Part shown: positions 1 to 64,000 of the stretch, one piece after another
Layout of the letters: each line of letters opens with the position of its first letter
Position numbering within the stretch: position 1 is the stretch's first letter
Assembly (NCBI GenBank): GCA_018303655.1
Contig: JAGVXT010000012.1
Coordinates: 17,996 to 81,995 of the forward strand
Direction of reading: 5' to 3'
DNA from: Candidatus Woesearchaeota archaeon
Lineage (GTDB): Archaea > Nanobdellota > Nanobdellia > Woesearchaeales > GW2011-AR4
Length of the DNA: 64,000 bases
Translations under genes and position numbers: made by a program
The notes under the pieces: generated by a model
What the model was told of the DNA's origin: nothing
Database searches by the model: none
The model's input: only the letters and a program-made list of their open reading frames with translations

Positions 1-126
1 ATATGACGAAAGTGCAATGCATCTTAATAGATATAGGGGGATATCAAGCGAAGTTGCTCCTTCAGTCGAAGCATTTCAGCTTGCTGGATTTAGGAATTTT
101 TTTAACATGTTTGCAAGAAGATAAAA

Positions 127-924
127 ATGGACTTATCACTTGTTATACCGGTTCATAGCGACGTAAGAATTGAAAGATGCGTCCAAAGCATCGACCAAGC
201 AGTTGAAGTTGTGGTTGTTATGAATAATCCCACGAAAGAAGTATCAGATATAGTTGCTAGATTAGGCATTAGGTCAGTTGTAATCCCGCAGCAAAATCTT
301 GGCATATGCTACAATCAGGGAATGGACGCTTCTAATAATGAACTGGTTTTATTTATGGATAGCGATTGCGTTTTTGCTGCTGGAACGATTGAAAAGATGT
401 ATGTTGCAAAGGAAAAAAATCCACAAGCCTTGGTAAGAGGTAATGTGGCCTTCCAAGAAAACTCATTTCAGTCTAGGATAACTAAATCAGCGAGAGAAGT
501 GACTACTTCAAACGTGCCTTATGCGTTTATTCCGCCTCTCTTGCTTGACAAGGACGTTTTTGGAAGAATTGGTGATAGATACAGGTTTGCCGAGGATGTT
601 GGATGGTGTGTAGACTTTGAATTTGAGATAAGACGCAGAAAAGCAGGAATAGGGCTTGTTCATTTGGCGGATGCGCCAATATATCATGACCCTATTACAA
701 TTATGGATGATTTTAGGAGTGCTTTCAAGTATGGAACAGGAAAGAGGATAAGGCATGAGAGAACAGGGGAGCAAGTTAATTTCTTAGATGTGCTGAAGGA
801 CCCCATAATCAAAGGTTACAGAGAAAGAGGCTTGTCAACTGCACTTTACCTTAGTTTATGGAAAGCTGTGCTATATTCAGGCTATTACGCCCAGGCACTA
901 AGATTGTACAAAGCAAATAGGTGA
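127..924 (+). CDS. family-2-like glycosyltransferase
   Basis: 265-aa ORF. The N-terminal LVIPVH segment and the FMDSDCVF (DxD-like) motif are typical of GT-A fold GT2 enzymes. Confidence 0.65.
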   Translation: MDLSLVIPVHSDVRIERCVQSIDQAVEVVVVMNNPTKEVSDIVARLGIRSVVIPQQNLGICYNQGMDASNNELVLFMDSDCVFAAGTIEKMYVAKEKNPQALVRGNVAFQENSFQSRITKSAREVTTSNVPYAFIPPLLLDKDVFGRIGDRYRFAEDVGWCVDFEFEIRRRKAGIGLVHLADAPIYHDPITIMDDFRSAFKYGTGKRIRHERTGEQVNFLDVLKDPIIKGYRERGLSTALYLSLWKAVLYSGYYAQALRLYKANR

Positions 925-930
925 TGTAAT

Positions 931-2193
931 ATGGAGCCACAGACGGTAGATGATTTAAGAAATTTAACGTTAAGGGATACAGCAGTATCTGTTAAGACTG
1001 GCAATCCCGCAATTGACTCGAAAGTAATTGAAAATATAAGGAAAAGGGGAAGAGTTCCTTTTATATTATCATTTGATTCAAGCTACAATGGAACAAGCGG
1101 TGATATTTTCAATGATGGAGGTTCATACTACCAATTCTTTTCAATCGACGATGTATTAAATCGAATAGCAGAAAATACTAATTCGACATTATTTGATGCT
1201 AGAAATACATTTGGTTACTTTCTTTTTATGTATTCAGTCGCTGTTGCCAGAGCTGAGTCAATGGCATCATCGGCAGTTGTTATTCCTCAAAGTGTTATTC
1301 CTGTCAGGCCCAGAGATCCCGACCAATTGCATCAACTACTTCAGAAATTAACCGATGAAGGCACTTCTAGAGATACAAACATCACATTAGACCTTCTATT
1401 AGCAGACGATACGAAGCAAGGACACGAAGAAAGAGATATTGCTAAAAATAATGTAGCTGTGTTGATATCGGGCGGTACAGACAGCATCGGAGTTGCTTAC
1501 ATAGAACGAGGCTTAGGTAAAGCAATATCCCCCGTTCAAATTCTTTATGGACAGGCTGCAAGGCATCAAGAATCTTGGTGCGTCGAAAGAATTGCTGAGG
1601 ATTTAGGGCTTGGTTTAGACATGCTCTGCAGAGTCGATATGCCAGTTCTAAAAAGATTTGGTGCATCTGGGTTGCTAAGAGATGATGTGAAAATTACTGA
1701 AAAAAATAAAAAAATAGAATATGTTCCATTTAGGAACACTGTATTTATCTCTCTTGGAATGATACACGCTGAATTAACAGGCACGCCATACATTGCAATT
1801 GGTGCTAACCATGACGATACATTAGCTCCTGACGGAACTCCGTCTTATGTTGAAGCTATCAATGCCGTTATTGAATCGGCGGGTTGGCCTATACGCATTA
1901 TTGCACCACTGCTGGGATTTGGTGGCAAGCCGGAGATAATTAGAACAGGAAAAGAATTAGGTGTTAATTTTTCCCATACATGGTCATGCCACAGTTATAT
2001 TCCCCCAGAAGAAGTTGGATCAAAAGCAAGAGCATGTGGAACTTGTGGCAATTGCTCAACAAGGTACTCTGCTTTTTTGAAACTTGGATTTGAAGATCCT
2101 ATTGGGTATAAAAAAGTTCCGAAAATAAGAACAAACTGGGCAGGACCTCAGCACAATTATGAAGCGTTAAGGAGGACATTAAATATTAAGTAA
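931..2193 (+). CDS. QueC/ExsB-like PP-loop ATPase with an unknown ~170-aa N-terminal domain
   Basis: 420-aa ORF. The C-terminal ~245 aa carry SGGTDS (PP-loop), YGQ..RH, YVPFRNT and the CGTCGNCSTR zinc motif, as in 7-cyano-7-deazaguanine synthase. I do not recognise the N-terminal domain. Confidence 0.7.
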   Translation: MEPQTVDDLRNLTLRDTAVSVKTGNPAIDSKVIENIRKRGRVPFILSFDSSYNGTSGDIFNDGGSYYQFFSIDDVLNRIAENTNSTLFDARNTFGYFLFMYSVAVARAESMASSAVVIPQSVIPVRPRDPDQLHQLLQKLTDEGTSRDTNITLDLLLADDTKQGHEERDIAKNNVAVLISGGTDSIGVAYIERGLGKAISPVQILYGQAARHQESWCVERIAEDLGLGLDMLCRVDMPVLKRFGASGLLRDDVKITEKNKKIEYVPFRNTVFISLGMIHAELTGTPYIAIGANHDDTLAPDGTPSYVEAINAVIESAGWPIRIIAPLLGFGGKPEIIRTGKELGVNFSHTWSCHSYIPPEEVGSKARACGTCGNCSTRYSAFLKLGFEDPIGYKKVPKIRTNWAGPQHNYEALRRTLNIK

Positions 2194-2195
2194 GC

Positions 2196-2975
2196 TCATT
2201 GCTTCTGTAAAACTAGAATATACCTGCATGAATTAGTCTTGATCCCATATTTAGTGTTATGTTTTTTTGATATGTCTCTGACAAATTTACAATCTTTGTG
2301 GATATTGAACCGAGGTATTATTGGCGTATTTTCAAGTAAGAAGATTAAATCATTGTACTTATAATACTCTGTAGCGCAGTAATGGCTTTTTCTCACTATC
2401 TTGAATCCGAGTTTTCTTGCTTCAGCAGAATACTTATTTATCAAACTACCCTCCCTCTTTTTGTAAGACTGTCCCCGGCCAAAAATACCCTTTATGTTCT
2501 GCTTATCCCGTTCACCAACCTGTTGGGTGATAAATATGCCTTTTTTCTTCAAAACTCTGTAAATTTCCCTTAAATTAAATGGTGAATGCCTGCAGCTTAC
2601 TGTGTCAAATTCTTCGTCTTTGAAAGGCAGCTTATTAGAGTCTGCAAGCTTAAATTCTACATTGCTGATTTTGGCATTAATAAGATTTTCATTTGCTTTA
2701 TTAATCATAGATTTAGAATTGTCAATGCCTATGACTTTATTGCATATTATTGGGAGTTTGAAAAGTTTCTCACCACTCCCCGCCCCTATATCTAGTAATT
2801 TTCCGTTTTTTTTAAGAAATTTGGCAACTTCTTGGTAAAAATCCCATTTTTTGTTTTTAACAATTATCCTGCTATTTAAAACAGAAAAATCCCAGCCAAT
2901 TCTCTTGCCCACAGACTCATAGAACTGTTTCTGTTTAACCATTAGATAATGATAGAATATGTGATATTTAAGCAT
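2196..2975 (-). CDS. class I SAM-dependent methyltransferase
   Basis: Motif I is LLDIGAGSGEK. The start is probably the internal Met at 2942 (MVKQKQ), which leaves a divergent promoter gap. Confidence 0.7.
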   Translation of the reverse strand: MLKYHIFYHYLMVKQKQFYESVGKRIGWDFSVLNSRIIVKNKKWDFYQEVAKFLKKNGKLLDIGAGSGEKLFKLPIICNKVIGIDNSKSMINKANENLINAKISNVEFKLADSNKLPFKDEEFDTVSCRHSPFNLREIYRVLKKKGIFITQQVGERDKQNIKGIFGRGQSYKKREGSLINKYSAEARKLGFKIVRKSHYCATEYYKYNDLIFLLENTPIIPRFNIHKDCKFVRDISKKHNTKYGIKTNSCRYILVLQKQ

Positions 2976-3023
2976 TTAGTATTTCAGAAATATTTTTATT
3001 GCTTCCTTAATTACCAATTGGCA

Positions 3024-3824
3024 ATGGTGTATGAAAAAGAAGTTCAAAGATTTTATGACAGGGTGGCGTCAGGCTATAGCGCTACGCATGCTGGAAGATT
3101 TTCTGATGAGATTATGGAATATTTTTTGCTTAGAACTCTTCCAGCAGGAAGACTGAGAATACTTGACGCAGGCTGTGGGGTGGGTAGATTTGCAATGCCT
3201 TTGGCACGCATGGGTCACGAAGTTACTGGAAGTGACTTGTCAGCAAAGATGCTTAGGCAATTAGAAAAAAATGCGTCACGAGAGGGAATTGAAATTAAGC
3301 TTGTTCAAGGGTCATTGACTGATATGCCTCAGGTTGAAAGCGATTATTATGATGTTGCAATTGCCTTAAACCAAGTCTTGGATATTGTTGCAGATTATAA
3401 CCTGGCTTTAGCCGAAATAGCAAGGGTAACTAAAACAGGAGGTTTGCTAGTCGGTTCAGTAAATAACAGATTTGCATATGCAGTTATTGAAGATTTGCAA
3501 AAAGGTTATTTTAGAAAGTTCAGAAATGCAATGGAAACTGGCGATAGATATGTTAATTGGACCGGTAAAGGCAAAGGTCATGTCAGTCACGAATTTACTC
3601 TTGAGGAATTGACAGCAGCACTTGTGTCCAACAGTTTCTCGGTCATTCAGATTTTAGGTATATTTAACCTGTTTAATAAATACCAATTGCCAAAATGGAT
3701 TAAAGATCCAAAAAAAAGAGAAGCGCTGAAGCAACTCCAAATCGAGTTTGCACAAAAACCAGAATTTATAAATAACTCGCAAGAGTATTTTTTTGTCGCC
3801 CAAAATCATAAAAATTCAGATTGA
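3024..3824 (+). CDS. class I SAM-dependent methyltransferase
   Basis: Motif I is ILDAGCGVGRF. The ORF-track start at 2949 overlaps the divergent gene, so I prefer the in-frame ATG at 3024 (MVYEKEV). Confidence 0.7.
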   Translation: MVYEKEVQRFYDRVASGYSATHAGRFSDEIMEYFLLRTLPAGRLRILDAGCGVGRFAMPLARMGHEVTGSDLSAKMLRQLEKNASREGIEIKLVQGSLTDMPQVESDYYDVAIALNQVLDIVADYNLALAEIARVTKTGGLLVGSVNNRFAYAVIEDLQKGYFRKFRNAMETGDRYVNWTGKGKGHVSHEFTLEELTAALVSNSFSVIQILGIFNLFNKYQLPKWIKDPKKREALKQLQIEFAQKPEFINNSQEYFFVAQNHKNSD

Positions 3825-4099
3825 AAACAAACTATTCTAACAAAGGATAGCCCATTTCATCATTTTTGATGTAATTGCTGAGAAACATCTCTAAGAAGCT
3901 GATGGTGAAGGTTTAAATATCTTTCTCATTTTCTTTAAACAATGCCAAAACTTCCATTCAAATTCTGGCTTCTCAGCAACGTCGAAAATTTTTAAATTTT
4001 CGGAGTTTCTGAAATCTAAAGGATTTCAGCAACATTTATAAAGCAAGATTATTTCTCCGACGTAATCTCAAAAAATTAGTATTTTGGAGAAATGGCAAA

Positions 4100-4873
4100 A
4101 TGAGCGTTGCAATTGACTTAAAAGGAAAAAAGGCAATAGTGTTTGGGATTGCGAATGACAAGAGCATTGCATGGCACATTGCTAAAAGGCTGAATGAGGC
4201 AGGATGCAGGATTGCAGCAGGCTACCAGGAAAGGATTGAGCCATTGTTCATGCCGCTGATGAAGGAGCTGCACAACCCAGTTTATGAAAAATGCGATGTT
4301 GTAGATGACGCTTCAATGGATGCTTTCTTTAAAAAAGTGCAGGAAGAGTTTGGCAAAGTTGATTTTTTGGTTCACAGCATAGCTTTTGCCAAAAGAGAGC
4401 ATCTCCAGGGCAAGTTCATGGATGTTGACAAAAGAGGCTACCAGGTTGCCCACGAAGTGAGCGCTTATTCATTGGTAGAATTAACAAGGCGGGCAGCGCC
4501 TATGCTTAAAAAAAACGGCTCAATAATCGCAATGACTTACCTTGGAAGCGAAAAAGCAGTTCCGGGCTACAATATAATGGGCGTTGCAAAAGCAGCCCTT
4601 GAATCATGCGTAAGGTACCTTGCAGTTGACTTGGGAGAGAAGCAGATAAGGGTCAATGCAATCTCTGCAGGCCCGATAGCAACGCTTGCTGCATCAGGAA
4701 TCGCAAACTTTGCCGATATGCTTCTAAACTATGTTGCGAAAGCGCCATTGAAGAGAAACATTACAGCTGATGAGGTTGCAGACTGCGCATTATTCCTTTG
4801 CAGCGACCTGTCAAAGGCAATTACAGGGCAGGTTATTTACGTTGATGCTGGATACAGCGCGATGGGTATATAA
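4100..4873 (+). CDS. fabI: enoyl-[acyl-carrier-protein] reductase (NADH), FabI type
   Basis: 257 aa, collinear with bacterial FabI: GIANDKSIAW, VHSIAFA, YLGSEKAVPGYNIMGVAKAALE, RVNAISAGPI.TLAASGI, FLCSDLS..ITGQVIYVDAGY. Confidence 0.85.
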   Translation: MSVAIDLKGKKAIVFGIANDKSIAWHIAKRLNEAGCRIAAGYQERIEPLFMPLMKELHNPVYEKCDVVDDASMDAFFKKVQEEFGKVDFLVHSIAFAKREHLQGKFMDVDKRGYQVAHEVSAYSLVELTRRAAPMLKKNGSIIAMTYLGSEKAVPGYNIMGVAKAALESCVRYLAVDLGEKQIRVNAISAGPIATLAASGIANFADMLLNYVAKAPLKRNITADEVADCALFLCSDLSKAITGQVIYVDAGYSAMGI

Positions 4874-4900
4874 ATATTAAAATTAGTTTTAGGATTCGCT

Positions 4901-5446
4901 ATGGGCAATGAAAGAATTTTAATTTTTCAGCCACATGATCTGGCAGGATACACTAATTCTCGAGAGGGTATCGAGGATTTTGTGGATAACGTGAGGCAAT
5001 GGCATCCCAACGATATTAAGGGGCAATTTCAATTATTCCCTTACGTGCTTCCAGACATAGGAAGAAAAGGCTGGAATTATGCAGGAATTGTTTACAGAAG
5101 AGAAATGAAAAACATTGATGAACATCCTTTAAATTTTATTCCAGGTCAACAAGTTGTTGAGAGCTTTCGCGATTTGGCATCAAGATTAGGCGCTGAAACT
5201 CGAGACTTGGAATTTTTTAAGGGCAGAATTGAAATACCAGGACCAACCCAAGAGCAATATTTAAGAACTATTGAAGCTGCTTACTCCCCTACACATGAGG
5301 AGTTTAAAGCTGCAGGATTAAGGAAGCCAAAACAGGTAACAAGATTTTTTTTGAATTTACATGATTCCCTAGTTGAACAAATTATTATGCCTTATCTTGA
5401 GTTGATGGGATTTAAAGGGGATATTAATGTTAAAAAAGTGGCCTGA
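4901..5446 (+). CDS. hypothetical protein
   Basis: 181-aa ORF in an operon-like array. No motif recognised. Confidence 0.5.
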   Translation: MGNERILIFQPHDLAGYTNSREGIEDFVDNVRQWHPNDIKGQFQLFPYVLPDIGRKGWNYAGIVYRREMKNIDEHPLNFIPGQQVVESFRDLASRLGAETRDLEFFKGRIEIPGPTQEQYLRTIEAAYSPTHEEFKAAGLRKPKQVTRFFLNLHDSLVEQIIMPYLELMGFKGDINVKKVA

Positions 5447-5474
5447 TTTGTAAAATGACCAAAACCGTGCCACT

Positions 5475-6098
5475 ATGATAACTGTACAACCTTATACCTA
5501 CGAAGATTTATTTAGGGATTTGCCGAACTTGGGCAACGGCATTCTTTTGGATTTGGGTTGCGGTAGCCAGCGGGGATTTACAAGAACCTATATCTCATAT
5601 TTATACAAGAGATTGGCTGCTGATACGAATCCTACAGCAATGGCAGAGGCTTCAAGACGCCCAGAAAATAATACAATTGCTGTAGATTTAGAACATAAAC
5701 TTCTGGAGGCATTACCGCTTGGAAAATCTGTCTGCTCTGATGCGAGATGTCTGCCTTTCAGCGATGCTTTTTTTGATATAGTTGCAATGGGATGGTTATT
5801 GGATCGCCTTAAAGGCAAGCAAGAAATTTATAAAGTAATGAGAGAGTCATCGCGCGTTTTGAAAGAAAGGGGATACTTAATCGGAGACGTGGCACTTCAC
5901 CCAATTAGGTCAGTTCACGAAAGACTTGGAGGAGCGGAACTTTCATTTGATTTGCCAAGCTATTACAGACAAATGGTGTTTTATCGCAATATACTTCCCA
6001 AATTTGGTTTTAACATATTAAGTAGTGGTATGGGTTTTAATTCTGAACAAATTGACGAGTATCATACTTTTTATTTTGTGGCACAAAAAGTAACTTAA
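5475..6098 (+). CDS. putative SAM-dependent methyltransferase
   Basis: Motif-I-like LLDLGCGSQRG and a later FDIVAMGW segment. Confidence 0.55.
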   Translation: MITVQPYTYEDLFRDLPNLGNGILLDLGCGSQRGFTRTYISYLYKRLAADTNPTAMAEASRRPENNTIAVDLEHKLLEALPLGKSVCSDARCLPFSDAFFDIVAMGWLLDRLKGKQEIYKVMRESSRVLKERGYLIGDVALHPIRSVHERLGGAELSFDLPSYYRQMVFYRNILPKFGFNILSSGMGFNSEQIDEYHTFYFVAQKVT

Positions 6099-6133
6099 AA
6101 ACCTTTATAAACACTTATTCTTACTCTTTTATT

Positions 6134-7237
6134 ATGAAGCAAAGCTACCAAGACAGAGAATCAAAAGCTGTTGATGCCATTAAAAAAAATATACCTTCTT
6201 CTTTGAAATCAGGCATGCTGCCCCAAAGCAAGGGCATGTTTGCCGAATTGTTTGAAAACAATGAAGCGTTTCCAAGGCATTACATTGCAACTGCAATTGA
6301 CAGCGTGGGCACAAAAATAATGATTGCAGAGGCTATGGAAAAATATGGCACAATTGGAATTGACTGCGTTGCAATGAGTGCAAACGACTTGGCAACTTTG
6401 GGCGCTGTAAATCCTTTTTTGTTCATGGACTGCATATCCTGCCAGCCTGAAATTCAGGAAAAGGCAATAACAGGCGACATAGTAAATGGGATGTCAAAAG
6501 GATTGGCGCAATGCGATGCGTCAAAAATACTGAGAAACTCGATAAGGGTAAATTTTGGCAAGGGCGAGACAGCCTCTGTTGACGAGCTTTTGAGCTCTCC
6601 AAAATCTGGTTACGGGTTTGAACTTGTCGGTTCAATGATTGGGTTTGTAGAGAAAAACAAGATAAAAAAGCAAAAAATAAAGCCCGGGCAAAAAATAATT
6701 GCATTAAAAAGCTCAGGGACTCATTCCAATGGGTATACTGATTTAAGGCATTGTTTATTGAAAGGAGATTTTGAAACAAGAACAGAATTCAAGAAAAAGT
6801 ATAAAGGCAGGTTTTCTCTGGACGACGGGTTTGACGGCTCGACAATTGGCAAAATTTTGCTTGCGCCAACCAAAATTTACATTGAAACAATGGCTAAAAT
6901 ATCAAAGAACTTTGATGTTGTTGGGTTTAACAATACCGGATATGGATTGAAGAATCTAAACAGGGCAAAAGAGAAAGTTGAATTCAGAATCAATGCTCCT
7001 TTAAAGCCGCAGCCAATCTTTGATTTGATGCAGAAGGAATCAAAGTTCAGCGATGAGAAGATGTACGGCACTTTTAATATGGGAATGGGTTTTTTTGTTG
7101 TATGTGGTAAAGATAATGTTGATGATATTTTAGATATTACAAAAAATGCTGATGTTGTTGGAGAAGTCAAGAAATCAAATAAAACAATGACCGTTCTGGA
7201 AAAAAATAATAAGAAGATTGCGTTTGAGGGGTATTGA
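6134..7237 (+). CDS. PurM-like (AIR synthase-related) protein
   Basis: 367 aa. AIDSVGTKIMIA, IGIDCVAMSANDL, GETA, SSGTHSNGYT, LLAPTKIY and TFNMGMGF align with PurM landmarks, but the protein is divergent. Confidence 0.7.
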   Translation: MKQSYQDRESKAVDAIKKNIPSSLKSGMLPQSKGMFAELFENNEAFPRHYIATAIDSVGTKIMIAEAMEKYGTIGIDCVAMSANDLATLGAVNPFLFMDCISCQPEIQEKAITGDIVNGMSKGLAQCDASKILRNSIRVNFGKGETASVDELLSSPKSGYGFELVGSMIGFVEKNKIKKQKIKPGQKIIALKSSGTHSNGYTDLRHCLLKGDFETRTEFKKKYKGRFSLDDGFDGSTIGKILLAPTKIYIETMAKISKNFDVVGFNNTGYGLKNLNRAKEKVEFRINAPLKPQPIFDLMQKESKFSDEKMYGTFNMGMGFFVVCGKDNVDDILDITKNADVVGEVKKSNKTMTVLEKNNKKIAFEGY

Positions 7238-7409
7238 TTATTTTAGCCACGGCATTCCGCAATTCTAGCATATTTTCCGTTATGGGTATATGGACGTTCT
7301 TCAAGCTCTATGTACAAAAACCACTGAAAATTTGATACAAAATAGTAAAAATTTGTCTTCTTTACCCTAAATAAGCCCGATTTTGCTCTTTTTTAGCGCG
7401 ATTAAACCT

Positions 7410-8528
7410 TTATATTGTCTGATTCACAGGCACTTTTTGATGCACCTGCATGTCATTCCAGTCGAAATACAGGTTTTCAGGCTTTGGCATTGAAGATTCA
7501 TTCAAATTCAAGCTGAAATAATAAGTTGTTGTCTGAATCTTCTCATAGCATTCCCTATGCTGCCATGCTGTGTTAGCGCTATCAACCCATTCCCTGATGG
7601 TATTTAGGTTTCCATCAACATACTCAACATACCATCTGCCATCTATTGCCTTTGCGCATGTTACAAAGGCTTTTTCTGTCCATATAAGATTTGGTGAGTT
7701 CTGGCTTAATGTCCCATATGCTAGGTTTCCTGTTATATTTGCGTTTCCTGACACATGCAATGTCCTTGTAGGACTCGCTGTTCCAATACCGACGTTGCCG
7801 GTGCTTGTTATCCTTACCTGTTCTGCTGGCGCGGCATTGTTGGTAAACAACCGTATATCATCAGCGCCATTGCCAATTACCATCTCATTCGATGCACCGA
7901 CATAAATAACGCGCAAGTTTGCTGTTCCTGCAGCATTCCTTACCCCAAACCCGCGATCATTGCCAGTAATGATGGAGGCGGCGCCAGTTGTACCATCAAC
8001 ATGCAAGAGTGTCTGTGGTCCCGTCGTCCCGATGCCGACGTTGCCAGATCCCCCTTGTATCCTCATATACTCAGTTCCTCCGAGCTTGAAAGTCATGTCA
8101 TTTACCCCGCCTGCCGAACTACCAAAAACTAAATTATTAGCGCCATCGACTTGAATAATATCAACACTTGTACCAGCACTATTTAGTGAGCGATAGTAAT
8201 TTTGCCAAGCGAGTCTTAAATTTCCATTAACATCTAACTTCTCTCCAGGACTCGTCATCCCGATGCCGACCAACCCGCTTGCGGAATTTACATATAATGT
8301 AGTTGTGTTGACTATTAAGCTATTTGAAACGTTTAAATCCCCATTTTCAACTGTGATGCCTGCTCCGCTGATGAATAAAGCAGCCATAAGGAATAGAGCT
8401 AACGCTATGGTAAGCTTTAAGATTGAGGTGAAATATTTATTCAATTTAGGTGTATTATTTACACCAAATTTTTCTATCTTATTTTTCGTATATATTCTAT
8501 TTATTTCTTTCATTTTATTCCACCTCAA
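7410..8528 (-). CDS. membrane-anchored or secreted fibre-repeat protein
   Basis: 372 aa with an N-terminal TM segment. The motifs VGIGMTSPGEKLDVNGN, GNVGIGTTGPQTLLHVDG and GNVGIGTASPTRTLHVSGN recur and resemble tail-fibre or adhesin repeats. Confidence 0.55.
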   Translation of the reverse strand: MRWNKMKEINRIYTKNKIEKFGVNNTPKLNKYFTSILKLTIALALFLMAALFISGAGITVENGDLNVSNSLIVNTTTLYVNSASGLVGIGMTSPGEKLDVNGNLRLAWQNYYRSLNSAGTSVDIIQVDGANNLVFGSSAGGVNDMTFKLGGTEYMRIQGGSGNVGIGTTGPQTLLHVDGTTGAASIITGNDRGFGVRNAAGTANLRVIYVGASNEMVIGNGADDIRLFTNNAAPAEQVRITSTGNVGIGTASPTRTLHVSGNANITGNLAYGTLSQNSPNLIWTEKAFVTCAKAIDGRWYVEYVDGNLNTIREWVDSANTAWQHRECYEKIQTTTYYFSLNLNESSMPKPENLYFDWNDMQVHQKVPVNQTI

Positions 8529-8616
8529 TTAAACATTTTGAACATATTGTGGGCTAAGGGGGTGGTTAATACACGGTAAAAGAGGTATAAAACCGTTCTT
8601 CAGCCAACAATTAGCA

Positions 8617-10410
8617 TTAAGGGTTACCATTTTGCGTTAAAGTTCCTTTTGCAAACAAATACCCAGTTTCATTGATATTAGTCTTGAACTCGCCATTCCA
8701 TTTAAGCCTGAATTCATTCCTGTCCATGTCAACATTTATTGTTCCTTGGTTTTCCTGCAAAGTTCCATCAATATACATACTTCCATTGTTTTCAATTATT
8801 AAAACATCATTCAAGTTATTTCTTATTTTGAATGCAAAATTATTTGTTGCAATGAAATTTGAGTTTTGCTCTAAAACACCTTTTAAGACAATGTTTCCAG
8901 CATCTCCAAACCAAGCAATATTGCTTCCGCTTGCATTTTTGATAAGGAATTTGTCTATATCATGATAAATTGAAAATGTTTCTGATGTGTCATTACCAGT
9001 ATTAATTCCGTCAGTAGCTAAAATCTTTATTTTGTACTGATTGCTTTCTACAAAATTGGTTGAATTTATTGTTAAGGTAGTGTTAGGGTAGTCTATTTCT
9101 AAAGTTGAGAATGTGTTGCCATTGTCGGAAGAGATTAAGACGGCATAATTAATAGTGTCATTATCTAAGTCGGAAGCGTTCCAAGTTAATGTAAATGATT
9201 TATCGAAGGTTTCACTGCCTGATGGGGAGGTTATGGTTATGGTTGGGATGTTTGCAGTGACGTTGATCTCTTGTTTTACCGTATTATTCTCCTTGTATAG
9301 TATTTTTGCTAAAGTTTCGTTGAAAGGTACAATAAAAACAAAATAAGAGCCATTCACTTCTTCTGCTGTACCCTTTTGGTCATAAACAATTGAATTATTA
9401 AACCTTAGGTTAAACAATGGATTGCTATTGTTATCAATTAAATTTATTTCATATTTGCTATTGTTTATACTTAAATTTTGAGTTGTTATAAAGCCTTCAT
9501 CAAGTATATAAGTGTTATCTATAGTTAAATTTGTTGCACCTGTAGATTGGGAACGCACAAATTTTCCACTAAACATGATTCTTTTTGGTACAAAAAATAG
9601 TGATTCAAAAAATGAGCTCTCAGTTTTATTTAAAAGAATCGAATAGGTCTCATTACTAACCCAAGAAGTAGCGTTATTATTATCACTCCCCATAAAATTA
9701 TGTAGTTTTGTATTATCCGGCTGTCCTGTTAAGGGTTCTATACTAAAAGCTTCACATCCGTCATTTGTGTTACAATCATCATCAAGTAAATCTGGAATTG
9801 GACCTTCAGCATTAGGACAAAATGTACCATCTCTATTGTTACGATCCCAAGCACTTCCATCGCCTTCATCACATAAGTCTGCTAAATCATGTGATATTTC
9901 ATGAGTGGCAGTGGTTCTTGTATTTGTTTGTGCTAAAACTGCATTTAAACCGCATGATAAGCCTGTTGAATTTTCATAGCCAATGTCAGCAAAAAAGCTT
10001 TGTGGGGCTATGCCAACAACATAATCCGCTAAAAACTGAAATCTTTTCAATCTTTGCATGATTTTACAAGCAGCTTCATTCCTCTTAATATCGTTATTTT
10101 GAAATTCATCAATTATTTCGGTGAATTCAAAAATCTTATCAGTATCAGTTTTATTAACTAATCCGTCATCACTAAGTGGATAGACTTTTTTCATAAAATC
10201 GGTATTATCCGTTGCCATTATGTGAAAATTTGCAATATCTCTGATTGGTAGATATTCTAACGTAAAGTCTACAGTTCTTTTCACAGTAATGTTTATACTC
10301 ATAGCATTATTAGAGGTATCAAAATCCGTTAAACTATAAGCATTTTGAACTATTATAAAAACTAAAAGTAAGCATACAACTTCAAATTTTATTATTTTAT
10401 GCAGTTTCAT
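8617..10410 (-). CDS. secreted protein with a HExxH zinc-metalloprotease-like motif
   Basis: 597 aa. It has a signal-like N-terminus, THEISHDLADLCDE followed by a Cys/Asp-rich stretch, and many N-x-S/T sequons. Confidence 0.55.
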   Translation of the reverse strand: MKLHKIIKFEVVCLLLVFIIVQNAYSLTDFDTSNNAMSINITVKRTVDFTLEYLPIRDIANFHIMATDNTDFMKKVYPLSDDGLVNKTDTDKIFEFTEIIDEFQNNDIKRNEAACKIMQRLKRFQFLADYVVGIAPQSFFADIGYENSTGLSCGLNAVLAQTNTRTTATHEISHDLADLCDEGDGSAWDRNNRDGTFCPNAEGPIPDLLDDDCNTNDGCEAFSIEPLTGQPDNTKLHNFMGSDNNNATSWVSNETYSILLNKTESSFFESLFFVPKRIMFSGKFVRSQSTGATNLTIDNTYILDEGFITTQNLSINNSKYEINLIDNNSNPLFNLRFNNSIVYDQKGTAEEVNGSYFVFIVPFNETLAKILYKENNTVKQEINVTANIPTITITSPSGSETFDKSFTLTWNASDLDNDTINYAVLISSDNGNTFSTLEIDYPNTTLTINSTNFVESNQYKIKILATDGINTGNDTSETFSIYHDIDKFLIKNASGSNIAWFGDAGNIVLKGVLEQNSNFIATNNFAFKIRNNLNDVLIIENNGSMYIDGTLQENQGTINVDMDRNEFRLKWNGEFKTNINETGYLFAKGTLTQNGNP

Positions 10411-10768
10411 ATTTTTGCTTTAATTGTTTATACAATTTTATAATAAGTGATGATAGTATGTAAAGGATTGCTAAATCCAAAATTAAATTCATTATCCTAA
10501 TCTTATAATTCGAATCACAAGTAATGACGTCACCAGCTTCTACAGCATTTGCACACCCAAAATAAAGAAAAGGCAATGGCAATCCTGATTCATAAAAATA
10601 TGTGTCATCTCCTTGTTTAAGTAAAGGAAAAGTACCATATGGGGTAAAATACCCCCAGATAAAAGATAATATCCCAAGTACAATAAACAATATTATTTTA
10701 CCTTTACTAGGTCTAAAAAAAGCTTTTACCTTCCCCATAAAATCATTATTTTTCCTTTCCATCCTCAT
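10397..10768 (-). CDS. small membrane protein
   Basis: 123 aa with two hydrophobic segments. Its start and stop overlap both neighbours, consistent with one operon. Confidence 0.5.
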   Translation of the reverse strand: MRMERKNNDFMGKVKAFFRPSKGKIILFIVLGILSFIWGYFTPYGTFPLLKQGDDTYFYESGLPLPFLYFGCANAVEAGDVITCDSNYKIRIMNLILDLAILYILSSLIIKLYKQLKQKYETA

Positions 10769-12801
10769 CCCACACTCACCTCCGCTATAATACTGCTAGT
10801 CCCAACGGTACTTGGATTAAAGCTAAAATCAAAAGTTTGATTTTTAGAAACATTAATCAATTTAGTTGCACTATCTCCTGGGTAAACACTTAATAAATTA
10901 CCATCTAAAGTAGCATTTACTATTGCATTTGCATTTAAAGGTCCTTTATTCTTAACAACAACTCTTACAATGCCGGATTTGTCCTTAACCATATCGACAT
11001 CTTTAACCACTTGAATTGGGATTATCTCTAAAATTTCAAGGTCTGTAGAATTTGCAGGCGTTAAATTGGATTCATACCAGTTTATTGAATTATCATTGAA
11101 ACATGCACTTAATGCATCAACATCATTATCTTTATCTATATCTATTGCATAGACCGATTTTGCATTATTACAGTTAGTGCTTATATTATGTACTGTCCAG
11201 CCCGGTAGAGAAGATCCATTGTTCTCGTACCAAGCTATTCTACCATCAGCTCCAGAAGCACTCAAGACATCAATGTCATTATCGTTATCTATGTCTTTGG
11301 CAAAAACGGCAAATGCCCCAGCAGCAGAAGTAGTTATATTACGAGCAGTCCATGAAGGAGGAGATGAGCCATTATTCTCGTACCATGTTATTTTATTGTC
11401 AAGGCTAGACGCACTTAAAACGTCAATATCGTTGTCCTTGTCTATATCTATTGCGTAGACTGACCTTGCTGAATCAGCAGAAGTAGTTATAATCCGAGCA
11501 GTCCAATTTGGAGGGATGCTACCCTTATTCTCGTACCACGCTATTTTGTCATCAACAGATGAAGCACTCAATACATCAGTGTCATTATCTTTATCGATAT
11601 CTATTGCAAAGACAGATCGAGCATTTATGGCAGATGTGTTTATGGTATGGGTAGTCCAATTTGGAGGATAACTGCCATTGTTTTCATACCAAGCTATTTT
11701 ATTGTCATTGACAGAAGCACTTAATACATCTATATCCTTATCACTGTCTATGTCTATTGCAAATACTGAAAATGCGAAGTTAGTAGTTGTAGCTATAGTA
11801 TGTTTAGTCCAACCTGGAGGTGAGCTTCCATTATTTGCGTACCACTTTATTCCACCAGAATCTGAGGCACTTACTACATCTATATCGCTATCGTTATCAA
11901 CATCAATTCCATAAACTGACCTAGGACCAGCAGCAACAGTGTCTATAGCACGTCTTATCCAACCCGGGGGTGTGCTGCCATTGTTTGCATACCACATTAT
12001 TTCATTATTAAAATTTGCTGCGCTGACTACATCTATATCACTATCTTTGTCTATATCAATAGCAAAAACTGAATGCGCACCATTATCTAATGTGGTTATG
12101 GTACGGGTCGTCCAACCAATCACAGGATATACTATAAATTCACTTAAACCTCTAATATCTTGGCTTATTTCTAGATTAATATAATCTTTATTATTCAAAG
12201 AATATACAGAAACAGTATAATTCAAATCAATAACATCTTTAAAATCATAATAATTGTTTCCAAAAGTCAATGTATGTCCAGTTAAAGAGGTTTCATTAAA
12301 ACCAGGAAATATTTCTTCTTTAACTTCAAAAGCTTTAAAATAAATATGCCCATTACTAATAGTATATTTTGTGCCGTTCCAAATAATGAAATCAGAATCT
12401 ATCTCATATAGAATATTTAATTTTATATTCTTTTTCGTGTTTAATAAATTCCTAAGAATATAAGTTTGCTTTACTGGTTTTTCATCAACATTAAAAAAAC
12501 TTGTATCAATTTCTTCGTAAACACTCTCGATTTCTGTGTTTTGCGATTTAAACTTGTTTCTTATCTTTTTACCAGAAAAAGGAAGAGTTTCTTTATCAAA
12601 TGCTTCAACAGCAATATTATCATAGTCAATACTAAATCCAATCTGCTTAAACCCTTTTAGATGATTAAATTTATCAACAGCCACTATATCACTAATAATT
12701 GTTTTTGATTTATTATCGTTTAAATCAACAGCACCAACAAATAAAGATAGAATAATCCCTATAAAAATCATAAAAAGAAGATTTACTTTATTCAAATTCA
12801 A
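10765..12801 (-). CDS. secreted FG-GAP/VCBS-type seven-repeat (beta-propeller) protein
   Basis: 678 aa with a signal-like N-terminus. It has seven ~57-aa repeats of the form SVFAIDIDKDNDIDVLSAS...I.WYENNGS.PP.WT, with Ca-binding-like DxDxDxD. Confidence 0.7.
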   Translation of the reverse strand: MNLNKVNLLFMIFIGIILSLFVGAVDLNDNKSKTIISDIVAVDKFNHLKGFKQIGFSIDYDNIAVEAFDKETLPFSGKKIRNKFKSQNTEIESVYEEIDTSFFNVDEKPVKQTYILRNLLNTKKNIKLNILYEIDSDFIIWNGTKYTISNGHIYFKAFEVKEEIFPGFNETSLTGHTLTFGNNYYDFKDVIDLNYTVSVYSLNNKDYINLEISQDIRGLSEFIVYPVIGWTTRTITTLDNGAHSVFAIDIDKDSDIDVVSAANFNNEIMWYANNGSTPPGWIRRAIDTVAAGPRSVYGIDVDNDSDIDVVSASDSGGIKWYANNGSSPPGWTKHTIATTTNFAFSVFAIDIDSDKDIDVLSASVNDNKIAWYENNGSYPPNWTTHTINTSAINARSVFAIDIDKDNDTDVLSASSVDDKIAWYENKGSIPPNWTARIITTSADSARSVYAIDIDKDNDIDVLSASSLDNKITWYENNGSSPPSWTARNITTSAAGAFAVFAKDIDNDNDIDVLSASGADGRIAWYENNGSSLPGWTVHNISTNCNNAKSVYAIDIDKDNDVDALSACFNDNSINWYESNLTPANSTDLEILEIIPIQVVKDVDMVKDKSGIVRVVVKNKGPLNANAIVNATLDGNLLSVYPGDSATKLINVSKNQTFDFSFNPSTVGTSSIIAEVSVG
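11076..12081 (-). repeat. seven tandem ~171-nt coding repeats (propeller blades)
   Basis: The periodicity is visible in the translated repeats of ORF 10765..12801 and in the antisense ORFs that mirror it. Confidence 0.7.
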
Positions 12802-12967
12802 ACTTCCACCCCTTTATTATAAATTGTAAACTGCAACTGCTATTTATACCTTTCTTTTTGTCGTCAGCAAATTCAACATGACTTACACTATTAAAATGAT
12901 TCTTTGTCTTATCTTTGCACAAATTGAGAATACCCAGCCATGTTACGCTGTTTGTTACTTTATGTCA

Positions 12968-13216
12968 AAAACCACCCATCAGTCGAATGCGAGTGAGCAA
13001 ATCATTCGCTCACAATTCACTGGGTGGCATGTTTAGGTGCTATCCCATTCAGATGGTTTTGGACATCACAAAAACCATAGGTTTTTGGAATCCCGAAAAT
13101 CTGTGATTTTCGCGACTACAAAATTCCACTTATTAATGGATGATTTTTGAGCACATCCAAATTCCATGCAATATGCTTGTAACACATAAACCACTTATGA
13201 AACATAAGTGGAATTT
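12968..13216. other. hairpin-dense intergenic island (candidate structured ncRNA)
   Basis: Hairpins seen: CCACCCA...TGGGTGG enclosing GTGAGC..GCTCAC; ATGGTTTTG..CAAAAACCAT; CAAAAACCATAGGTTTTTG; CGAAAATCtgtGATTTTCG; CCACTTATgaaacATAAGTGG, plus a distal AATTCCACTTAT partner. Confidence 0.4.
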
Positions 13217-13254
13217 TGATGTTTGAAAAATCTTTCACTCAAAAATAAAGAAAA

Positions 13255-14256
13255 TCACTCATAACAAAGCACAGTCCTTGCCACATTCCTGATTTCGACT
13301 GCTGTTGCCTTCAGGTTTTCAATGATTTTTGCAACTGCAACAAGATTTGAGATTGTACCCTTGTTTTTAAGATTAACATGCGTGTTGGTGTACTTCTCAA
13401 GGAACTTGCTGCATGCAGCTGTCCTGTCCTTGTTTGTCACTTCTGCATTAAAGGCTATCTGCTTGTCTTTGTTGTAATAAGACTTCATTACACCGTTATA
13501 AGATTCTGCTATGTCGGTGTGTATCCTGTCAATCTCTGCAAGCGTGCTCCTGTCAAGGCTGGCTGCGCATATGTACCTTGCAATCCTTTTCTGCCTGTCG
13601 GCAATCTTCTCAATGCTTAAAATCATAAGCTCATCAGAGTGCAGCTGCCATGGCCCTATCCCAAGCGATTTAGCAATTCTTGGATTCATAATCGCATTTT
13701 TAATGACCCTGTAGCCAAGGAAATAAAGCCTGTTTACATCAAAATCCCTATTGTGTATGCTTTCATAGTTGCAATTGCCCCTGCAGCATAATATTGCGTC
13801 TTCCATCATTGCCCTTGTTATTATGTCCATCCTTCTTATTATGTTGCTGATGGATATGTCATTGATATTGATAAGGTTTTTAGCCACAATTCTTGTTGAT
13901 GTCTGCTCCATTATCTCCAATCCGGAAAGGTTTCTTATGACATCCTTTATCTTCGGGGCTTCCTTGCTGTTGCTGTCAAACAAGATGTTTATTGTATCAT
14001 AGCCGTTTAAATAAGAAGATGCAATTTCCGCTTTCAGCATTTCAATATCCTTGTTTCTGGAATCAATGTCTATGTCTTTGAACCCGGGCTTTTTTTCCTG
14101 CTGGTTTGCGCTCAGGGTTAATTCAAATCCATCATCATTTACAGAAATCAAATCCCCTTTTTTCAGATTGTTTTTTTCAACCCAGCTTTTTGGCATTGAC
14201 AGTATGAAAGAGCCCTTGCCAAAGCTTATCAGTTTTCTGACATCGATATTAACCAC
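13255..14256 (-). CDS. PhoU-domain regulator with an N-terminal AbrB/SpoVT-like domain
   Basis: 333 aa. The N-terminus (FGKGSFILSMPKSWVEKNNLKKGDLISV) is AbrB-like. It is followed by two PhoU-like helical repeats. Confidence 0.7.
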   Translation of the reverse strand: MVNIDVRKLISFGKGSFILSMPKSWVEKNNLKKGDLISVNDDGFELTLSANQQEKKPGFKDIDIDSRNKDIEMLKAEIASSYLNGYDTINILFDSNSKEAPKIKDVIRNLSGLEIMEQTSTRIVAKNLININDISISNIIRRMDIITRAMMEDAILCCRGNCNYESIHNRDFDVNRLYFLGYRVIKNAIMNPRIAKSLGIGPWQLHSDELMILSIEKIADRQKRIARYICAASLDRSTLAEIDRIHTDIAESYNGVMKSYYNKDKQIAFNAEVTNKDRTAACSKFLEKYTNTHVNLKNKGTISNLVAVAKIIENLKATAVEIRNVARTVLCYE

Positions 14257-14441
14257 CCCTTTATGTTAATTTATTTTGCTTATGTAACTTTAAGGCTTAT
14301 ATAAGGATTATTATTGGAAATTATAGATATTGTAGAATATATTGCAATATATAGATGTGTTCTTTTTTATATAGCATATATGTTATATAGGTTAATTATT
14401 TATATAAAAACCCAACATTTGCTTGTTAGCGGGGCGATAAT

Positions 14442-14588
14442 ATGCTGAAAAAAAAGCGATACAGTGATGGGGAAAGCGATGAAGACAATGACATCTATTC
14501 GAAAGATGCCAGAGAATTATTGCTTGATGACGATGAATTATCCCCAATGGAAGAGGCATTCATGAATGGGTATGGGGATGTTGCATAA
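14442..14588 (+). CDS. small acidic protein (48 aa)
   Basis: Manual translation gives MLKKKRYSDGESDEDNDIYSKDARELLLDDDELSPMEEAFMNGYGDVA. It is below the ORF-track cutoff. Confidence 0.3.
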   Translation: MLKKKRYSDGESDEDNDIYSKDARELLLDDDELSPMEEAFMNGYGDVA

Positions 14589-14602
14589 ACAAAAGGTGCA
14601 AA

Positions 14603-14743
14603 ATGGCAAGATATATCTGCATTAATTGCGGAACTTATATTATGAAAAGCGCGATAAGCGACCCTTACATGTGCAGGGACTGCGAGAAGCTGCTTGAAGG
14701 CGCTGAAGACAGGGAAAGGTACACCTATCTTGACAATTATTAA
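14603..14743 (+). CDS. small zinc-ribbon protein (46 aa)
   Basis: Manual translation gives MARYICINCGTYIM...YMCRDCEKLL, with CxxC...CxxC. Confidence 0.4.
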   Translation: MARYICINCGTYIMKSAISDPYMCRDCEKLLEGAEDRERYTYLDNY

Positions 14744-14749
14744 GGAAAA

Positions 14750-15049
14750 ATGAAATTATACCGGCAGTTTGACCTGAACCTTAATGCATTGAATGTAGGT
14801 GCTTTTAGAGACATAAATATGCCTAAAGCAATAAATGAAATCCCAGCCTTGGTTGAAAAATTAATCAAAGACCTTCTTAAGGACGGGTACATTGTGATTG
14901 AGTCATCTGCTCACCATATGGGAATCCCAAGAAGCATAACTGTTGTCAGGGATTTCACAGGCCCTTTTGCCACAAAGTTTTCCGCAAAAATACAGCATGA
15001 TTTTAATACCCTTTCCAATAGGATAGGAGTTGAGAGATTGTTTGAGTAA
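14750..15049 (+). CDS. hypothetical protein
   Basis: 99-aa ORF following the two small ORFs. Confidence 0.45.
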   Translation: MKLYRQFDLNLNALNVGAFRDINMPKAINEIPALVEKLIKDLLKDGYIVIESSAHHMGIPRSITVVRDFTGPFATKFSAKIQHDFNTLSNRIGVERLFE

Positions 15050-15306
15050 TCGACGTGTCTAAAAACCTAAAATACTGCCATTTTAAGCCTTAAAAAGCCA
15101 TTCTAGGAACGAAAGGTTTATATAGTTAAGTGTTCTAAAAACTACAGAAACAAGGGCTGATTTATCGACTATAAAATTGTGGTTTTTAATATTTTTATAT
15201 AATGAATGAGTAGGCATAAAACTAGCAAAGTTTTTGAGTTGTTTTTAAAAATATAAAATTAAGTATTGCGCTGTGAAAGAGAAAAATACATTCAATTTAA
15301 CATTAA

Positions 15307-17302
<1,996 letters not shown>

Positions 17303-17420
17303 GGGATTTATGAACTCTTTATATAAATTTTCAATCCGCCCCTTCGGGGCAATAGTTAGTGCTCGGCTTCCGCTTCCATTCAATCGCTCCAGCCTCGCTT
17401 ATTGATTCAATAAAAATATC

Positions 17421-17466
17421 AAAAGCGGTTTACTTTCTGCACTTTGCAGCCAAAAGTCGCTCTCGT
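17421..17466 (+). repeat. bipartite dispersed element, copy 1
   Basis: AAAAGCGGTTTACTT-tctgcactttgcagcc-AAAAGTCGCTCTCGT followed by a T-rich run. It lies downstream of a GC-rich island (17335-17400). Confidence 0.7.
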
Positions 17467-17530
17467 TTTATTGATATTTTATTAATTGTTGTTTTATAAT
17501 TTGAATGATTTTTTAATTACTGAAACATAA

Positions 17531-17541
17531 ACCTTTATAAA
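17531..17541 (+). promoter_or_regulatory. TATA box (ACCTTTATAAA) upstream of rps3ae
   Basis: TTTATAAA ends 30 nt upstream of ATG 17572. The same aacctttata/aa word precedes several genes in the window. Confidence 0.45.
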
Positions 17542-17571
17542 GCATAATATTTTCCATAAACTCAATTTAAA

Positions 17572-18195
17572 ATGGCACAAGAACAGGTTGCAAAATTAAA
17601 GAAAAAGCAGTGGTTTCCCATCATTGCGCCAAAGCAGTTTGAAAATGCGGTCATAGGGGAAACTTTAGTTTACTCTCCAAGCCAGATGCTCGGCAAGACA
17701 TTAAGCCACAGCCTGATGAACCTCACAAACGACATGAAGAGGCAGAATATCAGCATTCATTTCAAGGTTGTTGAGGTTGAGGACAACAAGGCAAAGACAA
17801 GCATCATAGGCTACCAAATAACACCTTCTTCAATCAAGAGATTTGTAAGGAGAAACAGCGAGAAGATGGACAATGCCTTCACCTGCGAAACTGCTGATAA
17901 TGTTTTCTTGAAAGTCAAGCCGCTGATTATCACAAGAGGAGATGTAAAGGGCTCGGTTGCAGCAAAGATGCGAAACAATATCACAAGCTTTCTTGCCAAG
18001 ACCATCAAAAAAATGACATATGACGAGATTATCAATGACCTTATAACCCACAAACTGCAGTCCTTAATGAGAGAAAGCCTGAATAAGATTTATCCATTAA
18101 AAGTGTGCGAAATAAGGTACCTTGGCATCGAGGCAAGGGAAAATCCGCAGGAAGCCAAAGCTGAAGCCAAGGAAGAGCAGAAGCAAAACTTATAA
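17572..18195 (+). CDS. rps3ae: 30S ribosomal protein S3Ae (eS1)
   Basis: 207 aa. KKKQWFPIIAPKQF..IGETL and the overall layout are typical of eS1. Confidence 0.85.
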   Translation: MAQEQVAKLKKKQWFPIIAPKQFENAVIGETLVYSPSQMLGKTLSHSLMNLTNDMKRQNISIHFKVVEVEDNKAKTSIIGYQITPSSIKRFVRRNSEKMDNAFTCETADNVFLKVKPLIITRGDVKGSVAAKMRNNITSFLAKTIKKMTYDEIINDLITHKLQSLMRESLNKIYPLKVCEIRYLGIEARENPQEAKAEAKEEQKQNL

Positions 18196-18221
18196 AACAA
18201 AGCTTGTTCTTTTTTGTTTAC

Positions 18222-18310
18222 AGCCCCGTAGTCTAGCGGTCAAGGATAGGGCCCTCTGGAGTTTTTAACATAGAAAGGCTCTGACGGCAGTTCGAATCTG
18301 CCCGGGGCTA
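18222..18310 (+). tRNA. tRNA-Gln(CUG) with a 16-nt canonical intron
   Basis: Manual cloverleaf: acceptor AGCCCCG/CGGGGCT, anticodon stem GGGCC/GGCTC, loop CTCTGG|A, T-arm GGCAG-TTCGAAT-CTGCC. Anticodon at 18256-18258. Intron about 18260-18275. Confidence 0.8.
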
Positions 18311-18348
18311 TACAAATATTTTTAAATAAATCAGTCTTCAATTAGGGT

Positions 18349-18726
18349 ATGGAAGTTTCAACAACACCTCAAGCTTCGGATATTTCTCACCTAGCTACTG
18401 CACCAACACATATGTTTTATAGAGCCACAACTAATGATGAATATAGCCAATATAAAAAAAATGGATTTGTGCCACCTTTTAAAAATTGGGCTGGACATCC
18501 AATTGACGGGATTGGTTTTAGGATACTCAATAGATTAAAACACTGGGTTTTATATGGTGACTTGCTTTTTGGAGATTATAGGGTATTATTAAAAACACAA
18601 GGTTCATTGGAAGAATTTAGAGAAGATGGGATCGAAGCAGGAGTCTATCAAAATAGGGTGCCAATTTCTATTGATAGAATTGTTGAAGAGATTGTGATTA
18701 CTAAAGATGATAAATTACCTTTATAA
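18349..18726 (+). CDS. hypothetical protein
   Basis: 125-aa ORF. No motif recognised. Confidence 0.4.
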   Translation: MEVSTTPQASDISHLATAPTHMFYRATTNDEYSQYKKNGFVPPFKNWAGHPIDGIGFRILNRLKHWVLYGDLLFGDYRVLLKTQGSLEEFREDGIEAGVYQNRVPISIDRIVEEIVITKDDKLPL

Positions 18727-18752
18727 ATAAATTGATTTTTCTATTATTCATG

Positions 18753-19361
18753 TTGAAGAAACTAATCGCGCAGGGAGCTGAAGCGAAGTTATTTCTTGAA
18801 GACAATAAAGTAATTAAAAACCGCTTTAAAAAATCATACAGAATCAAGGAGATAGACGACAGGCTAAGAAACTTCAGGACAAGAAGAGAGGCAAAAATTC
18901 TGCAAAAACTGCAGGCGATAGGATTTCCGGCCCCAAAACTAATAAGAAATGATGAAAAGGAAAATTTAGTGATTGAAAATATTGGCGGAAAGCTGATAAA
19001 AGATATCCTTGAAAAAAATAACTGTAAAAAATTGTGCAGCGAAATCGGCACAAAAATTGCAATTCTTCACAACAACATAATCATTCACGGCGATTTGACA
19101 ACGTCAAACATGATTTTAAACAAACAAATATACTTTATAGACTTTGGACTGTCATTTTTTTCAGAAAAGGCAGAGGACAAGGCAGTGGACCTGCATCTGC
19201 TAAAGGAAGGGCTTGAGTCAAAGCACTACAAAATATGGGAAGGCTGCTTCAAATGCGCGCTTGATGCTTACAGAAAAGAAGCAAATAAAAGCAGTGAAAC
19301 CTTAAAAAGATTGGAGATTGTTGAAAAAAGGGGAAGATATCGTGCGAGGAAGGGAAGCTAA
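18753..19361 (+). CDS. bud32: Bud32/PRPK-type KEOPS kinase
   Basis: Carries GAEAKLF, RTRREAKIL, HGDLTTSNMIL, IDFGLS and a C-terminal RGRY. The start is probably MLKKLIAQ at 18753 (ORF track gives 18732). Confidence 0.8.
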   Translation: MKKLIAQGAEAKLFLEDNKVIKNRFKKSYRIKEIDDRLRNFRTRREAKILQKLQAIGFPAPKLIRNDEKENLVIENIGGKLIKDILEKNNCKKLCSEIGTKIAILHNNIIIHGDLTTSNMILNKQIYFIDFGLSFFSEKAEDKAVDLHLLKEGLESKHYKIWEGCFKCALDAYRKEANKSSETLKRLEIVEKRGRYRARKGS

Positions 19362-19363
19362 CC

Positions 19364-19377
19364 GAAAGATTTATATA
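19364..19377 (+). promoter_or_regulatory. BRE/TATA (GAAAGATTTATATA) for vapBC
   Basis: The TATA ends 23 nt before ATG 19401, which fits a leaderless transcript. Confidence 0.5.
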
Positions 19378-19400
19378 TGTTTAAACATAAACATATGTTT

Positions 19401-19661
19401 ATGGTTGTGAAAACAATAACTGTGACAAAAAAAGCGTATGAGGCTTTGGCTAGTGAAAAAAAGCCTAACGAGAGCTTTACAGAGGTAATCCTAAGAACGC
19501 ATAAGAAGAAAGGAAATGTTGAAGATATTATGGAGTTTGCAGGCGCATGGAGTGACATGAGTGAGGAAGAGGCAAATAAGCTTCATAAGCACATACAGGA
19601 CATGAGAAAAAGAGCTGGAAAGCAAAGACGAAAAGAACTAATGGGGCATTTATCATCATGA
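19401..19661 (+). CDS. vapB: VapB-type antitoxin (archaeal family)
   Basis: MVVKTITVTKKAYEALASEKKPNESFTEVI is typical of archaeal antitoxins paired with PIN toxins. The stop overlaps the vapC start (ATGA). Confidence 0.65.
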   Translation: MVVKTITVTKKAYEALASEKKPNESFTEVILRTHKKKGNVEDIMEFAGAWSDMSEEEANKLHKHIQDMRKRAGKQRRKELMGHLSS

Positions 19662-20056
19662 TTTGCCTAGACTCTAGTTTAATGGTAGATTTTCTTAGGA
19701 ATAAAGGGAATGCAATAGCCCGTATTAGAAGTTTGGAGAACGAAAATATTGTGACAACAATAATAAATGTTTATGAATTAGAGTCTGGAATTTGGGCTAT
19801 GAAAAATGCGAATTATCAAGTCCGTATAGAAAACTTGAGCAAACTCCTTTCCAGGATAGGGTTGCTGCAGTTAGAATCTGAATCGGTCAACAAGTCCGCA
19901 AGGATTTTTGGAGAATTGGGCAGGGAAGGGAAAGTTATAGAGGACATGGATATATTGATTGGAGGCATATGCTTAGTTAATGGATGCAATAAGATAATAA
20001 CGAAAAACGTAAAGCATTTCTCACGAATTAAAGGCTTAAAAGTTGAAACTTATTAG
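19658..20056 (+). CDS. vapC: PIN-domain toxin VapC
   Basis: 132 aa. It has the N-terminal LDSS acidic motif, the right size and coupling to the antitoxin. Confidence 0.7.
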   Translation: MICLDSSLMVDFLRNKGNAIARIRSLENENIVTTIINVYELESGIWAMKNANYQVRIENLSKLLSRIGLLQLESESVNKSARIFGELGREGKVIEDMDILIGGICLVNGCNKIITKNVKHFSRIKGLKVETY

Positions 20057-20275
20057 TAGTAACAGAAAGATTTATATACTAGCTATGCTTTCTAATTGTT
20101 ATGAAACGAGTTGATTGTCTTCATATTGAGTAAAAATAATTCTTGTTTAAATAGTTTCAACTCTAAAAATTCAAAATCAATTTTGAAAATTTATATTGGT
20201 ACTGTAACTTCTGTACATCATCATTGATTTCTTTATTTTTAAAAATTAGTTATAAGACTAAACTACAAATCAAAA

Positions 20276-20302
20276 ACCAGTCGGCGGGCTTAAAGCGCGG
20301 AG
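20276..20302 (+). repeat. conserved leader motif, copy 1 (CGGCGGGCTTAAAGCGCGGAG)
   Basis: Identical 21-nt core to 20728-20748. It ends in a GGAG Shine-Dalgarno 11 nt before ATG 20314. Confidence 0.6.
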
Positions 20303-20313
20303 TAATGGTTAAA

Positions 20314-20634
20314 ATGTCGTACCAAGATGAAAAATTAGAGGCAATTAGCAGAGCTAGAAAAAAATACAATGCTTTGATGGGAGTTTTGCGAAGAGGAGGT
20401 AACCCAGCTATACCGAATGAATTAGCGATAGCCATAGCGGATTACGAGAAATTAGGAGCAGTCCGTAATAGTTATGATTTTGAAACGGCTTTAAAGAGAA
20501 ATTGGAGACAGATAAACATTCCATCCGAATTGAAGCCGAAACTCGAACGAATTGCTATGGAAGATGGTCCTCGATTTTTCCTTGAAGATGAAAGACCGTA
20601 TTGGGAAAGATGGAAGCAGGAGTTAGAACAATAA
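20314..20634 (+). CDS. hypothetical protein
   Basis: ORF track gives 20224..20634. I prefer MSYQDEK at 20314 because of the upstream GGAG. No motif recognised. Confidence 0.45.
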   Translation: MSYQDEKLEAISRARKKYNALMGVLRRGGNPAIPNELAIAIADYEKLGAVRNSYDFETALKRNWRQINIPSELKPKLERIAMEDGPRFFLEDERPYWERWKQELEQ

Positions 20635-20642
20635 AAAAATTT

Positions 20643-20714
20643 GGCAGCAGTATTTCAACGGCAGAATAGACGACTGTGGCTCGTCTGATAGGAGTTCAAT
20701 TCCCCTCTGCTGCC
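20643..20714 (+). tRNA. tRNA-His(GUG) with encoded G-1, no intron
   Basis: G-1 pairs with C73. Acceptor GCAGCAG/CTGCTGC, anticodon arm GACGA-CTGTGGC-TCGTC (anticodon 20676-20678), T-arm AGGAG-TTCAATT-CCCCT with one A-C mismatch. Confidence 0.75.
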
Positions 20715-20721
20715 CTAATAA

Positions 20722-20750
20722 AAAAGCCGGCGGGCTTAAAGCGCGGAGGA
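20722..20750 (+). repeat. conserved leader motif, copy 2
   Basis: AAGCCGGCGGGCTTAAAGCGCGGAGG lies directly after tRNA-His and 10 nt before ATG 20759. Confidence 0.6.
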
Positions 20751-20758
20751 AAATAAGA

Positions 20759-21070
20759 ATGCAACTGAATAAAAGAATTGATGGAATATTGGGTGTAATT
20801 GGAAATAAAGCCTTCCTAGTATATGTAGGAATTCGTGAATGGGCTTCACCTACAGAGGGCGAATATTTAATTGTTGCACCAAGCGGAAACGTTTTGTATA
20901 TAGGACCCTCGCTAAGAGAAAGATTAAGAAAAAGATTAGACGGAGAATATCTGCAAAATCCTGGAGTGCTTTCCTCAAAATCAGCGTATGGAACTTTTTG
21001 GACAGAAGACAAAGTTAGATATGATAGAAAGAGCCCTTACCTTAAAGTTGATATAACGGAAGGTAGGTAA
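20759..21070 (+). CDS. hypothetical protein
   Basis: 103-aa ORF with an SD-like GGAGG upstream. Confidence 0.45.
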   Translation: MQLNKRIDGILGVIGNKAFLVYVGIREWASPTEGEYLIVAPSGNVLYIGPSLRERLRKRLDGEYLQNPGVLSSKSAYGTFWTEDKVRYDRKSPYLKVDITEGR

Positions 21071-21193
21071 AAATGAATGAAAATCAAGGTAATTTAGAGG
21101 ATAAAGCACAAAAAAGTGCTGGTTTAGTTCATAACTCAATTAGAATTTGTTAGAAATAATTACACATCAGAAGAGTTACCGCAAAAATTATTC

Positions 21194-22066
21194 ATGGGCT
21201 TTGGATATAATCCAAACCTGGAAAGAAATGGCGAAAGAATCGATATGTTTAACTTTTTCGCTTGGATGTTAAAACTTCAAGAAATCGGTGTTAGTCAATG
21301 GTTTATTTGGGACGCAAGTGGATTTTATGTTGTAAATAGAATACCAAAGAAAAGAATAGATGGTATTGGAAAACCAAATGGAAAAAAATTACTCGAACTT
21401 ATTATAAACGAGCAAGATGGGCTTGGCTATGGGGAAGGAAGACGCAATGAAGAAAGGAAAGAACTTAAGAAAAATTGGGATTTACGTTCTGTATATCTTA
21501 AGCGTTTAATTAAAATAACAGAAATAAATGGATTATATCTTGATTCTAGAGTTATTTTTAGGACAGACCCAAGATACGCAACAGCATTAGATATTGCTTT
21601 AGATTGTGTTGAAAAACTTAAAAAAGACAATCCAGAGACTTTAGAAAGAATTCTGCCTGCAAACAGTAACAACCCTGCTAGTTGGTTGTATTTGCCACTT
21701 GAGATGGCCGAGGCAATTTACTTTCAGGAAGTAATGGATGTTGAGGGAAAATTTGGGCCAAAAAGTGAGGAATATTTCGATACATTTATTCTTGCAGCAC
21801 AAGAAGGAAGAAAAACACCCTATATGGTTGTTTGGTGTCCTCTAGGCCCAAGTGCCAAGGAGTTTGGTCAACAGAAGCCTGCTTATCTAAGTGACATCGA
21901 AGTTTTATGGACAAAAACGCCAAAGGACTACGTTGCTGATTTATTGGAAAATTCAGTATACCAAAGTTATGTACGACAGTATGCACAAATGTTCCAAAAG
22001 GATGGAGAAACACTCTTGGATTGTGTTATGAGGCTAAAACGTAGACTAAATAGCATTAAAAAATGA
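21194..22066 (+). CDS. hypothetical protein
   Basis: 290-aa ORF. No motif recognised. Confidence 0.5.
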   Translation: MGFGYNPNLERNGERIDMFNFFAWMLKLQEIGVSQWFIWDASGFYVVNRIPKKRIDGIGKPNGKKLLELIINEQDGLGYGEGRRNEERKELKKNWDLRSVYLKRLIKITEINGLYLDSRVIFRTDPRYATALDIALDCVEKLKKDNPETLERILPANSNNPASWLYLPLEMAEAIYFQEVMDVEGKFGPKSEEYFDTFILAAQEGRKTPYMVVWCPLGPSAKEFGQQKPAYLSDIEVLWTKTPKDYVADLLENSVYQSYVRQYAQMFQKDGETLLDCVMRLKRRLNSIKK

Positions 22067-22770
22067 AGCAAAAATACCGAACAATTGGGATACTTGGAGG
22101 AATGGGTCCAGCTGCAACAGCAGATCTTTATAATAGGATAATCAATATATTTCAACAAAGATTTGGTGCGAGGTATGACAAAGATTTTCCTGAAATTGTG
22201 ATAATTAGCTTACCAGTTCCAGATGTAGTAGAAAGTATAGAAAATGAAAATCTAACATTAACAATGCTGACAGATGCCGCAGTGCGATTAGAAAAAATTG
22301 GTTGTTTTATTATAGCCATTCCTTGTAATACAGTACATGCATATATTGGCAAGCTTAGGGGTATTGTGAAAATACCAGTAATAAGCATAATGGAAGAAGT
22401 TGCACTTTATTGTAAGGAAGAGAATTTATTAAATGTCGGTCTATTATCAACAGAATTTACCAAAAATCAAGAATTATATGATTCAGAATTGACTAAATAT
22501 ACAATTAACCTTATTAAATTGAATGATAAAAGACAAAAAATTTTAACCAGATTAATAATGAGTATACTTAATGGAGAGATAAATCAATCAAATAGGGACA
22601 TACTTTTAGAATTAATTAATAATTTTAAAAACAAAAAAGCAGAAGCAATAATACTTGGTTGTACAGAATTGCCATTGTTGATAAATCAGGAGTCCTCCGA
22701 TATTCCACTCATTGATACCATTCAATTATTAGCAGAAGCGTGTGTGAGAGAGTCTACAAAAGTTATTTAA
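22063..22770 (+). CDS. aspartate/glutamate racemase family protein
   Basis: GILGGMGPAATADLY plus the two catalytic Cys contexts IAIPCNTVHAY and ILGCTELPLL. Confidence 0.8.
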   Translation: MKQKYRTIGILGGMGPAATADLYNRIINIFQQRFGARYDKDFPEIVIISLPVPDVVESIENENLTLTMLTDAAVRLEKIGCFIIAIPCNTVHAYIGKLRGIVKIPVISIMEEVALYCKEENLLNVGLLSTEFTKNQELYDSELTKYTINLIKLNDKRQKILTRLIMSILNGEINQSNRDILLELINNFKNKKAEAIILGCTELPLLINQESSDIPLIDTIQLLAEACVRESTKVI

Positions 22771-22794
22771 ATATAATCAAAACAAAGTTACAAA

Positions 22795-24069
22795 ATGAAC
22801 CTTCAAATACCCAAAGGAACGCGAGACTTTTCCCCGGAAGAGAAGATATTGAGGGATAAAATAGTCGGCACTCTAAGGGAAGTCTTTGAGCTTTATGGAT
22901 ATGCTCCTTTGGAAACACCAATCCTTGAGAGATTTGATGTTCTGTCTTCCAAGTATGCCGGCGGTGCAGAGATTTTAAAGGAAACTTTCAGGCTGAAAGA
23001 CCAGGGCAGCAGGGACTTGGGATTAAGATACGATTTAACTGTTCCAATGTGCAGGTACATTGCAATGAATCCAGCTATAAAGATGCCTTTCAAGCGATAT
23101 CAGATAGGGGAGGTTTTCAGGGACGGGCCTGTTGCATCCGCTAGGTACAGGCAGTTCACCCAATGCGATGTTGATGTTGTTGGCTCTTCTTCAATGGCAA
23201 GCGATGCAGAGATTATTGCGTTGATTTATGTTGCATTCTGCAAGTTTAACATGGAAGTCAATATCAAGGTGAATAACAGAAAAATGCTGAATGATGTCCT
23301 TGACTATTGCGGTATTGAGAAAAGCAGGCTGGAAAATGTTATTTTATCCGTAGATAAGCTGGAAAAATTTGGAATTAATGTTGTCAGGAATGAATTAAAA
23401 GAGCAAAAGATTGATGTCGGTAAAATAGACAAAATACTAAACATAATAATCATCAAAGGAAGCAACAATGAGAAACTGTCGCAATTAAAAAAAATATTGA
23501 AAGATTCCCAAGGCTTAAAAGAAATTGAAGAATTGCTGAATTATCTGAAAAATCTTGATTTTGAGGCTGATTTTGATGTTTCGCTTGCAAGAGGGCTTGC
23601 ATATTACACAGGCACCGTCATTGAAGCATTCCTGAAAAACAGCAATGTTAAAAGCTCTGTTTGCGCAGGCGGCAGATATGACAACATGATTGGGGCTTTC
23701 CTTGGCAAGGGAAGCTATCCGGCTGTTGGGGTAAGCTTCGGAGTTGACAGGATATATGATGCTTTGGCTGAAAAGCAAAAGGCAAAGCAAAAAACAAACA
23801 CAAAAGTTTACATAATTCCGATAAAAACTATAAATGAAAGCATGAAAATAGCGCAGCAGATGAGGGACGCTGGCATCAACACGGACATTGACTCGATGGA
23901 CAAGGGCCCAAGCAAGAACCTTGAATATGCGAATTCGCTTGGCATTCCTTATGTTGTTTTTGTCGGAAAGAAAGAGCTGCAGGACAATAAGTTAAAGCTG
24001 AGGGACATGAAAAGCGGGAAAGAGGAATTGCTGGAGTTTAAGGAAATCGTCAATAAATTAAAAGATTAA
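22795..24069 (+). CDS. hisS: histidine--tRNA ligase
   Basis: 424 aa. PKGTRDF, LRYDLTVP, FKRYQIGEVFR, RYRQF.QCD, GGRYD and the anticodon-binding C-terminus. Confidence 0.9.
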   Translation: MNLQIPKGTRDFSPEEKILRDKIVGTLREVFELYGYAPLETPILERFDVLSSKYAGGAEILKETFRLKDQGSRDLGLRYDLTVPMCRYIAMNPAIKMPFKRYQIGEVFRDGPVASARYRQFTQCDVDVVGSSSMASDAEIIALIYVAFCKFNMEVNIKVNNRKMLNDVLDYCGIEKSRLENVILSVDKLEKFGINVVRNELKEQKIDVGKIDKILNIIIIKGSNNEKLSQLKKILKDSQGLKEIEELLNYLKNLDFEADFDVSLARGLAYYTGTVIEAFLKNSNVKSSVCAGGRYDNMIGAFLGKGSYPAVGVSFGVDRIYDALAEKQKAKQKTNTKVYIIPIKTINESMKIAQQMRDAGINTDIDSMDKGPSKNLEYANSLGIPYVVFVGKKELQDNKLKLRDMKSGKEELLEFKEIVNKLKD

Positions 24070-24100
24070 ATTTATAAATATCTAATTTTTCGCTCAATGA

Positions 24101-24661
24101 ATGCCAAATTTAACTTACAATATAATTGTACAAGCAGATAGGGTCGGCTTTAATTATTGGGAAAGAATTCGGGATTTGGCCAAAGCTTATGGAATCCAAG
24201 GCTCATTAATTGTATGCAATACTAATCGTGTAACAGTAGTCAGTTTTAAAGAAAGGCCAATAGAAACTAAAGTATTCAAAGGCAAGCCATATGGCATGAT
24301 GCCCGTAGCAGTTAACGATTATGAGGCAGGCATCCCGCAAACAGACACGCCGCGGTGGGTTATTGCACCGCCTAGTGTTATTGATAAAGTAAGTGAAGGG
24401 CTGCTAAGAAATGCTGGAGTGTTAAAAGGAAGTAAATTCTTTTATGTAGAAATTGGGGCTGTTTATGACAACAATGGTGGTCCAATTAATTATGGCCAAG
24501 CAACACTTCCCGAAGTAAAAAGCCTAGGAGCTGATGATGTGGCTGATAAGATAACTGATGACAGATTAGCCAAATTACTTGAAACTGCCCGAATTCAGGA
24601 GGTTAGAACCGACCCCAAAAGGCCAAATTTAGCAGAATTAATTGAAAAAGTTTCCAGATAA
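24101..24661 (+). CDS. hypothetical protein
   Basis: 186-aa ORF. No motif recognised. Confidence 0.45.
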   Translation: MPNLTYNIIVQADRVGFNYWERIRDLAKAYGIQGSLIVCNTNRVTVVSFKERPIETKVFKGKPYGMMPVAVNDYEAGIPQTDTPRWVIAPPSVIDKVSEGLLRNAGVLKGSKFFYVEIGAVYDNNGGPINYGQATLPEVKSLGADDVADKITDDRLAKLLETARIQEVRTDPKRPNLAELIEKVSR

Positions 24662-24680
24662 TTAAATAGTTAAAATCAAC

Positions 24681-25571
24681 CTATGGTTTGGTCAGCACAA
24701 CAACTTCCCCCTCATCATCAATCAAGATAGAATGCTCTGCCTGGGTTACGATGCCTTTATTGACCTCAACTAATGGCGGAAACTGGTGGATCATGCCAAG
24801 CTGCGTTAATTCCCTTAATGCAAAGTTTGCCTTTGCCCCGAATTTTCTTGTAAGCCATCTTTTTGCAAACGGCAATCTTTCATATGTTTCAATTTCCTTC
24901 AAAACTTCCCTTGTTATCGGGCTTCTTACAGGCCTTTTATGCTCGAGCATGAATACAGTCGGCATGCCGCTGTCAACAACAACCCCAGAGCCTGTTGTTG
25001 CAAACGGCTCTACTGCAAAAGCCATTCCTTTCTGCAGCTTTGTTTTATTTCCATCATCAATGTTTGGAATTGTCGGCTTTGTGTGTATGCTGTACAAATC
25101 CAACCCGTGCCCTGATAAATTCCTTACAGGATTGTACCCGTAGCTTTTGATTGTGTCATTTATTATTTTTCCAATTTCCCTTAACTCTGTGCCAACATTT
25201 ATTATCTTTAATGCTTCTTCCAATGCCTTCTGCGCAGCCCTGACCAGGCCATTGTACTTTCCCAATAAATCAATTGTGTACGCATTGTCGCCGATTGCGC
25301 CATCAACATGAACCCCTAAATCCAAACTTACAACCTGCTCGTCAAAAACGGTTTTGTCATCTTCTTCCACGCAGAAATGGGCAGCAATCTCGTTGCATGA
25401 AACCTGGACAGGAAATGCCGGCTTTCCCCCCAATTCATAAATTTTTTTTTCAATCAATTCTGTTGCTTCAAGAATTGAATTGCCCTTTTTGATTAATGAT
25501 TTCCCGTACTCTAGGGCTTCAGCGGATATTCTGCCTGCTTTGATGTAGTTTTGCTTTGTTTGTATATCCAT
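24681..25571 (-). CDS. map: type II methionine aminopeptidase
   Basis: 296 aa. Pita-bread fold landmarks with the archaeal-type insertion: FPVQVS.NE.AAH, DLGVHVDG, GHG and AQAEHSILI. Confidence 0.85.
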   Translation of the reverse strand: MDIQTKQNYIKAGRISAEALEYGKSLIKKGNSILEATELIEKKIYELGGKPAFPVQVSCNEIAAHFCVEEDDKTVFDEQVVSLDLGVHVDGAIGDNAYTIDLLGKYNGLVRAAQKALEEALKIINVGTELREIGKIINDTIKSYGYNPVRNLSGHGLDLYSIHTKPTIPNIDDGNKTKLQKGMAFAVEPFATTGSGVVVDSGMPTVFMLEHKRPVRSPITREVLKEIETYERLPFAKRWLTRKFGAKANFALRELTQLGMIHQFPPLVEVNKGIVTQAEHSILIDDEGEVVVLTKP

Positions 25572-25611
25572 TAGAAAAAAAATTGAAATGGATTATTTAA
25601 AGGTTTCCGCC

Positions 25612-25625
25612 GAAAGATTTATATA
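25612..25625 (+). promoter_or_regulatory. BRE/TATA (GAAAGATTTATATA)
   Basis: The same 14-mer occurs upstream of vapB. It lies about 40 nt before ATG 25667. Confidence 0.4.
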
Positions 25626-25666
25626 CTTAATATATAATAAGTATATAAGTGATTATATGACTGAAG

Positions 25667-25884
25667 TTACGACAATTCAGCTGGACAAGAGAATTGTGGC
25701 AAAGCTCAAGAAAGCCAAGGAGCACCCTAGGCAGACTTATAATGAACTTCTTGACAAGGCGGTTTCTGTCTTTATGGCAGTCAAAAAAGTAAATAGCTAT
25801 GACGAATTCCTTCATAAGGTGCAACAGCCGAAAATGAGGGAATTATGGGGCAATAAGGAAGACGAGGCATGGGAGAGTGTATAA
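25667..25884 (+). CDS. putative antitoxin partner of the MazF/PemK-like toxin
   Basis: Reads MTEVTTIQLDKRIVAKLKKAKEHPRQTYNELLDKAV. It overlaps the downstream toxin by 8 nt. ORF track start is 25588. Confidence 0.55.
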
Positions 25885-26182
25885 TGCAGGGGACGTGATT
25901 CTCGCACAGGTACAATTTACAGACACTTTTGAGGTTAAAACAAGGCCTGCTGTAGTTCTTTTTGAAGAGTATGGCAATATAGTAGTTGCTGGCGTCACAA
26001 GCAACACTGAAATGGAAGGCATACCATTGACAAAAAAAGAAGGCGCTGTAAAGGACAGCATCATAAAAGTAAATTATATCTTTACAATCTCGGAAAAAAT
26101 GGTGAAAAAAAGATTGTTTTCTTTATCTCAAGAGAAGAAAAGGATTTTGATATCTGAATTCGTAAAAAGGCTGAATAAATAA
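25877..26182 (+). CDS. PemK/MazF-like toxin
   Basis: 101 aa. GDVILAQVQFTD....KTRPAVVL....NIVVAGVTSN is typical of the family. Confidence 0.65.
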   Translation: MYNAGDVILAQVQFTDTFEVKTRPAVVLFEEYGNIVVAGVTSNTEMEGIPLTKKEGAVKDSIIKVNYIFTISEKMVKKRLFSLSQEKKRILISEFVKRLNK

Positions 26183-26478
26183 GCATATTTATGGGTTTTT
26201 GGGGATGGAGTAAGTTGGTTGAAAGTTCATTTAACGTACAATTTTAAGTGAGGTTTTTCTCCTCGAAAAATTCCCCTCGTGAGCAAAATTGAGGCAACCC
26301 ACAAGTTTCAGAGCGGATAAATTTTGTAGAGCTGAAAAAATGTTAGGTTGAGTGAGCGATGCCTTTGATGGCTGAGCGAACGAACTGGCTTTGATGCCCG
26401 ATTTCGTGAGGATTTAGTTGTGAGTGTCGCCCAAATCCGCTTTGATGCGGATTTGGATTTACTTCTCATATTATTTTA

Positions 26479-26541
26479 GTGGAAGAGCGGCTTTTTGTAA
26501 AAAAGTTTCTGAAACTAGTTCGAAAACCCGCCGTAAATCCC
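26479..26541 (-). repeat. left inverted copy of the island-flanking element
   Basis: The reverse complement reads GGGATTTACG-GCGGGTTTTCGAA-CTAGTTTCAGAAAC...ACAAAAAGCCGCTCTTCCAC. The first 23 nt are identical to the split right copy at 31015-31055. Confidence 0.75.
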
Positions 26542-26591
26542 AGTTGTTGCTGTAGTATATCTGTAGCAAATAGCACTGGACATTTGTGGGC

Positions 26592-26603
26592 AAGGTTTAT
26601 AAA
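26592..26603 (+). promoter_or_regulatory. TATA-like box (AAGGTTTATAAA) and SD (AGGGAG, 26631-26636) for the restriction gene
   Basis: Both lie upstream of ATG 26641. Confidence 0.4.
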
Positions 26604-26640
26604 TCAGTTCCATATAATATATCAAAATAAAGGGAGTGAA

Positions 26641-27498
26641 ATGCCAAACAATGTTTTAAGAGGAATTTTGAATATAGCTTCATTTAAGAATAATAACCTT
26701 AAAAGCTATGCTTCTACTTACTTAAACAGGATTAACGCAGTTGGAGAGCAATTAGAATTTTATGTAAAAGACGCCATTGCAACATCTTTTAAGCTACCTT
26801 ATGATAAAAAGCCGGAAGTATATTCTAAAGTATTTTCTTGGCTCGGAACCCAAAACCATCCGCCAGACATTATCATAAAAAATGGTGATGCTTTTGAGAT
26901 TAAAAAGATTGAAACCATAAAAGGCTCACTTCAATTAAACAGCTCTTCTCCAAAAAATAAGCTTCTTGCCACCGATTCTAGGATAACGGCAGACTGCAAA
27001 AAATGCGATGGCGGAAATTGGAAAGAAAAAGACTTATTTTATGTGATTGGGAATGCAAAAGGTGGGGAAATAAGCTACTTATTTTTTGTGCATGGGGTTT
27101 GCTATGCTGCTGACCATAAAGTTTATGAAAAAATCCACGAGCCTATAAAAAAAGAAGTGGATTCCGTCCTTGATTCTCTTGGATTGGAAAAAGGCGAAAC
27201 TGTAGAATTGGGCAAAGTTAGGAGAGTTGACCCGCTTGGAATAACTGAATTGAGAATAAGGGGAATGTGGAGCATAGAAAATCCACTTAATGTTTATGAT
27301 GGATTGTGCGAGCTTGGAAAAAATAAATTTCATCTTTTTGCCTTATTGAGCAAAGAGAAATATCTTTCTTACTCTAAAGAAGACATCAAAGAATTAGAAT
27401 CCCATAAAGAAATTTCCGTTAAAGACGTAAAAATCAAAAGCCCAAATAACCCTGCTAATCTAATGGAGGCAAAGCTAATAGCTTTTGTAATAAAATGA
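26641..27498 (+). CDS. type II restriction endonuclease candidate (PD-(D/E)xK)
   Basis: 285 aa counted from MPNNVL. HPPDIIIKNGDAFEIKK fits PD...ExK. It overlaps the m5C methyltransferase start by 4 nt. The ORF-track N-terminal extension (26479-26640) runs through the repeat element. Confidence 0.65.
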   Translation: MPNNVLRGILNIASFKNNNLKSYASTYLNRINAVGEQLEFYVKDAIATSFKLPYDKKPEVYSKVFSWLGTQNHPPDIIIKNGDAFEIKKIETIKGSLQLNSSSPKNKLLATDSRITADCKKCDGGNWKEKDLFYVIGNAKGGEISYLFFVHGVCYAADHKVYEKIHEPIKKEVDSVLDSLGLEKGETVELGKVRRVDPLGITELRIRGMWSIENPLNVYDGLCELGKNKFHLFALLSKEKYLSYSKEDIKELESHKEISVKDVKIKSPNNPANLMEAKLIAFVIK

Positions 27499-28535
27499 AA
27501 ATTGCATCATTTTTTTCAGGAGCCGGAGGATTAGATTTAGGATTTACTAATGCAGGCTTTAAGCTAGCTTTTGCAAATGACAATTGGGAAGGCTGCTGGG
27601 AAACATTTGAGAAAAACCATAAAATACCTATTAATAAAAAATCAATTACTAAAATAAAGGCTGATGAAGTTCCTGATGTAGTAGGATTTGTTGGAGGGCC
27701 GCCTTGCCAAAGCTGGAGCCTTGCAGGAGCCATGAGGGGCATAAATGACCCAAGAGGCCAAGTTTTTTATGATTATGTTAGGCTTATTAAAGAAAAAAAG
27801 CCATCATTCTTTTTAGCTGAAAACGTTGCAGGGCTATTATCAAGTAGCCACTATCTCGAATTTATGAAAATTGTTAATGCTTTTAAGCAAATTGGGTATA
27901 ATGTTTCCTTTAAACTGCTTGATGCGAATGATTATGGAGTTCCGCAAGAGAGAAAAAGGGTAATTGTAGTGGGCTACCATGAGAAATTAGGAAAAAAATT
28001 TGAGTTTCCAAGCCCATTAAGCCAGAAGCCAGCACTAAAAGATGCAATCGCCGATTTGCCAGAGGCAATTCCAGCAAGCCATTACAATAAAACCAACGGA
28101 AAATTAGAAATTTATAACCATGAGTACATGAATGGGGGATTTTCTACTATTTATATGTCAAGAAATAGGGTACGAAGCTGGAATGAGCCTTCATTTACAA
28201 TTCAGGCAGGAGGTCGGCATGCTCCTTGCCACCCCAAAGCCCCAAAAATGAGGCTTATAGGGAAAGATAAAAGAGAATTTATTAAAGGCAAAGAGAATCT
28301 TTATAGAAGATTGTCAGTAAGGGAATGTGCCAGAATACAAACCTTTCCAGATGATTTTGTATTTTATTATAGCAATGTTGCAGATGGGTATAAGATGATA
28401 GGCAATGCCGTCCCTGTTAAATTGGCTGAAGCGCTGGCAAAGCAAATTATGAAAGACCTTAAAGGAATAAGACCACAAGAAAAATGGCAGACAAGTTCAG
28501 CAAAGCAAAAAGAAGCGCAATTATGTCCAGAATAA
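27495..28535 (+). CDS. DNA (cytosine-5)-methyltransferase, M.HaeIII-like (predicted GGCC)
   Basis: Carries FSGAGGLDLGF, GGPPCQSWS, ENV, QERKRV and GNAVPV. By my recollection the variable target-recognition region (NHEY..STI.MSRNRVR.WNEP.FT.QA.GR....HP.AP.M....GKE.LYRRL.VRECAR.Q.FPDDF) follows M.HaeIII closely. Confidence 0.85.
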   Translation: MKIASFFSGAGGLDLGFTNAGFKLAFANDNWEGCWETFEKNHKIPINKKSITKIKADEVPDVVGFVGGPPCQSWSLAGAMRGINDPRGQVFYDYVRLIKEKKPSFFLAENVAGLLSSSHYLEFMKIVNAFKQIGYNVSFKLLDANDYGVPQERKRVIVVGYHEKLGKKFEFPSPLSQKPALKDAIADLPEAIPASHYNKTNGKLEIYNHEYMNGGFSTIYMSRNRVRSWNEPSFTIQAGGRHAPCHPKAPKMRLIGKDKREFIKGKENLYRRLSVRECARIQTFPDDFVFYYSNVADGYKMIGNAVPVKLAEALAKQIMKDLKGIRPQEKWQTSSAKQKEAQLCPE

Positions 28536-28885
28536 GGTCTAAAAATACTTCTTTAGAGGTTGAGTTCAGAAAACTCCTTTGGAAAAATGGGCTTGGTCAC
28601 TATCGCATTCATTATAACTTGCCTGGAAAGCCCGATATTGTTTATGTTTCCAAAAAAATTGTAGTTTTTCTTGATGGCGACTTTTGGCATGGCTACAATT
28701 GGAAAAAACTAGGCAAAGTTCCGCCTAGAAAGTACTGGCAGAAGAAAATACAGAAAAACATCGACAGAGCGAAAAAGTATAATAAACTGCTGAGAAAAGA
28801 TGGGTGGAAAGTTTTACGATTTTGGGAGCATGATGTGAAGAAAAATTCAAATAGTTGTATTAAACATATAATAGATAGATATTAA
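28484..28885 (+). CDS. vsr: very-short-patch repair endonuclease
   Basis: RSAIMSRIRSKNTSLE and PDIVY....VVFLDGDFWHG. It overlaps the methyltransferase 3' end in another frame. Confidence 0.8.
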   Translation: MADKFSKAKRSAIMSRIRSKNTSLEVEFRKLLWKNGLGHYRIHYNLPGKPDIVYVSKKIVVFLDGDFWHGYNWKKLGKVPPRKYWQKKIQKNIDRAKKYNKLLRKDGWKVLRFWEHDVKKNSNSCIKHIIDRY

Positions 28886-29123
28886 TAAATTCAGTAAAAC
28901 TATTATTATATAAAACAGATATATTAAGCATTTATATATCAAAATTTCTAATAATAAGTATAAATAATCAATATTTAAAATGTTGATAACTCACTTAAAT
29001 ATCTAACTTAAGACTATAAAATGAATAGATTTTTAAATAAGGAGTATACATCATAGAAAATAATAGTTATATTGAACTAATTATTTAATTTTAATATCTC
29101 GTCTATAAATTCAGCAAAAGCAT

Positions 29124-29139
29124 ACATTTATATATAAAA
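29124..29139 (+). promoter_or_regulatory. TATA-like box (ACATTTATATATAAAA) and SD (AAGGTGG, 29158-29164) of the three-gene cassette
   Basis: Both lie in the 285-nt AT-rich spacer before ATG 29171. Confidence 0.4.
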
Positions 29140-29170
29140 TATCCTTACCATATATCTAAGGTGGTTTTAA

Positions 29171-29737
29171 ATGATAGATGAATTAAAAGAAAAAATTAAA
29201 CTTGCTCAGCAAGCAGTTGAAGATGTAATTGACCCTAAGCTTAAAGAGAAAGCTTTCGAGGTTGTATTAAATAATTTGATTAGTGGAAATAATCAACTAG
29301 TGCCAATACTACAAACTGATAGCCAGCCGATTCAAACTCAAAATAAGGTTACGAACGACAAGCTGTACAATTTTCTTAATGCAACAAACGTTACAGAACA
29401 ACAAATAACAAATATTTTTGATTTAGATGGGGAGTCAATTCGAATTATAGGGGCCATTCCTGGTAATACTGACAGCAAAAAGCAAAGAAATGCTACTTTA
29501 ATTTTGCTTACTGCGAAACATTATATAAAAAACGAAAGGGAGATTAATGTACCAGAACTTAAAAAAACACTAGAAGATTTAGGTATCAGATCATTGGTAA
29601 ATTTATCCACTAACCTTAAAGGCTTTGAGAATTTTATAATAATGAAGGGGAGTAAAGGTAGTAAGAGCACTTCTTACAGGATTACAAATCCGGGTGTAAC
29701 CCAAGGAGTCGAACTGATAAAGGGAATGGTGGCATAA
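29171..29737 (+). CDS. unknown protein A (N-terminal helix, Q/N linker, wHTH-like C-terminus)
   Basis: 188 aa. The N-terminus (AVEDVIDPKLKEKAFEVVLNNLISG) is paralogous to protein B. The C-terminus (VPELKKTLEDLGI...SYRITNPG) looks like a winged helix. Confidence 0.6.
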   Translation: MIDELKEKIKLAQQAVEDVIDPKLKEKAFEVVLNNLISGNNQLVPILQTDSQPIQTQNKVTNDKLYNFLNATNVTEQQITNIFDLDGESIRIIGAIPGNTDSKKQRNATLILLTAKHYIKNEREINVPELKKTLEDLGIRSLVNLSTNLKGFENFIIMKGSKGSKSTSYRITNPGVTQGVELIKGMVA

Positions 29738-29738
29738 A

Positions 29739-30230
29739 ATGAATAAAGAAGAGATAGGGGAAATATTAAAACAAGCTGAAAAACTAGTTGCTGATAATAT
29801 AAAAGATGAGTCACTAAAAGTAAAAGCATTTGAGTTGGCTTATAATGAGCTGTTGGGTAAAATAATGCCTCCTGTTACTAAAGAAAGCCATACATTGACT
29901 TCCGGACAACACCAGCAAGTTAAAAAATCAGAATCTATTGTTGAACATTGTAAACGATTTAAGATAAATAACGAAATAGATAGGACCCTAATATTTGCCT
30001 CATTTCTTGAGAAACAAGAAGGGCAAAATTATTTCATCACAAAAAATATTCAAGATTGTTATTTTAAGGCAAAGGAAAAACAACCACCCAACATTCCTGA
30101 TAAAATTAGTAAAAACATCAGCAAGGGTTTTATTATGGAGTCAAATGAAAAACCTAAATCTGGGAAAGGGTATGTGCTAACAAGAACTGGCGAGGAAGAA
30201 GTTAAAAAGCTGGAACTTAAAAATGAATGA
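29739..30230 (+). CDS. unknown protein B, paralog of protein A
   Basis: 163 aa. LVADNIKDESLKVKAFELAYNELLGK matches the A N-terminus. The C-terminus (..GYVLTRTGEEEV) is wHTH-like. It starts 1 nt after the A stop. Confidence 0.6.
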   Translation: MNKEEIGEILKQAEKLVADNIKDESLKVKAFELAYNELLGKIMPPVTKESHTLTSGQHQQVKKSESIVEHCKRFKINNEIDRTLIFASFLEKQEGQNYFITKNIQDCYFKAKEKQPPNIPDKISKNISKGFIMESNEKPKSGKGYVLTRTGEEEVKKLELKNE

Positions 30231-30978
30231 AATAAAACAAATTCTTTCAGAAAAAATAGACCCAGTTATCACGGATAAGCTTATAGCTGAGTATATAAAT
30301 GTAAAAAAATATCATTACTATAATGATATTGAAAAAACAATTCTTCACGGAGCAAGATTTGCAGAATGTTCTTTAGCCGCTATAAAAAATCAATTAGACT
30401 CTAGCATTGTAAATCTAAATGAGTTACATTTTGAAGCAGTGTTTAATGAAATCACTTCAAAACCAAAGAAAAATTCAAACGATGAGCAATTGGCCCTTGT
30501 TATTCCCAATGTTTTAAAGACTATATATTCAATAAGAAATAAAAAAAGAGTTACTCATATGAAGGATGCTTTACCTGATAAGATTGATGCAGAATATGTT
30601 TTATCTGCATGTAACTGGACAATTTCACAATTTTTAATAATTATCAAAGGTATGGATGTCAATTTAATCTATAGATTACTAGAATCAATAAATTCAAAAC
30701 AAATACCCATAATAGAAGAATTTGAAAAGAATGAGATTAAAGTACTCACTTCTGATTTAAGTTTTAAGGACGAATTATTGGTGGTGTTATACAAATATTC
30801 AAGTAGAATTAGTGTGGCTCAATTAAATTTACTTTTAAAGCCAAAAAATAAATCTTATGTTACTACTAATCTTAGTAGGTTAAACATAGAAAGATTAATT
30901 CAACTTAATAATGATGGAGCAATTATCACAAAGTTAGGCATAGACTACATTGAGTCAAAAGTTCTAGTTATAAAATAA
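30223..30978 (+). CDS. unknown protein C (HEPN-like N-terminal domain plus C-terminal wHTH)
   Basis: 251 aa. GARFAECSLAAIK followed by YSIRNKKRVTH fits the Rx4-6H HEPN signature. The C-terminus (SVAQLNLLL....VTTNLSRLNIERLIQ) is wHTH-like. It overlaps B by 8 nt. Confidence 0.55.
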   Translation: MNEIKQILSEKIDPVITDKLIAEYINVKKYHYYNDIEKTILHGARFAECSLAAIKNQLDSSIVNLNELHFEAVFNEITSKPKKNSNDEQLALVIPNVLKTIYSIRNKKRVTHMKDALPDKIDAEYVLSACNWTISQFLIIIKGMDVNLIYRLLESINSKQIPIIEEFEKNEIKVLTSDLSFKDELLVVLYKYSSRISVAQLNLLLKPKNKSYVTTNLSRLNIERLIQLNNDGAIITKLGIDYIESKVLVIK

Positions 30979-31013
30979 ATTTTGTTATGGGGTTTAACGT
31001 AGGCGACAACAAA

Positions 31014-31118
31014 GGGGATTTACGTTTTAGTATCAACGATAAGCGGGTTTTCGAATTGCATTTAATCCTAGTTTAAGACCTGCGTATAAATTTTCAAATT
31101 ATACGAAAGTTCTTCCAC
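31014..31118 (+). repeat. right inverted copy of the island-flanking element
   Basis: GGGGATTTACG[18-nt insert]GCGGGTTTTCGAA[12-nt insert]CTAGTTTAAGACC...GAAAGTTCTTCCAC. Collinear with the reverse complement of 26479-26541. Confidence 0.75.
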
Positions 31119-31197
31119 GACCTGAAAGGAAAAACCATAATGAAGAAGCGGCACGAACGAACATGTAACACAGGTTTAATGAACTTTCTACAATATT

Positions 31198-33090
31198 TTA
31201 CTTCACCCTAACAGTTTCCAGGTTCCTTGGAGCAACTGTCTCTATCCTGAAGCCCTTGTGTATCGAGCTTGCCAAGTCAAGGCATCTTGAGTTTTCACCG
31301 TGGTTGACAATCACTTTTTTCGGGCGAGGCTCGCATTTTGCAACAAAGTTCATCAGCTGGTTTCTTGAGGAGTGGCCCGAAAACCCTTCCACAGTGTGCA
31401 CTTTCATCTTAATCTGCAGCATTTCCTGCTTGCCCCCATCTGAAAATGTGAATTCACGCTCGCCCATCTGCATCCTTCTCCCCAAAGAGCCGTCGCCTTG
31501 GTAATTTACAAAGCCTATTGAATTCTTCGGATTGTCGCACAAATGCTTCAAATATTCTACAGAAGGGCCTCCGGTAAGCATCCCTGATGTTGCCAAAATC
31601 ACGCAGGGCCCTGTGTTTTCAATGATGTCCATCCTTTCCTTTTGCGAGCCTACTCTTTTAAAAATCTCGTGCAAAAACGGGTTCTGGTCCTTGTGGAAAA
31701 TAAGCTTTCTGACTGAATTATTAAGATATTCAGGATAGGCTGTATGGATTGCAGTAACATCCCAGACCATTCCATCTATGTATACAGGAACGGGCGCCAT
31801 CCTTCCTTCCCTTGCCATCTGCTCGATTGCAAGCATGACCTCTTGCGCCCTTCCGACCCCAAGAGTGGGTATCAAAACCTTTCCTCCCCTTCCAGTTGTC
31901 TCTTGTATAACTTTCATTAGCTCCTCATCAGTTTCCTGGCGATGTGGCATTATGTTGTCCTTGCCGCCGTATGTTGCTTCAAGCATCAAAGTTTCAAGCC
32001 TTGGGAACATTGTGACAGCCGGCTCAAGCAATAATGTCCTTCCATACTTCTGGTCGCCGGAATACAATATGTTATGCAGCCCGTTGCCAACATGCAAATG
32101 CACCATTGCGCTTCCCAGAATATGCCCTGCATTATGCATGGTTATCCTCACATCAGGAGTTACATCGCTGACTTCATCATATTCAAGAGTTATTGTGTGC
32201 TTGACCATTTCCTTGATTTCTTCTGACGTGAATATTGGATCAGTGCCGTCTGCTCTTTGTATTTTTATGTAGTCAAGCAAAAGCAAAGCAGAAACATCTC
32301 TCGTAGGCTCTGTGCAGTACACAGGCCCCCTGTACCCGTATTTGAAAAGGTAAGGTATAAACCCGCAATGGTCAATATGCGCGTGGCTTAGTATGACAGC
32401 GTCAAGATCGTTAATGTTGAATTCAGGAGCGTCAAGATAAGGGTACGGCTTTTCGTCTGATGCAACATTAATCCCGCAGTCCAGCAAAACCCTTGATTCA
32501 GGAGTCTGCAAAAAAATGCAGCTTCTTCCAACTTGGCGCCCGCTTCCAAGGTAGGTCAACCTTATCCATTCATGCTTCTTTTCCCTCCTCCAACCATCAT
32601 AAATCCTGTGGCCGACCTTGTCAAGAAATTTTCTCCTGTAATCGCTGTTCTGGTACAAAACAGCCCTTATGTTTTCAATCAGTTTTGACCTTATTGCGGG
32701 CTTTCTCCTTATCAGCGGCACCCACAATGTCTGCATCCTTATGTCCCTCAAAATCGAGCCCTGCTTGCCTATTGCAAGGCCTGGCTTGTCAGCCTCAACT
32801 ATCACCCTGCTTCTTTGAGAGTCAAAAATGACCTGGTCAACTCCCGCTTCCTCCGGGACTATAGCCCTTATTATCTTTTCAGCCTCCTCCAATTCCATTG
32901 TAATGCTCGGGTCCGGCCTTAATTCAACCCTCTTCTTGATATTGTCCACAATTCTCTTTATAATCCCGTTGTTGTTCAGGAAAAAGTCCTTGTCTTTTGT
33001 GTAGAGGACTATGTTAGCGCCCTCAAAATTCACGTCGCTTATCTTGTTCTCAGGCAGGCTCTTCAGAATTTCCTTTACAATGTCTCCCAT
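31198..33090 (-). CDS. aCPSF1/FttA (KH domains plus beta-CASP metallo-beta-lactamase RNase)
   Basis: 630 aa. N-terminal KH repeats, HAHIDHCG, and beta-CASP motifs through to the C-terminal HGE. Confidence 0.9.
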   Translation of the reverse strand: MGDIVKEILKSLPENKISDVNFEGANIVLYTKDKDFFLNNNGIIKRIVDNIKKRVELRPDPSITMELEEAEKIIRAIVPEEAGVDQVIFDSQRSRVIVEADKPGLAIGKQGSILRDIRMQTLWVPLIRRKPAIRSKLIENIRAVLYQNSDYRRKFLDKVGHRIYDGWRREKKHEWIRLTYLGSGRQVGRSCIFLQTPESRVLLDCGINVASDEKPYPYLDAPEFNINDLDAVILSHAHIDHCGFIPYLFKYGYRGPVYCTEPTRDVSALLLLDYIKIQRADGTDPIFTSEEIKEMVKHTITLEYDEVSDVTPDVRITMHNAGHILGSAMVHLHVGNGLHNILYSGDQKYGRTLLLEPAVTMFPRLETLMLEATYGGKDNIMPHRQETDEELMKVIQETTGRGGKVLIPTLGVGRAQEVMLAIEQMAREGRMAPVPVYIDGMVWDVTAIHTAYPEYLNNSVRKLIFHKDQNPFLHEIFKRVGSQKERMDIIENTGPCVILATSGMLTGGPSVEYLKHLCDNPKNSIGFVNYQGDGSLGRRMQMGEREFTFSDGGKQEMLQIKMKVHTVEGFSGHSSRNQLMNFVAKCEPRPKKVIVNHGENSRCLDLASSIHKGFRIETVAPRNLETVRVK

Positions 33091-33147
33091 TTTAGAATTT
33101 TATTTAATTTCGATTAAGATTTTTATTTAGTTTTTTGTTATAATTAA

Positions 33148-33341
33148 ATCCGTCGCTTCGCGACAATATCCAGGCTCGCCGGTGAGATGCGAAAGCTCGA
33201 GATGCACGCGAGTTTGAGATGCTTGCGAGAGTGGAATGCGAAAGCTTGCTTTCGCTCGCTTATCTTACAAGCAAGCTCGCGTTCAACTCGTGCTCGCAAA
33301 CAACTCTTTCGCTCGCTTATCTACCTGCTCGCCTATGCATC
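33148..33341. other. GC-rich hairpin-dense island (candidate structured RNA or repeat)
   Basis: Hairpins GTCGCttcGCGAC and AGCTTGCTT...AAGCAAGCT. The words GAGATGCGA, GAGATGCAC, GAGATGCTTGCGAG and CGCTCGCTTATCT recur (the last twice). Three overlapping plus-strand ORFs here look spurious. Confidence 0.4.
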
Positions 33342-33441
33342 AAAAGCGGTTTACTATCGAAAATGCAAAGCATTTTCGGAAGTCCCAAAAACCAAAGGTT
33401 TTTGATACTTTCAACACCTTGCTGTCAAAAGTCGCTCTCGT
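33342..33441 (+). repeat. bipartite dispersed element, copy 2 (long insert)
   Basis: AAAAGCGGTTTACTA...[72-nt insert with hairpins CGAAAATGCaaaGCATTTTCG and CAAAAACCaaaGGTTTTTG]...AAAAGTCGCTCTCGT followed by a T-run. Confidence 0.7.
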
Positions 33442-33516
33442 ATTTTTTAATCAAATTTTATTTTAACGGTTTATATAAAATTCAAGCAAAGTTTTATTTA
33501 ATATTTTTCAGAAAAG

Positions 33517-34161
33517 CTATAATTCAATCCTCATCTCCAATTCCTTGGAAAATACTTTTTTAATGCCGTCTTTTGTTATTGTGATGATGTCTATGCCGTT
33601 TCCTGATGCTATGTCCCTTTGCACAGCTGCATTTACGCACTTTGCAGCCAGCTTAACTCCTTCATCAACACTTAATCCTTTCTTGTACATTGTTTCCAAA
33701 ACTCCAAACACCATTACAGAGCCGGAGCCTGAAGATATGTAATCATCAACTTCCACAATTGAGCCGTCAGGGCTCAAGTCATAAAGATGAAATCCGCTTG
33801 AGTCCTTTCCCCCTACAATGAAATGGGAAATGCCAGGTATTAAGCTCAGCTTTCTTATATTGCTGTAGACAAAGTTTGCCAATAAATTTGCAGCTTCCTT
33901 CACGCTTGTTTCTCTGCCTGTCCTTATGTCTTTTAATTTAAGCTCTGCCTTGAGGTATTTTGTCAACAGCTGCACATCTGAAACTGTGCCTGCAACTGTA
34001 ACCGCTATGTTGTTTGTCACCTGCATTATTTTGTCAAACTTTTTCCATGCTATCAAGTAGCCCGAAGTTGCCCTTTTGTCTGCAGCCAAGACTAATCCGT
34101 CCTTGCAAACTAATCCTAAAGTTGTCGTGCCTGTTGTAGTTTCCTTGTTATCCATTTTCAA
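33517..34161 (-). CDS. psmB: proteasome subunit beta
   Basis: Propeptide followed by TTTLGLVCKDGLVLAADKRATSG. Confidence 0.9.
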   Translation of the reverse strand: MKMDNKETTTGTTTLGLVCKDGLVLAADKRATSGYLIAWKKFDKIMQVTNNIAVTVAGTVSDVQLLTKYLKAELKLKDIRTGRETSVKEAANLLANFVYSNIRKLSLIPGISHFIVGGKDSSGFHLYDLSPDGSIVEVDDYISSGSGSVMVFGVLETMYKKGLSVDEGVKLAAKCVNAAVQRDIASGNGIDIITITKDGIKKVFSKELEMRIEL

Positions 34162-34238
34162 AACTGGAAGAATTTCTTAATATTTATGATATTTAAGGTA
34201 GTATTTAAATGTTTTGGAAAAATTGATTTATTGAGAGA

Positions 34239-34634
34239 TTATTCCCCTAAAGTTGATTTGACTGCGCCTATAAATTTACCAGTGTCAAATAGATAGCGTG
34301 GTGGAAGGTAAGTCACTTCAATGCCTTCATTTCTTAATGCGGCTATAAGTCGCATAACTTCTGCTTCTTCACGACCGCTTTGGAGCATAAATTTTGTATT
34401 AGGGCTTACCACTCGCACATTTCTGATTAAATCAAGACCACCTAAAGATGGCATTTGCAAATCAGTAATCAACAAATCAATTGAATTCCCGCTTCGAGCT
34501 CTTTGGTCGGCAACATGAAATGCATTTACGGGATCAAAGTCTGTAATCAGTTCGTATCCTGAATCTCTAAAACAAACCCTAAACAAGTCCAAGATATAAT
34601 GTTCATCATCCACAGCCAAAATAGATTTAGCCAT
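34239..34634 (-). CDS. response-regulator receiver-domain protein
   Basis: ILAVDDE, DLLITDLQMP..GGLDL, and CheY-like size (131 aa). Confidence 0.75.
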   Translation of the reverse strand: MAKSILAVDDEHYILDLFRVCFRDSGYELITDFDPVNAFHVADQRARSGNSIDLLITDLQMPSLGGLDLIRNVRVVSPNTKFMLQSGREEAEVMRLIAALRNEGIEVTYLPPRYLFDTGKFIGAVKSTLGE

Positions 34635-34644
34635 TTATAAAAAG

Positions 34645-35415
34645 TTATTTCAAGCTTTCCTCAAACAAAACATTCACAGCATTCACAAAGAAAGGGCTGA
34701 TTATCCAGACTGCAACCTCATAATCAGGGGCAACATTCTGGTTGGAAACTATGAAAAGCATTTCTTTTCCGTCGATTGTCACAAAGCTTGAATTTGCATT
34801 GTACTCAACGTGCTCGACATTTTGCAGCTTCTTGGCAAGGGGCTTGTTTTGGGCAGTGTAAAGCCTTGCCTTTATCCCATTTTTTGAAAATCCAGGGATG
34901 AAATTTTTCAGCAGTTTAACGCTCCTTTCAGCCTGCTCTTGGGCTAACACAACAACAACACTAGATTTTGCTTTTGACAGCATGTCCTTGATGTACCTGT
35001 TGATTCCTGTTCTTCCTACAATTGATTTGGATATGCTTGAGATGTCTACATGCTGAACTCCTGTCTTGTGCAGCAGCTCCAGCTCCTTGAACTCGTCTGT
35101 GTCCTTTATGCTTTCAAACTGTGATGTCAGCTCATCAGCCTCTTCCCTAATGTTTTTCTTGACCCTGTCAAGTATGACATCCGGCCTTACAGCAAGATAT
35201 TTTATCGGCTTTCCTATCTTCATAATTATAAATCCTTTTTTCTCCAAAGATTCAAGAACATCATAGCACCTGCTTCTTGGAACTCCGGAAATGTCAGCAA
35301 GCTCGCCTGCAGAAGCGATTCCCCTGCTTAGCAAAGCCGTCCATATCTTCACTTCGTAAATATTCAATCTAAAGTGCTTCTTCAAATCCAGCAAAAATTG
35401 TTTTTCCTGTTGCAT
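34645..35415 (-). CDS. TrmB-family transcriptional regulator
   Basis: N-terminal wHTH (YEVKIWTALLSRGIASAGELADISGVPRSRCYDVLESLEKKGF) plus a C-terminal TrmB-type domain. Confidence 0.75.
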   Translation of the reverse strand: MQQEKQFLLDLKKHFRLNIYEVKIWTALLSRGIASAGELADISGVPRSRCYDVLESLEKKGFIIMKIGKPIKYLAVRPDVILDRVKKNIREEADELTSQFESIKDTDEFKELELLHKTGVQHVDISSISKSIVGRTGINRYIKDMLSKAKSSVVVVLAQEQAERSVKLLKNFIPGFSKNGIKARLYTAQNKPLAKKLQNVEHVEYNANSSFVTIDGKEMLFIVSNQNVAPDYEVAVWIISPFFVNAVNVLFEESLK

Positions 35416-35479
35416 TCTTGGCTAGAAGTATTAATTATCTGTATTTAAAGGTTTCTATTCTGTAACTACTTTAGAGGGG

Positions 35480-35803
35480 TTATATATTTTGCGGCTGTAC
35501 TTCGTAAGTGCCGTCTGGTGGAATATTTATCCTATCACCTTCATATAGAAAAACCCATTGCCCATTTTTTATAGGAAATCGTGTTCCTCTTGTTCTAACT
35601 TTAAAATATCCGGCTAACACTTCAGCTACAATATAATCCGCTTGGGCAGTGAGCCTCATTTGCGCAAATTCTTGTGCATTATGCTGTGTGGGCATGGCCT
35701 TCTCGAGAATTTTTGTGACGCGCGTGTCTATAACATCGCCGTACCTGTTTGCGCTGCCTGCTTTTATTCTTTTCAATATTAAATGTTTATTATCAGGTGA
35801 CAT
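35480..35803 (-). CDS. hypothetical protein
   Basis: 107-aa ORF. Confidence 0.45.
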   Translation of the reverse strand: MSPDNKHLILKRIKAGSANRYGDVIDTRVTKILEKAMPTQHNAQEFAQMRLTAQADYIVAEVLAGYFKVRTRGTRFPIKNGQWVFLYEGDRINIPPDGTYEVQPQNI

Positions 35804-35842
35804 TTTTAAACATAATAGGACTATAAGAAATATTTTTAAGTT

Positions 35843-36916
35843 TTATCCCCTTCTCCTGAACAGGCTGACAACAAGCACAATGCCCACAATCACGGCAACT
35901 ACTTCTGCAATTATGATTCCTGTTACAAATGCGTTGCTCCTGAAAAAGCCTTCCTGAGATATTGTTGCGCCTTCAGGGGCTTCCTCAACAACTGTTGTTG
36001 TGGTGCTGCCTGTTGTTGGAGTTATGACTGTGACATCTTCGCCCTCTTCACTTGTTGAGCTTGTTGACGAAGTTGTGCTCTTAGCTGCTGCTGTTGCGCA
36101 ATCGTTTACTGTCAAAGTTGCTGTTTCCTCTGCCTTTTTCTTGTCCTCGTCATACAGCACCCTAAAGAGTATCGGATAGCTGCCTGCTTCCGCATCATTA
36201 GGCACGTTAAATGAATATGAATTTGAAAACCTGCTTTCATCCTCGTTTGGCTCTGCGGTCAGCTCAGACACTGCCTGCTCTATATCAATGCCAAGATCAG
36301 AGTTTGACATGCTGATCGTGACATCTTCCTCATCCTCATTGCCGATGTTTATTGCAGTCAGTCCAGCCTGCACGTTCTTTCTGCTGCAGGATATCTCTGC
36401 AGGGTTTAATGTGTTCCTTGTTATCATAATCTTGTGGCTTTCTTTGTCCACCTCAAGCCTTAACCTCATATCTGCCTCATGGTCTGTGCCGTTTTCGTCT
36501 TCTCCCTCAGCATGAATAAGCACGTCGAATGTGTCTTCTTCAACCTCTATCGGAACATGGAATTCTATATTGACTCTCTTGTCCCTGTCTGCCCTTAAGT
36601 CAAAATCCGTGGACTCATCATCCAAATCATCGCCGTCATCTATGCCCTCAACTGTCACCTCAACGGTTATGCCCTCAATGTCCAGGTCTTCAGCGTTTGT
36701 GAAATTATTTTTTACTTCTACCCTGAATTCAACTGCATCGCCGGGCTCTGCCTCGTCATTGATTGTGTCGCCATCATCAAGATTTTTGGATGTCTGGCTG
36801 CCTACCTTTACATCAACATCGGAGAATATAAGCTTGGATTGGGCATAAGCTGCGCTCATCAAAAGTACAAACACAACCAAACAAATCAATAATAACTTAA
36901 TCCTTATTTTAACCAC
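35843..36916 (-). CDS. acidic secreted protein with an S/T-rich stalk and a C-terminal membrane anchor
   Basis: Signal-like N-terminus, D/E-rich body, TSSTSSTS...TTGSTTTT linker, then a C-terminal TM segment plus RRRG. Confidence 0.55.
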   Translation of the reverse strand: MVKIRIKLLLICLVVFVLLMSAAYAQSKLIFSDVDVKVGSQTSKNLDDGDTINDEAEPGDAVEFRVEVKNNFTNAEDLDIEGITVEVTVEGIDDGDDLDDESTDFDLRADRDKRVNIEFHVPIEVEEDTFDVLIHAEGEDENGTDHEADMRLRLEVDKESHKIMITRNTLNPAEISCSRKNVQAGLTAINIGNEDEEDVTISMSNSDLGIDIEQAVSELTAEPNEDESRFSNSYSFNVPNDAEAGSYPILFRVLYDEDKKKAEETATLTVNDCATAAAKSTTSSTSSTSEEGEDVTVITPTTGSTTTTVVEEAPEGATISQEGFFRSNAFVTGIIIAEVVAVIVGIVLVVSLFRRRG

Positions 36917-36972
36917 CTGGGCTGTGCAAAAAGCCCGTAGTATTTAAATTTTACTATTTTTAAATGGTAACG

Positions 36973-37722
36973 TTACAGAAAAATGAGCCCTACTCCCAGC
37001 ACTATGCTTATTGGCACAATTATCCTCTTGAGCCATGCCCCGCTGAACTTCAGTATGAGGCTTGCCCCTATCCAGCCGCCAATAACATTCACTATAAACA
37101 GAGGTATGCCCAGCCTATAGTCAATAATGCCTTGATACACAAAAACCAATGTTGCAATTATGGAAACAGGAAGGGTAACTGCCTTTTGGTTGGCAACAGC
37201 ATCGTGAAAGCTAAGCCCGTAAATCATAACAAGAAGCAAAATAACTAATGTTGCTCCTCCGCCTCCAAGAACCCCTATGTAGCTTCCTATGAATATGCCG
37301 CTCAGAGCGCTCAATGCATGATGCTTTAAGGTTATTTTTTCATGCAGTTTTTTTGGCTTTACGAAGTCTTCAAACAGTACAAAAATCGATACAATTATCA
37401 TGAAAATGCCTATTGCTGTCTTTAATGCCTTCTCATTGAAGCTTGTAAGAAACGATGCCCCTATTAATGAGCCGATAACTCCCGCTATGGCAAATGCCAT
37501 AAAATACCTTGGCCTCAATTTCTCATTCTTTGAAAATTTGGTTATATTGCCAAGATTTATCCCCACCATTGAAAACCTTCCTGTGGCAACAGCTGTGTGA
37601 ACCGGAATTCCCAAAAAAAGCATCACAGGAAGAAGTATGAGCATTGCCATGCCTATCATTGTGCCCATTATGGCTAAAAAAAAGCTTACAACAAGCAGCA
37701 AAGCAAAACTTAGCATTTCCAT
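36973..37722 (-). CDS. TSUP (TauE/SafE, DUF81) family membrane transporter
   Basis: Polytopic, with the GxGGG-type motif (YIGVLGGGGATL). The start is set at MEMLSF (37722) to avoid overlap with the divergent gene. ORF track gives 37839. Confidence 0.65.
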   Translation of the reverse strand: MEMLSFALLLVVSFFLAIMGTMIGMAMLILLPVMLFLGIPVHTAVATGRFSMVGINLGNITKFSKNEKLRPRYFMAFAIAGVIGSLIGASFLTSFNEKALKTAIGIFMIIVSIFVLFEDFVKPKKLHEKITLKHHALSALSGIFIGSYIGVLGGGGATLVILLLVMIYGLSFHDAVANQKAVTLPVSIIATLVFVYQGIIDYRLGIPLFIVNVIGGWIGASLILKFSGAWLKRIIVPISIVLGVGLIFL

Positions 37723-37776
37723 TGCAATTTTGCAACCAGCAGAAAGTTTATAAATCTTGTTCAAACCAATTTTCTT

Positions 37777-38352
37777 ATGGTTGGCAACATCCCTAATTTC
37801 ACAAAAATTGACATCCTGCGCTGTTTTCTTAGGTTCCAAAAAAACACGGGAAGGCAGGAAATCGCAAAAGACCTGGAGCTTGGAGAGGGAACAGTAAGAA
37901 CAGTCCTTGAAATATTAAAATCAAAAAAATTGCTGGATTCAACCAAAAAAGGGCATTTTTTAAGCAAAAGAGGCGAGGAGATATTAAACCAAATTTATGA
38001 AATTTTAAGCACGCCAAGAAATGTTGCAATGCGCCATCTTTACCCTGATTTCAAGAAAATCGGCGTTATTGTCAGGAATGCATCAAACTTGAAGGAATTG
38101 TACAAGCTGAGGGACATTGCTGTTAAAAATGGCGCTGACGGCGCGCTTATCCTCAAGTTTGAGAACAGATTGTATGCACCTGAATCGGACTATGAGCAGG
38201 ACTACAAAGAGCTGGAAAAGAGCTTTGATTTCAGAAATGGCGACGTTTTAATTGTTGCCTTTGCAAATGACAAAAGAAACGCTGAAAACGGGGCTCTTGC
38301 AATAGCGGTTGAATTAAGCAATTTTCTCAAAAGGTTTATAAGCGAGTTTTGA
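37777..38352 (+). CDS. wHTH-domain protein (putative regulator)
   Basis: GRQEIAKDLELGEGTVRTVLEILKSKKLL. Lies upstream of prs. Confidence 0.5.
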   Translation: MVGNIPNFTKIDILRCFLRFQKNTGRQEIAKDLELGEGTVRTVLEILKSKKLLDSTKKGHFLSKRGEEILNQIYEILSTPRNVAMRHLYPDFKKIGVIVRNASNLKELYKLRDIAVKNGADGALILKFENRLYAPESDYEQDYKELEKSFDFRNGDVLIVAFANDKRNAENGALAIAVELSNFLKRFISEF

Positions 38353-38364
38353 AAAGGGGATTAT

Positions 38365-39243
38365 ATGCTAATTGTCAGCTGTTCGCACGGAAAGCATCTT
38401 GACTCTTTGATAGCAAAAAAGTCAGGGATTAATCATTCCATACTTCATGTTGATAAATTTCCCGACGACGAGCTTCGCGTTAGATTTGAGCCGGAGTTAA
38501 AGAATAAAAGCATAGCTTTAATACAATCTTTCTATAAAAATATCAGCGACTGCATTATTGAAGTGATTCTTGCAGCCAAAACTGCCAAAGAATTAGGGGC
38601 AAAAAAAGTCATTTTAGTTGCGCCTTATTTTCCTTATATGAGGCAGGACAAGAGATTCCATAAAGGCGAGGCAGTAAGCCAGCTAATCGTTACAGGATTA
38701 ATCGGCAAATACTTTGATGCTGTTTATTTGATGGACCCTCATCTGCACAGGAAAAATAAACTAGGGCATATTTTCAAAATAAAATCAAAAAAACTGACGG
38801 CAAACGGTCTGATTGCAGCCTACATCAGAAAACACATCAAAAACCCAGCCATTATAGGCCCTGACGAAGAAAGCTACAAGTGGGCGAAAAATGTTGCCGA
38901 GATGATTGATGCGGAATCAATGATATTAAACAAAAAAAGATATTCATCTCATCATGTTGAAATCAAATTAAATAAAAAAATTAATTTAAGAAATAAGAAT
39001 GCCGTTATTGTCGATGACATAATAAGCACGGGCAATACAATTCTGGAAACTGCAAAAATATTGAGAAGGTTAGGCGCAAAGAAGATTTATTGCATATGCG
39101 TTCATGGAATTTTTGTTAATGATGCGCTTTCAAAATTAAAAAAGGCGAAAATAAATGTGATTTCCACAAATACAATTCCCAATAAAGCTGCAAGGATTGA
39201 TGTCAGTGGCTTGATTGCCGAAAGCTTCAAAGATTTGGATTAG
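38365..39243 (+). CDS. prs: ribose-phosphate pyrophosphokinase
   Basis: PYFPYMRQDK and the PRPP loop VIVDDIISTGNT. Confidence 0.85.
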   Translation: MLIVSCSHGKHLDSLIAKKSGINHSILHVDKFPDDELRVRFEPELKNKSIALIQSFYKNISDCIIEVILAAKTAKELGAKKVILVAPYFPYMRQDKRFHKGEAVSQLIVTGLIGKYFDAVYLMDPHLHRKNKLGHIFKIKSKKLTANGLIAAYIRKHIKNPAIIGPDEESYKWAKNVAEMIDAESMILNKKRYSSHHVEIKLNKKINLRNKNAVIVDDIISTGNTILETAKILRRLGAKKIYCICVHGIFVNDALSKLKKAKINVISTNTIPNKAARIDVSGLIAESFKDLD

Positions 39244-39319
39244 TTACTTGGACAACGATGACTTTCAGTTCAAGTAAAATTTTTTCTATTTTTTATGTTA
39301 TTTATTAAACATCATTTGA

Positions 39320-39904
39320 TTAGAAACTCTGGGGAGAATCTTTGGCCTTTTCTTTTAGCGAATCAGTACAAGGTTGACAAAAACTTAAAGATACTTCTTC
39401 AAAAGTTTCTGGAGTGTCTGTATTATTCATTATGCATCTCTTATTACCAACATAATTCTCACAATGAATTTCAGAAAAGTTCCAAGTTGCAGGATGTTTT
39501 AATATTGCATGGGCTATTTCATGACTTGCTATCACAACATTCCCATCGTTACGAGAATTTAGTCCACCTACAACAATAATTCTATCTTCATTATCACATA
39601 GTCCTGCATAGCGAGTACTCCCTTCTTGTTTTCCAATCCATTCGAATACTGATGACTTACCACCACCAGAATAAGAAAAGGGTGTATGTGTAAAAATAAG
39701 TAAATATTCATCTAATCCGCTTGGTGATAATTTTGTGCCTAAATGTCTTAAATTATACATCCACCCACCCCCCTTAGAATATCTTTCTCCCAACACGGAT
39801 AAACTTAAACTAACAGGAACAACTCGTGATACACCTTCTAACAGATGGTCAATTGTTTCTTTGTTCGTTCTTTCTTCAAACAGCACTTGTAATTTCATAG
39901 ACAA
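39320..39904 (-). CDS. archaemetzincin-like zinc metallopeptidase
   Basis: HEIAHAILKH...HCENYVGNKRCIM...(17-20 aa)...FCQPC resembles the HExxH...C...CxM...CxxC archaemetzincin signature. Confidence 0.55.
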   Translation of the reverse strand: MSMKLQVLFEERTNKETIDHLLEGVSRVVPVSLSLSVLGERYSKGGGWMYNLRHLGTKLSPSGLDEYLLIFTHTPFSYSGGGKSSVFEWIGKQEGSTRYAGLCDNEDRIIVVGGLNSRNDGNVVIASHEIAHAILKHPATWNFSEIHCENYVGNKRCIMNNTDTPETFEEVSLSFCQPCTDSLKEKAKDSPQSF

Positions 39905-40109
39905 AGTATACTGTGTGTATTTTTAATTCTTTTGTTAATCTCAAACCACAACTTTATGATAATCAATCTTGCACCTTCCGCATATTCTTGAGTTCTTCTG
40001 CCTTTCAGTAATCTTAAATTTGAAGAAATTGATGTATCTTTTGCAGAATCTTGTTTTAAAGTAATGGAATTTTATTATTCAATACCCTTTCCCGAACAAA
40101 GCCCATAAT

Positions 40110-40334
40110 TCATTTTGACTCTTCAAATTCTTCCAATGTCAAGCCTGCATCTTTTATTATCCTGCTTAACGTGCCTTTCTTCAATTCAGAATGTAGTGGA
40201 ACTGTAATCTTGATAGTTTTATTACCAACATATTTTTCGAGCCTTACATGTGACCCTTTCTGTCTTGTAGCAATAAAACCAGCTCTCTTTAACCGCTTAA
40301 TAACTTTAATTCCAGAAATGAGGGGAAGCTTCAT
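40110..40334 (-). CDS. hicA: HicA toxin
   Basis: 74 aa. KVIKRLKRAGF...RQKGSHVRL. Confidence 0.75.
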   Translation of the reverse strand: MKLPLISGIKVIKRLKRAGFIATRQKGSHVRLEKYVGNKTIKITVPLHSELKKGTLSRIIKDAGLTLEEFEESK

Positions 40335-40531
40335 ACTGAAACAACAACTTTCTCACCACTAAAATCAATAAGCTCGTTTGTGTCTGCCTCTAAATATAAT
40401 TCAATAGCCTCCTTAATATTCTTAATAGCTTCTTCTTTAGTGTCGCCTTGTGAGATACAGCCAGGCAAAGAAGGCACGTATGCAGTAAAACCCCCTTCTT
40501 CTTGCGGTTCCAAAACAATGGTTAATTTCAT
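40331..40531 (-). CDS. hicB: HicB antitoxin (UPF0150)
   Basis: 66 aa. EEGGFTAYVPSLPGCISQGDTKEEA. It overlaps hicA by 4 nt. Confidence 0.75.
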   Translation of the reverse strand: MKLTIVLEPQEEGGFTAYVPSLPGCISQGDTKEEAIKNIKEAIELYLEADTNELIDFSGEKVVVSV

Positions 40532-40579
40532 ACATTGACCAATAATAAAACTAATATATAAATCTTTGCTGTTTTTATT

Positions 40580-42040
40580 TCAATACCCTTTCCCGAACAC
40601 AGCCCATGACTTGGCTTCTGCATTGCATTGAATGCATTTTCCATGCGCCGATTTCTGCTCGAACGGTATGCACCTGCATGTCGCCCCTTCTGCCTTGTCT
40701 TTTATGTTAGTCTCGCATTCATCCTGGCCGCAGAACAGTGCCTTGGCCATTTTCTTGCTTTTGATTGCATTCAAAAAATCATTGAAATTGTGGACTTCAA
40801 CAATGCTTTTCGCCAGATATTCCTTTGCCTTGTTCAATAAGCTGTCCTGTATGTCATTCAATGTATGCTCAACTTTTTTCTCCAAATCCTTTGTTTTGAT
40901 TGTGATTTTTTCGTTTGTGTCCCTTCTTACCAATACAAGCTGGTCAGCCTCGACATCTTTTGGGCCGATTTCAATTCTCAATGGCACGCCCTTTAATTCC
41001 CACTCATTAAATTTCCATCCTGGTGTATATCCATCCCTGTCGTCAAGCTCAACAGCATGGTTTTTTAATTTTAATTTTTTTGCAATTTCCTTGGCTTTTG
41101 TTATTATTGATTCTTTGTTTTCCCTGAAGACAATCGGAACAACAACCACATGCACTGGAGCTATTCTTGGCGGCATTATCAACCCCTTGTCATCCCCATG
41201 CACCATGACAATCGCTCCTATTGTCCTTGTGCTTAGCCCCCAGGATGTCTGCCATGCAAATTTCTCTTTTTCATCCTTGTCAAGGAATTTAATGCCGAAA
41301 ACCTTTGAGAAATTCTGCCCGAGCAAATGTGATGTGCCCATCTGCAAAGCCTTGCCGTCAGGCATGAAAGCCTCAACGGTTGTTGTATAGTCAGCGCCTG
41401 CAAACTTCTCCTTGTTGGTTTTCTTGCCTGCAATTACCGGAATTGCCATGAAATTTTCAATTAAGTCAACATACTCAAACAGCTGCTGCATCACTTCCTT
41501 TTCTGCATCCTCCTTGGTTGCATGCACAGTATGCCCTTCCTGCCATAAAAACTCTCTCGTTCTTAAGAACGGCTTTGCGTGCTTGAACTCCCACCTTACA
41601 ACAGAATTCCATTGATTCAGCAATAAAGGCAGGTCCCTCCATGAGCGTATCCATTTTGCATAGCTTTCGTACATTATAGTTTCTGAAGTAGGTCTTATGG
41701 CTAGCCTTTCATTCAATTCTGTATTGCCGGCTTTTGTGACCCATGCAACCTCCGGATTAAAGCCTTCAACATGCTCTGCCTCCTTTTTCAGCAGGCTTTC
41801 AGGAATAAACATTGGGAAATAGCAGTTTTTATGCCCGGACCTCTTTATCTTGTCATTGAAGATATTCTTAATTTTCTCCCAGATTGAATAAGAATTTGGC
41901 TTGAAAATGATGCACCCAGACACGGAGCTGTAGTCCATCATGTCTGCCTTCAGCACAACTTGGTTGTACCATTCATTAAAGTCCTCTGATTTTTTTACCG
42001 ATAAGCCAAGCTGCTCATCTTTTCCGTCTTTCTGTTCCAT
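40580..42040 (-). CDS. proS: proline--tRNA ligase (archaeal/eukaryal type)
   Basis: 486 aa. Class II motifs and a C-terminal zinc-binding extension ending in GKGY. Confidence 0.9.
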   Translation of the reverse strand: MEQKDGKDEQLGLSVKKSEDFNEWYNQVVLKADMMDYSSVSGCIIFKPNSYSIWEKIKNIFNDKIKRSGHKNCYFPMFIPESLLKKEAEHVEGFNPEVAWVTKAGNTELNERLAIRPTSETIMYESYAKWIRSWRDLPLLLNQWNSVVRWEFKHAKPFLRTREFLWQEGHTVHATKEDAEKEVMQQLFEYVDLIENFMAIPVIAGKKTNKEKFAGADYTTTVEAFMPDGKALQMGTSHLLGQNFSKVFGIKFLDKDEKEKFAWQTSWGLSTRTIGAIVMVHGDDKGLIMPPRIAPVHVVVVPIVFRENKESIITKAKEIAKKLKLKNHAVELDDRDGYTPGWKFNEWELKGVPLRIEIGPKDVEADQLVLVRRDTNEKITIKTKDLEKKVEHTLNDIQDSLLNKAKEYLAKSIVEVHNFNDFLNAIKSKKMAKALFCGQDECETNIKDKAEGATCRCIPFEQKSAHGKCIQCNAEAKSWAVFGKGY

Positions 42041-42120
42041 GATAAGGAAATGCTTTTATTTTGTTTATAAAGATTTTGATGAGCTGTAAAGTAAACGGGT
42101 GTTATTTTGCTCAAAAAAAA

Positions 42121-42282
42121 TTAACTTTTCCTAATAGTTAGTTTTTTGTCTTTAATTTCTGTTTCTAAATCTTGTCCTTCTTTCCATTCAAGTTCTTTAA
42201 TTGTTTCAGGCGGTATAACAATAACCCATTTAGCATATTCTATATTTCCCACTTTTCTAGAAAGTTGTTTTTGTAACTTCAT
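42121..42282 (-). CDS. AbrB/SpoVT-like small DNA-binding protein (53 aa)
   Basis: Manual translation gives MKLQKQLSRKVGNIEYAKWVIVIPPETIKELEWKEGQDLETEIKDKKLTIRKS. It is below the ORF-track cutoff. Confidence 0.5.
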   Translation of the reverse strand: MKLQKQLSRKVGNIEYAKWVIVIPPETIKELEWKEGQDLETEIKDKKLTIRKS

Positions 42283-42384
42283 AAAATAAAAAATAATCAC
42301 TTCTATTTAAATCTTTAGGTACCAACTAGCGAATAGTAACTTAGGTACCGAAAGATATATAAAGAGTAGGTACCTAATTATATT

Positions 42385-43167
42385 ATGAAAGAAATGATTT
42401 GCCCGCATTGCAAAGAGAAGAACATTAAGAAAGATGGATTAAGAACAACAGAAAAAAGAGGAAAAATCCAGAGATATAGATGTAAAATTTGTAATTATCG
42501 ATTTGTCGTAGATGATGGCTTTTACAGAATGAGAAACAATGAAAAAATTATTACAATGTCAATTGATATGTATATTTCTAATTTATCAAGCAGAAAGATG
42601 AGAAATCAATTAAGCAGACATTTAAACACCAAAATAAGCCACATAAGTATTCTTGATTGGGTAAGAAGATATACTCTAAAAGTCAGTAAATTTGTTGATA
42701 AACTACAATACAATATGGGAAGTAGCTTTTATGCAGATGAAACTTTAATTGATTGTGAAGGTAGAGATGATAGATTTTGGTGTTGTCTTGATTGGGATAC
42801 TAGATTAATTACAGGAGTTCATTATAGTTTATCAGGTAATCCAATAGAAGCACAAAAATTCTTATTTAAGTCAATTCAGAAAGGAAAACCTAAATTCATT
42901 CAGACTGATGGCGGAGTTTTCTATCCGAGAGCATTTAGAAAGCTCTTCTATTCCAATAAGATTGGCAGTCTAACAGTTGAGCATAAAATACAAAATGCGA
43001 GTGTTACTAAAATCCACAATTACAGAATAGAAACAGTCTTTATGAAAATTAAAGACAGAGTAGATGATTTTCGAGGGATTAAGGCATTGTGGTCTGCTCC
43101 AATTTTAATGAATGCCTTAGTTATTCAACATAATAAGTTCCATGCAATAGAGCGGGACAGGAGTTAA
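42385..43167 (+). mobile_element. IS6-like DDE transposase gene (element ends not resolved)
   Basis: 260 aa. N-terminal zinc ribbon (CPHC...CKIC), then DDE candidates YADETLI, IQTDGG and NYRIETVFMKIKDR. GGTACC occurs three times in the 85 nt upstream. No convincing terminal inverted repeats seen. Confidence 0.65.
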
Positions 43168-43202
43168 ACTTAGGAGAAAATAGATGGCTAGGGTTGATCC
43201 AT

Positions 43203-43409
43203 TTATCCAGTAGGTAATGCAGGAGGTTGGGGTATTGAACCTCCACCATTAGCAATAGAAGAAGAATCTCCAGTTAGCCAGAAATAAATTCCAATTCCTA
43301 CTCCGATTAAAATTAGAATTATTAAAATCCAAATCCATGCGCTCATCCCTTTTTTGTTTTTTATCATTTTAATTTGGTATTGTTGGAGGCGTTGTAATGC
43401 TTTGACCAA
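43203..43409 (-). CDS. small membrane protein
   Basis: 68 aa with one TM segment (WIWILIILILIGVGIGIYFWL). Confidence 0.4.
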   Translation of the reverse strand: MVKALQRLQQYQIKMIKNKKGMSAWIWILIILILIGVGIGIYFWLTGDSSSIANGGGSIPQPPALPTG

Positions 43410-44226
43410 GTGTACAAGTGGCGGACACCTTAACTGCCAAAGGCATGTATAAATAATTTATGTCTATCTTTGTATTTAATAGTTGGTTAGCTTGTTCTTG
43501 GGCTTCAGAAGAGGTATATTGCCACTTTTGATTTATAGGGTCCCATTGATTTACACTAGTAATTTTACAATCACCAACAACTTCATTAAGAGTTTTATCA
43601 TAAAATCCGGCTGAAAGAAAAATTAAATTCCAGCCCTGAGATAATTTTGTTTTCTTTAAACCATCAGAATAGATTTTATCAACATCTCTAACCTCTAATT
43701 GTGCTAGGGGATACTGGCACTCCATATCTGAATAAACCCAACGAGAAGTTGTATAGACTGACCAAATTCCATCATTTCCACCCATTTCAGAAGACAAATA
43801 ATAATTTCTTATGGCATTGTCTGCTTTTTGTTGAACAGAACTCTCAAAACCATTACTATTGTAATCTATTTTGCCACCAATATATCCTTCTCCTGGAACA
43901 TAAATATAACCATATTTTATTTGATAACCTGAAAAGTCATTTCTCTTATTTCCACAACCCATCTCACTAGAATAGCCAAAATAATTATCAGGACTTCGAG
44001 CAGGGGCTTGAATGCCTTGACCAGGCGAAGGAATTAAATTCCAACCTTTATATATTTTGAACGAAGAAGCAACATAAGGAAGGTCTGATGAACTACCATA
44101 AACAACATCTTTCGCAGTTACTTTATCATTCTGCACTACCCCATAATTAGTAATCGCTAAAACTGAAGTTACAAGTCCAACTAAAATTACTATAATTATT
44201 ATTGGTGCAATCAATTTATTGTTCAT
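43369..44226 (-). CDS. secreted hypothetical protein
   Basis: 285 aa with an N-terminal TM or signal segment. No motif recognised. Confidence 0.5.
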   Translation of the reverse strand: MNNKLIAPIIIIVILVGLVTSVLAITNYGVVQNDKVTAKDVVYGSSSDLPYVASSFKIYKGWNLIPSPGQGIQAPARSPDNYFGYSSEMGCGNKRNDFSGYQIKYGYIYVPGEGYIGGKIDYNSNGFESSVQQKADNAIRNYYLSSEMGGNDGIWSVYTTSRWVYSDMECQYPLAQLEVRDVDKIYSDGLKKTKLSQGWNLIFLSAGFYDKTLNEVVGDCKITSVNQWDPINQKWQYTSSEAQEQANQLLNTKIDINYLYMPLAVKVSATCTLGQSITTPPTIPN

Positions 44227-44324
44227 GATAATAAATATAATGGGAACCTATTTAAAAAGCTTTCGAAAGCTTTGGCACAAACCTTTGGATATTGTGCTAT
44301 AAAGGTTTTAGTCCAAATCTTTGT

Positions 44325-44528
44325 ATGAGCAAATACAAAGAAATGATTTTATCTATTCTCTCAAAAACAGAGATAAAAAGTACAAATGAAATTCTAGAAG
44401 ATTTACAAAAGAAAGCAGACAAGGTAATCAATTGGCATGCTCTCTATAGGGTTTTAATGGAACTTCAATCAGAGAATAAAATTGAAAGATTGGAAAGCAA
44501 AGCAGGATTCCTTTGGAAGAAAAAGTGA
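44325..44528 (+). CDS. small wHTH-like protein
   Basis: MSKYKEMILSILSK...STNEILEDLQKK......YRVLMELQSENKIE. ORF track start is 44292. Confidence 0.45.
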   Translation: MSKYKEMILSILSKTEIKSTNEILEDLQKKADKVINWHALYRVLMELQSENKIERLESKAGFLWKKK

Positions 44529-44579
44529 GCATTTAGCTCCCTTTAACTTTACAGCTCAGATTTTGATTAGTTTTAAAAA

Positions 44580-44671
44580 TGGGGCTGCGGAGACTTTCGA
44601 AAATAATAAATTATTCGAACTCCGGTCACGAGGCCCCGAACCCCGGATACTGCCAACTGTACTACAGCCCC
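44580..44671 (-). tRNA. tRNA-Pro(CGG) with a 20-nt intron at 59/60 (T-loop)
   Basis: Acceptor GGGGCTG/CAGCCCC, anticodon arm CGGGG-TTCGGGG-CCTCG with no intron there, T-arm CGGAG-TTCGAA|intron 44594-44613|T-CTCCG. BHB register: TTCG pairs with CGAA, flanked by 3-nt bulges. Confidence 0.75.
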
Positions 44672-44713
44672 AAAAGAAAGCGATTGACAAGACAATAAAA
44701 AGCTTATTGAAAT

Positions 44714-45298
44714 TTATAACAAAGGCCCGATAATATTCAAAATACCCCCTGTTATGAATTTGACGGCAACTGCCGCCAATATAATGCCCATGATTCTTGA
44801 TATGGCGCTGGTCCACTGCTCGCCCAGTATTTTGTACAATCTTGACGAATTAATTAATATAATCCATGTTGCCAGCAAAGTCAAAAATGCTGCAATAACT
44901 GTCACTAAAATGCCACTTTCTTTAACTAGAATTATGGTTATGGTGATAACCCCGGGCCCTGTAAGCAGCGGCGTTCCGACAGGAACGCTTAAATTGAATC
45001 CATGTGATTTCACATATTTAAGGGACGTGCCAAAAACGTACAATATGCCCATTATCAACAAAATAATGCCGCCTGCGATCTGAAAGCTGTCAAGGTCTAT
45101 TCCAAAGAAATTAAATACCTGCACCCCAAAGAACAGGAAAATGAAAAGAAGCACGCCAGCAACAAAGACCGACCCGTCAACGTTCCTTTTGATTTCCTTT
45201 ATAGGCATGCCCTTTGTCAGGCTGATCAATATTGGAAGATTCCCTATCGGGTCCATTATGACAAATAAAGCGATAAATGCCTCAAGCAACCCTTCCAT
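44714..45298 (-). CDS. MarC-family (UPF0056) membrane protein
   Basis: FIALFVIMDPIGNLPI and a polytopic profile. Confidence 0.75.
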   Translation of the reverse strand: MEGLLEAFIALFVIMDPIGNLPILISLTKGMPIKEIKRNVDGSVFVAGVLLFIFLFFGVQVFNFFGIDLDSFQIAGGIILLIMGILYVFGTSLKYVKSHGFNLSVPVGTPLLTGPGVITITIILVKESGILVTVIAAFLTLLATWIILINSSRLYKILGEQWTSAISRIMGIILAAVAVKFITGGILNIIGPLL

Positions 45299-45306
45299 CT
45301 TTTTTA

Positions 45307-45750
45307 TTAATGTTTATTTGCGTTTTTGGGTGTTTTACCTGCCATTCCTTGGATTAGATTTTTACTGGTTATTTTTTTCTTTGGCAGCAGGATGAACAAT
45401 GAAGTACCCACTACAATGATTGTATAGGTGATTGAGTACCTTACTACATCTGTCGCATCCACTGCCTTATACGCATAAATAACAAGGCCTGCCATACCTG
45501 CAAAAAACAGCAAAGGAGCCAAAGTATGGTAGCCCACTTTCTCGGCATGAAAATAAACCCCAGAAATCAAGAAGAAAGAAATGATTGTTATAAACAAGAA
45601 AACCACAACAATGTTCATATACATTATGTTCTCAAAATGTATCGCGGAATAAATTGATATGTACATTGTAAACAGGAATGCAGCCAAAATAGAAACATAA
45701 TAGAACCATTGCGGAGATTTAGCTGTCTTCACCTCTTTTATTTTCACCAT
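45307..45750 (-). CDS. membrane protein, hypothetical
   Basis: 147 aa with about four TM segments. Confidence 0.5.
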   Translation of the reverse strand: MVKIKEVKTAKSPQWFYYVSILAAFLFTMYISIYSAIHFENIMYMNIVVVFLFITIISFFLISGVYFHAEKVGYHTLAPLLFFAGMAGLVIYAYKAVDATDVVRYSITYTIIVVGTSLFILLPKKKITSKNLIQGMAGKTPKNANKH

Positions 45751-45782
45751 CTTGTTATTCTTAAAATAGCAAATATTTAAAG

Positions 45783-46721
45783 TTATTGGTTTTGCGCCGC
45801 TTCGTAATCGCTTATAATTTTATTGACGACTTGCTTTACTTTATTGGATGATATTGCAAACCCCAGCCCTTCAAATCCCCCAGCCTTGAAATTGTTGACG
45901 CCGATTATCTCGCCTTTTGTATTGATCAATGGGCCTCCGGAATTGCCTGGGTTGATTGGAACATCAGTTTGAATGTAGTTTATTCCATTAAATGTCCTGA
46001 ATGCGCTTACAATGCCCTCTGTTACAGTAAATGCCAATCCAGCGGGGTTGCCTGCTGCAATGACTTTCTCCCCAATCTTGACATCATCTGAGTTGCCAAA
46101 GTTAAATGCCTTCAAATCAGGCGCTTCAATCTTCAGCACAGCTATGTCAGCAGCGGAGTCGTAGCCAACAAGCACATTCACACCATATGTCTTGCCGGCG
46201 TATGTAACTGCCTTTACGATTGATGCGCCGCTTATTACATGGACATTTGTCACAATATAACCTTTAGTGTCGATTATCGCGCCAGAGCCCTGGCCGACAT
46301 TTGTCTTTATGCTAACCGTGGACTGCAATACATCCTCCACAATTGCCGAGAAATCAGCGCTTTTTATCCTGATGTTTTTTAGCTCGTCCTTTAATTCATT
46401 TAATTTTATATTGCTCTGCTGCTCTATCTGGTCAATTAAATTGGACAGGGTGTTTATCTCTATCTGGTTCTGGGTCTTGAAGTTTTGAAGGCCCATATCA
46501 ACCAGCCCAATCTGCGACGAAAGATTGGAGCCCAAAAGCGATATCTGATTTTTTAAATCTTGCAAATTTTGTGTAAATTGCTCATTTAACTCAAGTATCT
46601 TTGTGCCGTAGTCCTGCCTGACAAGATTCAGGCTGTAGTTAAAGTAGTAAATCACGCCTCCTGTCAGCATCAATACTCCTAAAATTATCAATATTGTGTT
46701 CTGTGTTTTTTTATTAACCAT
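45783..46721 (-). CDS. membrane-anchored trypsin-like serine protease (HtrA-like, no PDZ seen)
   Basis: GSGAIIDTKGYIVTNVHV, DIAVLKI and NPGNSGGPLIN form the His/Asp/Ser triad context. It also has an N-terminal TM segment and a coiled coil. Confidence 0.75.
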   Translation of the reverse strand: MVNKKTQNTILIILGVLMLTGGVIYYFNYSLNLVRQDYGTKILELNEQFTQNLQDLKNQISLLGSNLSSQIGLVDMGLQNFKTQNQIEINTLSNLIDQIEQQSNIKLNELKDELKNIRIKSADFSAIVEDVLQSTVSIKTNVGQGSGAIIDTKGYIVTNVHVISGASIVKAVTYAGKTYGVNVLVGYDSAADIAVLKIEAPDLKAFNFGNSDDVKIGEKVIAAGNPAGLAFTVTEGIVSAFRTFNGINYIQTDVPINPGNSGGPLINTKGEIIGVNNFKAGGFEGLGFAISSNKVKQVVNKIISDYEAAQNQ

Positions 46722-46722
46722 C

Positions 46723-47049
46723 TTATTCTTTTATTTTGTATTCTGCATCAAGATATTCGGCATTTTTGTGCTTTTTATGAACTTTTTTAAATTTAATCAT
46801 TGTAACCAAAAATATCAGCAAAGAAATTAGTATAACAAATAAGATAACTGCCAATGACAGCAGCATCAAGCCACCGGCAATTATTAAGTACCATTTTGAT
46901 ACCAAAGCCAGCAAAGTCCATTCTTTCTCTTTAGAATGCAGATATATAAAATATACGGCTATAAGGCTGAAAATCGTGCCCACTCCAAAGTTGAACGCGA
47001 GCCCGCGAGCGTTCTCGCGCGCATCTCCCCATCTTTTTTGAATGATCAT
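46723..47049 (-). CDS. small membrane protein
   Basis: 108 aa with 2-3 TM segments. Confidence 0.45.
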   Translation of the reverse strand: MIIQKRWGDARENARGLAFNFGVGTIFSLIAVYFIYLHSKEKEWTLLALVSKWYLIIAGGLMLLSLAVILFVILISLLIFLVTMIKFKKVHKKHKNAEYLDAEYKIKE

Positions 47050-47050
47050 C

Positions 47051-47434
47051 TTATTTTACAAAATTCTGCTGTATGAAAGAAGCCATTTGCGTATTGTCCG
47101 CAGCTTCATAGGCTTTTGCTGCCAATTTGTAGCTTTTTGCCTGAATGCAGAGAACCGCAGCGCTGCTTAGCCTTTGCTTGTCCTTTGTGGGAATAAAGCA
47201 AAGAGTTGCAAGCTCTGTTTTGCTTTCTGATAAAAACAAATCGCCCAATTTTGTTAGTTTCTCGATGTCATTTGCCTTGGCCATTATTTCAATGGCTTCC
47301 GCAAACTTGTTCTGTTTGTACAGCCTTTCCGCAGCATCGCTTAAAATCCCCCTTCTTGCGCTTTCGTCAAGCATTGAAAGGTTTACTGAGTTAATGCCGT
47401 CCCTAAGGATTTTTTCAACGATTGGGTGTTCCAT
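47051..47434 (-). CDS. hypothetical helical-repeat protein
   Basis: 127 aa with TPR-like A..A..Y periodicity. Confidence 0.45.
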   Translation of the reverse strand: MEHPIVEKILRDGINSVNLSMLDESARRGILSDAAERLYKQNKFAEAIEIMAKANDIEKLTKLGDLFLSESKTELATLCFIPTKDKQRLSSAAVLCIQAKSYKLAAKAYEAADNTQMASFIQQNFVK

Positions 47435-47545
47435 AGGTGTTTCTTAAGAATTGGTTTATTTAAAGGTTTTTATTAAGGTTAATTTTTGGTTATCTTTATT
47501 GGCATAACTTTTTAAATTAGCCATGATAAATCCGGGAAGTTCGCA

Positions 47546-48316
47546 ATGAAACAAACGACAACCCTGAGAACGCTGTCTTTTGACGGGCTCGAGACGAGGA
47601 TTTTGTCATTGAGTGAAATAATGTTGGGCCGTATTGGATCAAAAGAACAAAAGTATCCGGCAAAGCCTTTTGAAATAAGCCTCCTAATTGAGGAAGTAGT
47701 TGCTGAATATACTAAGGTTAATCCTTTTCTTGATGCAAAACTTGTTTCTGAAGCGGCCAGGATAAGTTATGAAGCTCATGAAGGCTACAAAAGAAAAAAC
47801 GGGCTTCCTTATATAGTTCATCCATATCAGGTTGGGTATATTCTTGCATTGATGGGCATGGACTTTGAAACTATTGCAGCAGGCCTTAATCACGATGCCA
47901 TTGAGAAATCAGGCGCTGGGAGAAAAAATATTACTGAAAAAATAATGAAGTCATTAGGAGAACATGTTCTTGAAATGGTTTTGGGTGTAACCAGGATTCC
48001 GGACAGTGAAATATCTTTGTCAGGTTATGATTGCGACACCATGGATAAACTCCTGAGAATGATGAAAGAAAAAAAACCGGATGCAAGAATCGACGCAATC
48101 AATGTGGCCGATGGCATCAGCAATCTGCTGTCTATGGATGGGTTAAAGGCAGGACCAAATAATTTTTTTGATGAAAGAATGAAAAGCATACAAAACTCTG
48201 AATTATATGTGAAGCCTGCCGCATCTAGGCTTGATAACACATTCGGCTTGGATGGAAATTTCAGATTTTACGATTTTGTTGTTCTGCTAATACAAAGAGG
48301 CAGAACCAGCATATGA
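47546..48316 (+). CDS. RelA/SpoT-type HD-domain hydrolase (stand-alone)
   Basis: GLPYIVHPYQVGYILA....DFETIAAGLNHDAIEKS matches the (p)ppGpp-hydrolase HD pattern (Y..HP..VA..L....D......LLHD..ED). Confidence 0.6.
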   Translation: MKQTTTLRTLSFDGLETRILSLSEIMLGRIGSKEQKYPAKPFEISLLIEEVVAEYTKVNPFLDAKLVSEAARISYEAHEGYKRKNGLPYIVHPYQVGYILALMGMDFETIAAGLNHDAIEKSGAGRKNITEKIMKSLGEHVLEMVLGVTRIPDSEISLSGYDCDTMDKLLRMMKEKKPDARIDAINVADGISNLLSMDGLKAGPNNFFDERMKSIQNSELYVKPAASRLDNTFGLDGNFRFYDFVVLLIQRGRTSI

Positions 48317-48323
48317 ATTGTAG

Positions 48324-48412
48324 TGAGCCTGGGGGGATTCGAACCCCCACTGCCCGGTTTCATCTTATTGCAAAGCCGAAGCCGAGTCTGCTATCCATTA
48401 CAGCACAGGCCC
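48324..48412 (-). tRNA. tRNA-Arg(UCG) with a 17-nt canonical intron
   Basis: Acceptor GGGCCTG/CAGGCTC, anticodon stem CTCGG/CCGGG, loop CTTCGG|A (anticodon 48377-48379), intron 48359-48375, T-arm GGGGG-TTCGAAT-CCCCC. Confidence 0.8.
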
Positions 48413-48508
48413 AGTGTCTTGTGAGCGAGTAGCTCACTCGCATTTCACTATTATTTTCTTATTGATTATTAAAAGTTTCTAAAGAAATACCGCAAGAATA
48501 CAGAATAA

Positions 48509-49954
48509 TTATCCGCCAACGCTTGCCCTGTTGGAGTTGCTTATGATTACTTTGTCTCCAATTTTGGTTCTTGCGCTTGCAGCAGGCAGGTTAAGCTCTC
48601 CCAATATCGGAAGCCTTGACTTCATCCTGTAGGATAATACCCTTTCATCGCCTGCTTCCAAAGTTTCTATGTTCCATCTTATCATAATCCCTTTTTTAGG
48701 GTGCTTCAATATAGCATGGGGTTGCATGGAGCCGATTGAAAGCTCCTTTTCAACATGTGCGATATGGGGAAGATTGTCCACAACCTCAATATCTGTTATT
48801 TGATTTTGGCTCCTGTTCTTGACCCTTACAACAATCTTTGCCTCTGAAATTCCGCCATAGCTCATTCCAACATTTCCAATTGCTTTGCTCACTACGATGG
48901 GGCTTCTAAACAGGAAGTACAAAACTATTGCAGCGATTACCAATAAAATAAGAACAACAATTGGCCTGTAATTTTCACTTGTGCGGATAGAAATTGTCTT
49001 GTCCGGGCCGACTTCCACCTCCCATACCAAATAATTCCTGCCATTTTCCTTTACTACCTCGGCTCTTGGAGAAGCTGTCATGAACAGATTTTTGATTGGG
49101 GTTGTTTCAACTTTTACGATGCCCTTGTAATCGGGGTTATTCGACATAACCTTTATTCCTTTTCTTATTTTTAAAAAAGACTGCTCTTTTGGAAGGTCTT
49201 CCTGAACCGCATACTCAATAACCTCAAATTCCTTTACAATGGGGCTGACAATCAGCCTTTCATCCTTGAATATGGCAATAACCAGCCTGTCTTTTTGAGG
49301 CACAGTCATATCATCCAGTTTTTTTGTTACCTCAATTGTCCTGTCTTTTTTTGGGCCAAGTTGCACATATAACTCGTCCTTAAAGAGGTTGCTTTCAATC
49401 TTTATTGTGAGATTTGGGTAGTCCAAAACATTTTGGTTGTTCAGCACAATTGTTATTGTAAAATCCCCCCTAGGGTCAATCTTCTCAGGAGAAATGCTTG
49501 TGCTGGTCAGAACTGTTGGTATGTAGCCCCCTATCAAAGGCTCTGTTGATTTTATTCCAACTGTAATTGGCACTTTTTGCTCCTGGCCTGTGCTCTCAAG
49601 AACAATGCCCATATCAAGAGTATATGTGTCAACAGAGGTGATATACAAAGGGTCAACAAAAAGCTTTATTGATGATGTGCTTTGTGCAGGCACTTTTAAG
49701 GTGATGGGATTCTGCAATGGCTTGGTATACATGTCCCAAAACGGGTAGCCTGCCTTTTTTATCAGGTATTCCTCGTCTGTATCAAGATTGTTTTGGACAT
49801 CTATGTCAAATTCCGCAACTTCATCCACTACAATCTTGTCTGTTATAGGTGTGACTTTCACATCAAAAGATGCGGCAAATGCGATATTTACCAATACAAG
49901 GAGGACAGTTGCAAGAATGAAGAATTTGCCCATTTTTCCCGTTAAGCGCGTCAT
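48509..49954 (-). CDS. surface or membrane protein with a late TM segment
   Basis: 481 aa. Signal-like N-terminus, beta-rich ectodomain, TM at about aa 330-350 (PIVVLILLVIAAIVLYFLF). Confidence 0.55.
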   Translation of the reverse strand: MTRLTGKMGKFFILATVLLVLVNIAFAASFDVKVTPITDKIVVDEVAEFDIDVQNNLDTDEEYLIKKAGYPFWDMYTKPLQNPITLKVPAQSTSSIKLFVDPLYITSVDTYTLDMGIVLESTGQEQKVPITVGIKSTEPLIGGYIPTVLTSTSISPEKIDPRGDFTITIVLNNQNVLDYPNLTIKIESNLFKDELYVQLGPKKDRTIEVTKKLDDMTVPQKDRLVIAIFKDERLIVSPIVKEFEVIEYAVQEDLPKEQSFLKIRKGIKVMSNNPDYKGIVKVETTPIKNLFMTASPRAEVVKENGRNYLVWEVEVGPDKTISIRTSENYRPIVVLILLVIAAIVLYFLFRSPIVVSKAIGNVGMSYGGISEAKIVVRVKNRSQNQITDIEVVDNLPHIAHVEKELSIGSMQPHAILKHPKKGIMIRWNIETLEAGDERVLSYRMKSRLPILGELNLPAASARTKIGDKVIISNSNRASVGG

Positions 49955-49989
49955 TTTTTACGAGATTTTTTATTCAATTACTTATATTG

Positions 49990-50150
49990 CCAACCACAAC
50001 AAAACCTATTTATTTTTGTGGTCGGCAAGAGTCAGTTGTGAGCGAGTTCGCAGTGAGTTGCGAGAGCTCGCCTCTCGCTCGCTCATCTCCCAGCTCACTC
50101 GCATGTCACTCGACAACAAACAATTTGTAATATCTAATTACTTTGTTGTT
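49990..50150. other. GC-rich hairpin-dense island in a divergent intergenic region (candidate ncRNA)
   Basis: Hairpins GCCAACCACAA...TTGTGGTCGGC, GAGCGAG...CTCGCTC, the GCGAGAGCTCGC palindrome and GACAACAAA...TTTGTTGTT. It contains GCTCACTCGCATGTCACT, which is shared with 48437-48455 and with the tRNA-Ser T-loop intron. Confidence 0.4.
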
Positions 50151-50224
50151 CGGCTATATATAAATCTTTCCTAACAATTTTGGGCATAGAAACCTTTATA
50201 TATTATTATATTCAGGAAAAATTC

Positions 50225-50788
50225 ATGAAGCCGGAAGACATTATACATTTCTCAGAAGCTGGCGCAACACCCGTATATATACAATACAAGGGAATTTTTG
50301 ACATGCAGGACCTTTACGAGACAATTGCGGATTTTTTCAGGCAGAAAAAGTTCAAGTTTTATGAAATCCAGCAAAGGCACAGAAGACCCGGTCCTTTCGG
50401 AGCAGAGGTTCTTTATCAGTTCAAAGCAACACGCAAAGTTGAAGAGTTTTATGAATGGATTGTTAATGTCACAATAGAAACCTTCGACATGCACGACATA
50501 GAAGTTATCATGAAAGACGGAACAAAGAAAAAGATGGCAAAAGGCAGGATATGGATACAGATTTTAGGCAACTGTCTAACAGACTATGAGGGCGTATGGG
50601 AAAAGAGTGCATTTCTAGCACATCTTAAGAGCTTTTACAACAAATACATAATAAAGAAAAAAATTGAAGGGGTATGGTGGGATGAATTGCAGTACAAGAT
50701 AGTGCTGAGGCTTCATGCTTTAATAAAGGAAAGACTGAAAATGGCATCTGAAGGCTCTGAGTTCAGGCACATGGCCGGCGTGCATTAA
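50225..50788 (+). CDS. unknown-family protein, paralog 1 of 3
   Basis: Distant similarity to the next two ORFs: Y.G.F...LY..I.DFF, DG.KKKM.KGRI.I.I.G, Y.KYI. The start is probably MKPEDII (ORF track gives 50180). Confidence 0.55.
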   Translation: MKPEDIIHFSEAGATPVYIQYKGIFDMQDLYETIADFFRQKKFKFYEIQQRHRRPGPFGAEVLYQFKATRKVEEFYEWIVNVTIETFDMHDIEVIMKDGTKKKMAKGRIWIQILGNCLTDYEGVWEKSAFLAHLKSFYNKYIIKKKIEGVWWDELQYKIVLRLHALIKERLKMASEGSEFRHMAGVH

Positions 50789-50806
50789 CTTCAAAAAAGA
50801 GGCATC

Positions 50807-51334
50807 ATGGGACATATAAAAATAATTGTTGATCATGACAAGATAGACTACAGCGGGCCCCTTAATGTGACAGAACTGCTCAAGATGGTTGAAAATTTCA
50901 TATTCCACATGGGCTTTGACAAGAGGCAAGACAAGGATTTTGAGCAGAACACCGCTAATGGAAAGTTCATAGAATGGCAGATATCGCCATGGAAGTGGAT
51001 AAGCGACTATGCAAGGTACATCATAAAGGTAAGGGTGCTTGGCTACGACATAATGAAGGCTGATGCAATTGTCAACAGCAAAAAAGCAAAGGTTGACAGC
51101 GGAAGGATGCTGATTGTAATCGACGGGTTTGTCGAGTATGACTTGCAGAGCAAATGGGAGCAGAACCCTGTTTTTCATTTTTTAAGGGCGATATACGACA
51201 ATTTCATATACAAGGCTTACACCGAAAGGTTTGAGCAGAGGCTGGTCAACGATGTAAACCACCTCCATGAGGAGATTGAGAAATTTTTCAACCTTTACAG
51301 GCATTATTCAGTCATATCGAAGCAGGGACCATAG
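50807..51334 (+). CDS. unknown-family protein, paralog 2 of 3
   Basis: Clear similarity to paralog 3: YSGP, GF.K, GK.IEW.I, LI.IDGF, P..F.RA..D.F.Y, FFNL. Confidence 0.6.
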   Translation: MGHIKIIVDHDKIDYSGPLNVTELLKMVENFIFHMGFDKRQDKDFEQNTANGKFIEWQISPWKWISDYARYIIKVRVLGYDIMKADAIVNSKKAKVDSGRMLIVIDGFVEYDLQSKWEQNPVFHFLRAIYDNFIYKAYTERFEQRLVNDVNHLHEEIEKFFNLYRHYSVISKQGP

Positions 51335-51341
51335 GTGCATA

Positions 51342-51854
51342 ATGTCAGAAAAAAAACAAGTGCTTTATGACTTGAGGACGGCTTACAGCGGCCCTTTTGC
51401 AGTCGAGGATTTCTATGCTGAAGTTGACAGATGGATAAAAGAAAAAGGTTTTGAAAAAGAGCCGAAAAAAAAGATGGAGCACGTTACAAAAAGCGGCAAA
51501 AAGATTGAGTGGGTTATTGAGGCGCACAGCCATCTGGACAATTTGCACCATGAAGTTATTGTGCTAAGGGCGCTGCTCGACAATGTAAAGGAATCTGTAA
51601 TTAAAAAAGACGGCAAAAAAATAAGAATAAATAATGGCGATGTTCTTATTAACATAGACGGCTTTATCCAGTCCCACATACACGGCAGCTTTTACCAGGC
51701 AAAGCCAATCTATTATTTCATAAGGGCATTGGTTGACAAGTTTGTTTACATGTTCTGGTCCTTCAAGTGGGATGGCACAGTCAATTCTGACGGCAGGGAA
51801 TTGTTCAAGAGGATTACTTCGTTCTTTAATCTGCAGAAGTTCAAGTATCAGTAA
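51342..51854 (+). CDS. unknown-family protein, paralog 3 of 3
   Basis: Start set at MSEKKQV (ORF track 51267 overlaps paralog 2). The motifs are those listed for paralog 2. Confidence 0.6.
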   Translation: MSEKKQVLYDLRTAYSGPFAVEDFYAEVDRWIKEKGFEKEPKKKMEHVTKSGKKIEWVIEAHSHLDNLHHEVIVLRALLDNVKESVIKKDGKKIRINNGDVLINIDGFIQSHIHGSFYQAKPIYYFIRALVDKFVYMFWSFKWDGTVNSDGRELFKRITSFFNLQKFKYQ

Positions 51855-51930
51855 AGCGATAAAAATCCAATAGTGAAAAGTTTTTAAGAATAAAATATGA
51901 TAAAAATAAAAGAACAATCGCTTTAATCAT

Positions 51931-51944
51931 AACCTTTAAATATA
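51931..51944 (+). promoter_or_regulatory. TATA box (AACCTTTAAATATA) for the tRNA-Leu/tRNA-Thr pair
   Basis: It ends 34 nt upstream of tRNA-Leu position 1. Confidence 0.45.
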
Positions 51945-51977
51945 GTTTTCTACTTCAAAAATATTGCCAGACAATTT

Positions 51978-52155
51978 GCGGGGGTAATTCCAAAGCATTA
52001 GTTTTGGAATCCTTAGAGCGAAGTCTGGCCAAACGCGCAGGACTTAAGGAGCACCTATTGTAAATAGGATTTCAGATATCCTGTTCCTTAGTGGATCCGA
52101 GGGTTCAAATTGCAGCAAGCGAGCATGCTTGCGCATGCATATCCCTTCCCCCGCA
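51978..52155 (+). tRNA. tRNA-Leu(UAA) with three introns (8/9, 37/38, 59/60)
   Basis: Exons assemble to an 86-nt class II tRNA: GCGGGGG-T-A-GCG-AAGTCTGGCCAAA-CGC-G-CAGGA-CTTAAGA-TCCTG-variable arm-GAGGG-TTCAAAT-CCCTT-CCCCCGC-A. Introns are about 51986-52016 (31 nt), 52049-52077 (29 nt) and 52110-52141 (32 nt). Each has a BHB-like register. Confidence 0.75.
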
Positions 52156-52162
52156 TTATTAT

Positions 52163-52247
52163 GCCTCTGTAGCATAGCAGCCATTGCGTTGCCTTGGTAA
52201 CATTTCTAAATAGGCAAAGGTCGGGGGTGCAAATCCCCTCAGAGGCT
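52163..52247 (+). tRNA. tRNA-Thr(GGU) with a 12-nt canonical intron
   Basis: Acceptor GCCTCTG/CAGAGGC, anticodon stem TTGCC/GGCAA, loop TTGGTA|A (anticodon 52196-52198), intron 52200-52211, T-arm GGGGG-TGCAAAT-CCCCT. Confidence 0.75.
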
Positions 52248-52307
52248 TAACCCAAATAAGTAACCATTCGAAACCTTTAAATACTTCGGTATATACTGTA
52301 CTTACAG

Positions 52308-52517
52308 GTGTTACAACTGGCAATCTTATTCAGCAGGCATGCAAGAGAGCAGATGGTTGCCAGGGGAATTTCAATTTTTGAAGTTCAGGAAGCTATTAGT
52401 AGGGGTTCAAAACAAATCCAGAAACCAGATAAGATTTTGTCTAACTACCGGTATTTTTGTGTAGTTTACAAAAAAATTAAAAACAATATTTTTGTTATAA
52501 CAGTGAAGCCAAGGTGA
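52308..52517 (+). CDS. DUF4258-like putative toxin
   Basis: 69 aa with a GTG start. FSRHAREQMVARGISIFEVQEAI is typical of that family. Confidence 0.5.
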   Translation: MLQLAILFSRHAREQMVARGISIFEVQEAISRGSKQIQKPDKILSNYRYFCVVYKKIKNNIFVITVKPR

Positions 52518-52523
52518 TTTAAA

Positions 52524-52850
52524 ATGAAATGTCCGGTATGCGCAAAAGGTGATATTAAAACAGGAAAAATCAAGGAAGAAATGTTTGGAGTTTACTTAGG
52601 GGAATTTCCGGCCCAAATATGCAGCAAGTGCAATGAATCTTTTACTGATGAAGAAACTACCAGAAAAATAGAAGACGCGGCAAAGGCAAAAGGAATCTGG
52701 GGCCTTGGGAAAAAGACAAAAATTACTAAAACTGGAAACTCATTAGCGATAAGAATACCCAAGGAAATTGCAGATTTTTTAAATCTAAAAGAAGGCAAGG
52801 ATGCTTACATTCATCCAGATAAAAATAAACTAGTAATTGAATCCCCTTAA
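52524..52850 (+). CDS. zinc-ribbon plus AbrB/MazE-like putative antitoxin
   Basis: N-terminal CPVC...CSKC, and a C-terminal KITKTGNSLAIRIPKEIADFLNLKEGKD (SpoVT/AbrB fold pattern). Confidence 0.55.
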   Translation: MKCPVCAKGDIKTGKIKEEMFGVYLGEFPAQICSKCNESFTDEETTRKIEDAAKAKGIWGLGKKTKITKTGNSLAIRIPKEIADFLNLKEGKDAYIHPDKNKLVIESP

Positions 52851-52865
52851 TGACTACTTTTTCGG

Positions 52866-52887
52866 GTCGTTCCCTTCAGAGGCTTAT
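52866..52887 (+). repeat. partial duplicate of the tRNA-Thr 3' end
   Basis: TTCCCTTCAGAGGCTTA compared with TCCCCTCAGAGGCTTA at 52233-52249. A degenerate T-arm (CGGGTCGTTCCC) precedes it. Confidence 0.6.
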
Positions 52888-52978
52888 TTAACTTAATTTT
52901 ACACATTTATAATTTATTCAAAAAAACAAGCGACCCATTTGCTTCTAAAGAAGTTGAATTGGCACCCCGCAGTTCTGT

Positions 52979-53025
52979 AAAAGCGGTTTACTTTTATCAC
53001 CTTTACTTATAAAAGTCGCTCTCGT
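52979..53025 (+). repeat. bipartite dispersed element, copy 3
   Basis: AAAAGCGGTTTACTTTTATCACCTTTACTTATAAAAGTCGCTCTCGT followed by a T-run. 46 of 47 nt are identical to copy 4. Confidence 0.75.
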
Positions 53026-53124
53026 TATTTTTTGGATAATTTTTTATTTGGATGTGCCGCCAATTAATCCCGCATAATCATAAAAATTAAATACTCCTGC
53101 AAAATAAGCAAAAATTGGTTTGGG

Positions 53125-53817
53125 ATGCCTAAAAAACTATTGGTAATTTTTTTCATAATATCTGTCTTCGTATTGGGATGCTCTTCTGATGAAGGCATTA
53201 CCGGAAAGACTGCGGCAGCCGAGCCAAGTATCTATGAAGATGATCCGGCAACTGAGCAGCAGGCTGAAAATCAAACCCAGAGTGAAGACCAAACCACTGA
53301 AGAAGCCACAGGGGAAAACATTACTGACGTGCAGGAGATACAGATCAAAACCGGAGAGGAATATTATGACGAGCTCGTGAATGACAAGCCCAAAGAAAGC
53401 ATAAACCCGGAAGAATTCAAGTTCAGCCCTGAAAGCATTGTTAGCACCCAGAATAACATCTCGCTTTCGCTTGACGGCATCAGGCATGAAATTAAAAATG
53501 AGTACTGGGGCAAGATAATTGAGTTAACCTCAACAGTGCTAAACAAGGAGCATGGCGCTTTTAAGCCTAAGCTGCTGGTCTTGCTGTACGACGAGAAAGA
53601 CTTCAGGGAAGACTGGCTCAAGCCAAAAGCGGAAATAGGATTTGATATTGCGCAGCTAAACCCAGGAGAGCATGCAACTCGGCAGGCAATTGTAAGCATA
53701 TCTTTTGATGATCTTTCCCTGACAAAGCACTTTAAATTGATACTTGTTGATGCTGCTGACATTGGCAATAAGCCTTTGGTTGTTGTCGAGAAAGAATTCA
53801 ACCCTGTGCTTGGATAA
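53125..53817 (+). CDS. putative lipoprotein or secreted protein
   Basis: Signal plus lipobox-like VLGCSS, then an acidic Q/E/T-rich linker. Confidence 0.5.
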   Translation: MPKKLLVIFFIISVFVLGCSSDEGITGKTAAAEPSIYEDDPATEQQAENQTQSEDQTTEEATGENITDVQEIQIKTGEEYYDELVNDKPKESINPEEFKFSPESIVSTQNNISLSLDGIRHEIKNEYWGKIIELTSTVLNKEHGAFKPKLLVLLYDEKDFREDWLKPKAEIGFDIAQLNPGEHATRQAIVSISFDDLSLTKHFKLILVDAADIGNKPLVVVEKEFNPVLG

Positions 53818-53842
53818 TTATATTATTTTAAACTAAAAAGGC

Positions 53843-54511
53843 CTAAGGCGTTACATCAGCGTCTGTTACGCTATTGACAGCCAACTGCTCAAACCTGTAG
53901 GTTTTGCCGCTTGAATCAGCTTTCAAAGGAATGCCATAGAAAGTGTCCACCCATAAAATGCCTTTGTCTGTTTCAATTTTCCATGTACTTCTTGATTCAA
54001 TAACTTCTTCTCCCACCTTCTTGGCGCTTGTAACGCTAAGCCAGTCAAAGACTGTGCCTATATAAGCATCATCATAATTCAGGTTATCTTTTTTCCCTTT
54101 GTAAGTGCAATACGCAGCCGTGCAGTAAGATTGCGCAGTCTTAGCAACTTTGTCAATAAAAATAGCATCATATGAATCTGGCCTGTCTAAGGTTTTTGTT
54201 TCAAGAGATGGATTGTATTTTATTTTGTTTCCTTTTACATAGAACTCATGAAAGTTGCTGCCTGTTTCAGGCCCCCTGTATTTATAATAAACGCCGGTTA
54301 TCTTAGTCTTGTGCTTGCTTAGCAAATCCTTGACATCTGCTGCAATTTCTCCTGCTGGTTTTTCCTGAGTCGTTGTGGCTTGTGTTTTAGCTTCTGCACT
54401 TGATTCAGTCTTTGGTGCAGTTGCTGTTTTTGGCGCTTCCTGTGCAGGCGCGCAGGATACTATTAAAACTAAAAGAGAAACAATGCACAATGCTGACAAT
54501 CCCCCTTTCAT
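53843..54511 (-). CDS. putative lipoprotein or secreted protein
   Basis: Signal plus LIVSCAP, then an A/T/E/K-rich linker. Confidence 0.5.
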   Translation of the reverse strand: MKGGLSALCIVSLLVLIVSCAPAQEAPKTATAPKTESSAEAKTQATTTQEKPAGEIAADVKDLLSKHKTKITGVYYKYRGPETGSNFHEFYVKGNKIKYNPSLETKTLDRPDSYDAIFIDKVAKTAQSYCTAAYCTYKGKKDNLNYDDAYIGTVFDWLSVTSAKKVGEEVIESRSTWKIETDKGILWVDTFYGIPLKADSSGKTYRFEQLAVNSVTDADVTP

Positions 54512-54562
54512 AAATTAAGGTGAGCCAAACTCATTTAAAAGCTTTTCCAATGCAAACACACA

Positions 54563-55078
54563 ATGCAAACTCATACGAAAACTTTTTATATGACCAGCAT
54601 AATAAAATCATTGATGGCAAGAGTTAGTAAAATAATGTTAACTGACGTTCCAATCTTGAAAAAAGAGGCGAAAATAGAAGAAGCAGGTAAATTGCTGGTC
54701 CAAAATCAAGTTGGCTGCGTGATGATAGTTGAAGATAAAAATCCAATAGGCATTGTGACAGAGCTTGATTTTGTGAGAACTGCAGTTTCTAAGGGAAAGA
54801 GCCTGAAAGAGCCTGTAAGCAGGATAATGAGCTCTCCGCTCACCCTTATGACGCCAAATATGAAGCTTGACGAGGCGCTGAAAATCATTGACACGAAAAA
54901 ATTCAGGAAGTACCCTGTTGTCGAGAACGGGGCACTGGTTGGGCTGGCTACAAAGAAAGATGTTGTAAATGCCATAAGCGACAACCTAAGATTCCATAGG
55001 AATATACAAAATGCTGTGCTGATACTTTTTATCCTGTTTGAGCTGTTTGTTTTTGTAATTGGAAGGTACATACCGTAA
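54563..55078 (+). CDS. CBS-domain pair protein with a C-terminal TM helix
   Basis: Two CBS repeats (GCVMIVED..PIGIVTELD and KYPVVENGALVGLATKKD) and a hydrophobic tail. The start is uncertain. Confidence 0.65.
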   Translation: MQTHTKTFYMTSIIKSLMARVSKIMLTDVPILKKEAKIEEAGKLLVQNQVGCVMIVEDKNPIGIVTELDFVRTAVSKGKSLKEPVSRIMSSPLTLMTPNMKLDEALKIIDTKKFRKYPVVENGALVGLATKKDVVNAISDNLRFHRNIQNAVLILFILFELFVFVIGRYIP

Positions 55079-55095
55079 TATTTTGCTTTTGGGGC

Positions 55096-55572
55096 TTGAA
55101 AATGATAAAAATAAGAAGCATAATGACAAAGGAGGTTGTAACGATTTCGCAAAACTCAAGCATAGTCGAAGCTGCAACCAGTATGTCGTCTAAATTTGTT
55201 AGCAGTTTGCCAGTAGTCATTGAGAAGGATAAGCCTATTGCCATTATAACGGAAAAAGATATAATAAAAGGCGCCATTTCCAAGAAAAAAAAGGTTAAAG
55301 ATATCATGAATAAAGAATTTAAGATTATCTCAACCGATGCAAGATTTTCTGAGGTCATTAAGTTTTTGAAAGAAGGAAAAACTGAAAGATTTATTGTTAT
55401 GGAAAATGAAAGATTAATGGGATTGATAACAGAAACTGACGTAATACAGGCAACGAGGGACTTCACAAGATTCCACCAGATGGTGCAAGAGGCCATACTG
55501 GCCATTTTTGGTTTTGCAACAGCCTTCTTTTTATTTTACTTCAGCCCAATGGGAGCATCTGTTTTTGGGTGA
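55096..55572 (+). CDS. CBS-domain pair protein with a C-terminal TM helix
   Basis: Tandem paralog of the previous gene (SLPVVIEKDKPIAIITEKD and RFIVMENERLMGLITETD). Confidence 0.65.
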   Translation: MKMIKIRSIMTKEVVTISQNSSIVEAATSMSSKFVSSLPVVIEKDKPIAIITEKDIIKGAISKKKKVKDIMNKEFKIISTDARFSEVIKFLKEGKTERFIVMENERLMGLITETDVIQATRDFTRFHQMVQEAILAIFGFATAFFLFYFSPMGASVFG

Positions 55573-55620
55573 ATAGCCATCAGAAAAATATATATACATC
55601 ACGAAAACCAAATGTGCTGA

Positions 55621-55787
55621 GGGCCTGTGGTCTAGCGGCTATGACATCGCCTCGACATTTGCTTTAATTCAGCTATCGGCACGGCGAAGGTCACCAGTTC
55701 GAAATGTCGAGTCCCGAGATGCGAGGTTCGCGAGAAACTCGCTCACCAGCTACCGAGACTCGCAAACCGAAAATCTGGTCGGGCCCA
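55621..55787 (+). tRNA. tRNA-Val(GAC)-like with two introns (37/38 and 59/60) and an unusual C33
   Basis: Acceptor GGGCCTG/CGGGCCC, anticodon stem TCGCC/GGCGA, loop T-C-GAC-A|C, intron 1 at 55658-55681 (24 nt, good BHB). T-arm ACCAG-TTCGAA|intron 2 at 55704-55773 (70 nt)|T-CTGGT, with TTCG pairing to CGAA and 3-nt bulges. Confidence 0.65.
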
Positions 55788-55852
55788 TTTATTACATAAA
55801 AAAAGGTGAGAGAATTAAATCAAGGCTTTATCCAAGGATATTCTTCTCTGTA

Positions 55853-56896
55853 TTGTTTTTTGCAATCTTGCTGCTTGCTTTCTACATAACAAGGCCTTTT
55901 CTGCCGGCGCTTTTCACAGGAGCAATCATAGCCTATTTGGCGTATCCATTGTATGAGAAAATATTAAGGCGCATCAGGAAAAAGCACATTGCTGCATTTA
56001 TTGTCACAATATTTATAATTCTTCTATTCACATTGCCATTTGTCCTTATTCTTGGTGTTGTTTCAAAAGAAGCTTACGCCACATATATAACCTTAAGCCA
56101 GCATAACCTTGGGACAAACTTCCTGAAGGTAGTATGTAAGGATGAGAACTGGCTGTCCTGCAAATTTACAAAATCCTTTGTCGGATTTTTGCCGGAAGAA
56201 GACCTTGATTATTACCTTCAGGCCACAATTAAAAGAATAACGGGCTTTATTATAGACAATGCCTCTAAATTTGTGGCTACAATCCCCTCAATCCTGTTGA
56301 ATTTCTTTGTCATGATTTTTGTGGTTTATTATTTGCTTAAAGACGGCGAAGCAATAGGAAAGAGGATAAAAAACATACTGCCTTTGAAAGAGTCCCACAA
56401 GCAGCATGTGCTCGATAAGTTCAGTGAGGTTACATCAGCGGTACTCTATGGCAACATCTCAACAGCGCTTATGCAGGGCATTTTGGGTGGTCTTGGATTC
56501 TGGATAATTGGAATGTCATCGCCGATTTTATGGGGGTTTGTGATGATGCTGTTTGCATTAGTGCCTTATTTCGGCACAGCCATTGTGTGGCTGCCAGCTG
56601 CATTAAACCTCATATTCATAGGTTATCTTCAAAATGACAACTCATCTACAATTCGTGGCATTATTCTGGTTGCCTATGGGATATTGGTTATAAGCAGCAT
56701 TGATAACATACTTAAGCCAAGATTGATAGGAGCAAAAGGAAAAGTGCATCCTGTTTTGGTGCTTCTTGGAGTCTTAGGCGGCCTGAGCCTGTTCGGGTTT
56801 ATAGGGTTAATTCTGGGGCCTGTGATGCTTGCCCTGCTGATGACGTTTGTCGGCATATATGAAGAGGAAAAAGCAGAGCTTGAGAAATATTTTTGA
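55853..56896 (+). CDS. AI-2E family (PerM/UPF0118) transporter
   Basis: 347 aa, polytopic, with a characteristic C-terminal half (ALVPYFGTAIVWLPAAL...ISSIDNILKPRLIG). Confidence 0.75.
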   Translation: MFFAILLLAFYITRPFLPALFTGAIIAYLAYPLYEKILRRIRKKHIAAFIVTIFIILLFTLPFVLILGVVSKEAYATYITLSQHNLGTNFLKVVCKDENWLSCKFTKSFVGFLPEEDLDYYLQATIKRITGFIIDNASKFVATIPSILLNFFVMIFVVYYLLKDGEAIGKRIKNILPLKESHKQHVLDKFSEVTSAVLYGNISTALMQGILGGLGFWIIGMSSPILWGFVMMLFALVPYFGTAIVWLPAALNLIFIGYLQNDNSSTIRGIILVAYGILVISSIDNILKPRLIGAKGKVHPVLVLLGVLGGLSLFGFIGLILGPVMLALLMTFVGIYEEEKAELEKYF

Positions 56897-58386
56897 CCAA
56901 AATGAAGCTTAAGATTAAGGATATAGCCATCGCAAGCGGCGGCCCTTTAATTGCAGTCATGAACAGTAAGGATGCTGCAATGTTTGATATCCACGTGATG
57001 GACAGGATAAAGATAAAAAAAGGGAAGATTATTGAGACTGTTGTTGTTGATATAGCACAAAGCAAAAAAGTAGTCCCAAAAGGCAGGCTTGGTGTTTTTG
57101 AAGAAGTGATCAGATCTTTGAATTTAAAAAATAATGACATTGTAGATATCGCCATTGCCAGAAAGCCCCTGTCGATTGATTACATTAAGAAAAAACTAGA
57201 TGGGCAGAGATTAAGCAAAGAAGAAATTAACCAGATAGTGTGGGATATTGTGCACAACAAGCTAAGCGCTGTTGAAATGACATATTTTGTTGCAGCATGC
57301 TATACAAATGTCATGACAACTGAAGAAACAATATTGCTGACTAAGGCAATGGTTGAGCACGGCGATGTGCTAAAGCTGAACAAGTATCCAGTTGTGGACA
57401 AGCATTCTATTGGAGGAATCCCTGGCAACAGGACTACACTTGTTGTTGTCCCGATAATCGCTGTTGCCGGATATTACATTCCAAAAACCAGCTCAAGGTC
57501 GATAACAAGCGCTGCCGGAACTGCCGATACAATGGAGGTTCTTGCAGATGTGACCTTTCCAATAAAAAAGATGAAGGAAATTGTCCTGAAAACAAGAGGA
57601 TGCATTGTATGGGGCGGTGCATTAAACCTTGCTCCTGCTGATGATAAGATTATAGCAGTTGAAAGGCCTTTGGAGATAGACGCTGAAAGCCAATTGCTTG
57701 CTTCAATAATGGCAAAGAAGCATTCTGTTTCAAGCACCCACATCCTCATTGATGTTCCTGTCAACAAGGACTCAAAAGTAAAAAACAGGGTTGAAGCTTT
57801 AAAACTCAAGAAGGAATTTGAGAAAATCGGAAAAAAGCTGAAAAAGCATATTAAGGTGCTGATAACAGACGGCAGGCAGCCAATAGGCAATGGCATAGGA
57901 CCTGCTTTGGAAGCAAGGGATGTACTATGGGTGCTGAAGAGGGATCCTAGGAGACCAATTGATTTGGAAAAAAAATGCCTGATGATGTGCGCCAATATTT
58001 TTAGCATGGTTGGACTAAAAGAAGGGTATAAAAAGGCTTTATCAATTCTAAATTCTGGCAAAGCTTACCAAAAAATGGTTGAAATAATAAAAGCCCAAAA
58101 CGGCAAGGAAATTGCAGCAGAAGACATTAAGATCGGCAAATACTCTTATGATGTTTTGTCAGCAAAAAGCGGCAGAATTATCGACATAGATAATGTGCTT
58201 GTTTCAAGAATCGCAAGGATTGCAGGAGCTCCTCACGATAAAGGCGCTGGAATTTATTTGTATAATCATATTGGCAGCAAAGTAAAAAAAAAGGAGAAAT
58301 TGTTTACAATCTATTCTGAAAGCAGGCACGAGTTTGAGTATGCTAAAGATATGGCTAAGAGTTCTAAGGTGTTTATTATAAGATAA
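56893..58386 (+). CDS. deoA: AMP phosphorylase / archaeal thymidine phosphorylase family
   Basis: 497 aa. The N-terminal extra domain (KLKIKDIAIASGGPLIAVMN) precedes the glycosyltransferase-family-3 core (DKHSIGGIPGNRTT, SRSITSAAGTADT). Confidence 0.8.
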   Translation: MTKMKLKIKDIAIASGGPLIAVMNSKDAAMFDIHVMDRIKIKKGKIIETVVVDIAQSKKVVPKGRLGVFEEVIRSLNLKNNDIVDIAIARKPLSIDYIKKKLDGQRLSKEEINQIVWDIVHNKLSAVEMTYFVAACYTNVMTTEETILLTKAMVEHGDVLKLNKYPVVDKHSIGGIPGNRTTLVVVPIIAVAGYYIPKTSSRSITSAAGTADTMEVLADVTFPIKKMKEIVLKTRGCIVWGGALNLAPADDKIIAVERPLEIDAESQLLASIMAKKHSVSSTHILIDVPVNKDSKVKNRVEALKLKKEFEKIGKKLKKHIKVLITDGRQPIGNGIGPALEARDVLWVLKRDPRRPIDLEKKCLMMCANIFSMVGLKEGYKKALSILNSGKAYQKMVEIIKAQNGKEIAAEDIKIGKYSYDVLSAKSGRIIDIDNVLVSRIARIAGAPHDKGAGIYLYNHIGSKVKKKEKLFTIYSESRHEFEYAKDMAKSSKVFIIR

Positions 58387-58389
58387 AAA

Positions 58390-58575
58390 TACGCCGCGAC
58401 TCGGACTTGCATGTGGCAAACAGTGACATGCGAGGCTCACTAGGGACTCGCTCGCCATTTACCCGCTTGCCACAATTTGAACCGAGAAACCCTTGCGGGA
58501 ACCAGCTTTCGCATTGCGGGGAATTCCCATGAATTCCAGCTCAAGGCTAGCGCAGTGCCAGATTGTGCCATCGCG
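58390..58575 (-). tRNA. tRNA-Ser(UGA) with two introns (37/38 and 59/60)
   Basis: Acceptor GCCGCGA/TCGCGGC plus G73, anticodon stem CTAGC/GCTGG, loop CTTGAG|A (anticodon 58539-58541), intron 1 at 58506-58537 (32 nt). Long variable arm (CCCgcaaGGG). T-arm CTCGG-TTCAAA|intron 2 at 58404-58473 (70 nt)|T-CCGAG. Confidence 0.75.
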
Positions 58576-58690
58576 GCAATAAGAAAAAGTTTTACTGGTT
58601 AATTTAAATTTATTGATTAATTTTTAATCAGAAAGCTAATCCCGTCAAAAACCTCTGGTTTTTGGGGTGCTCGAAAATCTTTAATTTTTG

Positions 58691-58766
58691 ACACTTTGCA
58701 GGGTTTGAACCCAGACGTCCTTGCGGACGGGAGGTTCTCAGTCTCCTGTATGCCACTTTGAGCGGC
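58691..58766 (-). tRNA. tRNA-Leu(GAG)-like sequence without a matching 5' acceptor strand
   Basis: On the minus strand: GCC-GCTCAAAGT-GGC, GGAGA-CTGAGAA-CCTCC, variable arm CGTCCgcaaGGACG, T-arm CTGGG-TTCAAAC-CCCTG, 3' CAAAGTG. No CACTTTG 5' strand, and 4 extra nt sit before the anticodon stem. A TTTATAAA box lies about 40 nt upstream. Confidence 0.3.
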
Positions 58767-58848
58767 CTTTTATTTCTTCAAGTAAATGTAGTAGGACTTC
58801 TCTTTTATAAATATCACGTGAAGATGTCCAGTGGTAGAAAAAGCAAAT

Positions 58849-59058
58849 TTACTTAGTTTTAGGCGGCAGCAACACAGGAACACCTTCTTTTATTGGATAC
58901 TTTTCGCCGCATTTAGAGCATAAAAGCCCTTTTTTGTCTTTTGTGTACTCCAAGTCTGCCTTGCACAGTGGGCAAGCCAGAATATCAAACAAATCCTTTG
59001 GAATTGGGTCATTGACACTTTTAGTTGTTTTTGCCATTTTACAGTTCCCGAGGGACAT
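58849..59058 (-). CDS. trm112: Trm112-like zinc-ribbon protein
   Basis: 69 aa. LFDILACPLCKADL....LLCSKCGEKYPIKEGVPVLL. Confidence 0.75.
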   Translation of the reverse strand: MSLGNCKMAKTTKSVNDPIPKDLFDILACPLCKADLEYTKDKKGLLCSKCGEKYPIKEGVPVLLPPKTK

Positions 59059-59261
59059 CCATTCTGCCTAGACGGTGCATAGGTCTCCTATTTTTGAATC
59101 ATAGGTTTTTACCGCTTTCAAACCGAAATCTTTATATATAACCTCTTGCTACTTCTTTATAAATCTTACCAAAGTCATCGACACTGTTGGTTTTTCAATT
59201 GGGGGTAGGGGTTAATAAACATTGTTGTTTTAGAAAACTATTTTGCACAGGTGAATCAAAA

Positions 59262-60188
59262 ATGCCAGAGCTAGTAAAGAAATGCCCGGAATGCGGCGGA
59301 ATAAACCTTTCTTGGAATAGAGATAGGGGCGAGATTATTTGCAGGGACTGCGGATTAGTTATAGAAGAGAAAATGGTTGATTTCTCCCAGGAATGGAGAG
59401 AGTTTGATTCTGAAGAAGGAGAAAAAAGAAGGCGTTCAGGCGCTCCAATGACTTACACTCAATATGACCAGGGCTTGGGAACAGAGGTTGGCCAGAAGGC
59501 TGACTTGTTCAAGCTTGGCGGCAAGGACAGAAACAAGTTCTTTAGGCTAAGAAAATGGCAATACCGGATATCAACTGCCATTGAAAGAAACCTTAAATTA
59601 GCTTTGGCTGAATTGAAAAGGGTTAGCTCTTACTTGAAACTGCCAAAATCAGTTGAGGAAGAGTCAGCTAGAATTTACACTTTGGCTGTCCAGAGAGGCC
59701 TTGTAAGAGGAAGAAGCATGGAATCTGTTGTTGCTGGCGCTTTGTACGCTGCATGCAGAAGGCATGATGTCCCAAGAACACTTGACGAGCTTAGCGAAGC
59801 TTCTGGAATTGAAAAGAAAGAAGTCGGAAGAACATACAGGTTCATCACAAGAGAGCTTGGAATTACAATTTTGCCATCAAACCCAGCAGACTACATTGCA
59901 AGGTTTGCAAGCGCATTAAAATTAAGCGCAGAAACCCAAAGCAAGTCAATCGAAATTCTTGAGCAGGCCCAGAAGTCAGAATTAACAAGCGGTAGAGGGC
60001 CAACAGGAATTGCAGCTGCCGCTTTGTATGTAAGCGCATTGATACATGGCGAAAAAAGAACACAAAGGGAAGTTGCTGATGTAGCTGGAGTAACAGAAGT
60101 CACAATCAGGAACAGGTATAAGGAACTCTTGGACGAGCTTGACCTTGAAGACGACATCAAGAAGACCAAGAAAAAGAAGAAGAGATAA
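59262..60188 (+). CDS. tfb: transcription initiation factor IIB (TFB)
   Basis: Zinc ribbon (CPECGG...CRDCGLV), B-finger and two cyclin repeats. The start is MPELVKK at 59262 (ORF track gives 59187). The tail is K-rich. Confidence 0.9.
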   Translation: MPELVKKCPECGGINLSWNRDRGEIICRDCGLVIEEKMVDFSQEWREFDSEEGEKRRRSGAPMTYTQYDQGLGTEVGQKADLFKLGGKDRNKFFRLRKWQYRISTAIERNLKLALAELKRVSSYLKLPKSVEEESARIYTLAVQRGLVRGRSMESVVAGALYAACRRHDVPRTLDELSEASGIEKKEVGRTYRFITRELGITILPSNPADYIARFASALKLSAETQSKSIEILEQAQKSELTSGRGPTGIAAAALYVSALIHGEKRTQREVADVAGVTEVTIRNRYKELLDELDLEDDIKKTKKKKKR

Positions 60189-60315
60189 TTCTTTTTTGTT
60201 TTATTTTTTAAAATGATTAATTCTACAGCTGACAGGGTAAGCGCCTTGATTAAGTACACTTTCTAATTAATGATAGTATATAATAATTTACTGGCTACTT
60301 CATATGATTTGTATT

Positions 60316-60330
60316 CGAAAGATTTATATA
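60316..60330 (+). promoter_or_regulatory. BRE/TATA (CGAAAGATTTATATA) inside the IS630 left end
   Basis: It ends 24 nt upstream of the ORF start at 60354. Confidence 0.4.
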
Positions 60331-60353
60331 TATGTAGCCCTTAACTAATTTGG

Positions 60354-61010
60354 GTGATTCTAATGCACTACGAAATATACAAAATCAGAGGTAGAAAATA
60401 CAAATATGCTGTTGAAAATTATAGAGCTGGTAAGAAAGTGAAACACAAAAAAACCTATATCGGCGCTTTGGAGCCGATAAACAAAGCCAAAAGGAAAAAG
60501 GGTGGTGGTAGAAAACCAGTCCTCTTTGTCAGACAGATTACAGAGGAAGAAAGAGCAGAACTTATGAGAAACTCAAAGAGCCAAGATGCTTTCATAAGAG
60601 ACAGAGCAAGACTAATTCTGTTCTCTTGTCAAGCCTTAAGAGTCAAAGAAATAGCAGGCAACATGAGTTGCGGCATAAGAAAAGTCAGAAAAGCAATAAA
60701 AGACTTCAATAAAAAGGGGCTTGCTGCTTTGCAGAGAGGCAAAGCAAAGGGCGCTGTTCCTAAATTTGACAATGTGATAAAGAAAATGATTCTTATGCAC
60801 TTCTCACAAAAACCAAGCAAATTCAACTATCATTTCACAACATGGACACTGCCAAGATTTACAAATCACCTTATAGACTATAAAGTCGTTGAATCCATCA
60901 GCATAGAAAAGGTTAGGCAGATACTCGAAGAGGCTGGAGCAAGGTTGAAAAGAAGCAAGCGATGGCAATACTCTCCAGATAAAGATTTTGATAAAAAAAA
61001 CTTGCAATAG
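60354..61010 (+). CDS. IS630 transposase, N-terminal HTH part (orfA)
   Basis: 218 aa. HTH and winged-helix segments (RARLILFSCQALRVKEIAGNMSCGIRKVRKAIKDFNKKGLAAL). It ends just after the GATAAAAAAAAC A8 run. Confidence 0.75.
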   Translation: MILMHYEIYKIRGRKYKYAVENYRAGKKVKHKKTYIGALEPINKAKRKKGGGRKPVLFVRQITEEERAELMRNSKSQDAFIRDRARLILFSCQALRVKEIAGNMSCGIRKVRKAIKDFNKKGLAALQRGKAKGAVPKFDNVIKKMILMHFSQKPSKFNYHFTTWTLPRFTNHLIDYKVVESISIEKVRQILEEAGARLKRSKRWQYSPDKDFDKKNLQ

Positions 61011-61045
61011 AGCAAGCTATTGCGTATCTTCCGCAAAACAGCGTT

Positions 61046-61522
61046 TTGCTATCTTTTGACGAGAAAGGAAAGACTGCAATCAAAATCTATGGAGGGCAAA
61101 AGTATGTCTTTCGAGGGTACTATCACATACCTTATGGGCAGAAAATTAAAGGAATTTGTGATTTATTCATGGCCCGCAACATTCATACAGGCAAAAGGCA
61201 TTACGCCTTTTATGACTGGAAAAACAGCTTTATTGTCACTGAATTTCTTGAAAAGTTGTTGGAGATTTATCCAAACATGGACATTTACATAATTTGGGAC
61301 GGATGGAGCGCTCATAGAAGCGAGCATACAAAGATGTTTTTGGATTTACATCCGAGAATAAAGATACTGCCTTTGCCAACAAAGGCATCATGGCTAAATC
61401 ATGTTGAAAGGGATTTTAGCAGCATACAAAGATTTCTGCTGAATAATAGTAATTTTGAAAGTGTGGTTGAATTTATCCAAGCAACAGAAATATTTATTGA
61501 AAAGGAGCTATGTTCTAGTTGA
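61046..61522 (+). CDS. IS630 transposase, DDE_3 catalytic part (orfB, -1 frame)
   Basis: The frame is open from 60995 (KKLAIEQAIAYLPQNSVLLSFDEKG...). It carries LSFDEKG, IIWDGWSAHRS and LPTKASWLNHVERDF. Confidence 0.75.
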   Translation: MLSFDEKGKTAIKIYGGQKYVFRGYYHIPYGQKIKGICDLFMARNIHTGKRHYAFYDWKNSFIVTEFLEKLLEIYPNMDIYIIWDGWSAHRSEHTKMFLDLHPRIKILPLPTKASWLNHVERDFSSIQRFLLNNSNFESVVEFIQATEIFIEKELCSS

Positions 61523-61748
61523 AAGTGTAATTAAGGCATTGGAAATAAAAGGTCATGAAGACAAAGCATTGGAAGTTGCCACAAGATTTTCCGATTTAAA
61601 CATATTAGTTGATAGGGATATGGCGCTTAGCACAAGAGATATGCGTGCTGTTTTTTCAGGAGTAGAGGATAGATTTAATCAAAGAGAAGCTTACCGAAGA
61701 AAGCTTTATGATAGGTTTATTAAACCTTACGAAGCATTACTGGATTAA
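61455..61748 (+). CDS. hypothetical ORF adjoining the IS right end
   Basis: 97-aa ORF. Its first ~28 codons overlap the IS630 end, so it may be a remnant or start later. Confidence 0.25.
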   Translation: MKVWLNLSKQQKYLLKRSYVLVESVIKALEIKGHEDKALEVATRFSDLNILVDRDMALSTRDMRAVFSGVEDRFNQREAYRRKLYDRFIKPYEALLD

Positions 61749-61766
61749 GAATAACTAAAAGATAAA

Positions 61767-62303
61767 CTAAACGCTTCTCGGCGCTGTTGGATGCGATTCC
61801 TGCACTTTAGGCCTTGCGGGCATTCTTGGAGCGTGCTGCGGGTGATGCTCTTTCTTTAGCTCTTTTATCTCTTCCTTCTCAATCTTTTTTGCCTCTTCCG
61901 CCCTTTCTTCCTTTATTTCCTCAACTTCTTTTTCAAGCTTCTCCTCTGGCTTTTCCGCTTTTGCTTCTTTTTTCTCTTTTTTTGCAGCTTTCTTTTCCTC
62001 AACTTTGGGCTTTTCTTTCGGAGCACCAACCAGTTCAACAAAAATCTTGCCTTTGTCGTCTTTCACTGCATTTACTTTAACATGATGCGGCGGGTTTTTT
62101 GCGCCATGTTCCCAGATTTTCAAATTGAGGCGTTTTCCAATCATAACATTCTCTGACTTCATGTGCTTCGAGATAAACTGCTTCACTGTTTTCACAGCCT
62201 TGTTTGCTTTTTTAAAAGGAGGAACTTTCAAAGTTTCCCTTCTAAGCGGAATGTTGTAAACCCTTTCCAAAACTGTTTTTGATGATTCCTCTTTCTTTGC
62301 CAT
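61767..62303 (-). CDS. rpl31e: 50S ribosomal protein L31e (eL31) with a ~90-aa K/E-rich C-terminal extension
   Basis: The core is YNIPLRR....PPFKKANKAVKTVKQFISKHMK......IGKRLNLKIWEHGAKNPPHHVKV. The tail is EKKAAKKEKKEAKAEKPEEKLEKEVEEIKEER... Confidence 0.85.
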   Translation of the reverse strand: MAKKEESSKTVLERVYNIPLRRETLKVPPFKKANKAVKTVKQFISKHMKSENVMIGKRLNLKIWEHGAKNPPHHVKVNAVKDDKGKIFVELVGAPKEKPKVEEKKAAKKEKKEAKAEKPEEKLEKEVEEIKEERAEEAKKIEKEEIKELKKEHHPQHAPRMPARPKVQESHPTAPRSV

Positions 62304-62305
62304 TT

Positions 62306-62803
62306 TTATTCCCCTTGTGGATAAATGAAAAGTATTTCTCTTGGTGCATATCCAAAACTTTGTGCTGTTTGCCTGACTGCATCTTCCAATTCTGGACGGA
62401 TTTCTTTTGGGACTAGCCCATCAAATAAGATTGGTTTGGTATCCATATCACCTGAAGTTTCTTTTGGATCAGGCATTTGTTTGCGAACCGAATTGATTAA
62501 GATAGTTACCTTTTCCAATCCCCCAGTTGCAGGTAAATTGGTTCTGCCAGGCACTTCAGCAATCGGTGATAAGTCATGAATTTCTGCTGAAAACTCCCTA
62601 ACGGTATATTGTAAATGATGACCCGAATATGCCACAATAAAACTTAAAGGTCTTCCACTTTTAATATCGCTAAGGCTCATTGTCATTTTTTTCACGCCTT
62701 TGTCTTTGTCCTTCGCCAGCTTCTCTTCAGCTTTGTGTGCCTGCCGGGGTGGATTCTTCTTGTCTTGCCGTATATCTTTGGCACTGTCCAGAAAGGCGCC
62801 CAC
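62306..62803 (-). CDS. hypothetical protein in the ribosomal-protein operon
   Basis: 165-aa ORF between the PDCD5-like gene and rpl31e. No motif recognised. The start could be the internal MTMSL. Confidence 0.4.
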   Translation of the reverse strand: MGAFLDSAKDIRQDKKNPPRQAHKAEEKLAKDKDKGVKKMTMSLSDIKSGRPLSFIVAYSGHHLQYTVREFSAEIHDLSPIAEVPGRTNLPATGGLEKVTILINSVRKQMPDPKETSGDMDTKPILFDGLVPKEIRPELEDAVRQTAQSFGYAPREILFIYPQGE

Positions 62804-62865
62804 CTTGTCTGCTTCCTTATTCTTGCCAGCCTTTTCTTCCTGCTTGGATGCTTGTATCGCGCCAT

Positions 62866-63201
62866 TTAAACTCTCTTTATTTTGATTTCTTTCTTCTTTG
62901 GAGTTAATTGCTCCAAAACCTTTTTCAGTGTTGAATCGTCGATTTTGCTTTGAACCTGTCCTTTTTGTATTGCCTGGAACAAGATCAAAAGCAGTTGCAG
63001 CGCCTTTTCCTGATGCGCTGTCTTCAAATTTCCGTACCTTGCCAGCGCTTCTTTTGTCATGAACTGCCTGACAATGGTTTCCATCTGCTCAATCTGCTGC
63101 TGTATCTGCGCATGCTCATTGGACTGCCCCTGCATTCTTTCCTGCTGCAGCTGCATCAATTCCTCAAGCTTTCTTTTTTTTATTTCGTCAAGAGTAGGCA
63201 T
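62866..63201 (-). CDS. PDCD5/TFAR19-like DNA-binding protein
   Basis: 111 aa. KRKLEEL..LQQ...., FMTKEALARYGNLK...... The position between rps19e and rpl31e is typical of archaea. Confidence 0.7.
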   Translation of the reverse strand: MPTLDEIKKRKLEELMQLQQERMQGQSNEHAQIQQQIEQMETIVRQFMTKEALARYGNLKTAHQEKALQLLLILFQAIQKGQVQSKIDDSTLKKVLEQLTPKKKEIKIKRV

Positions 63202-63206
63202 TTGAT

Positions 63207-63731
63207 TTACTGCTCTTTGCTCTCTTCTTTTTTCACTGCCTTTTGTTCCTGCTTTATTTCTGCAACTTCTTTTTTTGGTTCAATCTGAATTTCCTGCCTT
63301 GGCCTGATGCCGTGAATCTTAGTAGCTATCTTGTCCAAGAAGGATTTTCCTTTTGGAGTTATTATTCTTCCCTTATGGACGCCTTTTTCCGCAAACTTGA
63401 CAAAGCCTGCTTTTTCCAGCTGCTGCAGCGCCTTTCTTAAAATATTTCCTGAGCCTTTGTAGAAATGCTCTTTCTTCACGCCCCTGTTTTTTTTGCCGCC
63501 GTATTTTGTCCTTAATTTTGAAACTCCGACAGGGCCGTAGCGGTAGATGTTCCTTAAAACAGATGCGCTTCTCACATACCACCAGTCTTCGTCTACAGGA
63601 GGCCTTTCCTTGTGCATGCCTGTCTTTACAAACTGCGCCCATGAAGGGGCTTTTATTTCAGGTATTTTCTTCAGCTCTTCGGCCGCTTTGTTTATCAGCT
63701 CCTGCGGCTCCGCATCATACATTGTTGTCAT
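63207..63731 (-). CDS. rps19e: 30S ribosomal protein S19e (eS19) with a K/E-rich tail
   Basis: [42 protein letters not shown]. Confidence 0.9.
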
Positions 63732-63881
63732 TTTTGTTGCAAATATTTTATTCCTGAATTTTATTTATTTTAATCCAAAAATTTTGTATACAAAATTTTC
63801 ATAATTTGTGCGCGTCGGCATTCTCCTGCGGAGTAATAATCATTTTTGTACTACTCCTCCGCGCCAACTCATTAAAACACC

Positions 63882-63928
63882 AAAAGCGGTTTACTTTTAT
63901 CACTTTTACTTATAAAAGTCGCTCTCGT
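63882..63928 (+). repeat. bipartite dispersed element, copy 4
   Basis: AAAAGCGGTTTACTTTTATCACTTTTACTTATAAAAGTCGCTCTCGT followed by a T-run. It is preceded by a GC-rich long hairpin at 63806-63868. Confidence 0.75.
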
Positions 63929-64000
63929 GATTTTTAATTTAATGATTTATTATTAATTATATTTATTCGCACCTTGCGGTGTTAGACTGGCTAACTCGGT

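What the first reader, a model, noticed from the sequence alone, without database searches (positions are those of the whole stretch)
49990..50150. GC-rich hairpin islands share motifs with the long tRNA T-loop introns (possible mobile intron-derived family)
- **Seen, shared words:** short GC-rich words recur in both orientations. GCTCACTCGCAT[G/T]TCACT is at 50084-50103 and 48437-48455. GAGCCTCGCATGTCACT is inside the tRNA-Ser intron (minus strand, about 58418-58436).
- **Seen, more shared words:** GAGATGCGAG is inside the tRNA-Val intron (about 55716-55725), with repeated GAGATGC variants at 33185-33222. GCGAGTGAGC and CGCTCAC are at 12990-13015.
- **Seen, composition:** these islands are the only GC-rich patches in otherwise AT-rich spacers, and they are full of stems.
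- **Inference:** they are either one family of structured elements that can reside as BHB introns or as free intergenic copies, or several unrelated ncRNAs sharing low-complexity words.
Basis: partly seen in the sequence, partly recalled or inferred. Interest (0 to 1): 0.6.

Follow-up and report, generated by a model that had tools for sequence, protein, structure and literature searches.

The report
Mobile GC-hairpin repeat in Woesearchaeota
The GC-rich islands are copies of one short palindromic DNA repeat that has spread through the genomes of Woesearchaeota (tiny DPANN archaea), landing between genes, inside its own copies, in a tRNA leader, in a protein-coding gene and in the loops of existing tRNA introns; this is why some of those introns are unusually long.

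Summary
The shared words belong to one sequence family, called E here. It is 37-49 nt long, with consensus AGTGAC-AT-GCGAG...CTCGC-TCACAA-GTCACT and a variable or nested apex.

- **Window copies:** covariance models find E at 12981-13021, 33230-33271, 48413-48449, 50030-50110 (with a nested copy at 50052-50094), 55710-55754 and 58422-58463.
- **Distribution:** the exact 18-mer occurs in about 32 AT-rich Woesearchaeota-type assemblies. In groundwater metagenomes it reaches 18-41 times single-copy depth.
- **Presence or absence:** orthologous sites in relatives lack E in:
  - the promoter at 50 kb;
  - the tRNA-Arg leader;
  - the T-loop introns of tRNA-Ser and tRNA-Val;
  - a 108-aa gene, where a related 36-nt hairpin sits in frame.
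- **Relation to introns:** the short bulge-helix-bulge (BHB) introns exist without E in relatives. E is therefore a passenger in intron loops, not an intron and not intron-derived.
- **What is missing:** no orientation bias, no target-site duplication and no linked transposase gene were found.

Best reading: a REP- or RPE-like non-autonomous mobile palindromic repeat. The enzyme that moves it is unknown. A 2024 census already flagged a Woesearchaeal genome as MITE-dense, but this family and its link to introns appear undescribed.

The parts
50030..50110 (-). Element E, subfamily 1, with a 46-nt apical insert. Read on the minus strand: AGTGACATGCGAGTGAGC ... GAACTCGCTCACAACTGACT.
   Evidence: R1 scores 38.4 bits, E 7e-9. 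R2 scores 42 bits. Metagenome contigs diverge exactly at 50030 and 50110/50111, and summed depth there is 18-41 times that of the flanks.
50052..50094 (+). Nested inner element, subfamily 2 (AGTGAGTTGCGAGAGCTCGCC...CTCGCTCATCTCC), inverted inside the outer copy.
   Evidence: R1 scores 24.5 bits, E 1e-4. It is 95% identical to nested copies in L032 and 92% to a free-standing copy in L096. Other metagenome contigs fill the same outer loop differently (table 5c).
49983..50154 (.). About 172-nt composite insertion in the divergent promoter. An AT-rich hairpin (49988-50029) and a second AT-rich hairpin (50111-50154) flank E. The ends are imperfect inverted repeats (GCCGAACAACAA / GCCAACCACAAC), with a possible TATAT/ATATA duplication.
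   Evidence: Relatives L080, L099, L082, L089 and L093 read ...gatttatatataagtaattgaat... without interruption. Folding gives three hairpins, z-score -6.8. Repeats are listed.
48413..48449 (-). Element E, minimal 37-nt form, abutting G1 of tRNA-Arg(UCG) in the 5' leader.
   Evidence: R1 scores 46.3 bits, E 3e-11. The orthologous tRNA-Arg leaders in L080 and L099 lack it.
48323..48412 (-). Host tRNA gene (Arg, UCG) with a 17-nt anticodon-loop intron.
   Evidence: Rfam tRNA model scores 49 bits.
12981..13021 (+). Element E, subfamily 1, at the tip of the stem CCACCC/GGGTGG in a 450-nt spacer made of several hairpin repeats.
   Evidence: R1 scores 39.4 bits, E 4e-9. Sequence.
33175..33330 (+). 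Nested island several copies deep, built of subfamily-4 and related units (core copy 33230-33271). It sits in the loop of a larger dispersed repeat spanning 33147-33350.
   Evidence: R2 scores 35.5 bits, but this copy was in the seed. R1 gives only 13.8 bits, E 0.15. blastn matches L063, L082, L081, L044, L033/L042 and L012 at E 1e-9 to 1e-4. The same unit is nested in a subfamily-1 copy in L044.
55710..55754 (+). Element E variant, in sense orientation, in the apical loop of the 70-nt T-loop intron (55704-55773) of tRNA-Val(GAC).
   Evidence: It is 30/30 identical to the free copy at L046:1990-2036. R2 scores 25.4 bits, E 3e-4, and this copy was not in the seed. The short intron without E exists in L063 (32 nt) and L131 (29 nt), and 12 relatives have no T-loop intron. 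The spliced tRNA folds as a cloverleaf.
58422..58463 (+). Element E, subfamily 3, antisense to the gene, in the apical loop of the 70-nt T-loop intron (58404-58473) of tRNA-Ser(UGA), which lies on the minus strand.
   Evidence: R1 scores 22.6 bits, E 4e-4. The ortholog in L114 has the same intron stem with ATGCT in place of the 42-nt element. The spliced tRNA folds as a cloverleaf.
46993..47028 (-). 36-nt in-frame insertion (GDARENARGLAF) of a related GC hairpin (subfamily 5) in the 108-aa membrane-protein gene 46723-47049. Membership of the family is probable, not certain.
   Evidence: The insertion is absent from the orthologs in L099 and L080. By eye it is about 29/33 identical to the apical insert of the E copies in L003 and L028. 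R2 scores only 17.4 bits, E 0.046. No BHB motif would excise it.

Best explanation
The islands are copies of one non-autonomous palindromic DNA repeat (E) that is, or recently was, mobile in Woesearchaeota.

**Architecture.** E is 37-49 nt long. It has a terminal helix (AGTGAC/GTCACT), an asymmetric internal loop (AT on the 5' strand, TCACAA on the 3' strand) and a conserved helix (GCGAG/CTCGC). Its apex is variable and often holds another copy.

**Where it lies (shown).** E occupies places where an extra self-folding hairpin does no harm:
- tips of AT-rich intergenic hairpins;
- loops of other small repeats;
- its own apex;
- a tRNA 5' leader;
- the apical loops of pre-existing bulge-helix-bulge tRNA introns. 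This turns introns of about 30 nt into 70-nt introns without touching the splice motif;
- once, as a related hairpin, in frame within a coding sequence.

**How it moves (inferred).** Copies are made at the DNA level by an enzyme acting in trans that recognises the folded or duplex element. This would resemble bacterial REP/REPIN elements moved by RAYT transposases, or IS200/IS605-type single-strand transposition, which also leaves no target duplication. The tendency to sit at hairpin tips could reflect targeting of extruded hairpins or survival of harmless insertions. I cannot tell which.
For: **One family.**
- R1 and R2 hits in the window.
- The exact 18-mer occurs in 65 AT-rich loci from about 32 Woesearchaeota-type assemblies. 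The 14 hits in GC-rich bacterial genomes fall within my estimate of about 35 expected by chance.
- In four loci chosen for the 18-mer, a second copy that lacks it also scores over 35 bits with R1 (L044, L013, L032, L046).
- In loci chosen through neighbouring proteins rather than the element, there are about 10 copies in roughly 190 kb.

**High copy number.** Summed contig depth is 1201 against 28-48 in the neighbouring bins, 662 against 38 upstream, 110 against about 8, and 73 against about 4.5. Contigs break exactly at the element ends.

**Insertions at orthologous sites.**
- Promoter of the 481-aa gene.
- tRNA-Arg leader.
- tRNA-Ser intron loop.
- tRNA-Val intron loop.
- L118 intron against L111/L130/L131.
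- 36-nt in-frame insertion in a coding sequence.

**Nesting and modularity.** Copies nest in either orientation. Alternative fillings of the same outer copy occur in the metagenome.

**No sign of an RNA-level signal.** Between co-directional genes there are 10 sense and 16 antisense copies. In the tRNA introns I read by eye, both orientations occur.

**Stems.** In 17 of 62 copies the flank stems exceed the 95th percentile of a mismatched-flank control. These stems usually start exactly at the element ends.

**Pairing.** The GCGAG/CTCGC helix is paired in 98% of cells. Paired variants GCGAA/TTCGC and GCGTG/CACGC occur in subfamilies.
Against: - No enzyme that could move E was found. No gene family recurs near the 62 copies, and the exact 18-mer is not in viral contigs.
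- No target-site duplication and no defined target sequence were found for E itself.
- Whether a site gained or lost E rests on parsimony among few relatives for the tRNA-Arg and tRNA-Ser cases.
- Very strong conservation of the arms across about 32 species would also fit purifying selection for a cellular function.
- The models are biased. R1's 5' arm was fixed by the search pattern, and R2's seed includes five window copies.
- Covariation is modest, and part of it comes from antisense hits.
- No RNA data exist.
Confidence: 0.7

Rival explanations
1. E is a functional RNA or DNA module kept by selection and recruited repeatedly. Examples would be a protein-binding hairpin that stabilises transcripts, helps termination, or binds L7Ae or another structural protein. 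On this view it is not a selfish mobile element.
For: - The arms are almost invariant across about 32 species-level genomes.
- It forms a stable hairpin, with z-score -6 to -7 for the locus.
- It often caps hairpins with T-runs that look like two-way terminators.
- It lies in transcribed places, namely a tRNA leader and tRNA introns.
Against: - There is no orientation bias relative to transcription, and both orientations occur inside introns.
- The element is dispensable at every orthologous site examined.
- Nesting several copies deep and an in-frame insertion in a coding sequence are hard to explain by function.
- No Rfam family matches it, even at E up to 1.
- By eye, the internal loop does not fit a canonical K-turn. 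This is my own reading and was not tested.
Confidence: 0.17
2. E is itself a mobile bulge-helix-bulge intron, or derives from one. It can sit in tRNA genes as an intron or lie free between genes, and it spreads at the RNA level by reverse splicing.
For: - Family members lie inside two 70-nt T-loop introns in the window and inside introns of several other tRNAs.
- tRNA introns in this clade come and go between close relatives.
- A different intron module is shared between tRNA-Val and tRNA-Ser genes, so mobile introns probably exist here.
Against: - The splice motif and basal stem of the host introns exist without E in relatives.
- E lies in the intron's apical loop or at an internal junction, never at a splice site.
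- BHB motifs around free copies are no more frequent than with shuffled flanks: 20 strict hits against a mean of 14.7 and a maximum of 20. This test is weak.
- E occurs antisense in introns, in a promoter, in a tRNA leader and in a coding sequence.
- I did not look for a reverse transcriptase.
Confidence: 0.06
3. The shared words are chance matches of GC-rich, low-complexity sequence.
For: The 7-mer ATGCGAG alone is not enriched: 9 observed against 4.8 expected. GCGAG and CTCGC pentamers total 62 against about 52 expected.
Against: - The 18-mer and 13-mer shuffle tests exclude chance.
- Covariance-model E-values reach 1e-11.
- Sixty-five exact 18-mer hits are confined to one archaeal clade.
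- The element is 18-41 times over-represented in metagenomes.
Confidence: 0.01

Closest known systems
Bacterial REP / BIME / REPIN elements moved by RAYT (Y1 HUH) transposases
   Same: - Short (20-50 nt), GC-rich imperfect palindromes.
- Tens to hundreds of copies, mostly between genes.
- Combined into mosaics with other repeats.
- No coding capacity and no target duplication.
- Persist across related species.
- Hairpin pairing is maintained.
   Different: - The host is archaeal (DPANN).
- The head sequence is AGTGAC rather than the GTAG or CGTC tag.
- Copies nest inside each other's apex rather than lying in alternating tandem.
- No RAYT-like gene has been found, and none could be searched for here.
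- Copies also lie in tRNA introns, a tRNA leader and a coding sequence.
Rickettsia palindromic elements (RPE)
   Same: Small palindromic repeats in a reduced genome of a host-dependent microbe. They insert in frame into protein-coding genes and into RNA genes without destroying them. The window has one 36-nt in-frame case and several copies inside tRNA genes.
   Different: From my own knowledge, RPEs are longer (about 100-150 bp) and are mostly found within genes. E is 37-49 nt and mostly intergenic. There is no sequence relationship.
Prokaryotic MITEs, including the high MITE density reported for a Woesearchaeal genome (PMC11602168)
   Same: Non-autonomous, terminally inverted-repeat elements in intergenic DNA. 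That census lists a 'Woesearchaea' genome at 105 MITEs per Mb. The 172-nt carrier at 49983-50154 looks like a classical MITE, with inverted ends and a possible 5-nt duplication.
   Different: - E itself is shorter than typical MITEs and shows no target duplication and no parent insertion sequence.
- The census does not describe this family, its nesting or its presence in tRNA introns, as far as the text I searched shows.
Transposing tRNA introns of Thermoproteales (Fujishima 2010, reviewed in PMC4090602; used as a positive control in bioRxiv 10.64898/2026.10.13.758758)
   Same: Related sequences are found in introns of different tRNA genes and at non-canonical positions. Introns are gained and lost between close relatives.
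   Different: In Thermoproteales the whole intron is the repeated unit. Here the repeated unit is a passenger hairpin that also lies outside tRNA genes. The intron proper exists without it.

Membership tests
REP/REPIN-RAYT | Short (about 20-40 nt), GC-rich imperfect palindrome able to form a hairpin | tested here: met
   Units are 37-49 nt. The GCGAG/CTCGC helix is paired in 98% of cells and the terminal helix in 72%.
REP/REPIN-RAYT | High copy number, mainly extragenic | tested here: inconclusive
   - Eight or nine copies lie in the 64-kb window.
- Density is about 1 per 19 kb in loci not chosen for the element.
- Metagenome depth is 18-41 times single copy.
REP/REPIN-RAYT | Conserved GTAG or CGTC head tetranucleotide | tested here: not met
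   The head is AGTGAC or AGTGAA in nearly all copies.
REP/REPIN-RAYT | A single-copy RAYT (Y1 transposase) gene flanked by the repeats | not testable with these tools
   No recurrent gene family lies within 2.5 kb of the 62 copies.
Archaeal bulge-helix-bulge intron | Two 3-nt bulges separated by a 4-bp helix at the boundaries of the unit | tested here: not met
   - In the host introns the motif lies at the intron ends, 6-19 nt outside E.
- Around free copies, BHB-like motifs are no more frequent than with shuffled flanks.
- That scan is weak, having missed 2 of 4 known introns.
Archaeal bulge-helix-bulge intron | Removing the unit restores a functional RNA | tested here: not met
   Removing the whole 70-nt introns restores cloverleaf tRNAs. 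Orthologs carry the intron without E. E is therefore neither necessary nor sufficient for an intron.
MITE | Terminal inverted repeats | tested here: met
   The ends AGTGAC and GTCACT are inverted repeats, as is the whole unit.
MITE | Target-site duplication | tested here: not met
   None appears at the four clean empty-site comparisons for E. Only the 172-nt carrier shows a possible 5-nt TATAT/ATATA duplication.
MITE | Derived from, and moved by, a recognisable insertion sequence with the same ends | not tested
No such element is in the fetched loci.
Rickettsia-type palindromic element (RPE-like behaviour) | In-frame insertion in coding sequences that leaves the reading frame open | tested here: met
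   A 36-nt (12-codon) insertion at 46993-47028 is absent from two orthologs, and the frame stays open. This is one case, and its membership of the family is only probable.

The most novel reading that the evidence does not exclude
Woesearchaeota may carry an archaeal counterpart of the bacterial REPIN-RAYT system. A single domesticated enzyme acting on hairpins would maintain tens to a hundred copies of E per roughly 1-Mb genome. In this clade, hairpin insertion would then be a general route by which tRNA introns lengthen. Where an insert happens to complete a bulge-helix-bulge, it could also give rise to a new intron, and in-frame inserts would add peptide segments to proteins. That would offer a concrete DNA-level source for archaeal intron gain, which recent surveys leave unexplained.
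Probability: 0.25. Interest if true: 0.75.

Novelty: new variant of a known kind. Interest (0 to 1): 0.52.

Why it matters
- **Annotation.** It explains a puzzling feature of this genome: 70-nt tRNA T-loop introns are a short intron plus a passenger repeat.
- **Splicing.** It suggests that the splicing machinery of these archaea tolerates large apical additions, although splicing was not observed. That would make introns safe landing sites.
- **Reduced genomes.** Very small, host-dependent archaeal genomes still carry an active-looking family of selfish palindromic repeats. These reshape promoters, tRNA leaders, introns and at least one protein.
- **Practical use.**
  - The element breaks metagenome assemblies.
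  - It could serve as a lineage marker for this Woesearchaeal clade.
  - It gives a testable handle on how archaeal introns grow and perhaps arise.

Tried and rejected
- **Rfam.** Searches at gathering threshold and at E up to 1 gave only tRNAs plus one sub-threshold tmRNA match at 61368-61498; nothing matched at the islands.
- **Split-tRNA leader or K-turn/L7Ae site.** I considered E as either of these. No tRNA half is adjacent. By eye the internal loop lacks the tandem G-A/A-G pairs and the 3-nt bulge. I did not pursue this further.
- **Solving multi-intron tRNAs by brute force.** Deleting intervals and running ARAGORN gave ambiguous answers. Manual and orthology-based comparison replaced it.
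- **BHB scanner around free copies.** Strict hits numbered 20 against a shuffled mean of 14.7 and maximum of 20. The scanner missed 2 of 4 known introns, so it gives weak negative evidence only.
- **Guilt by association for a transposase.** No gene cluster appeared in more than 4 loci.
- **Viral contigs.** No hits.
- **Strain-level polymorphism.** Identical-protein contigs from three Rifle samples all carry the insertion.
- **RNA runs.** None hold the locus.
- **The AT-rich flanking hairpins as a repeat family.** They have no relatives in the fetched loci. The only hint of copies without E is a few loose ends in the metagenome.

Full report
**1. What is at the locus**

The window has 38% G+C. 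By its relatives it comes from a Woesearchaeota (DPANN) archaeon from groundwater.

The flagged stretch lies in the 271-nt divergent spacer between a 481-aa gene (48509-49954, minus strand) and three tandem paralogs that start at about 50225. It folds into three consecutive hairpins: AT-rich, long GC-rich, AT-rich. The folding energy is -61 kcal/mol against -36 for shuffles, z-score -6.8.

**2. The observation**

- The short words alone are not remarkable. ATGCGAG occurs 9 times against 4.8 expected. GCGAG/CTCGC occur 62 times against about 52, although they are strongly clustered.
- The longer words are far beyond chance. The 18-mer AGTGACATGCGAGTGAGC with up to 3 mismatches occurs 3 times against 0.02 expected. 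The 13-mer with up to 2 mismatches occurs 5 times against 0.63 expected.

**3. One family, found well beyond this genome**

An exact scan of 596 Gb of species-representative genomes for AGTGAMATGCGAGTGAGC returned 79 loci.
- Sixty-five are AT-rich contigs from about 32 assemblies. These are labelled Woesearchaeota or Nanoarchaeota, or carry apparently wrong bin labels such as 'uncultured Methanosarcinales'. Several genomes hold 4-9 hits each.
- The other 14 are in GC-rich bacteria. My estimate of the chance expectation for the whole collection is about 35 hits.

Reading the contexts gives a unit I call E: AGTGAC-ATGCGAGTGAGC-(apex)-GAACTCGCTCAC-AA-GTCACT.

Two covariance models were built.
- **R1** was built only from other genomes. 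In the window it finds:
  - 48411-48451 (46 bits);
  - 12979-13023 (39 bits);
  - 50031-50109 (38 bits, with a 39-nt apical insert);
  - a nested inverted copy at 50050-50094 (24.5 bits);
  - 58420-58465 (22.6 bits, E 4e-4).
- **R2** was built from 25 diverse members, five of them from the window. It adds the tRNA-Val intron at 55710-55754 (25.4 bits, E 3e-4). That copy was not in the seed.

Independent support comes from blastn. The tRNA-Val intron is 30/30 identical to a free-standing copy in L046 that starts with the canonical AGTGACATGCGAG. The 33-kb island matches copies in L063, L082, L081, L044, L033/L042 and L012.

Subfamilies differ in the apex and in the 3' internal-loop strand but share the plan shown. 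The GCGAG/CTCGC helix is paired in 98% of cells and the terminal helix in 72%. Subfamilies carry the paired variants GCGAA/TTCGC and GCGTG/CACGC. The covariation evidence is modest, and antisense hits in the alignment inflate part of it.

**4. Copy number**

I laid Logan contigs of four groundwater and soil metagenomes on the locus.

| Run | Summed depth over 50025-50095 | Neighbouring bins |
|---|---|---|
| X4 | 1201 | 28 and 48 |
| X7 | 662 | 38 upstream (downstream bin 2.25) |
| X8 | 110 | 5.7 and 10.2 |
| X9 | 73 | 3.7 and 5.4 |

- Contigs break inside E.
- Unmatched continuations begin exactly at 50030 and at 50110/50111. These positions are therefore the ends of the repeated unit.
- The same outer copy is found with other apical fillings: a simple loop, or a different nested hairpin.
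- In loci fetched through neighbouring proteins rather than through the element, R2 finds about 10 copies in roughly 190 kb. The window holds eight or nine.
- Earlier notes of this scan describe the same arms (GCGAGU/ACUCGC, GUGAGC/GCUCAC) at four places in another window of this genome. I did not check those.

Together these suggest tens to about a hundred copies per genome.

**5. Presence or absence at orthologous sites**

*(a) Promoter at 50 kb.* L080 and L099 (86-87% protein identity), and also L082, L089 and L093, read ...ggaaagatttatatataagtaattgaataaaa... without interruption.
- The window has about 172 nt inserted there (49983-50154).
- The insert consists of two AT-rich hairpins with imperfectly inverted ends, plus E, plus the nested copy.
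- A TATAT/ATATA duplication is possible.
- L081 and L096 carry different hairpin insertions, each containing an E relative, at other points of the same promoter region.

*(b) tRNA-Arg leader.* L080 and L099 have about 20 nt between the TATA-like box and G1. The window has a 37-nt E abutting G1.

*(c) tRNA-Ser(UGA) T-loop intron.* L114 has GGCAAAC-ATGCT-CGCTTGCC. The window has GGCAAAC-[42-nt E]-CGCTTGCC, inside the same intron stem GTGGCAA/TTGCCAC. Other relatives have a 14-17-nt T-loop intron or none.

*(d) tRNA-Val(GAC) T-loop intron.*
- L063 has ATGTCGAGT-TCAC-GAGACTCGCAAGCAGAAAA (32 nt).
- L131 has a 29-nt version.
- Twelve relatives have no T-loop intron.
- The window has the same ends with E in the loop, giving 70 nt.

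*(e) L118.* This locus has a subfamily-1 copy, antisense, inside a tRNA-Ser T-arm intron. That intron lacks the copy in L111, L130 and L131.

*(f) Coding sequence.* A 36-nt GC hairpin related to the apical insert of the L003 and L028 copies sits in frame in the 108-aa membrane-protein gene, adding GDARENARGLAF at 46993-47028. It is absent from L099 and L080. No BHB motif would remove it.

Splicing out the introns proposed in earlier notes gives clean cloverleaf tRNA-Val(GAC) and tRNA-Ser(UGA).

**6. What this excludes and what it suggests**

E is not an intron.
- The splice motif and basal stem belong to the host intron and exist without E.
- E lies in the apical loop in the two window introns, and at an internal junction in L118.
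- It occurs in both orientations within introns.
- BHB motifs around free copies are no more frequent than with shuffled flanks. That scan is weak.

E shows no orientation bias between co-directional genes: 10 sense against 16 antisense. This argues against an orientation-dependent RNA signal.

About 40% of copies cap a stem formed by their own flanks. In 17 of 62 copies the stem exceeds the 95th percentile of a mismatched-flank control, and these stems usually begin exactly at the element ends. The tRNA-Arg leader, the L118 site and the coding-sequence site are not hairpin tips, so the preference is not absolute.

No gene family recurs near the copies, the exact 18-mer is not in viral contigs, and no target duplication is seen for E itself.

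The best-supported reading is a non-autonomous palindromic repeat that spreads at the DNA level.
- In behaviour it is closest to bacterial REP/REPIN elements, which are high-copy GC palindromes that form mosaics, leave no target duplication and persist across species.
- It also resembles Rickettsia palindromic elements, which insert in frame and into RNA genes.
- The enzyme is unknown. Transposition of the hairpin as single-stranded DNA by a trans-acting protein is inferred, not shown.
- A cellular function for the hairpin cannot be excluded, given how strongly the arms are conserved.

**7. Literature**

I found no description of this family.
- REP surveys in the library concern bacteria.
- A 2024 MITE census lists a 'Woesearchaea' genome among the most MITE-dense archaeal genomes, at 105 per Mb. 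It does not describe this element or its link to introns in the text I searched.
- Intron transposition is known in Thermoproteales (PMC4090602).
- Multi-intron tRNA genes in DPANN are already known (PMC5829648; earlier notes).

**8. Verdict**

This is a new variant of a known kind, namely small palindromic mobile repeats, found here in DPANN archaea with an unusual habit of nesting and settling in intron loops. Interest is moderate. It clarifies the long T-loop introns and gives a handle on intron growth. The mechanism of movement remains open.

Noticed in passing
window 46993-47028 (gene 46723-47049, minus strand): A 36-nt GC-rich hairpin is inserted in frame, adding GDARENARGLAF after residue 7 of a 108-aa predicted membrane protein. 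Orthologs in L099 and L080 lack it. No BHB motif would excise it, so it is probably translated.
   Followed up: yes
window 33147-33350; also L045, L054, L018, L012, L081, L106 and others: A second dispersed repeat of about 100-200 nt has the form AATCCG-hairpin ... GCTCGGCAAAA ... TTTTGCCTCGCCTATRCAT ... AAAAGCGGATTAC. It occurs with E in its central loop (L045, L054, window) or without it (L081, L106).
   Followed up: partly
L080, L099 and window 48323-48412; L110-L135: Intron content of orthologous tRNA genes differs between close relatives.
- tRNA-Arg has only an anticodon-loop intron in the window, only a T-loop intron in L080, and both in L099.
- tRNA-Ser ranges from one anticodon-loop intron and no T-loop intron (L115) to four introns (L131).
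- tRNA-Val carries D-loop, anticodon-loop and T-loop introns in varying combinations.
   Followed up: partly
L111, L130, L131, L118 (tRNA-Ser T-arm intron); L111, L131 (tRNA-Val D-loop intron); L115, L123: An intron module, AACCTTTTT-GCAAGC-AAAAAGCTTGACCAAAA...GGTT, is shared between introns of different tRNA genes at different positions. This looks like whole-intron transposition of the Thermoproteales kind and is separate from E.
   Followed up: no
L032:3165-4356: Two composite E copies in inverted orientation flank about 1 kb. That stretch holds a 168-aa ORF which, by eye, has a PIN-domain-like start (VIFDTNVY...).
   Followed up: no
window 12964-13110, 33355-33410, 58640-58700; L061, L039, L068: Further families of AT-rich hairpins recur in spacers: ATGTCAAAAACCACC...GGTGGTTTTTGACAT, CGAAAAT...ATTTTCG and CAAAAACC...GGTTTTTG. 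The spacers are therefore mosaics of several small repeats.
   Followed up: no
window 49983-50154: The carrier of E at the focal locus looks like a classical MITE. It has imperfectly inverted ends (GCCGAACAACAA / GCCAACCACAAC) and a possible 5-nt TATAT/ATATA duplication, and it separates the TATA box from the 481-aa gene. A few metagenome contigs join its two hairpins through ATAGC with no E between them.
   Followed up: partly
record titles: Many AT-rich contigs carrying the element are labelled 'uncultured Methanosarcinales' and one 'Gammaproteobacteria'. Their gene content and 31-38% G+C match Woesearchaeota, so the bin labels are probably wrong.
   Followed up: no

Follow-up and report, generated by a model that had tools for sequence, protein, structure and literature searches.

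The leucine tRNA gene and its surroundings

The stretch of DNA analyzed here (the window, 64,000 nt in all) comes from JGI metagenome assemblies and has a GC content of about 38%. The initial annotation had described it as a low-GC, DPANN-like context, and this description is borne out by the archaeal markers that it carries (TFB, the ribosomal proteins S3Ae, L31e and S19e, FttA and a proteasome subunit) and by three loci from Woesearchaeota MAGs (L022, L017 and L006) that share synteny with the window, with a nucleotide identity of 80-85%. At positions 51978-52155 of the forward strand we found a tRNA-Leu(UAA) gene of 178 nt interrupted by three introns. Exon 1 (51978-51985, +) contains G1 to U8, with U8 coming after the 5' strand of the acceptor stem, and is followed by intron 1 (51986-52016, +; 31 nt) at position 8/9, where the junction forms a strict 3-4-3 hBHBh' motif. 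Exon 2 (52017-52048, +) extends from A9 to G37 and includes the D arm, the 5' strand of the anticodon stem and the anticodon UAA. Intron 2 (52049-52077, +; 29 nt) occupies the canonical position 37/38. Exon 3 (52078-52109, +) runs from A38 to A59 and codes for the 3' strand of the anticodon stem, the long variable arm, the 5' strand of the T stem and most of the T loop, within which intron 3 (52110-52141, +; 32 nt) is inserted at position 59/60. Finally, exon 4 (52142-52155, +) provides U60 to A73, with the 3' strands of the T stem and acceptor stem and the discriminator A73; the CCA end is not encoded in the gene. All four exons are colinear within the 178 nt, so that this is neither a split nor a permuted tRNA gene.

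Once the three segments are removed, the product has 86 nt and is called as tRNA-Leu(UAA) by ARAGORN. It folds into a class II cloverleaf with an acceptor stem of 7 bp, the T loop UUCAAAU, the discriminator A73 and a variable region of 15 nt containing a 3-bp stem. The gene length, the three segments and the class II product had all been proposed from the letters of the DNA, and the coordinates proved right to the base. The unspliced gene is not called by ARAGORN, with or without the intron mode, and gives no Rfam match either at the gathering score or at E<=10. At the latter threshold the Rfam tRNA model places no different, intron-free tRNA at the unspliced locus, which was the alternative that the initial annotation had asked to check. 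The unspliced RNA has a predicted folding energy of -68.3 kcal/mol (z = -5.0), better than 200 out of 200 shuffled sequences, and this fold retains the acceptor stem, the T stem and the three intron hairpins. An identical stretch of 401 nt (51900-52300) with the gene inside was found on contigs of two other metagenome samples, therefore the sequence of the gene is not an assembly error. Leucine is encoded by UUA in 24% of the cases in 31 ORFs of the window, which means that a tRNA with the UAA anticodon is needed.

A Pfam scan of 70 ORFs of this 64-kb window gave no tRNA_int_endo or RtcB domain. Among the other genes, DNA gyrase B occupies two overlapping ORFs. The ATPase and GyrB domains are encoded by the first (15340-16662, +), and Toprim and the C-terminus of GyrB by the second (16598-17302, +); the gene may be truly split, or the break may stem from a frameshift or from an error in the assembly. 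There is also a compact restriction-modification cassette (26479-28885, +) made of a NgoPII-type restriction endonuclease, a C5 cytosine methylase and a Vsr mismatch endonuclease. A transposase gene with an IS240-type DDE domain is located at 42385-43167 (+), and two transposase ORFs at 60354-61522 (+), one with an HTH and one with a DDE_3 domain, look like a single frameshift-split IS630-like transposase.

Bulge-helix-bulge motifs

We have examined the three junctions using the standard bulge-helix-bulge (BHB) geometry, in which the 5' exon and the intron each end in a 4-nt helix strand followed by two bulge bases. The rule was checked on the intron of the adjoining tRNA-Thr gene. All three junctions of the tRNA-Leu gene fit it, with two 3-nt bulges and a helix of four positions between them. 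The pairings and internal hairpins that the initial annotation gave for each intron, and the bulges that it gave for introns 1 and 3, were recovered, with the following details. In intron 1 the central helix is formed by G3-G6 (GGGG) with CCUU, with 4/4 pairs, two of them G-U; the bulges are GUA and AGA, and the inner hairpin has 10 bp. Its outer helix joins G1-C2 with G10-C11 and is lengthened by the leader, giving 5 bp plus 7 bp. Intron 2 has a central helix of C32-A35 (CUUA) with UCAG, where 3/4 positions pair and one is a U.C mismatch, bulges AGG and AUA, and an outer helix that is the anticodon stem itself plus one further pair; its inner part has 2 bp followed by a 5-bp hairpin. In intron 3, U54-A57 (UUCA) pairs with UGCA, again at 3/4 positions with a U.C mismatch, the bulges are AAU and UAU, the T stem serves as outer helix and the inner hairpin has 3+6 bp. 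On the sequence of this gene alone, introns 1 and 3 each allow a shift of one base in their boundaries (8/9 or 9/10 and 58/59 or 59/60, respectively) that leaves the product unchanged.

To put these motifs in perspective, we enumerated all BHB candidates under relaxed rules, spliced up to three of them at once and submitted the results to ARAGORN. The 178 nt contain 259 such candidates and dozens of combinations were accepted, so the relaxed BHB test is weak when taken alone. It follows that some other set of splice sites might be imagined to produce a different mature RNA, such as a tRNA-Leu(CAG) or one with another anticodon loop, and several of the accepted combinations are indeed Leu(CAG). 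We consider the chance of this to be close to negligible. No alternative product matches any orthologue, the combination described above has the best motif scores of all, and the sequence that it produces is found in relatives with different interruptions and is about 94% identical to that of uninterrupted orthologous genes. The reading as a tRNA-Leu(UAA) with introns at 8/9, 37/38 and 59/60 is the one followed below.

Conservation among orthologues

The species genomes of GTDB were scanned with a pattern derived from exon 2, which gave 38 loci, and JGI metagenomes contributed 42 more. Four of them (L040, L050, L060 and L076) were truncated or badly aligned and were left out of the counts. The record titles of most GTDB loci refer to MAGs of Woesearchaeota or Nanoarchaeota; in 16 cases the title is "uncultured Methanosarcinales archaeon". 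These 16 records are "binchicken"/SRP co-assembly MAGs (for example L005, L007, L012, L013, L019, L021 and L025), and their tRNA-Leu genes and flanks resemble those of Woesearchaeota and Nanoarchaeota MAGs. Their titles may be placeholders or mislabels.

The spliced product of 86 nt is identical in the window gene and in the three syntenic loci. Two of these, L022 and L017, share the three intron sites of the window, and L006 has instead introns at 37/38 and 51/52, so that the same tRNA is obtained from two different sets of introns. Uninterrupted orthologues also exist, and those of L034, L028 and L005 score 60-62 bits with the Rfam tRNA model. In an alignment of three syntenic species the exons are 100% identical, and the introns vary in sequence and in length. 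Four substitutions fall in intron 1; L017 has another sequence, also complementary, in place of the hairpin stem of intron 2, and in L022 intron 3 is 15 nt shorter. We have also analyzed the cloverleaf of 30 distinct spliced orthologues. In this set 99.9% of the cells were paired and 11 pairs had changed on both sides, compared to at most 4 in slid controls. The covariation is located in the acceptor, variable and T stems; the D arm and the anticodon arm were fixed by the search pattern and carry no information in this test.

Among 61 distinct orthologues, seven genes had no intron, 22 had one, 20 had two, 11 had three and one had four. Only four sites were used: 37/38 (53 genes with an intron), 8/9 (20 genes), 59/60 (17 genes) and 51/52 (nine genes). 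The positions and BHB-like registers initially proposed from one gene are borne out by this comparison. The pairs of the central helix are kept in 195 out of 212 cases at 37/38, 79 out of 80 at 8/9, 64 out of 68 at 59/60 and 36 out of 36 at 51/52, that is, between 92 and 100%, while the sequences of the introns diverge. The register of each gene was taken as the best BHB within +/-5 nt, which somewhat favours the motif, and the sequences are not phylogenetically independent. When the 3' strand was slid by 1-3 bases in the genome set, pairing fell to 23-60%, save at 8/9, where the run of G permits slippage and 91% of the pairs persist at slide -1. At the 59/60 site we detected a compensatory substitution, from A57:U to G57:C. 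The identical product obtained from two intron sets, the uninterrupted orthologues and the conservation of the registers, together with the covariation of the cloverleaf and the folding of the unspliced RNA, indicate that the introns are real rather than chance motifs.

The introns at 51/52 never have the outer helix and are therefore of the relaxed HBh' type. This suggests, as far as can be judged from the motifs, that the lineage has an endonuclease of broad specificity. The single gene with four apparent introns is that of L025 (CAZIEE010000050.1, approximately 2190-2395). They would be located at 8/9 (38 nt), 37/38 (11 nt), 51/52 (39 nt) and 59/60 (32 nt), and removing them gives an 86-nt tRNA-Leu(UAA). 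A literature search on four introns in archaeal tRNAs found nothing relevant.

The 5' leader and the upstream region

A TATA-box-like element (TTTAAATA) can be read at 51935-51942 (+), and neither it nor the leader varies among the three syntenic species. TTTAAA-like motifs are present 30-45 nt upstream in most orthologues. The element probably acts as a promoter, and from the usual archaeal spacing transcription would start near G51966. This is the first base of a helix between the 5' leader (51966-51977, +) and the region of the D arm. The leader sequence GCCAGAC (51966-51972) is complementary to G15-C20 of the D loop, and G10-A14 is paired with UUU (51975-51977), G1 and C2. Altogether these pairings make an outer helix (h) of 12 bp for the BHB of intron 1.

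With the 12-nt leader included, the minimum free energy fold of the precursor (-68.5 kcal/mol) contains the 12-bp helix and a BHB-like junction at intron 1, and it is level with the fold that keeps the acceptor stem (-68.4 kcal/mol). The fold with the leader helix was the best for transcripts of all lengths between 60 and 178 nt. Imposing the strict 3-4-3 register at intron 1 costs 1.1 kcal/mol more.

Counting as a leader helix any with 6 bp or more near the start of the gene, we found it in 18 out of 19 genes with an intron at 8/9 versus 10 out of 40 without it (Fisher p = 4e-7, a value uncorrected for phylogeny). In the nineteenth gene with the intron the helix is located one base further off. 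The base of the leader opposite to position 20 covaries with it, being G when the tRNA has C20 and A (or G, as a G.U pair) when it has U20. The ten orthologues that lack the 8/9 intron and keep a leader of the CCAGAC type include L021, L023, L032, L035, L037, L049, L056 and L063. In them the helix may be a relic, left when the intron was recently and precisely lost, or the leader may serve some other function as well.

Other tRNA genes in the window

We identified eight tRNA genes in the window; introns were found in seven of them, and four have one at 59/60. Only 7 nt downstream of the tRNA-Leu lies a tRNA-Thr(GGU) gene (52163-52247, +), detected by the Rfam tRNA model (50.3 bits) and by ARAGORN, with a canonical intron of 12 nt (52200-52211). 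The short spacer suggests that both genes are probably co-transcribed. The T loop of this tRNA-Thr is UGCAAAU, with a G at position 55, a position that is a near-invariant U in tRNAs (pseudouridine 55); the same G is seen in L005, L017, L022 and L033. Three more genes gave no match with either ARAGORN or Rfam. These are a tRNA-Pro(CGG) at 44580-44671 (-) with a 20-nt intron at 59/60 (44594-44613), a tRNA-Val(GAC)-like gene at 55621-55787 (+) with introns at 37/38 (55658-55681) and 59/60 (55704-55773), and a tRNA-Ser(UGA) with G73 at 58392-58577 (-), also with introns at 37/38 (58508-58539) and 59/60 (58406-58475). The anticodon loop of the spliced Val-like tRNA is UCGACAC. Its position 33 is thus a C in place of the near-universal U33, and the gene may be atypical or a pseudogene. 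Another gene at 48324-48412 (-) is reported by ARAGORN as "tRNA-???" or tRNA-SeC(UCA) and scores 49 bits with the Rfam tRNA model; by hand it reads as a tRNA-Arg(UCG) with a canonical intron of 17 nt. A search of the window for tRNA genes with an intron in the T stem (51/52) returned only three false positives inside coding regions.

The frequency of interrupted genes bears on the possibility that the tRNA-Leu gene is a decaying pseudogene, whose insertions are not removed while an uninterrupted copy elsewhere does the work. The 64 kb in view leave room in the genome for a second tRNA-Leu(UAA), and standard finders do not see the gene. Even so, we judge this to be very unlikely. Interruption is the norm among the tRNA genes of the window, the exons are fully conserved among three species whose flanks are only 80-85% identical, and the promoter-like element and the leader are conserved as well. 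Besides, the insertions are in BHB register in every orthologue, and 11 of the 61 distinct genes have three introns at the same hot spots.

The tRNA-Thr genes of L017 (approximately 5075-5230) and L022 (approximately 6790-6940) have an extra intron of 32-33 nt at 59/60 that is missing from the tRNA-Thr of the window. This intron is significantly similar to intron 3 of the tRNA-Leu of the window (z = 6-7 against shuffled sequences), and they share the ends AAGCGAGC...CGCA.UGCA. Similar ends (TTGYRGCAAGCG...CAYATGCA) can be seen by eye in the 59/60 intron of the tRNA-Ser of the window, although this similarity was below the cut-off of z >= 3.5. These data suggest that one intron family is spreading between the T loops of different tRNA genes. 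In four loci (L013, L026, L027 and L034) a direct repeat of the 3' end of the tRNA, from about position 52-60 into the trailer, is found 50-100 nt downstream of the intact gene. It looks like an integration scar at the T-loop region, the same place as the 59/60 hot spot.

Both the repeats and the similarity of intron 3 to an intron of the neighbouring tRNA gene in relatives point to mobility at the DNA level, and could be taken to mean that the insertions are self-splicing introns or the scars of small mobile elements, rather than introns spliced by an endonuclease. Group I and group II introns have a catalytic core of hundreds of nucleotides, and insertions of 29-32 nt are far too short for either. 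They match no Rfam family at E<=10, and all of them have the BHB geometry, a known substrate of EndA. An origin by DNA mobility is moreover compatible with BHB splicing and no substitute for it. We therefore regard this explanation as extremely unlikely, and retain endonuclease splicing as the means of removal.

Discussion

Our analysis indicates that the locus is very probably a functional tRNA-Leu(UAA) gene with three introns in a Woesearchaeota-like DPANN archaeon, in which, to judge from the sequence, BHB introns would be spliced by the archaeal tRNA splicing endonuclease (EndA). The enzymes involved and the order of the steps we infer as follows. The precursor would be of about 190 nt or longer, probably shared with the tRNA-Thr, and each of the introns at 8/9, 37/38 and 59/60 would fold with the flanking exon into a BHB. 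EndA would cut within both 3-nt bulges and a ligase of the RtcB type would join the exons. Trimming of the ends and addition of CCA would then give the 86-nt class II tRNA that reads UUA. The BHB at 8/9 uses the 5' strand of the acceptor stem and hence competes with the cloverleaf. In this situation the leader helix could make the 8/9 junction a good substrate and tether the 8 nt of exon 1 for ligation; if it holds exon 1 in this way, intron 1 would have to be removed before the leader is cleaved.

There are similar situations in other archaea. Genes with several introns in one tRNA have been described in the Thermoproteales (Pyrobaculum, Thermofilum, Caldivirga) (Sugahara 2008; Fujishima 2010; reviewed in PMC4090602, PMC4033280), with up to three per gene and at non-canonical sites that include 59/60 (PMC4090602, PMC4033280, PMC8450103). 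Three is the maximum number of introns per archaeal tRNA gene stated in the reviews, and position 8/9 is absent from the list of common intron sites given in one of them (PMC4090602). The gene described here resembles those of the Thermoproteales in having up to three BHB introns, in the 59/60 site, in being invisible to standard tRNA finders and in the presence of similar introns in different tRNAs, which suggests transposition. However, the Thermoproteales are hyperthermophilic crenarchaea and the host here is a mesophilic, low-GC DPANN archaeon, in which the introns of this tRNA-Leu are confined to 8/9, 37/38, 51/52 and 59/60. The endonucleases differ too, being (alpha-beta)2 with an L1 loop in the Thermoproteales, whereas alpha4 with an L3 loop has been reported for DPANN lineages (PMC5829648). 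The initial annotation had put forward epsilon2 or an alpha-beta heterotetramer as the type of endonuclease; the survey favours the alpha4 form with its additional L3 loop for DPANN as a whole (PMC5829648).

Closer precedents are found within DPANN. According to the parts of the 2011 study of ARMAN-2 (Ca. Micrarchaeum) that we consulted, 56% of its tRNA genes are disrupted and its epsilon2 endonuclease cuts a 59/60 intron in vitro (PMC3239211). The same parts show a DPANN host with introns at 59/60, as here, and also a gene with two introns in the T loop. ARMAN-2 nevertheless belongs to a different DPANN phylum, and its type of endonuclease, epsilon2, is known only from Micrarchaeota. A three-intron gene, an 8/9 intron or a helix built by the leader did not appear in the sections consulted (PMC3239211). 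The sections consulted of Kaneta et al. (2018) describe a survey of DPANN that includes the Woesearchaeota genome RBG_13_36_6, and thus shares the broad lineage of the gene described here, as well as Pacearchaeota RBG_13_33_26 (PMC5829648). They report that a higher disruption of tRNA genes in multiple DPANN lineages goes together with a loop-bearing alpha4 EndA, and that gaps in the tRNA sets of some new DPANN genomes are probably due to disrupted genes that went unnoticed (PMC5829648). The results appear in those sections as summary fractions, among which we did not come across this tRNA-Leu gene, a leader helix or the turnover between species (PMC5829648).

A parallel for the leader helix is provided by the split tRNA genes of Nanoarchaeum equitans (PMC4090602, PMC4033280). 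In both cases a complementary flank outside the tRNA builds a helix beside the BHB. The flanks of N. equitans hold the tRNA pieces for the endonuclease and the ligase, and the leader is proposed to hold the 8-nt exon 1 in the same manner. The difference is that here the exons are colinear in one transcript (in cis) and the leader pairs with the region of the D arm, while in N. equitans the helix joins the leader and the trailer of two transcripts.

The initial annotation had seen the interest of the gene in the presence of multi-intron tRNAs in a DPANN-like context. The context is correct, but its significance was overstated, as multi-intron tRNA genes with broad-specificity endonucleases have already been published for DPANN in 2011 (PMC3239211) and 2018 (PMC5829648). 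The gene leaves the general understanding of the function of archaeal tRNA introns unchanged. The new details are modestly interesting: the helix built by the leader, the fast turnover at four hot spots, the candidate four-intron orthologue and the related introns in neighbouring genes. It is quite possible, although we would stop short of calling it probable, that they reflect an unusually active tRNA-intron system in Woesearchaeota-like archaea, with turnover at hot spots, a four-intron gene, a shared intron family and an 8/9 intron dependent on the leader. If this were true, introns would be gained and lost at 8/9, 37/38, 51/52 and 59/60 between syntenic species, and the four introns of L025 would exceed the maximum of three found in the literature. 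The related introns in the T loops of neighbouring tRNAs would be evidence for intron transposition. The leader-dependent 8/9 intron would be a counterpart in cis of the pairing of split tRNAs, and the helix predicts the order of splicing with respect to 5' processing, with splicing coming before 5' maturation.

There are also consequences for the study of these genomes. Standard annotation overlooks no fewer than four tRNA genes of the window, the tRNA-Leu(UAA) among them. When interrupted genes are missed, genomes of this lineage seem to be without essential tRNAs, such as the one that reads UUA, and this distorts the estimates of completeness and the claims of tRNA loss in DPANN archaea. 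The 61 orthologues in turn capture, at closely spaced points, how introns are gained and lost at fixed hot spots, a kind of material that reviews have asked for (PMC4033280).

What the first reader, a model, noticed from the sequence alone, without database searches (positions are those of the whole stretch)
55621..55787. Two-intron tRNA-Val-like gene with a 70-nt T-loop intron and C at position 33
- **Seen, intron 1:** it lies at 55658-55681 and has a clean hBHBh' motif. The central helix TCGA pairs with TCGG, with 3-nt bulges on both sides.
- **Seen, intron 2:** it lies at 55704-55773 and splits the T-loop at 59/60. TTCG pairs with CGAA, with AAA and AAT bulges. Splicing restores a canonical TTCGAAT loop.
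- **Seen, odd anticodon loop:** the spliced loop reads UCGACAC, so it has C33 instead of the near-universal U33.
- **Seen, extra pairing:** CTCGACAT in the anticodon region is complementary to ATGTCGAG at the start of intron 2. This could form a long-range pre-tRNA pairing.
Basis: seen in the sequence. Interest (0 to 1): 0.6.

Follow-up and report, generated by a model that had tools for sequence, protein, structure and literature searches.

The report
Two-intron valine tRNA with C33
This is a real valine tRNA gene of a tiny groundwater archaeon (Woesearchaeota), split by two protein-spliced introns, which is a known arrangement; its odd C next to the anticodon is genuine, is shared by about a third of its order, and always comes with an A four bases further on.

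Summary
**Observation:** confirmed to the base.
- Removing 55658-55681 (24 nt, site 37/38) and 55704-55773 (70 nt, site 59/60) from 55621-55787 gives a 73-nt cloverleaf. ARAGORN calls it tRNA-Val(GAC).
- The unconstrained fold of the precursor shows both bulge-helix-bulge motifs.
- The genome encodes the splicing endonuclease EndA and the ligase RtcB.
- This is the only tRNA-Val(GAC) found, and GUU plus GUC make up 61% of valine codons.

**C33:** genuine.
- Every possible 24-nt excision leaves C33.
- About 49 related genes with no anticodon-loop intron read TCGACA directly.
- All 16 other tRNAs detected in this genome have U33.
- C33 is not order-wide. Among 156 Woesearchaeales Val(GAC) genes, positions 33/37 read U/G in 59, C/A in 52, U/U in 40, U/A in 3 and C/G in 2. 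Sister orders have no C33.
- The C33/A37 coupling recurs in at least seven or eight families and at one syntenic locus within a genus. I found no report of it.

**Rest of the finding:**
- The 70-nt intron is a ~31-nt intron enlarged by a genus-specific hairpin repeat.
- The 8-nt "long-range pairing" is not conserved and looks like chance.

**Verdict:** a known kind of gene with one modestly novel lineage trait.

The parts
55584..55597 (+). A/T-rich box (AAAAATATATATAC) 24-37 nt upstream of the mature 5' end; likely the archaeal BRE/TATA promoter
   Evidence: Read directly from the sequence. The position matches the usual archaeal TATA spacing. This is an inference and was not tested.
55621..55657 (+). 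Exon 1: tRNA positions 1-37 (acceptor 5' strand, D arm, anticodon stem 5' strand, loop U32 C33 G34 A35 C36 A37)
   Evidence: The 5' part is 97-100% identical in sister species.
55658..55681 (+). Intron 1: 24 nt at the canonical 37/38 site, with a strict hBHBh' motif
   Evidence: All 11 resolved orthologues in the genus carry an intron at this site, 12-55 nt long.
55682..55703 (+). Exon 2: positions 38-59 (C38, anticodon stem 3' strand, variable loop AGGUC, T stem 5' strand, UUCGAA)
55704..55773 (+). Intron 2: 70 nt at 59/60 in the T-loop. The bulge-helix-bulge motif is strict at the 3' site and relaxed (3x3 internal loop) at the 5' site
   Evidence: The same site holds an intron of 15-154 nt in 27 related Val(GAC) genes.
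55720..55752 (+). Repeat element nested in the apical loop of intron 2. Its core is TGCGAGGTTCGCGAGAAACTCGCTCACCA (55720-55748), and it is flanked by the direct repeat CCGAGA (55714-19 and 55753-58)
   Evidence: The genome holds 5 copies with at most 6 mismatches. There are many copies in at least 17 genomes of the genus and none outside it. An empty version of the same intron exists in Val(TAC) of G011, and a version with the element reversed exists in G019. The element folds as its own hairpin.
55774..55787 (+). Exon 3: positions 60-73 (U60, T stem 3' strand, acceptor 3' strand, discriminator A73). CCA is not encoded
55788..55793 (+). T-rich tract (TTTATT) directly after the gene; a plausible archaeal terminator
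   Evidence: Read directly from the sequence. This is an inference.

Best explanation
**What it is.** 55621-55787 is the functional gene for tRNA-Val(GAC), the only one found in this Woesearchaeota (DPANN) archaeon.

**How it is made (inferred, not shown).**
- It is transcribed as a precursor of about 167 nt.
- The alpha-type splicing endonuclease EndA cuts at the two bulge-helix-bulge motifs. This releases a 24-nt intron from the anticodon loop (37/38) and a 70-nt intron from the T-loop (59/60).
- RtcB joins the three exons into a 73-nt tRNA, and CCA is added afterwards.

**C33.** C33 is encoded, not an artefact of the chosen junction. It is one of three anticodon-loop forms of this tRNA in the order Woesearchaeales: UCGACA, UUGACG and UUGACU. 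C33 occurs almost only together with A37. The tRNA is inferred to decode GUC and GUU normally, as the natural C33 tRNA-Leu(GAG) of yeast does.

**Intron 2.** It is long because a ~39-nt copy of a genus-specific palindromic repeat inserted into the loop of an ordinary ~31-nt intron. There it is harmless, because it is spliced out.
For: **Gene model**
- Sequence and ARAGORN call on the spliced product.
- Both motifs appear in the unconstrained fold, z = -3.0.
- Intronless and one-intron orthologues score 53-61 bits on Rfam tRNA, against a gathering score of 29.

**Function**
- In 87 distinct mature sequences of the C33 type, 10 of 20 stem pairs show compensatory double changes.
- The gene is syntenic with the downstream transporter gene across the genus.
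- It lies in an ORF-free gap.
- No second Val(GAC) was found, while Val(TAC) and Val(CAC) are present.
- Per 1000 codons: GTT 28.2, GTC 9.5, GTA 13.3, GTG 11.2.

**Splicing machinery**
- EndA with N-terminal and catalytic domains.
- RtcB at 560.9 bits.

**C33**
- About 49 genes without an anticodon-loop intron read TCGACA.
- All 16 other tRNAs detected in this genome have T33.
- Positions 33/37 in 156 Woesearchaeales genes: U/G 59, C/A 52, U/U 40, U/A 3, C/G 2.
- In 80 genomes of other orders of the class: U/G 29, U/A 6, U/U 4, and no C33.
- A global pattern scan finds the C33 form almost only in Woesearchaeota records.
- A syntenic pair in one genus differs at exactly positions 33 and 37 of the loop.
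- Yeast tRNA-Leu(GAG) with C33 is nearly as active as its U33 variant (PMC13492127).

**Nested repeat:**
Against: - There are no RNA data.
- The 5' side of the intron 2 motif is relaxed. Alpha4-type endonucleases were classically thought to need strict motifs, although DPANN alpha4 enzymes are reported to be associated with disrupted tRNA genes (PMC5829648).
- The genome is about 88% complete, and my tRNA census is incomplete. A divergent second Val(GAC) gene therefore cannot be fully excluded.
- The 33/37 survey only sees genes with an uninterrupted GTCTAG...ATGAC...GAC stretch, which is about half of the genomes. The Fisher test is not corrected for phylogeny.
Confidence: 0.88

Rival explanations
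1. C33 is corrected to U33 after transcription by C-to-U editing, so the mature tRNA is canonical.
For: U33 is nearly universal. C-to-U tRNA editing exists in archaea at another position (C8 in Methanopyrus; from my own knowledge). No RNA data could be consulted.
Against: - Genes of the cytidine-deaminase fold (PF00383) are no more frequent in 40 C33 genomes than in 40 U33 genomes. Six C33 genomes have none.
- Natural C33 tRNAs work unedited in yeast (PMC13492127).
- The tight coupling of C33 to A37 would be pointless if position 33 were rewritten.
Confidence: 0.06
2. The locus is a decaying pseudogene, or a tRNA-like remnant that is not used in translation.
For: Standard tools miss it. It has C33, a very long T-loop intron and a repeat insertion.
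Against: - All stems are intact.
- It is conserved and syntenic across the genus, and the family shows compensatory changes.
- It is the only GAC isoacceptor found, while GUY codons are 61% of valine codons.
- The repeat lies wholly inside the part that is spliced out.
Confidence: 0.03
3. The gene is tRNA-Ala(GGC), spliced at 34/35, which is what ARAGORN proposes once intron 2 alone is removed.
For:: ARAGORN labels the product with one intron removed as tRNA-Ala(ggc), intron at 34/35.
Against: - That register has no bulge-helix-bulge motif: the would-be central helix GCCU/CUAU does not pair.
- Pair 3:70 is G:C, not the G:U alanine identity pair.
- Intronless orthologues read GAC directly.
Confidence: 0.01
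4. The 8-bp complementarity between the anticodon region and the start of intron 2 is a functional pre-tRNA pairing, for example one that orders the two splicing events.
For: The 8-nt complement is exact. It is reached by only 1.6% of shuffles against the anticodon-arm window.
Against: - It is absent from all 26 other Val(GAC) genes with a T-loop intron, where the maximum is 5 nt.
- The same intron start sits in Val(TAC) genes whose anticodon arm does not match it.
- It competes with both bulge-helix-bulge motifs and is not in the minimum-energy fold.
- Against the whole precursor, 8.5% of shuffles reach 8 nt.
Confidence: 0.04
5. The conserved core inside intron 2 is a functional RNA (a guide, a protein-binding element or a stable circular RNA) rather than a selfish DNA repeat.
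For: - The core is 97-100% identical between species whose introns otherwise differ.
- One copy shows a compensatory change in the inner hairpin, GCAAG/CTTGC.
- Archaeal introns can host small RNAs (from my own knowledge).
Against: - It occurs in both orientations relative to the host pre-tRNA: sense here, antisense in the tRNA-Ser intron at 58429-58457 and in Val(TAC) of G019.
- Copies also lie outside tRNA genes.
- It has no box C/D motifs and no Rfam match.
- An empty site exists.
Confidence: 0.1

Closest known systems
Multiple-intron tRNA genes of Thermoproteales and DPANN archaea (Sugahara et al. 2008 and Fujishima et al. 2010, from my own knowledge; DPANN including Woesearchaeota in PMC5829648)
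   Same: - Protein-spliced bulge-helix-bulge introns at 37/38 plus a non-canonical site.
- Standard tRNA finders miss the genes.
- Intron presence, length and sequence change quickly between close relatives.
- The same intron occurs in different isoacceptor genes, which suggests intron movement or gene conversion.
   Different: Nothing in kind. Here the T-loop intron has also been enlarged by a nested repeat. The endonuclease is a single alpha-type protein rather than the (alpha-beta)2 or epsilon2 enzymes first linked to non-canonical introns.
Natural elongator tRNAs with C33: tRNA-Cys(GCA) of Sulfolobales (PMC7668247) and tRNA-Leu(GAG) of Saccharomyces cerevisiae (PMC13492127)
   Same: - C replaces the near-universal U33 in a tRNA that is used for decoding.
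- In all three cases the next base is G34.
- The yeast case shows experimentally that C33 costs little.
   Different: - Here C33 sits in the only tRNA for the commonest valine codons of the organism. The yeast tRNA is non-essential.
- It is spread over at least 37 families of an order.
- It is tied to A37, with U33/G37 and U33/U37 as the alternative states. I found no description of that coupling.
Cross-loop U33-A37 pairing in unmodified anticodon loops, normally prevented by modification of base 37 (PMC5699536; Stuart et al. 2000, PubMed 11063577)
   Same: It provides a physical reason why bases 33 and 37 could constrain each other. The two Watson-Crick combinations, U/A and C/G, are the rare ones here (3 and 2 of 156).
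   Different: This is a resemblance in logic only. No structure or modification data exist for this tRNA. Val(TAC) and Val(CAC) of the same genome keep U33/A37.
Bacterial REP/REPIN and miniature inverted-repeat (MITE-like) elements
   Same: A short palindromic repeat with many copies per genome, found in both orientations, with an empty site available for comparison.
   Different: It is archaeal and specific to one genus, and it repeatedly lands in the loops of tRNA introns. No transposase was identified. The 6-nt direct repeat is seen only at this copy.

Membership tests
Archaeal bulge-helix-bulge (BHB) tRNA intron | Two 3-nt bulges on opposite strands, separated by a 4-bp helix, with a splice site in each bulge | tested here: met
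   Intron 1 is strict: UCGA/UCGG with bulges CAU and CAC. Intron 2 has UUCG/CGAA with bulges AAA and AAU, but its 5' bulge faces three unpaired bases (AAC), so it is relaxed on that side.
Archaeal bulge-helix-bulge (BHB) tRNA intron | Removing the introns restores a canonical cloverleaf | tested here: met
   The product is 73 nt with 7/4/5/5-bp stems and T-loop TTCGAAT, and ARAGORN calls it tRNA-Val(gac).
Archaeal bulge-helix-bulge (BHB) tRNA intron | Splicing endonuclease and RNA ligase encoded by the organism | tested here: met
   EndA (PF02778 plus PF01974) as a 233-aa ORF on contig C36. RtcB at 560.9 bits on contig C18.
Archaeal bulge-helix-bulge (BHB) tRNA intron | The introns are actually excised in vivo (spliced reads, circular introns) | not testable with these tools
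Functional tRNA-Val(GAC) | Anticodon GAC, with A35, C36 and discriminator A73 (ValRS identity elements, from my own knowledge) | tested here: met
   Read from the spliced sequence. G3:C70 excludes alanine identity.
Functional tRNA-Val(GAC) | Conserved in relatives, with compensatory changes in the stems | tested here: met
   87 distinct mature sequences; 10 of 20 stem pairs show double compensatory changes. The parser itself required paired stems, so the percentage of cells paired is circular, but the variety of pair types is not.
Functional tRNA-Val(GAC) | U at position 33 (the U-turn) | tested here: not met
   C33 here and in 52 of 55 A37-type genes of the order. This is a departure from the general tRNA rule. 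It does not bar membership, because natural C33 tRNAs decode (PMC13492127).
Functional tRNA-Val(GAC) | Charged by ValRS and used on the ribosome | not testable with these tools
   Inferred only. It is the sole GAC isoacceptor found, and GUY codons are 61% of valine codons.
Short palindromic mobile repeat (REP/MITE-like), for the nested element | Several near-identical copies per genome, in both orientations | tested here: met
   5 copies in this genome. Many copies in at least 17 genomes of the genus. Both orientations relative to host tRNAs.
Short palindromic mobile repeat (REP/MITE-like), for the nested element | An empty site exists at a homologous location | tested here: met
   The Val(TAC) 59/60 intron of G011 has the same arms, ATGTCGAGT...CGAGACTCGCAA, without the insert.
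Short palindromic mobile repeat (REP/MITE-like), for the nested element | Target-site duplication and a cognate transposase | tested here: inconclusive
   A CCGAGA direct repeat flanks this copy. Other copies have inverted flanks (CAGTGA...TCACTG) and no direct repeat. I did not look for a transposase.

The most novel reading that the evidence does not exclude
Positions 33 and 37 of the single, essential tRNA-Val(GAC) of Woesearchaeales co-evolve as a functional pair.

- The lineage moves among U33/G37, C33/A37 and U33/U37. These are combinations of wobble type. U-G and C-A are the classic isosteric exchange.
- It almost never holds the two Watson-Crick combinations, U/A (3 of 156) and C/G (2 of 156).
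- On this reading C33 is not a tolerated defect but the compensating partner of A37. Either it prevents a loop-closing 33:37 Watson-Crick pair, or it preserves a wobble-type contact.
- A variant reading is that the diversity flanking a fixed anticodon reflects escape from an anticodon-loop nuclease.
Probability: 0.25. Interest if true: 0.6.

Novelty: new member of a known kind. Interest (0 to 1): 0.4.

Why it matters
**Annotation.** Standard tools find only 16-19 tRNAs in this 1.26-Mb genome. The missing ones, including the main valine tRNA, are hidden by introns. Claims that DPANN archaea lack tRNAs therefore need intron-aware searches.

**tRNA biology.**
- U33 is one of the most invariant bases in biology.
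- Here a whole archaeal clade uses C33 in the only tRNA that reads its commonest valine codons, and always together with A37.
- The same order also uses a pyrimidine, U37, at a position that is normally a purine.
- This offers a natural series of loop variants on one tRNA body: UCGACA, UUGACG, UUGACU and the rare UUGACA. The series could be used to test what the U-turn base and base 37 contribute to loop structure and decoding.

**Intron evolution.** The case also shows spliced introns acting as safe landing sites for a small mobile repeat, which explains unusually long tRNA introns.

Tried and rejected
**1. Detection with standard tools.** ARAGORN and Rfam on the raw window do not find the gene. 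Neither does a permissive Rfam scan of 55500-55900, whose only match was a chance tracrRNA hit at E = 1.9.

**3. My own motif scan.** The first version was mis-indexed and was corrected. The strict version missed intron 2 because its inner helix is set back, so I relaxed it. The resulting census recovered about 10 further tRNA loci. It remains incomplete, and its anticodon calls are noisy.

**4. "C33 is universal in the order".**
- This was my reading.
- It was wrong, because my pattern required A37.
- Intronless U33/G37 and U33/U37 genes turned up, and the unbiased count is.

**5. [quoted passage not shown].** Not supported. This genome has a Trm5/TYW2-family gene at 153.7 bits.

**6. "A dedicated cytidine deaminase edits C33".** There is no difference in PF00383 content between C33 and U33 genomes.

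**7. A general "illicit U33-A37 pair" rule.** Weakened, because Val(TAC) and Val(CAC) of this genome keep U33/A37.

**8. Box C/D small RNA in intron 2.** There is no RUGAUGA or CUGA motif.

**9. Alanine identity.** Rejected (see the rival explanations).

Full report
**1. What is at 55621-55787**

The stretch lies in a 280-nt gap free of ORFs. It sits between a CBS-domain gene (55096-55572) and a transporter gene (55853-56896), both on the + strand. No ORF of 50 aa or more crosses it on either strand.

Reading the sequence gives the following parts:

| Part | Coordinates | Sequence |
|---|---|---|
| Acceptor stem | 55621-27 with 55780-86 | GGGCCUG / CGGGCCC |
| D arm | from 55630 | GUCU-AGCGGCUA-UGAC |
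| Anticodon stem | 55647-51 with 55683-87 | UCGCC / GGCGA |
| Variable loop | 55688-92 | AGGUC |
| T stem | 55693-97 with 55775-79 | ACCAG / CUGGU |
| Discriminator | 55787 | A73 |

- Removing 55658-55681 and 55704-55773 gives a 73-nt sequence that ARAGORN calls tRNA-Val(gac).
- On the raw window, ARAGORN and Rfam both miss the gene.
- An A/T-rich box lies 24-37 nt upstream and a T-rich tract follows the gene. Both are consistent with an archaeal promoter and terminator. This is inference from the sequence only.

**2. The introns**

Intron 1 (24 nt, site 37/38) is a textbook hBHBh' motif.
- Loop bases 32-35 (UCGA) pair with UCGG near the intron's 3' end.
- The 3-nt bulges are CA|U and CA|C.
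- The anticodon stem lies on one side and a short intron hairpin on the other.

Intron 2 (70 nt) has the same plan on the T arm.
- T-loop bases 54-57 (UUCG) pair with CGAA.
- The bulges are AA|A and AA|U, next to the T stem.
- Its inner helix is set back by three bases, so the 5' splice site lies in a 3x3 internal loop. That is the relaxed form of the motif.

The unconstrained minimum-energy fold of the 167-nt precursor already contains the acceptor stem and both motifs. Its energy is -63.5 kcal/mol, z = -3.0.

The genome encodes the two enzymes needed:
- a single alpha-type EndA with N-terminal and catalytic domains;
- RtcB.

Published work reports that DPANN archaea, including Woesearchaeota, have alpha4-type EndA variants associated with heavily disrupted tRNA genes, and that their tRNA sets cannot be fully predicted (PMC5829648). 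This genome fits that picture: standard tools find only 16-19 tRNAs in 1.26 Mb.

**3. Lineage and orthologues**

Record titles of matching contigs name the group as Candidatus Woesearchaeota.

Sister species of the genus carry the same gene upstream of the same transporter gene.
- All 11 resolved genus orthologues have a 37/38 intron of 12-55 nt.
- Seven of them also have a 59/60 intron of 15-98 nt with unrelated sequence.

Across the order, about 90 C33-type genes resolve into complete cloverleaves:

| Intron content | Genes |
|---|---|
| No intron | 42 |
| 37/38 only | 22 |
| 59/60 only | 7 |
| Both | 20 |

Other support:
- Intronless and one-intron orthologues score 53-61 bits on the Rfam tRNA model.
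- Among 87 distinct mature sequences, 10 of 20 stem pairs show compensatory double changes.
- No second Val(GAC) gene turned up in this genome, by similarity, by the motif-removal census or by a direct anticodon-arm scan.
- Val(TAC) and Val(CAC) are present.
- GUU and GUC together are 61% of valine codons.

The gene is therefore needed, and I take it to be functional.

**4. C33**

C33 does not depend on where the intron is cut. Every 24-nt excision leaves TCGACAC or TCGGCAC, and only the 37/38 register has a bulge-helix-bulge motif. About 49 related genes without an anticodon-loop intron read TCGACA directly. All 16 other tRNAs that ARAGORN finds in this genome have T33.

My first survey suggested that C33 was universal in the order. 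That survey required A37 and was biased. A similarity search in other families turned up intronless genes with TTGACG and CTGACT loops.

I then counted all states in the same 301 genomes. There was one gene per genome, 156 of them were readable, and no genome carried two forms. I also counted 80 genomes from other orders of the class.

| Position 33 / 37 | Woesearchaeales (156 genes) | Other orders (39 hits) |
|---|---|---|
| U / G | 59 | 29 |
| C / A | 52 | 0 |
| U / U | 40 | 4 |
| U / A | 3 | 6 |
| C / G | 2 | 0 |
| C / U | 0 | 0 |

From these counts:
- The ancestral loop was probably UUGACG.
- C33 is confined to Woesearchaeales, where it is found in at least 37 families.
- C33 is almost always accompanied by A37.
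- Both forms occur within seven or eight families and within two genera.
- In genus g49 the intronless genes of G197 (TCGACAT) and G319 (TTGACTT) share a syntenic upstream flank. They differ in the loop at exactly positions 33 and 37.

A global scan of 185,579 species genomes for the C33 form returned almost only Woesearchaeota records, plus a few bacterial chance hits.

**5. Why C33?**

This part is inference.

Precedents show that C33 can work.
- Sulfolobales tRNA-Cys(GCA) has C33 (PMC7668247).
- Yeast tRNA-Leu(GAG) has C33, and changing it to U33 makes little difference (PMC13492127).
- Both are followed by G34, as here.

The rarely seen 33/37 combinations are the two Watson-Crick ones, U/A and C/G. 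The common ones, U/G, C/A and U/U, are of wobble type. An illicit U33-A37 cross-loop pair is known to collapse unmodified anticodon loops (PMC5699536). C33 may therefore relieve such a pair where A37 cannot be modified.

Three results bear against sub-hypotheses here:
- Val(TAC) and Val(CAC) of this same genome keep U33/A37.
- A Trm5-family gene is present, so loss of G37 methylation does not explain the switch to A37.
- C-to-U editing by a deaminase of the cytidine-deaminase fold gets no support from gene content.

I therefore hold the coupling as established at the level of counts, and its cause as open.

**6. Why intron 2 is 70 nt**

Part of intron 2 (55720-55748, TGCGAGGTTCGCGAGAAACTCGCTCACCA) recurs elsewhere.
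- There are four more copies in this genome.
- There are many copies in at least 17 genomes of the genus, and none outside it.
- One copy lies in the T-loop intron of the minus-strand tRNA-Ser at 58429-58457. There it is antisense to the host, whereas here it is sense.

Comparison with sister species shows how the intron grew.
- The Val(TAC) gene of G011 has the same intron arms, ATGTCGAGT...CGAGACTCGCAAGCAGAAAA, with only a 32-nt intron.
- In G019 the same intron holds the core in reverse orientation.
- In this gene the insert is flanked by a direct repeat, CCGAGA.
- Another species has the core in an unrelated 123-nt Val(GAC) T-loop intron (L103).

So intron 2 is an ordinary ~31-nt intron enlarged by a small palindromic repeat that lands in either orientation. 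The repeat is tolerated because it is spliced out. This agrees with earlier notes of this scan on the same genome, which I tested only in part.

**7. The proposed long-range pairing**

The 8-nt complement is exact, but three observations count against a function.
- It is unique to this gene.
- The conserved intron start also occurs in Val(TAC) genes with non-matching anticodon arms.
- The segment pairs inside the intron in the predicted fold.

Shuffles reach 8 nt in 1.6-8.5% of trials, depending on how wide a target is allowed. I read it as coincidence.

**8. Verdict**

Multi-intron tRNA genes are a known kind, including in DPANN archaea.

- The C33/A37 form of the main valine tRNA is a trait of a large part of Woesearchaeales, held in a three-state system with U33/G37 and U33/U37. 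I found no report of this.
- The long intron is explained by a nested repeat.

No RNA-level evidence could be obtained.

Noticed in passing
Order-wide survey; intronless examples in L173 and L193-L195; own genome contig C2:37116-37187: A pyrimidine (U) at position 37, which is normally a purine, occurs in 40 of 156 Woesearchaeales tRNA-Val(GAC) genes, with loops TTGACT or CTGACT. It is confirmed in intronless genes. The tRNA-Ala(CGC) of this genome also reads CT[CGC]TA, that is U37.
   Followed up: partly
window 58429-58457: A diverged copy of the intron 2 core repeat lies in the T-loop intron of the minus-strand tRNA-Ser gene, in the opposite orientation relative to its host tRNA.
   Followed up: partly
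L125 (Limnoglobus roseus PX52 chromosome, about 7345-7372 of the locus): This cultured planctomycete has a complete cloverleaf tRNA-Val(GAC)-like gene with an archaeal-looking D arm and the loop CCGACAC (C32, C33). Earlier AI notes of this scan describe C33-rich accessory tRNA arrays in planctomycetes.
   Followed up: no
Record titles (for example L065, L068, L054): Many MAGs titled 'uncultured Methanosarcinales archaeon ... binchicken' are the same contigs as genomes that the tool places in the window's own order or genus (for example G173 and G009). Their NCBI names look wrong.
   Followed up: partly
L106 and L054: The 'Patescibacteria UBA2163' contig (L106) carries the same Woesearchaeota-type tRNA stretch as L054, so it is probably mis-binned.
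   Followed up: partly
G000:C18:27424-28767 (-): The RtcB ligase gene matches its Pfam model end to end but has one in-frame TGA.
   Followed up: no
L158 (G000:C36, about 38.4-41.7 kb): The single EndA gene lies head to head with a metallo-beta-lactamase-fold gene that looks like tRNase Z (HWHGDH motif). Two tRNA-processing enzymes therefore appear to be neighbours.
   Followed up: no
Whole genome: Standard finders detect only 16-19 tRNA genes. Removing one candidate bulge-helix-bulge intron at a time exposes about 10 more, for example Asp at C7:46872-47006, Pro at C8:62574-62667, Leu at C13:10414-10522 and Gln at C18:73363-73505.
   Followed up: partly
L103 (JACPBQ010000002.1), T-loop intron of its Val(GAC) gene: A different species has a 123-nt 59/60 intron of unrelated sequence that also contains the core repeat (CAGTGAGATGCGAGGTTCGCAAGAAACTCGCTCACCATTTCGCTG). 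This suggests repeated landing of the repeat in T-loop introns.
   Followed up: no
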